A stretch of 63,106 nucleotides of DNA, counting the filler, from Octopus bimaculoides (taxonomy: Eukaryota), in NCBI RefSeq assembly GCF_001194135.2. It is 5 parts of 5 records of this genome, joined end to end, with 100 filler letters (N's around TTAATTAATTAA, not from the genome) between each part and the next. Parts side by side here need not be neighbours in the genome. Positions count along the whole stretch, not along the records: positions 56,575 to 63,106 come from NC_069007.1; 4 more parts are not named here. One strand, given 5' to 3'. Position numbers and translations under genes: made by a program. Positions within the stretch are counted from its first letter, which is position 1. Each line of letters opens with the position of its first letter. This document shows positions 1 to 63,106 of the stretch, piece by piece. The notes beneath the pieces were generated by a model. The model was not told the origin of the DNA. It searched no databases and saw only the letters and a program-made list of their open reading frames with translations.

Positions 1-12048: not shown

Positions 12049-12443
12049 NNNNNNNNNNNNNNNNNNNNNNNNNNNNNNNNNNNNNNNNNNNNNNNNNNNN
12101 NNNNNNNNNNNNNNNNNNNNNNNNNNNNNNNNNNNNNNNNNNNNNNNNNNNNNNNNNNNNNNNNNNNNNNNNNNNNNNNNNNNNNNNNNNNNNNNNNNNN
12201 NNNNNNNNNNNNNNNNNNNNNNNNNNNNNNNNNNNNNNNNNNNNNNNNNNNNNNNNNNNNNNNNNNNNNNNNNNNNNNNNNNNNNNNNNNNNNNNNNNNN
12301 NNNNNNNNNNNNNNNNNNNNNNNNNNNNNNNNNNNNNNNNNNNNNNNNNNNNNNNNNNNNNNNNNNNNNNNNNNNNNNNNNNNNNNNNNNNNNNNNNNNN
12401 NNNNNNNNNNNNNNNNNNNNNNNNNNNNNNNNNNNNNNNNNNN

Positions 12444-12497
<54 letters not shown>

Positions 12498-12723
12498 ATA
12501 TATATGTGTGTGTGCGAGTGTGTCTGCCTGTACGGTATGTATGCATGCATATGTATATACATATATATTTATATGCATATATATGTATGTATGCGTACAT
12601 ATGTACATATACATATATGAATATATATATTATATATATATATATGTATATATATACACACATATACAGATACATACATATACATGCATATGTACTTATA
12701 TATAAACATAGTTATATGCGTAT

Positions 12724-12879
12724 AGGCACAGGCGTGGCTGTGTGGAAAGTACTTTGCTTGTACATTCTGGGTTCAGTCTCACTGCATGTCACATTTGGCA
12801 ACTGTTTTCTACAATAGCCCCAGGCCGACCAAAGCTTTGTGTGTGGACATGGTAGACGGAAACTGAAAGAAGCTCATAC

Positions 12880-12917
<38 letters not shown>

Positions 12918-13055
12918 GTGCGTGTGTATGTCTATGTGCGTGAGTGTGTGCGTGTGTACGTGCGTGTGTTTGTATTTGTACCCCTACTACCGCTTGGCAA
13001 CCAGTGTTGGGTCGTTTACGTCCCCGACACCTAGCGGTTCTTCAAAATAGATCGC
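12724..13055 (+). mobile_element. SINE family A, diverged
   Basis: aggcacaggcgtggctgtgtgg head...ggtagacggaaactgaaagaagc, (TG)n, cgtttacgtcccc. Confidence 0.8.
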
Positions 13056-13404
13056 TGTTTAATGAGATAGTGCATGTGTTTGATGAACAAAAAGAAATAA
13101 TAGTATATTAAACACTGCATAAAGTATATTTTTGATTTATTGAAATCGTTTGTTTCCAAAGAAATTAGAACAACCGTTTGGTGGCAGTCATGTGCAACTC
13201 CATATAAGAAGAACAGATAATCTCAAAACTCTAGAATGCTCCAAAGCAGAAAAGACAATTTGATTTTCTGGAAAGAAGAGGGGGAATTGCTGAACATGTT
13301 TCTTCCTCAGTAGTTGTCATCAGCACGATAGCTACTTTACACTGCCCGGTTCTAATATGTAACATATACATGCTATCACATGAATTTCAGATCAGCCAGC
13401 CAGA

Positions 13405-13656
13405 CGCATAAACAAGGATGAAGATCCTTTCTGAGTCATACAGACCCAAAGGGTCGGTTTCCACGGTTTTTGTGGTGCATACATTCCCCTCTGAACGGCT
13501 TCTTTCAGTTTCCGTCTGACAGCTGAGTGGACTGGAACAACAACGCGAAATAGAGTGTTTTGCTCAAGAACACAACGTGTCGCCCGGTCCAGGAATTGAA
13601 ACTGCAATCTTACAATCATGAGTCCAGCACCCTAACCACAAAGCCATGTGCCTCTG
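13405..13656 (-). mobile_element. SINE family D
   Basis: cagctgagtggactggaacaac...tttgctcaagaacacaacg...ctaaccac, reverse of the family D head. Confidence 0.8.
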
Positions 13657-13669
13657 CTAAAAAGGCAAA

Positions 13670-13905
13670 GTTACCTTCTTGACTCATGCTGACTCATAAG
13701 GGCCGGTTTCCTAGCTCCATGATGTATCTATTCCCCAGCTGAACAGGACGCTGATCCGTCACAGGAATACTCACTTTTGCCAGCTGAGTGGACTGGTGTA
13801 ACGTGAAATGAAGCGTTTTGCTCAAGAACACAACACGTCACCCTGTCGAGGAATTGAAACCACAATCTCACGATCATGAGTCCACCACCCTAACCACAAA
13901 GCCAC
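13670..13905 (-). mobile_element. SINE family D, tandem second copy
   Basis: Same blocks as 13405-13656. Confidence 0.8.
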
Positions 13906-13959
13906 GTCCATCCACTAGCCAGCCAGGTGCCCTCCTTATATCCAGTGATCGGCTTCTAA

Positions 13960-14340
13960 AAACTCATGTTTTGTACTGCATGCATACAATCAGACAGGCT
14001 ATTTCTTCGACAGCCTTTTACTCTCTAGCCCTATTTCGTGACGCATCGTTAGTCTGAAATTATGATAGCTTTGTGGAATTGGTTTTCGACAATAGGTGTC
14101 GAATACAGCGCTTGTTATCATATGATTCCAGCTTATTCCGTCCAATCTACGAAGAACCCACAGCTCTATCTTTTTCATTGCCCTGTACATCTGTCCAAGT
14201 TTCTTCTCCATATAGGACGACTGGTTTAATAAAACAGGTTACAAGCCTCAATTTTAGGCGCATTCTTATAAGAACGAAAAAGACTTTTGGATAAATCGCT
14301 TTAGTCAAGGAACGTTGACTCACTAAAAGTTGCAATATCC
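13960..14340 (-). mobile_element. Degraded RTE LINE C-terminal fragment
   Basis: ORFs 14147-14335 (LKLRLVTCFIKPVVLYGEETWT) and 13999-14211 (ELWVLRRLDGISW) match the RTE YG.ETWT / W..RR...ISW motifs. Confidence 0.75.
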
Positions 14341-14625
14341 AAGTAACAGAGACGAAGTTTCAACTTGAGTTAAATAAAATCACATAAATAAATTAATTGA
14401 TTAATAAACAAGTAGTTATGAAACCAAAAGTAAGCATATACAACTGATTGTCGCTTAGTTTTCTAAATACTACGATCTGGAGTAAATTCCTGCTATTTCT
14501 AGCGGTCGGGTGTTCACCAATGAAGATGGGCACAAATAGCCTAAAACCGTTCGGTCTGGTGATCCCGGCGTCTGCTAGAAGATGGTAAGGGTTCGCTATT
14601 CTGCTTGCAATATATACCAGATATA

Positions 14626-14842
14626 AGGCGGCGGGCTGGCAGAAACGTTAGCATACCAGGCGAAATGCTTAGCGGTATTTCGTCTGCCGTTACGTTCTGA
14701 GTTCAAATTTCGTCGAGGTCGACCTTGCCTTTCATCCTTTCGGGGTTGATAAATTAAGTACCAGTTGCGTACTGGGGTCGATCTATTCAACTGGCCTCCT
14801 TCTCAAAAATGTCACTCCTTGTGCCTAGAGTAGAAAAGAAAG
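14626..14842 (+). mobile_element. SINE family B
   Basis: aaggcggcgggctggcagaaacgttagc...gagttcaaatttcgtcgaggtcgaccttgcctttcatcc. Confidence 0.9.
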
Positions 14843-16801
14843 AATATATATGCTACAGAATCTGGCAAACAGAACTTATGCGCCTAAGGCTCGGGAAGGA
14901 CAATTGCTTATTATTTTTTTGTATTTTGATACAGTAAAATGGTTAAAACTCGTGTGATACAACGAAATACGCACGCTCGATCGGAACTCAATCCATGAAC
15001 TTGAAGCTATACATAGTATAGCGTACAGCCAGTACAGTATATAGACAGTATATTTTATAGTTGATACACATATATCTAGTGTAGTATACAGTTATTAAAC
15101 ATACGGCTAGTACAGCATATAGCTTGTGTTTATTTGAATGATATCAGACGGAGGTGGGAAAGAAATGCCAAATGAACTGCGTTGAAATCAGTACAAGAAA
15201 TAGAAGGAGAAATTTGACCTTGGTGGAGTTTGATCTCAGAATGTATAGGGGAGAAACTGCAACCAATGAAAAATCAATACGATCGACTGAATTCAAGAAA
15301 CCTGAATAATCGATTGAATCCCGATGCTTCTCTTATTGATCTCAGATAGATAGAGGCAACACAACTTCTTGCAATAAACGGCTGGAGTAAGATGAAATAT
15401 TTTGGAAAAGATAAAATATACGAAGTCAGTGTACTCTGATGGGATTTGATCTTGGAAAGAACTGGGATAATATATTGCAAAAAACAAAAAAATGCTAACA
15501 AATAAAAACGGAAATTAATGTAATCGATCGAATATAACCAAAGTGAATATAATCGATTGAATGAAATCCAGGACAGGTCAGGTATTTATTTGATCGACGG
15601 CCTCGTAGAGATAGAAAAGGCAAAGTCGACCTCAGCGGCATTTTGGTTCAGAACTGTAGCGTTTACACTACAGTACACTTGTAATTAATTCTGTGACTTC
15701 ATCATTTTGTATGATGTGAGACTTTGGTAAACTTAGGTCTCTGTCACTATTAACATTTTTATAAACATGAAAGTAAGCAAATATTAGGTTCCTGTGTAAA
15801 GTGAAATGAAAACTAAAGCACAAAAATAAAAAAAAAATAAAAAAAATAATAAAATTTCGTGTTCGCAGTGATGGAAGGTGTAATTATTGAAGTCATTAGT
15901 TGTAAGGGAAGAGAAATAAGGAAATGCTTCGTATAATAACAAAGCATGAAACCAGATGATGGTGAAATCTTAATCCTTTAACTAAAACCCTATAATCTGA
16001 CAAACACTGCAATTCCACAGAGATAGAAGGAGAAAGATAGAGAGGAGGAAATAGTGAAAGATAGAGAGAGAGAAACAGAAAAACATAGAGGGGTTGAGAG
16101 AAGCGGAGATGGGGAAGAAGAGCATATTGTAGAGTATGTTAGAGTAGAGAAGAGATCTGTGCAAAATTCTTCGATTGCTGCAGAAGCAGAAAGGAAAAAA
16201 AATCGATTATTGATTTTACTCTTCAACAGCTACCATTCCAAACGATGAAGAGCTTCTTGAAGCGAATCACGAAAAAGTAATTAAGATTCCAATTTAATCT
16301 ATAGCTTTAGTATTCTCTGAATAATAACAGCATTACTAACAAGGTAGACCCAACTGTTCTAACTGTTCTTCAACACAACCCTATATACACACACTCATAC
16401 ACACTCATACACACACACACACATAAGTATATGTTTGTGTGTATATATATAGTTACACACATAGAAACATACATATGTATGCACTCATACATACATACAC
16501 ATATTTATTTATTTATTTATATGTTTCAGCCAAGTGGCTGCGGACACACACACGTGTGGGAGAGAGTTTCGATGTCCCTATGTGCATAAGTGTATGGTTT
16601 GTATATATGCATATGTTTGTACTATATGTATGTGTGTGTCTATATGTATATCACTATACGTACATACACACATACTCGCGCACACACACGCACATATACA
16701 TATTATATATAAATACATATATATATATGCTAATATACGTACGCACATAAACACACATATGGTAGTGTATATATACACATATGGTGGTATGTATATATAC
16801 A

Positions 16802-16858
<57 letters not shown>

Positions 16859-17404
16859 TGTATATACCCCTATGTAAATGTAAGTTTTACTCATTAACAT
16901 ATGTAGCAATTTTACTCTTCTCCTCATTTCAGTCCATAGAAAGAGGCCCTGTTGTGGCATAGCATCATTGCAGCTATACTACCTCCCTTTCTAGAAATTT
17001 ATTCCACTTACTTTTTATGGAGTGGTGGCGGCTGGGACTGGTGAATGAATGATGCACTTTTGATATTGCAACTGTAAGATATGTCTCTTCTCAAGACGAG
17101 GCCAATTAAGATCATACAAAGTATCATAATGTAACTATTGTTTAGATGTGTTTACATCCACGTTACAAAGGTCTTTTTTGTGCGTGTGTGTAAATCGTAT
17201 GCTATTTCAGTGACTGCTTCTCCATCTACGGGAAGAGAATGAGATTCTGCTATTTGTGTTGTGTCGTCTATTTCAAGGACTGAACGAGCTCTCAACGATG
17301 GTAGATAATAGAGAATATTGAAAGATGGTATTGGAGTTAGAGTGTATGTGTCGAGTATAGTTCTATTAGTGTGAGTGAACATATCTATGCATGTATGTAT
17401 GTAT

Positions 17405-17585
17405 GTCATTAGTCAGTTGTGTTTCAAGATTTCTTGCCAATAGAGAGAGAGAGAGAGAGAGGGGGGAGAGAGGGAGAGTGAGAGAGAGAGAGAGGGAGAG
17501 AGAATGAGAGAGAGAGAGCCGGTTTCTAACCTAGATCCAAGGCTCCTTCACTGGAATTTCAACATCAACAACAAGGTATTTTTGC
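17405..17585. repeat. ~110-bp (TATG)n-embedded repeat, copy 3, with internal (GA)n expansion
   Basis: Matches 5010-5120; the ccaatagagaaagagccgg segment is expanded to a long (GA)n. Confidence 0.85.
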
Positions 17586-17612
17586 ATGTATGTATGCATG
17601 AATGAATGCAAG

Positions 17613-17644
<32 letters not shown>

Positions 17645-17893
17645 CGTGCGTGTGTGTGTATGTGTGTGCATGATATATGAATGTATTTATGTATGCATGT
17701 ATGCAAGTGTGTGTATGTGTGTGTGTATGTATGTATGCATGTGTGTATGTGTGTGTATGTATGTATGTATGTATGGATGGATGGATGTATGTATGTATGT
17801 AGCAAGGCAAAGACGAAGCGGGACAGGAGTTAGACGTGAGCCTGGGGTTTGAATGTACTTGAGAGCATAGTTGTATGAAAATATGTGCATCTG

Positions 17894-17960
<67 letters not shown>

Positions 17961-18109
17961 ATGTGTGTGTGTGTGTGTGTTTGAGTGAGAGATTTGTAAG
18001 AGAACTCTANNNNNNNNNNNNNNNNNNNNNNNNNNNNNNNNNNNNNNNNNNNNTTAATTAATTAANNNNNNNNNNNNNNNNNNNNNNNNNNNNNNNNNNN
18101 NNNNNNNNN

Positions 18110-18149
<40 letters not shown>

Positions 18150-18789
18150 TGTGTGTGTGTATATATATAAATATGATAAATGATTCTTCATGGACATACA
18201 CCTTTTGTCATGTCGTCGAGAAATGCAGTGTTACACATCTTATACAATCTAATCGGATCACGTTAAATCTACGCTGTGGTATCTTGGTGCCTAATTGTGA
18301 ATGATCAAATAATGGAATCTTACAATAGTTTCCTTAATAAAAATGGCACTGAAGACAATAAAAACAAAAAGAAAAAAACACAATATAAAACAAACGATAA
18401 AGAATCAAATGAAACGAATTATTTTTTTGAATTTTAATGAATTCTTGACGTGATTTAAGAAACGAAAGGAAAAAAATTAAGAAAATGTATGAAAGAGGTA
18501 TAAAAACAAATAAAGGAAAATGTATAAGACTGGTGCAGATATCCTAAGGTGTTGCATATTTAATGTGAGTTATCCTACTGAGAAGATTGTATTATTTATT
18601 TTATAATATTTATTGAAATTTAATTTAATTTAATTTTTTTTATTCAGTTCAGAAAATTACCCTAAATAGCTCGCCCGTAGTGAATTGTAAGCGTGCATGA
18701 TATCATGACCATCACTGTAATAGCCATATATACACTAAAACCACCACCACTAACCTCCCCCTATATCCTCCTCCCCTCCTCCTCCTCCT

Positions 18790-18868
<79 letters not shown>

Positions 18869-19186
18869 ACAGTATCACATTGAACCTCCAAATAGTAGCT
18901 TTCCTATTAATTTTCTTCTTACCATTTCCATATGTATAGACATTTAAATATGAACATGCGCACAAACATTCGCATACTCTCACGCATATACACTTACGCA
19001 CATGTATATTCACACACACATGAATATGTATTTGTGCGTGCGTGTATATATATATATGTATTTAGGCATGTGCATAAGTATATATACATGTATATATATA
19101 TATATATATGCATGTGGACATATTTATATATATATGTATATATGTATGCATATATATATGTATACATGTCTATGTATATATTCACA

Positions 19187-19258
<72 letters not shown>

Positions 19259-19685
19259 CACACTCACACGTAAACACACTAATATTTGTGTCTTCTTGGG
19301 ATTTTGTGTTGATGACATGTGAGAAATTCGTTAGCTCTGAGTATTAACAAATCTGAATAGATATTGAGGTTCTAGTACCAATTTTATTTTACTTTCAAAA
19401 GAAGAGAGTAGTTGATGGAATCGATACAAATTCACAAATAAAGAGCGGAATTTACCCAATAGATCCCGAATTAGCGAAAGGATTTGACAGAAATGGCCGT
19501 GCATGAATACGTTAAAGAATGAATCATAATTGAAACACGAAAAATATTTATGTCAGTATCCTGCCGTTTCTTTAAATCTACCCTTTACCATAGTGATTCG
19601 AATAATTCAAATTCAAATTTTCTAAATAAATATCGGTATCTAACGTTTCGAATTTCCAATGCACATTTTTAATATTTCAATGAAG

Positions 19686-19905
19686 TAAGGCGGTGAGCAG
19701 TTAGAATCTTTACTGCACAGGGCAAAATGTTTAATAACATTTCGGCTGTTTAACGTTCCGAGTTCAAATTCCTCCGAGGTTAACTTTACGTTTCATGCTT
19801 TCGATATCGATAAAATAAGTACCAGTTGAATATTGGTTTCGATATAATCGACTTATCCGCTTACCAGAAATTTCTGGCCTTGTGATGAAATTTTAAATCA
19901 TTATT
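19686..19905 (+). mobile_element. SINE family B, diverged
   Basis: aaggcggtgagc...gttccgagttcaaattcctccgaggt...gataaaataagtaccagttg. Confidence 0.75.
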
Positions 19906-21041
19906 TCAATGAAGTGTTTTCTATACGAAAGTAGAATAAGCAAAACACTGTACAGCAAATGCGCAACAGCCTTGAGTGCAATATGGCGGCGTATTATGAT
20001 CAGCGGTTTCATTTCCGTTCTTCAGAGTTGGAATCTATCAGCTTCTGAGATTTGTTTTGTTTTGTAAACAGGGTTAGTGAGAGATTTAAATCATTGAGAA
20101 GATAGTGTGTTGTTGTTAACTCCAGGTTAACGTAAATCGAGCAAATATTCGATGATGAAAAGCGTTCCAAGCATGAGCATCCTGACTTATTAATGATATC
20201 AAACATTATATTAATGAGTCCTTCCTGCTCGTAAAACAAAATGTGTGATTTGAGTAAATGTAGTTGATATTTATAGCAACCGCTTATAGTTACCTGCGTT
20301 GTTGTAATAGACGAATGGACAGAGGATATATTTTCTATCCTCTCGCATGACTATAGCCGAGACATTTAACTTTCAACAGTTCAGATCATCTCAGAGTAAA
20401 CAAAAAAAAAAACAAAAACAAAAAAAAAATGTCAGTTTTTCCCAGTTTTTCAACAGGCTCGCAAAATATCAGAGCAGAGATCTTCACTAAGTGCTGACAC
20501 TGATTAATATCTTCAGAAACATTATCTGACTGATCAAAATAATACTAATCTATTTACCAGTGTATTTTTCTTCTCAGTTTTAACTCACTTTGTAGCATTT
20601 TGTAACATTTTCTATCTCTATAATCTCTGCCATCCGCCCAATCAATCCATGCTGGTAACCTTCAACACTACATATAGAAGTGGTGAATTTTCCATCGTTT
20701 ATGACGATGTGCCTCCAGTTTTCAACCAAACAGAATTTCTACTGTGAAATTAAAGTGCCACTGGTTAAGCAGTCCACAGACATTTTTTTTACCTTTAAAT
20801 CAATTCACAAACCGAATCGGGTGTCATGAACACCTTTGAATTAAAAGTACAATAGTAGAGAAAAAGAAACCCGTTTAACAATAGACTCAAAGGCACCTTC
20901 ATAATTTCATTTTATCTACTTTCTCTTCTTATTATCACGTATCAGTATTTTTAACTATTTATAATTTTTCTACGGTTTATAAGTCCTTTGCCTGATTATT
21001 TTCATCCAATGCCAAGTAAATAATTCACCTACAACAAATAT

Positions 21042-21215
21042 ATTGGTTTCAAATTTTGGCACATGGCTAGAAGGTTTGGAGGAGGGACTGAGTCGATTGC
21101 ATCAACCCCGAAAGGATGAAAAGCGAAATGGATCCCGGCGGAATTTGTACTCAGAACGTAAAAAACGGACGAAATGCCGCTAAACATACCGACAGGCGTG
21201 CTACCAGCTTACCGC
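21042..21215 (-). mobile_element. SINE family B, diverged
   Basis: ccccgaaaggatgaaaagc...ctcagaacgtaaa..gacgaaatgccgctaa. Confidence 0.75.
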
Positions 21216-22226
21216 ATAATCCCAAAATATTAAAACTTCAATCACGACTCTTACAGTATTGACAAACCATGTAGTACTAGAAACATTTCACGAAACAAAT
21301 ATTTCATTAATATTCGAATAAGAGATTGTTTTTATCGTCTGATGAGTTTCTTGGATCCCTGAACATGAAACTTCAGTCCATAAAGTATCATTAGCAACGG
21401 ACTTTAAATTAAATTAAATATTTCACACAACTTTATTATATTGAGTACTTGGAGATTTCTCATGTAAACAATAATAACTTATACACATAAAAATTTATAT
21501 ACATAGTTATATACATATGTGTTTAAATATATATGTACAGATACACACGCTCGCTCATACACCCCCACACAAGCACACAAGTACCTATATATTTAACACT
21601 CTGAAGCTTATCATTCAACAGTTTATATTATAAACACTTCACTCTACGAGGAAAGGAGCAGGTGTATAACAGAGTCTAGAGACAAATCAACAAACTTCTT
21701 TGCACAAAAATATCAAAGAAAATAGTAACAAACACCAAGTAAAAAGTATTTAAAAAATCAAATAAATTGAAGATAAGAAATAAGGTGAAGAAATAAAAGG
21801 CGCAAGACTGTGTTTTCCACGTAACTCGCTTAATAAACATTTTCCTGATAGAATTCAGTGCCGTTGAAACGTTATCATCTGCCTAATTTCTTGAGGGTTC
21901 GTCAACCTCTGTAGGATTTAAGATCAGAATTGTGCCATCACCCACAAACATTTTTTCTTAACAACGTGTTTATTTATTTATTCATTCATTTAGTTATTTA
22001 TTTCTGTATTTATCTACTTATTTACAATACTGGTTCAGACAAAGTTGTATATCAAAACCCTAGCGTTATTTCGAATAGAATTTCAGAATTTTTTCTTTTA
22101 GCTTCTGAAACAGTATTTTGTTATATACAAATAATAATTGTCTAATATATTGTGTGGGAAAACAAATAGCTTGTTTACTTTCCGACATGGTAGATAGAGT
22201 GGAGTTAGCCGTTATTTATATCTCTA

Positions 22227-22258
<32 letters not shown>

Positions 22259-22504
22259 GTATAGAGAGATAAAGCCATATACATATACACATTTAAATGT
22301 TCATATTTATACATTCATAGACACGAACACGCACATATTCATACACACATAAATCCATGCAACCTATGCATATTCATACACATACAAATACACATACATC
22401 TAAGCGTACATAGCTGCGAAAATCAACAGAAAAATTCTTAAATGATGTTCTTTTATTCTTTTATTGGTTTCAGGCTGTTCATTTCCAGAAGGCTCAATTT
22501 AATC

Positions 22505-22899
22505 TATTCTTTTATTGGTTTCAGTCATTTGACGTCGGCCATGCTGGAGCATCGCCTTTAGTTGAGCAAATCGACCCCATGACTTATTCTTTGTAAGCCA
22601 GCACTTATTTTATCGCCTTCTATTGCCGAACCCCTAAGTTACGGAGACGTAAACACACCAACCTCGGTTGTCAAGCAGTGGCGTGGGGTACAAACACAGA
22701 CACTCACACACACACACACACACACACACATACATATACGATGGGCTTTCAGTTTCTCTCTACCAAATCCACTCACAAGGCTTTAGTCGGCCCGAGGCTA
22801 TAGTAGAAGATACTTGCCCAAGGTGTCACGCAGTGGGACTGAACTCGGAACCATGTGGTTGGTAAGCAAGCTGATCACCCACACAGCCACTCATGCGCT
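22505..22899 (-). mobile_element. SINE family A
   Basis: Matches 3654-4138. Confidence 0.9.
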
Positions 22900-23609
22900 A
22901 TGCTCTTGTTTGGACATTCAAAGTTAAACAAGACGTCAGCAAAACACGCGGCTGAGTATTTTATTTATAAAAAAATAACACTTGCTGGTAGGGTGTGTCT
23001 GTTAAAATAATTTTGATGTAAATTAATATGATGGTCTCATAAGCAACTCGTGTGATAGAAACAATAATTAGTTATGTCCTTCTATGTTCTGAGTGAAAAA
23101 CTCACTGAGTTGCAGAGCACCATCTACAGATTTATTCGTGACGATAAAACAAGTACCAGCCCTGTAATGGTGTCAAATAAATTGACTACATTTATATCAG
23201 AAAATGTGTAGCATTTGAAATTCCACTTTTGATCTGGTTTTACTCATTAAATGTTGACTAGGCCATTATTAGTTTCCTCGGATGCTACTGATTACGTCAT
23301 AAAATTTCATATTATGCCGAAAGTCATAAGATGCAACCTTAGATTAGACATGAACAAACTGACCTATGATGAACGGTGTTCCATTTCTAGCCCTAACGCA
23401 TTTCTTTTTACAGAAATAGTGCAAACCTCTGCTTAATCTTGCAAGAGCTGTTCTATAATCGCAACTTCGGATCAGACTTGTCATGCAGCAGTTATTCTAT
23501 GATCAAAGATGTCTTACAGTTGATACAAACTGTATTTTCTTAGCAGAAATGATTTATTAAGTATGACAGTCAACGCTTCTTTATAGGATTTCCTTGCTAT
23601 CTCTTGAGT

Positions 23610-23910
23610 GGAGGCGCAATGGCCCAGTGGTTAGGGGCAGCGGACTCGCGGTCATAGGATCGCGGTTTCGATTCCCCGACCGGGCGTTGTGAGTGTTTAT
23701 TGAGCGAAAACACTTAAAACACCACGAGGCTCCGGCAGGGGATGGTGGCGAACCCTGCTGTACTCTTCCACCATAACTTTCTCTCACTCTTACTTCCTGT
23801 TTCTGTTGTGCCTGTAATTCAAAGGGTCAGCCTTGTCACTCTGTGTCACGCTGAATATCCCCGAGAACTACGTTAAGAGTACACGTGTCTGTGGAGTGCT
23901 CAGTCACTTG
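23610..23910 (+). mobile_element. SINE family C (young), truncated by gap
   Basis: tRNA-like head ggaggcgcaatggcccagtggttagg...ggtttcgattcc; near-identical to the reverse of 61948-62283. Confidence 0.9.
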
Positions 23911-24848
23911 NNNNNNNNNNNNNNNNNNNNNNNNNNNNNNNNNNNNNNNNNNNNNNNNNNNNNNNNNNNNNNNNNNNNNNNNNNNNNNNNNNNNNNNNNN
24001 NNNNNNNNNNNNNNNNNNNNNNNNNNNNNNNNNNNNNNNNNNNNNNNNNNNNNNNNNNNNNNNNNNNNNNNNNNNNNNNNNNNNNNNNNNNNNNNNNNNN
24101 NNNNNNNNNNNNNNNNNNNNNNNNNNNNNNNNNNNNNNNNNNNNNNNNNNNNNNNNNNNNNNNNNNNNNNNNNNNNNNNNNNNNNNNNNNNNNNNNNNNN
24201 NNNNNNNNNNNNNNNNNNNNNNNNNNNNNNNNNNNNNNNNNNNNNNNNNNNNNNNNNNNNNNNNNNNNNNNNNNNNNNNNNNNNNNNNNNNNNNNNNNNN
24301 NNNNNNNNNNNNNNNNNNNNNNNNNNNNNNNNNNNNNNNNNNNNNNNNNNNNNNNNNNNNNNNNNNNNNNNNNNNNNNNNNNNNNNNNNNNNNNNNNNNN
24401 NNNNNNNNNNNNNNNNNNNNNNNNNNNNNNNNNNNNNNNNNNNNNNNNNNNNNNNNNNNNNNNNNNNNNNNNNNNNNNNNNNNNNNNNNNNNNNNNNNNN
24501 NNNNNNNNNNNNNNNNNNNNNNNNNNNNNNNNNNNNNNNNNNNNNNNNNNNNNNNNNNNNNNNNNNNNNNNNNNNNNNNNNNNNNNNNNNNNNNNNNNNN
24601 NNNNNNNNNNNNNNNNNNNNNNNNNNNNNNNNNNNNNNNNNNNNNNNNNNNNNNNNNNNNNNNNNNNNNNNNNNNNNNNNNNNNNNNNNNNNNNNNNNNN
24701 NNNNNNNNNNNNNNNNNNNNNNNNNNNNNNNNNNNNNNNNNNNNNNNNNNNNNNNNNNNNNNNNNNNNNNNNNNNNNNNNNNNNNNNNNNNNNNNNNNNN
24801 NNNNNNNNNNNNNNNNNNNNNNCACACACACACACACACACACACACA

Positions 24849-24885
<37 letters not shown>

Positions 24886-25284
24886 GCGCGCACACACACA
24901 AAAAACACTTGCACATTAACACACATACACAAAACCACACACACATTCGACAGGTTTCTTTCAAGCGCGTTCATTTGTATATTTATTAAGGGAATTGAAA
25001 GAAAATGAAACAACATATGATAAGCACACAGTTTGTTCCATCAACTGAGAGTACTTACACAGTAGCTATTCTATTAATCTCGAATGAATAAAAGCGAGCC
25101 ATTCTCTACGGTATTGAAGAAGAAAAAATGAAAAATTGCTGATTGAATACTTTTGGATAACAGCTTCATAGATCTTGCATTCAAACCCAATATAAATGCT
25201 TCTTTCTATATTGTATTTAGATCTAGTCAACCAGTGTAATCTGTTACGTCTCTCAGTCGTTGGTCTACGGCTTTTAGAAGGGTT

Positions 25285-25700
25285 TTACTAGAACGACTCG
25301 ACCCCAGTATTTATTATTTTTAAAGCCTGATACTTGTTCTATCGGTTACTTATGCAGGACCACTAAGCTACGCGGACGTATAAAATATCCTGACTGCTTG
25401 TTAAGAATTTGTGAGGGGAAAAACGCTAACACACACTCATGTATATATATATATATATATATATACAAACACACACACACACATACATACATACATACAT
25501 ACATACATACACACACACACGCACACACACACATATATATATATATACACGATTGGGTTCTTTCAGTTTCTATCTTACAAGGTTTTAGTCGGCTCGGAGC
25601 TATACTAGAAGGCATTTGTCCAAGATGTTATACAGTGGTTTTGAACCTGGAAGTGTGTGGTTAGGAAGCAAATTTCTTACCACACAGCCATGATTGTGCC
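25285..25700 (-). mobile_element. SINE family A, diverged
   Basis: gtcggctcggagctatactagaagg..cttaccacacagcca blocks. Confidence 0.7.
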
Positions 25701-26178
25701 TATAGCTATAATTATAGTTAATTGTTTTAAATACCATACGGACAAACATCTGGAAAAATGACATGAAATGAGCTAGCATATTGTCAAGAAGTATATTTGC
25801 CTCTGATCTTAACTCGACGTAGAAGGGGATTCCCCCCACCCCGAAAAATAATAGTAACAGAGGAAGCAAATGCTTTGCATCCTTTCGAATGCTGTGTTGT
25901 TGGCTTCTGTAAGTATGCATTATTCAATAGCTGTTCTATTGTTGACCTCCTCCTCGGGATAACACGTGTAGTTTACATAATCAGCTTACAGTGAATTATA
26001 TCAATACCTAGAATTCGACTGGTATTTCATTTCGTGCAATATGGAGCTCGGAATGTAATTACTGTAAAAGTCCTTGTAAAATACACATCTCCCTTTTAGA
26101 CCTAAATACCACGTATAAACGCAAAGTATTTACATTATTTACAATTGACGGATATTTGTCCTCATCTTGTTTGTTGTT

Positions 26179-26225
26179 AACACAACGTTTCGACTGATAT
26201 ACCCTCCAAGTCTTCATCAGGCGTC
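26179..26225 (-). ncRNA. Candidate minimal type I hammerhead ribozyme in a short Penelope-like-derived repeat (about 26100-26300)
   Basis: Minus strand: GACGC-CTGATGA-A-GACT-tggagggtatatc-AGTC-GAAA-CGTT^GTGTT. Stem I is 5 bp (2 G-U), stem II 4 bp, stem III palindromic AACGTT. Confidence 0.65.
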
Positions 26226-53516: not shown

Positions 53517-54006
53517 GGTGGGAGATGCAAAAGCATTGTATCTATTTTCAAAATGGCCACACCATCAATGGAGAGTACTATGCCAACTTGCTGAGGCAGT
53601 TAAGAAAGGCTATCAAGACCAAACGCGCAGGAAAACTTAAGAAAAGGACAATGCTCCGACACACATGTCGTTGGTTTCAGTGGCTGTTGTGTGTGACTGG
53701 CTTTGAACTGGTTGATCACCCTCCCTGTTCTCCTTATTCGGGCCAATGTGATTATAATCTATTCCCCAACATGAAAAAATACTTGGCTGGGAACCAGCAT
53801 CGCAGTGATGATGACGCCATATCAACTGTTGATGACATTTTTGAGCAACAGGATGGAAGCTTCTTCACTAATGGGATTGAAGCACTGCAACACCGATGAA
53901 AGAAGTATATGGACCGCAAGGGGGAGTTCGATGAAAAATAAACCTCATTTGGTCAGATTCCAAAAGAGTATCTTGGTCAGCTTATAAACTTTTCAACCGA
54001 CCATCA
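52985..54006 (+). mobile_element. Mariner-family transposon relic, copy 1
   Basis: Remnants TINGEYYANLLRQLRKAIKTKR, ELVDHPPCSP..DYNLFPNMKKYLAG and FFTNGIEALQHR; right TIR aaacttttcaaccgaccatca-ta. Confidence 0.85.
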
Positions 54007-54224
54007 TATATAGAGAAAATCGGTCCTCGCGATGAGTGGAAGACTGATTATTATAAACAAACAAATGAATTAATACATGTGCGCCTTAAAATAATGAAAT
54101 TTGGATATGTAATACTCTATGTTAATTTAAAGGTATAAAGGGTATCATTTAATTTATTTATAAAGATTTTATCAGTTGAAAGGTCAAATGTGCAGAGTGT
54201 ATGCAAGCAAGTTCCTCTGCTGAA

Positions 54225-56200
54225 CTTACAACTTGCTGGACATTAAAGGGTCCTATAAGCAGAAGGCCGTCATGTTGTCTATGGAGTTGGCTGTGGATCA
54301 AGAGGTGGGAGCTTTAGAAAAGGTAATGCTAACTGGGGTAGTGCTAACTGAGTACAAACTGGGACTTGACTACTCCAGGCTGAAGCAGAGACTCAAAGCA
54401 CCTGATGGTTCTAGAAAACATCACTGATGATGTGTGAAAGTGCATCACAGGATAATGTATGAGAATATGGGAAAACTTTAACCTGGAATGACCAGTGGCC
54501 ACTAGGAACAGACTGGGTGTCTACATAAAATAAAGTGGTGATAGCTGAGGGACAACCAGAATGATGGCAAACGGAACAGTGAAGGTTGGCAGTTCCAGTT
54601 GCATCTTTTATATGTACAAACACAACACACGGAACAAACTACAGATAAATCTAAGGAGAGGTATCCACAGGGATTCTCGTGAGAGTGGAGAATGAAAATG
54701 CAAATTGGACCGATCAACTGATAACGACAATGGCAATAGAAAATCATCAATGGATTCGGATAAGGTGAACAAGAAATGCTCATAAGTGTTCCTGCTAGTG
54801 ATTTAACAGAGGGGCAAGGTTGCTCAGAGGTATAGTGGAAGGGGATGTGGATTTCAAAGGCGAAAGAGCCAAAGACCGTCGATCAGTTTAGAATAATCTC
54901 GCTAATGAATGCTAAGGGGAAAGTATTTTTCAGCATTGTTGCTTGGCACCTGACAGCCGACCTCACGAGAAATGCCTACGTTGCCATCTCAGTTCAGAAA
55001 AGAGATATCCCTCAAGATATGTAGAGCGATAGGTATATCCACTCAGTTGATCAGTGAAGTCTGAAAGAACAAAGGAGACTTGGTAGTGTTGTGGCTAGGT
55101 CTTGCAAATGCCTATGGGTCTATAGCTCATATGCAGGTTCAGAGACTTTATTTTGGACTGTTACATCAGCTTCAGTTTGAAAGTCTCTGTTGCTTCTACA
55201 TCAGAGTGACACAAGTTCGAGAAAGCAATATTATTGGTTATATTATTTCAGTGACCCTTTCTATACTTGCAATGAATATGTTGGTAGAATCAGCTGAAAT
55301 ACAGGGCAGAGGTCTGCTCCCCATGACTAGTGTCCTGTAGCTTCCCACTAGAACCTTTTATAGATGACCTAACTATGACAACAACATCAGTCACGTGAAG
55401 TACGAATATTCTAAAGGGCTTTAAGGAATTGATAATGTGGGCTCACATCAGTTTCAAAGCAATCGAGCTCAGATATCTCAAGTTGAAAAAAGAAGCAGAA
55501 CGCGCAGCGGCTTTGGTTTCTCGTTTGATATACCAAACATCACCGAGAAATCAGTGAAGAACTTAAAATGTTCAATCACATCCTGAAACACAAAGCATCC
55601 CACCGAGCACCAACCCACAATCAGATGTCTGGCTATCCACAATAAATAAGTCAGGGTTACCTGACAAGTTTCAGGCCTGAGTTTAACATCATGGTATCCT
55701 CCCACAGATTTATTGGCCATTTTTAGTATATGAGGTCCTAATATTCACAGCAGAGGTCTTTGAGAAGAGGTTCATGATGTTCCTACAGATATTACTGGGA
55801 TTTCCTCATGTGCCTGAGGAGTATCTCTCTACATGGACAGAATAACATACATGGGAGGTGCTGCAATGCTAAGACTCCAGGAGGTGTGACTATCGTCTGA
55901 GGAGGATCAAGTCAACAAGTATTGGGATACAACACCAGGGAGCCTGGTCAGCCTGAACTTTTGGACCTCCTACCGTGCCTATGTAACTTGTACTACTAGA
56001 GGAAAGTAGAGTCACCAGCTTCTCCTCAGTATTGGAGAAAAGGAGCTCATCCTCAGCTACTGTTCAAAAGCCTTGGGAAATGAACAAGACTGCTGGAGAC
56101 ATGACCGGGTCCTGAAGGCAATAACAGATACTATCGACAATGGATTTAATCATTGCAAGGAACTCCGACCAACAAGAATGAAGGGTTTTTAAACGCTGGT
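54225..56200 (+). mobile_element. Degraded RLE-type LINE, HERO-like
   Basis: Remnants GKVFFSIVA, WLGLANAYGSIAH, IISVTLSILAMNMLVESAE, DDLTMTTTSV and ILSYCSKALG..WRHDRVLKAI (zinc knuckle / RHD). Confidence 0.72.
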
Positions 56201-56629
56201 GTGAACATGACGCTAGCTGTCAGATCGTTCTCTACAGGTTTAAAATCTTCAACTTCAAGGCCATCCCATCCGTCCGTCTTGGTTTGAATTTTGTAGCAGC
56301 TGGTAGATTCCTGTTGCTTACTGCCAGTGAACTAACGGAGACAACACTTGAGTATCACCCGAGGAAACACAACTGATCTCATTATGCAAACAAACAGTTG
56401 CATAATCAAAAATAACTATCCAACCGTACTTCTTGTTGACCAATTTCTCCAATATATATATATATATATATATANNNNNNNNNNNNNNNNNNNNNNNNNN
56501 NNNNNNNNNNNNNNNNNNTTAATTAATTAANNNNNNNNNNNNNNNNNNNNNNNNNNNNNNNNNNNNNNNNNNNNGAAAAGACAACAAAAGAAAGAAAAAG
56601 ACCTCGATATTATGTAAATAGAGAAATTT

Positions 56630-56880
56630 ATCTGTAAAAATATGTGACAATTATTTGGTAGCCATGATAAAACTCCGAGTTTTGGATGCCGGGGTGGGAA
56701 CCCACGCCTGTCTTAATAACGGTCAACCACACAGAAAATTCCCTTTGTTTAACGGTCATTTTTCACAGGAATTTTCAATGGCCAGATAACTGAAGAGATG
56801 TTAGTGTGGGTTCCCACCCCAGCATCCGAAACTCAGAGTTTTATCATGGCTACCGAATAAGTGTCACATATTATTTACAG

Positions 56881-56882
<2 letters not shown>
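56630..56882. mobile_element. Short element with ~76-bp inverted arms (56630-56705 / 56806-56882)
   Basis: atctgtaaaaatatgtgac...gggtgggaacccac is the reverse complement of gtgggttcccacccc...gtcacatattatttacagat. Confidence 0.85.
56781..56850 (+). ncRNA. Candidate type I hammerhead ribozyme
   Basis: GCCA-GATAA-CTGAAGA-GATG..CATC-C-GAAAC-TCAGA-GTT^TTATC-A-TGGC. Stem I is 9 bp with one bulge, stem II GATG/CATC, stem III AACTC-A-GAGTT near-palindromic. Confidence 0.65.
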
Positions 56883-56912
<30 letters not shown>

Positions 56913-56941
56913 AAAATTCAGGTCAGTAGCAGAGGTCATAC

Positions 56942-56962
56942 TTGGTTCTCCCACAACATGTT
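56942..56962 (-). CDS. Probable 21-nt micro-exon, phase 1/1, (E)HVVGEP
   Basis: ctttagtcattatag|aacatgttgtgggagaaccaa|gtatga; open in frame with the upstream exons but has no paralogue. Confidence 0.45.
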
Positions 56963-57239
56963 CTATAATGACTAAAGTATCTCTTTAAACTTTTCTTGTC
57001 TCTTGTTGAGGCCATATAAGATGGGTTAATTTCAGTATCATTTGGGAAGTTCCCATCATCTCCATACATATTTATTTAGAATTTTATGGGCATTTCTTAC
57101 AGCCAAACACGCACACCTATAAACACCGATACTTTTAATTATAACAAAAACCATCTTTTTTGCAAGCTGAAACACCTGTCACAGAATAACTAATTGTTTT
57201 TAGTAATTCTTTCGTTAATAAAGCAAAAAATATATTTAC

Positions 57240-57275
57240 CTGTTGAAGAAATAGATGTTCCAGATACTATGGGCC
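57240..57275 (-). CDS. 36-nt micro-exon, phase 1/1, (G)PIVSGTSISST
   Basis: acttttttgcag|ggcccatagtatctggaacatctatttcttcaacag|gtaaat; paralogous to 61385-61420. Confidence 0.8.
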
Positions 57276-57513
57276 CTGCAAAAAAGTATAGATATTTTTG
57301 TATTATAAATTCCTATATTCTTTAAAACTGATACAAATATTTAATCTGTCATATGCTTACTTTTAAATATCATTGGGATTAAATAGATAAAAGAGATTAC
57401 AAAAACAGTTTTGATATTTATTTTTGCATAATATACGTTGTTTTCCCTCAGATATTTAAATTAAAACTTTCAGGTTAAGGGGGGCTTAAACAGTATCCAT
57501 TGATTTGTTAGAT

Positions 57514-58195
57514 CCAGGGGAGGGCTGGAAAAAAGTTCAATGGTTGGCTATGAAGGAGAGATGCTAGAGCTGTAAAATCTTGCTTGCACTAATTCCTTCT
57601 TCATTAAGAATTGCATTGTTTCCTTCAGGTAAAGTGATATCTGATAGTTCAGAGATTTCAAAAGCAACTAGTGGCGACTTCTCTTGAAAAATGGATAAAA
57701 TTTGGCATCGTGCCTGTTATGAAGTCCCTGCAGGAAAAGGGATTAGTTCCCAATGACATTCATGCTGACATAGTTGCAAAATAAGGGAAGACACTCAAGT
57801 TTTATCGATAGTGCAAAATTTGGAGCTGAATTTAGAATGGGAAGGGTGAGTCTTGAAGACGACTCAATGTCTGAATGTCCCACAACTCCTATCACTGAGG
57901 AAAGCACTAATTGTGTCCAGCACATTGTGATGGATGACAGATGACTGACTATAAATCAAATGGCCAATGATATTAGCATATCCCATGAGAGAGTTGGGAA
58001 TATTCTGCACAATGAAATTGGCATGATGCAAATTTCTGCTCTGTGGGTTCCATGTCTTCTGACACCTGATCAAAAGTGCACCAAACTGATCACATCACAG
58101 AAAAAGCTGACATTGTTTGAGGTAGATCCAGCTGGTTTCCTTGAACGTTTCCTAAGCCAGGATAGGTGTTGGCTCCATCACCTTGAACCAGAGAT

Positions 58196-58234
<39 letters not shown>

Positions 58235-58700
58235 AAAAGAGAGAGAATCCATGCAGTGGAAACGTCCCTCCTTTGCTCCAAAGAAGGCCAAGTTTGCTTC
58301 ATCCGTAGGGAAGCTGAAGACCTCAGTTTATAAGGATGCAAAAGGCATTGTGCTTTTTGACTATGTTCAGAAGGGCCACACCATCAATGGAGAGTACTAT
58401 GCCAACTTACTGAGACAGTTATGAAAGGTTATCAAGTCCAAACACCCAAAAAAACTGACGGAAAGGGTTTTGTTTCATCAGATACAAGTCTTAGGTTTCA
58501 ATGACTGCTATGCATGACTGGTTTTGAACTGGTTGATTACCCTCCTTATTCTCTTGATTTGGTCCCCTTCTGCCTATCACCTGTTCCCCAAAACAAAAAA
58601 CACCCGGCTAGGAAACAGTATCTCAGTGATGATGATGTTATATCTGCTGTTGAGGACTTTTTTGACAATGGGATGAAAGCTTTTTCACCAACAGGATCCA
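57514..58700 (+). mobile_element. Mariner-family transposon relic, copy 2, with internal (GATA)n
   Basis: Same family as 52985-54006; ISISHERVGNILHNE, WVP.LLT.DQK and GHTINGEYYANLLRQL remnants. Confidence 0.85.
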
Positions 58701-58838
58701 AGTACTGCTACACTATTGTTTCTTTTAGATTGTATCAACCTAACTGAAACTAACCCCAAACTGATAAATTATGTTCTGTGACAGACAAGGTAAACATAGA
58801 CACTTAGTGTGGAATTGTTTAGTATTAAATTTACAAAC

Positions 58839-58874
58839 CTGCTGAAGAAACTGTTGGAGTAGCTATGCTTGCAG
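58839..58874 (-). CDS. 36-nt micro-exon, phase 1/1, (A)ASIATPTVSSA
   Basis: atttctcttttgcag|ctgcaagcatagctactccaacagtttcttcagcag|gtttgt; same TCTTCAGCAG end as 62356-62391. Confidence 0.8.
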
Positions 58875-58937
58875 CTGCAAAAGAGAAATAATTAATTTGC
58901 ATTAAAAGAGTTTTACACAGTTAATAATTACTTAAAT

Positions 58938-59199
58938 TAAAATAAAATAAATGTGCCCTTTTAAAGCCTAGCCAGGCTCATGGGCCCGGTTTCCCGGTTT
59001 CTATGGCGTATGTGTTCCCCACCTGGATGGGACGCCAGTATGTCGCAGGGTTGCTTATTTTTGCCAGCTGAGTGGACTGGAGCAACGTGAAATGAAGTGC
59101 TTTGCTCAAGAACACAGCGCGTCGCCCGGTCCAGGAATCGAAACCACAATCTTACGATCATGATGCTGACACCCTAACCACTAAGCCATGTGCCTCCAC
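58938..59199 (-). mobile_element. SINE family D, full length, with 12-bp target-site duplication
   Basis: aattacttaaat at 58926-58937 and 59200-59211, a (TAAAA)n tail and a tRNA-like head. Confidence 0.92.
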
Positions 59200-59831
59200 A
59201 ATTACTTAAATATTCACTATATAATTATGTAGACATTTATTATTAGAAAAGATTTTATTAAATAATATGGTATTCATAAAATATATTATACATGATAAAT
59301 CAATATTTCTAGTGAATATTTGTATTTTTTAAAAATTAATGTTTAAACAATCCAATTTTATTATATATCACAGAACCATTATTATTCATGATATTTTCAA
59401 TGATGAATATTAGTACTCTGAAGGTATGAAATGTTTAAATATAATCTTTTTGCAACTGGTATGATATGTGTCTCTATAACACATCTACAACGATATCTTT
59501 GATTAAAACTTTCACTGTCACACTGTCCTTTGTACTGTAATCTTAAGAATTCCTACTTTATTGAAATAACAATACATGTAGCATGTCTTCGAAAATACAA
59601 TCGTCCATCACACATTCATTCAGTATTTTAGGAATGTATTATTCTACATATTTTATACAAATGTCGTGATTCTTCCATTTTATTCTACAATTTTTGTACA
59701 TCATCATCATCATCATCTATGCATCTTCTATACAAGACTTATTAAAAAAAAGAACTCAAATTATATTTAAAATCAATACATATAGTTAGAATATTAAGAC
59801 ATTTTGTTTGTTGATATTAAAATTTCCATAC

Positions 59832-59861
59832 CAGTTTCAGGACCTTTTGAACCAGTTATCC
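59832..59861 (-). CDS. 30-nt micro-exon, phase 1/1, (G)ITGSKGPET
   Basis: ttctttgattacag|ggataactggttcaaaaggtcctgaaactg|gtatgg. Confidence 0.75.
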
Positions 59862-60566
59862 CTGTAATCAAAGAATAAATATCCATTTACTTTCTATTAT
59901 ACAACACTTAAAATCAGTATGTGTTACAAAAACAAATTACTCTATTGTGTACATATTTGTGCAAATGTGGAAAATAATATTGCATATTGAAAGTAAAAAT
60001 ATCTTGATCTTTTGACATATGAACAGAACATTGGAATCACAGGAAGGTTCTCAGATCCATCTTGAGCATGATCTAAAGACACACCCACTCATATGCATGC
60101 ATGCATGCGCACACACACGTGCACATACACATGCACATATACACATGCACATACACACACACAAGTGTGTGTGAGTATATTTTATCTTTGAATTTGTTTC
60201 ACAAGATTCATGATGTGAAATAGAATGTTTAATCAGATGGTGTTGGATCTCGTTAGGGTCATTTCACAATATAGAAGCGTGTGTACTGACCCTACTTCAT
60301 TTCCTTTTTTGTTATTATTTGTCAACTACTGTAGACATAAATTGGTTAAAATCCTGCTCAAAGAATTCAAAGGATCCTGATATGATGAGCATTTTGTCTT
60401 CACAGATGAATTCAACATAAAGGAAATGAAAAGAACCAAGGTATAAACCAAGATTTCACCACTACTCTCATGTTGTAGAATATGGTCAATTGTAGTTATA
60501 ATCAGTATATATATATAGATTTAGAATATAAAGACATTTCATATATTGATAATAAAACTTACATAC

Positions 60567-60596
60567 CAGTGTGAGGGCGTATAGGACCAGTTACCT
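60567..60596 (-). CDS. 30-nt micro-exon, phase 1/1, (E)VTGPIRPHT
   Basis: tgctttgattacag|aggtaactggtcctatacgccctcacactg|gtatgt; duplicate of 59832-59861 including the upstream intron. Confidence 0.75.
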
Positions 60597-60997
60597 CTGT
60601 AATCAAAGCATAAATATCCATTTACTTCCAATCACATAACATCTATGCTGTGTTAGAAAAACAAATTACCATCTAATGGAAATATTTCAGTAAATGTAGA
60701 AAATTATACTGAATGCTTAAAACTAAAAACATATCTGTTTAAATGTAATAGTGAATGTATAATGAATGAATTAACTGCTGACATATTCAAAGTTTAAATG
60801 ATATTAGTCATTATATGTAATATGCTGAGTAAGAAAAGACAAACTAACCTATAGTCATCTTATGAGCAATGCATATATTTCTTGATTGTCCATGTTATCT
60901 ATTACATTAGAGTTTTGCTTTCAATTCCTCTATCTGAAAGTATCATCTTATTGTATAAATATGTATGCTACATGGTAGTCAAATGTGGGCATCAATG

Positions 60998-61337
60998 CAG
61001 TATTCAACTGGTACTGATTTTATCGACCCCAGCGAAATTTGAACTCAGAACATACCAATGGGCGAAATACCATTAAGCATTTTGTCCAGCATGCTAACGA
61101 TTCTTATTTCTTTATTGCTCACAAGGGACTACACATAGAGGGAACAAACAAGGACAGATAAACGGATTAAGTTGATTATATCGACCCCAGTGTGTAACTG
61201 GTACTTATTTAATCAACCCTGAAAGGATGAAAAGCAAAGTTGATCTCGGCAGAATTTGAACTCAGAACGTAACGGCAGACGAAATACCACTAAGCATTTC
61301 ACCCGGTGTGCTAACGATTCTGCCAGCTCACTGCCTT
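60998..61337 (-). mobile_element. Two adjacent SINE family B copies (about 60998-61100 and 61101-61337)
   Basis: Repeated gaactcagaac..gaaatacc..taagcattt..gctaacgattc blocks. Confidence 0.85.
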
Positions 61338-61384
61338 AAATACTTCCATTATAATAACTAAACAAACAGTAGAATTGTACTTGC

Positions 61385-61420
61385 CTGATAGAGTAACAGC
61401 GGTTCCAGATATATTTGGTG
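61385..61420 (-). CDS. 36-nt micro-exon, phase 1/1, (A)PNISGTAVTLS, with a GC donor
   Basis: ccattttgttgcag|caccaaatatatctggaaccgctgttactctatcag|gcaagt; encodes an N-I-S sequon. Confidence 0.7.
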
Positions 61421-61947
61421 CTGCAACAAAATGGCAATTTATTTGTATTATATATCATTTTTGTATCGTTAATAGCTAATATAGTTCTTCAATATATAGC
61501 ATGTATATACTTTAATCTTGGAGAAGATTTGATTAATAAATAATAANNNNNNNNNNNNNNNNNNNNNNNNNNNNNNNNNNNNNNNNNNNNNNNNNNNNNN
61601 NNNNNNNNNNNNNNNNNNNNNNNNNNNNNNNNNNNNNNNNNNNNNNNNNNNNNNNNNNNNNNNNNNNNNNNNNNNNNNNNNNNNNNNNNNNNNNNNNNNN
61701 NNNNNNNNNNNNNNNNNNNNNNNNNNNNNNNNNNNNNNNNNNNNNNNNNNNNNNNNNNNNNNNNNNNNNNNNNNNNNNNNNNNNNNNNNNNNNNNNNNNN
61801 NNNNNNNNNNNNNNNNNNNNNNNNNNNNNNNNNNNNNNNNNNNNNNNNNNNNNNNNNNNNNNNNNNNNNNNNNNNNNNNNNNNNNNNNNNNNNNNNNNNN
61901 NNNNNNNNNNNNNNNNNNNNNNNNNNNNNNNNNNNNNNNNNNNNNNN

Positions 61948-62283
61948 CGATCAACGGAACAGCCTGCTCGTGAAATTAACGTGCAAGTGGCTGAGCACTC
62001 CACAGACACGTGTACCCTTAACGTAGTTCTCGGGGATATTCAGCGTGACACAGTGTGACAAGGCTGGCCCTTTGAATTACAGGCACAACAGAAACCGGAA
62101 GTAAGAGTGAGAGAAAGTTGTGGTGAAAGAGTACAGCAGGGTTCGCCACCATCCCCTGTCGGAGCCTCGTGGAGCTTTAGGTATTTTCGCTCAATAAACA
62201 CTCACAACGCCCGGTCTGGGAATCAAAACCGCGATCGTATGACCGCGAATCCGCTGCCCTAACCACTGGGCCATTGCGCCTCC
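61948..62283 (-). mobile_element. SINE family C (young)
   Basis: Near-identical to 23610-23910. Confidence 0.9.
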
Positions 62284-62355
62284 ACTATGACAGAATAGAT
62301 AAATATAAATAGTGAAGACTTTCATTATAATAATTGTAGGGTTAAATTTACTTAC

Positions 62356-62391
62356 CTGCTGAAGACACAGATGGCTTAATCTCTTTTGTAG
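62356..62391 (-). CDS. 36-nt micro-exon, phase 1/1, (A)TKEIKPSVSSA
   Basis: gcttccccttttcag|ctacaaaagagattaagccatctgtgtcttcagcag|gtaagt. Confidence 0.82.
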
Positions 62392-62885
62392 CTGAAAAGG
62401 GGGAAGCAAACCATTTTATTATAAACTGATTTACACTGCTAACATTTATAGAAAACTTCAATGCTTTAGATTTACACTTTAATTCTTATATAAGATTTAA
62501 TTAACCAAACAGTAAGGGTTTAGTGAAAGAATAACATCTCAGTTTTTCCAGCAAATGACAATTTCAGGTTTTCTTTTAGTGGTAATGCTGTTTGTCAGAG
62601 AGCTATTATAATAATATTATTATTATAATAATATTAATATTCATGATATTGTCATTGATATGTAAGTTCAATATTAGAGTATTAGAATACATGAAAATGT
62701 TCACCAGGTTACAGAAAAATTTCATTTTGTCATCAGTCATGATATAATTCTTGATGGAAAAATATTAAAAAGAAAAAGGTGTACCTTTTTATAAGCTGGC
62801 CACAAATATCAAAAGATTCATTGTACATTAAGCTAAACCTTTTGTGTATATAGCTATATATATATAGCTATATATATAGCTATAT

Positions 62886-63106
62886 CAGGTTATGAAAGTT
62901 ACAGAGAGGGTCATAGCCCAACTAATTAGGGAGCGAATCAATTTAGATGAGATGCAGTTTGGGTTCGTGCCAGGTAAAAGCACTACTGATGCCTTATTTC
63001 TAGTGAGACAGTTGCAGGAGAAATACCTAGTTAGGATAAACCTCTGTACCTGGCTTTCGTTGACATGGAGAAAGCCTTTGACAGGGTCCCCCGATCCCTT
63101 ATCTGG
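62886..63106 (+). mobile_element. Young 5'-truncated RTE LINE, RT region (runs off the window)
   Basis: QVMKVTERVIAQLIRERINLDEMQFGFVPGKSTTDALFLVRQLQEKYL, one frameshift, then DKPLYLAFVDMEKAFDRVPRSLIW. Confidence 0.92.

What the first reader, a model, noticed from the sequence alone, without database searches (positions are those of the whole stretch)
56942..62391. Micro-exon gene: tandem symmetric 21-36-nt exons encoding a Ser/Thr/Pro-rich chain
Six or seven minus-strand exons (62356-62391, 61385-61420, 60567-60596, 59832-59861, 58839-58874, 57240-57275, probably 56942-56962) have good splice sites, lengths divisible by 3 and phase 1 at both ends. They join without stops: ATKEIKPSVSSA-APNISGTAVTLS-EVTGPIRPHT-GITGSKGPET-AASIATPTVSSA-GPIVSGTSISST-EHVVGEP. 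The pattern is A-B-C-C'-A'-B', showing exon and exon-pair duplication. Any subset can be skipped in frame. Schistosome micro-exon genes use this design to diversify secreted proteins; I do not know it described for cephalopods. The S/T richness and N-I-S sequon suggest an extracellular glycoprotein stalk (inference). The start, end and any exons in the N gaps are not visible.
Basis: partly seen in the sequence, partly recalled or inferred. Interest (0 to 1): 0.85.

Follow-up and report, generated by a model that had tools for sequence, protein, structure and literature searches.

The report
Tandem mini-exons encoding a Ser/Thr-rich spacer
Six very short, duplicated, frame-preserving exon candidates on the minus strand look like real coding exons for a Ser/Thr/Ala/Pro-rich flexible stretch of an unannotated protein, but nothing shows that they are shuffled by splicing as in schistosome micro-exon genes.

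Summary
Only one frame, phase 1-1, is open through all six. They are more than chance. A splice-site scan gives 12 candidates on the minus strand, including all six, against 2 on the plus strand. The exons show strong three-base periodicity (C at 38 of 68 second codon positions, A/T at 57 of 68 third positions; 0 of 20,000 shuffles reach it). They are GC islands in AT-rich introns. Under a neutral simulation the four diverged 36-nt copies keep splice dinucleotides, frame and length with probability about 5e-5 to 2.5e-3. The seventh exon (56942-56962) is not supported. The N gap lies inside the A-to-B intron, so it does not touch the frame, but it could hide an exon. No homologue, annotated protein or domain was found, although the database holds Octopus vulgaris annotation. 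Best reading: part of an unannotated gene whose low-complexity, probably extracellular spacer grew by tandem exon duplication, a design also known from tropoelastin. The micro-exon-gene analogy holds for exon layout only. Secretion, exon skipping and diversification are untested.

The parts
62356..62391 (-). Exon A, 36 nt, phase 1-1, peptide (A)TKEIKPSVSSA; acceptor ttttcag|, donor CAG|gtaagt
   Evidence: (acceptor 12.4, donor 12.8 bits)
61385..61420 (-). Exon B, 36 nt, phase 1-1, peptide (A)PNISGTAVTLS; GC donor CAG|gcaagt
   Evidence: (8.8 / 7.2 bits)
60567..60596 (-). Exon C, 30 nt, phase 1-1, peptide (E)VTGPIRPHT
   Evidence: (6.4 / 8.0 bits)
59832..59861 (-). Exon C', 30 nt, phase 1-1, peptide (G)ITGSKGPET; tandem duplicate of C with about 250 bp of shared flank
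   Evidence: (9.6 / 7.7 bits)
58839..58874 (-). Exon A', 36 nt, phase 1-1, peptide (A)ASIATPTVSSA; paralogue of A
   Evidence: (12.3 / 6.2 bits)
57240..57275 (-). Exon B', 36 nt, phase 1-1, peptide (G)PIVSGTSISST; paralogue of B
   Evidence: (9.4 / 8.7 bits)
56942..56962 (-).
   Evidence: 3.4 / 4.7 bits; flanks not homologous to C/C'; equal-scoring false-looking candidates are common
61547..61947 (.). Assembly gap (401 N) inside the intron between exons A and B; a SINE-like repeat runs into it from the A side
60488..60732 (-). C duplication unit (exon plus flanking intron), homologous to 59759-60002
59759..60002 (-). C' duplication unit (exon plus flanking intron)

Best explanation
The piece is an internal fragment of a protein-coding gene on the minus strand that is absent from the annotated proteins searched. 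It carries an array of at least six tandemly duplicated cassette-type mini-exons (36-36-30-30-36-36 nt), all in phase 1-1.

Together they encode 68 residues: 35% Ser+Thr, 12% Ala, 10% Pro, 10% Gly, 19% Ile/Val/Leu, no Cys and no aromatic residues. This is a low-complexity, probably disordered spacer.

Shown:
- The array grew by unequal duplication of an exon with its flanking intron. An ancestral 36-nt unit gave the A and B types, the A-B block gave A'-B', and C gave C'.
- Each unit is a multiple of three, and each split codon is G|NN, so every duplication, loss or skipping event keeps the frame.
- Splice sites, exon length, frame and NCW-type codons (Ser/Thr/Pro/Ala) have been retained while the actual residues changed.

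Inferred:
- Selection acts on composition and length, not on exact sequence.
- The chain is a mucin-like, possibly O-glycosylated stalk or linker of a secreted or surface protein.
- The array continues beyond both edges of the piece.
For: - Coordinates, lengths and the single common open frame.
- Splice-site scores of 6-13 bits at all twelve sites, with strand asymmetry of 12 candidates against 2.
- Paralogy that includes the introns.
- Three-base periodicity: second codon position is C in 38 of 68 codons, third position is A/T in 57 of 68, chi-square 69.6, reached by 0 of 20,000 shuffles.
- Exon GC of 0.42-0.53 against 0.20-0.28 upstream.
- No indel in any exon, while flanks carry 3-11 gap columns per 80.
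- Neutral-drift simulation: joint retention in the four 36-nt copies has probability 5e-5 to 2.5e-3.
- Second codon positions are the most conserved and first positions the least (6 against 2 invariant of 12). This fits interchange among Ser, Thr, Pro and Ala.
- Introns are filled with decayed mobile elements, as expected for real introns.
Against: - There is no transcript evidence of any kind.
- No protein in 5.8 billion clusters shares even three 5-residue words with the joined peptide, although that database holds Octopus vulgaris annotation.
- The exhaustive HMMER search of 1.84 billion representatives gave only one compositional match, to a bacterial-type repeat protein.
- There is no Pfam domain.
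- The six exons descend from two or three ancestral units, so they are not independent observations and the shuffle p-value overstates the evidence.
- The codon-position and exon-versus-flank contrasts are individually not significant (p = 0.19 and 0.12).
- Exon bodies are no better conserved than introns, which a decaying or non-functional array would also show.
- The splice-site matrices are generic metazoan approximations of my own, not trained on this species.
- Ser+Thr at 35% is below the roughly 40% usually asked of mucin PTS domains (own knowledge).
Confidence: 0.62

Rival explanations
1. A micro-exon-gene-like diversification system. This would be a small secreted protein whose symmetric micro-exons are skipped in many combinations to produce variant isoforms. 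C and C' might be used as alternatives to each other.
For: - All six exons are symmetric, at most 36 nt, and separated by 0.7-1.6 kb introns. This is the layout described for schistosome MEGs (PMC10526429).
- Exon bodies diverge at least as fast as their flanks. In C/C' the exon is 70% identical against 88% in the 40 nt upstream and 80% in the 40 nt downstream.
- About 7 of the 9 C/C' differences change the amino acid (my count from the sequences).
- Adjacent duplicated exons of equal length and phase (C/C') are a classic substrate for alternative use (own knowledge).
- The GC donor on B may mark a weaker, regulated exon (own knowledge).
Against: - No signal-peptide exon, terminal exon or transcript is visible.
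- There is no similarity to any MEG or to anything else.
- The exon-versus-flank contrast is not significant (p = 0.12).
- The exons are large (30-36 nt) and repetitive, whereas most MEG exons are 15 nt.
- Symmetric phase-1:1 exons are also the rule in structural proteins such as tropoelastin.
- No convincing competing RNA pairing was found around C and C'.
Confidence: 0.12
2. These are not exons. The region is a locally duplicated AT-rich segment, or copies of an unrecognised repeat, that happens to carry splice-like motifs and an open frame by descent from one or two fortuitous ancestors.
For: - No transcript, homologue or annotation was found.
- The copies are paralogous, so shared features can be inherited and are not independently maintained.
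- Exon bodies are not better conserved than flanks.
- Polypyrimidine-AG and GT motifs are common in AT-rich DNA.
Against: - Retention of AG, GY, frame and exact length in four copies that are 47-64% identical is unlikely under drift (5e-5 to 2.5e-3).
- There is a sharp GC and second-position-C enrichment confined to the 30-36 nt between the splice sites in all six copies.
- Background 36-nt windows reach the same periodicity score only in trinucleotide runs.
- The plus strand has almost no candidates.
Confidence: 0.18
3. A decaying or pseudogenised exon array. It was once coding (hence the periodicity) and is now released from selection or only partly used. For example, B with its GC donor, or one of C and C', may be dead.
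For: - The gene is missing from the annotated proteins searched.
- The exon bodies diverge at about the rate of the introns.
- One donor has mutated from GT to GC.
- The introns carry many transposon insertions.
Against: - No stop codon, frameshift or lost AG is seen in any of the six exons.
- The GC donor keeps the full AG|GCAAGT consensus that functional GC donors show (own knowledge).
Confidence: 0.08

Closest known systems
Schistosome micro-exon genes (MEGs)
   Same: Runs of short exons that are multiples of three, separated by much longer introns. Any exon can be skipped in frame. The products are low-complexity and hard to annotate automatically (PMC10526429).
   Different: MEG exons are mostly 15 nt (range 6-81) and the proteins are small, with a conserved N-terminal signal peptide and hydrophobic motifs. 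Here the exons are 30-36 nt and obviously repetitive, no gene ends or signal peptide are visible, there is no sequence similarity, and there is no evidence of alternative splicing.
Tropoelastin gene design (all exon borders phase 1:1, cassette exons)
   Same: Every exon border splits a codon after its first base, so exons can be added, lost or skipped without changing the frame. The product is a low-complexity extracellular protein built from replicated small exons (PMC12554196).
   Different: There is no homology. There is no alternation of hydrophobic Gly/Val/Pro domains with Lys-Ala cross-linking domains. This chain is Ser/Thr-rich, with only 10% Gly and 10% Pro.
Mucin-type PTS (Pro/Thr/Ser) tandem-repeat domains and Ser/Thr-rich stalks of surface proteins
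   Same: The composition is dominated by Ser, Thr, Ala and Pro from NCN codons, with no Cys or aromatic residues. The repeats are degenerate and keep composition, not sequence.
   Different: Classical mucin repeats lie in one very large exon (own knowledge), whereas here each 10-12 residue unit is a separate exon. Ser+Thr is 35%, below usual PTS cut-offs. Glycosylation is untested.
Other repeat regions encoded one unit per small symmetric exon (titin PEVK exons, DMBT1 SRCR-interspersed Ser/Thr/Pro exons, spider Flag silk with its iterated exon-intron units); own knowledge, not tested here
   Same: Tandem duplication of an exon together with its intron gives a length-variable spacer. In Flag silk the repeated introns are more alike than the exons, as in C/C' here.
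   Different: The compositions, exon sizes and taxa differ. No sequence relationship was detected.

Membership tests
Schistosome micro-exon gene (MEG) class | Most of the coding region is made of very short exons whose lengths are multiples of three | tested here: inconclusive
   Six consecutive symmetric exons of 30-36 nt. The rest of the coding region lies outside the 6.5-kb piece.
Schistosome micro-exon gene (MEG) class | N-terminal signal peptide encoded by a longer first exon; secreted product | not testable with these tools
   There is no candidate first exon in the piece, no ORF of conventional exon size, and no route to the flanking genome.
Schistosome micro-exon gene (MEG) class | Sequence relationship to a MEG family or its conserved motifs | tested here: not met
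   No word-sharing candidate among 5.8 billion clusters. The only HMMER hit among 1.84 billion representatives is a compositional match to a bacterial-type repeat protein. No Pfam match.
Schistosome micro-exon gene (MEG) class | Protein variation produced by exon skipping in transcripts | not testable with these tools
   No transcript data are available. Only the arithmetical possibility is shown.
Phase-1:1 cassette-exon structural genes (tropoelastin type) | All exon-intron borders are in phase 1:1 | tested here: met
   Offset 2 is the only frame open in all six exons. All lengths are divisible by 3 and all exons end in G.
Phase-1:1 cassette-exon structural genes (tropoelastin type) | Alternating hydrophobic (Gly/Val/Pro) and Lys-Ala cross-linking domains; homology to elastin | tested here: not met
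   Composition is 35% Ser+Thr, 10% Gly and 10% Pro, with no KA or KP cross-link motifs. No homologue was found.
Mucin-type PTS domain | High Ser+Thr (about 40% or more) with Pro, in degenerate tandem repeats (threshold from own knowledge) | tested here: inconclusive
   Ser+Thr is 35% and Pro is 10% over 68 residues. The repeats are degenerate 12- and 10-residue units.
Mucin-type PTS domain | Dense O-glycosylation; secretory or membrane context | not testable with these tools
   No predictor is available and no full-length protein is known.
Tandemly duplicated alternative exons (C/C') | Adjacent exons of the same length and phase with recognisable sequence similarity | tested here: met
   Both are 30 nt and phase 1-1. 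The exons are 70% identical, with flanks up to 88% identical.
Tandemly duplicated alternative exons (C/C') | A mechanism or evidence for alternative or mutually exclusive use | tested here: inconclusive
   Including both exons keeps the frame, so nothing enforces exclusivity. Only weak AT-rich inverted repeats lie nearby. There are no transcripts.

The most novel reading that the evidence does not exclude
This is a cephalopod counterpart of the schistosome micro-exon strategy. It would be a lineage-specific, fast-evolving secreted protein whose tandem symmetric mini-exons are combinatorially skipped or alternated (C against C') to give many isoforms. It would have been missed by genome annotation because every coding exon is 36 nt or shorter.
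Probability: 0.12. Interest if true: 0.7.

Novelty: new member of a known kind. Interest (0 to 1): 0.38.

Why it matters
If the exons are expressed, this is a protein-coding gene, or a large part of one, that standard annotation has missed because every visible coding exon is 36 nt or shorter and the product has no homologue. Such arrays show how low-complexity extracellular spacers grow and shrink by exon duplication while staying in frame. They are also a blind spot of gene prediction in large, repeat-rich mollusc genomes.

The stronger claim is combinatorial splicing to diversify a secreted protein outside flatworms. That would be of wider interest, but nothing here supports it beyond the exon arithmetic.

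Tried and rejected
1. Word-indexed homology search with the joined peptide: no candidate.
2. Exhaustive HMMER search of 1.84 billion representatives: one hit at E = 1.1e-5 to a 3173-aa protein. It matched 12 stretches of that protein, which carries many tandem 'AVSGATITLTD...' repeats. I judged this compositional, not homologous.
3. Pfam on the joined peptide: nothing.
4. Calibration of those negatives: the mariner remnant in the A'-B' intron retrieves an annotated Octopus vulgaris protein, so cephalopod annotation is in the database.
5. Exact look-up of ten ORFs of the piece, hoping to reach overlapping public contigs, close the gap and extend the locus: none is on record.
6. Metagenome scans with the conserved C/C' acceptor flank and with the peptide: nothing.
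7. Rfam and tRNA scans of the piece: nothing at gathering score. The mir-297 type matches are the (TG)n microsatellite.
8. Search for RNA pairing that could make C and C' mutually exclusive: only weak AT-rich inverted repeats.
9. Collagen reading: rejected. C' contains three Gly-X-Y triplets, but its neighbours do not continue the pattern.
10. Elastomer reading: rejected. Gly and Pro are only 10% each.
11. Literature: no paper links micro-exon genes or this kind of array with cephalopods.
12. Codon-position conservation and the exon-versus-flank divergence test: the trends fit the explanation but are not significant.


Full report
**What is in the sequence**

I read the piece 56575-63106 on the minus strand. 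They are 62356-62391 (A), 61385-61420 (B), 60567-60596 (C), 59832-59861 (C'), 58839-58874 (A') and 57240-57275 (B'). Their lengths are 36, 36, 30, 30, 36 and 36 nt.

Each follows a pyrimidine-rich tract and CAG, and each ends in G. The donors are gtaagt, gcaagt, gtatgt, gtatgg, gtttgt and gtaaat.

All lengths are multiples of three, so one frame must serve the whole chain. Only offset 2 (phase 1 at both ends) is open in all six exons. It reads ATKEIKPSVSSA APNISGTAVTLS EVTGPIRPHT GITGSKGPET AASIATPTVSSA GPIVSGTSISST.

**The assembly gap**

The 401 N at 61547-61947 lie inside the intron between A and B. The number of unread letters therefore has no bearing on the reading frame, because A ends and B begins in phase 1.

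On the A side a SINE-like repeat, starting about 62284, runs into the gap. On the B side, 61513-61421 is homologous to the sequence upstream of B'. The ungapped A'-B' pair shows the same order and strand.

Two things cannot be shown: that the scaffold join is correct, and that no further exon lies in the gap. The non-transposon part of the A'-B' intron contains no good candidate, so by analogy none is expected.

**Is it more than chance?**

I scanned both strands with generic metazoan splice-site matrices. These are my own approximations, not trained on this species.

- At 6 bits or more for both sites and 12-60 nt between them, the minus strand has 12 candidates, including all six exons. The plus strand has 2.
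- The six exons show strong three-base periodicity. The second codon position is C in 38 of 68 codons. The third position is A or T in 57 of 68. The first position is a purine in 46 of 68.
- The base-by-position chi-square is 69.6, reached by 0 of 20,000 within-exon shuffles.
- The four 36-nt exons score 16-20 on a simple periodicity statistic. Background 36-nt windows average 12.0 with sd 1.6 and reach 18, the maximum, in only 9 of 5,646 windows per strand; the top ones listed lie mostly in trinucleotide runs.
- Each exon is a GC island, at 0.42-0.53 against 0.20-0.28 in the 100 nt upstream.

The exons are paralogues, so these numbers overstate the independent evidence. To allow for that, I asked how often four copies drifting neutrally to the observed 47-64% identity would all keep AG, GY, an open frame and the exact length. 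The answer is 5e-5 to 2.5e-3, depending on tree shape and divergence.

Flanks carry 3-11 gap columns per 80, while the exons carry none. Second codon positions are the most conserved and first positions the least (6 against 2 invariant columns of 12). This fits free exchange among Ser, Thr, Pro and Ala, but it is not significant alone (p = 0.19).

**Duplication history**

A self-comparison shows that the units include intron sequence.

- C/C' align over about 250 bp at 75% identity.
- A/A' align over 166 bp at 66%.
- B/B' align over 141 bp at 64%.
- B' also aligns with A. All 36-nt units are therefore one family, which split into A and B types before the A-B block was copied.
- C/C' is the youngest pair. 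Its flanks are more alike than its exon: 88% and 80% in the nearest 40 nt on each side against 70% in the exon.
- By my count, about 7 of the 9 C/C' exon differences change the residue. The contrast is suggestive only (p = 0.12).
- A third C-type exon after B' would fall at or beyond the piece's edge.

**The seventh exon**

The segment 56942-56962 scores 3.4 and 4.7 bits. At that level five other unclaimed candidates appear on the same strand, most of them inside transposon or SINE sequence. Its flanks are not related to those of C and C', and its peptide (EHVVGEP) departs from the composition of the others. I do not count it.

**Searches for relatives**

- The joined peptide shares fewer than three 5-residue words with any of 5.8 billion protein clusters.
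- It has no Pfam domain.
- In an exhaustive HMMER scan of 1.84 billion representatives it gives one hit, at E = 1.1e-5. The hit is a 3173-residue protein with many repeats of 'AVSGATITLTD...', which looks like a bacterial surface protein. I take the match as compositional.
- The negative has some weight. The mariner remnant in the A'-B' intron retrieves an annotated Octopus vulgaris protein from the same database, so cephalopod annotation is included.
- Exact look-ups of ten ORFs and two metagenome scans gave no way to extend the locus.
- There is therefore no transcript or homology evidence, for or against expression in the source species.

**What it most likely is**

My best reading, at confidence about 0.6, is an internal part of an unannotated gene. 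Its low-complexity spacer has 35% Ser+Thr, 12% Ala, 10% Pro, 10% Gly, 19% Ile/Val/Leu, and no Cys or aromatic residues. It is encoded one 10-12-residue unit per exon and has grown by tandem exon duplication.

The phase-1:1 symmetry and the constant G|NN split codon mean that any gain, loss or skipping of a unit is frame-neutral. A mucin-like, possibly O-glycosylated extracellular stalk is a reasonable inference from the composition and from the general link between phase-1:1 exons and extracellular modules (own knowledge). It is not shown.

**Rivals**

- Chance or repeat-derived pseudo-exons: 0.18.
- A micro-exon-gene-like diversification system: 0.12.
- A decaying array: 0.08.

**Comparison with known systems**

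The layout matches the schistosome MEG description: short exons in multiples of three and long introns (PMC10526429). The defining signal peptide, the small size and the splicing variation cannot be seen, and sequence relationship was tested and not met.

The same frame-neutral design is standard in tropoelastin. There all borders are phase 1:1, which allows cassette-like splicing (PMC12554196). From my own knowledge it also occurs in titin PEVK, the DMBT1 spacer exons and Flag silk. The design is therefore not unique to MEGs.

I found no paper linking such an array with cephalopods.

**Verdict**

The 'micro-exon gene' label is an analogy of layout only. I rate this a new member of a known kind, of moderate interest, chiefly as an annotation blind spot.

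Noticed in passing
window 57600-58745, plus strand (inside the A'-B' intron): A decayed mariner/Mos1-type transposon, antisense to the exon array. Its transposase reading frame is broken by stops and frameshifts. It matches Pfam Transposase_1 (E = 1.7e-12) and is 52-58% identical to fish and Octopus vulgaris Mos1-like proteins. An (AGAT)n microsatellite at 58192-58247 lies inside it.
   Followed up: partly
window 62900-63106, plus strand (upper edge of the piece): A fragment of a reverse transcriptase (RVT_1, E = 7.7e-7, motif FVDMEKAFDRVP) with one frameshift, cut by the edge of the piece. It is probably a LINE remnant, antisense to the exon array.
   Followed up: partly
window 61948-62284 and 58950-59199, minus strand: Two related SINE-like repeats (68% identical over 175 nt). 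Their heads look tRNA-like, with a box A-like TGGCCCAGTGG and a box B-like motif by my own reading. ARAGORN and Rfam do not call them. The first one is cut off by the N gap, which may be why the assembly broke there.
   Followed up: partly
window 61242-61321 and 61025-61104, minus strand (B-C intron): Two adjacent copies (76% identical over 80 nt) of a second SINE-like repeat (GGCAGAATCGTTAGCAC...GTTCAAATT...). I recall this type from octopus genomes, but I did not test that.
   Followed up: no
window 56607-56906: A 300-bp near-perfect palindrome (arms 74.5% complementary over 310 columns) with (AT)n at one end. It is a foldback or MITE-like insertion downstream of B', lying where a third C-type exon might have been expected.
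   Followed up: no
window 58755-58775, minus strand: A 21-nt symmetric candidate exon (HNLSVW) with good site scores (9.0 and 6.6 bits), 63 nt downstream of A'. Its acceptor is homologous to the ...ctgtcatag that precedes the SINE after exon A. The body has no counterpart there and is not Ser/Thr-rich. It is probably a pseudo-exon, but it could be an alternative exon.
   Followed up: partly
window 60094-60170: An imperfect (TG/CA)n-type microsatellite. It produces sub-threshold Rfam matches to mir-297, mir-466 and related families. These are artefacts of simple sequence.
   Followed up: yes
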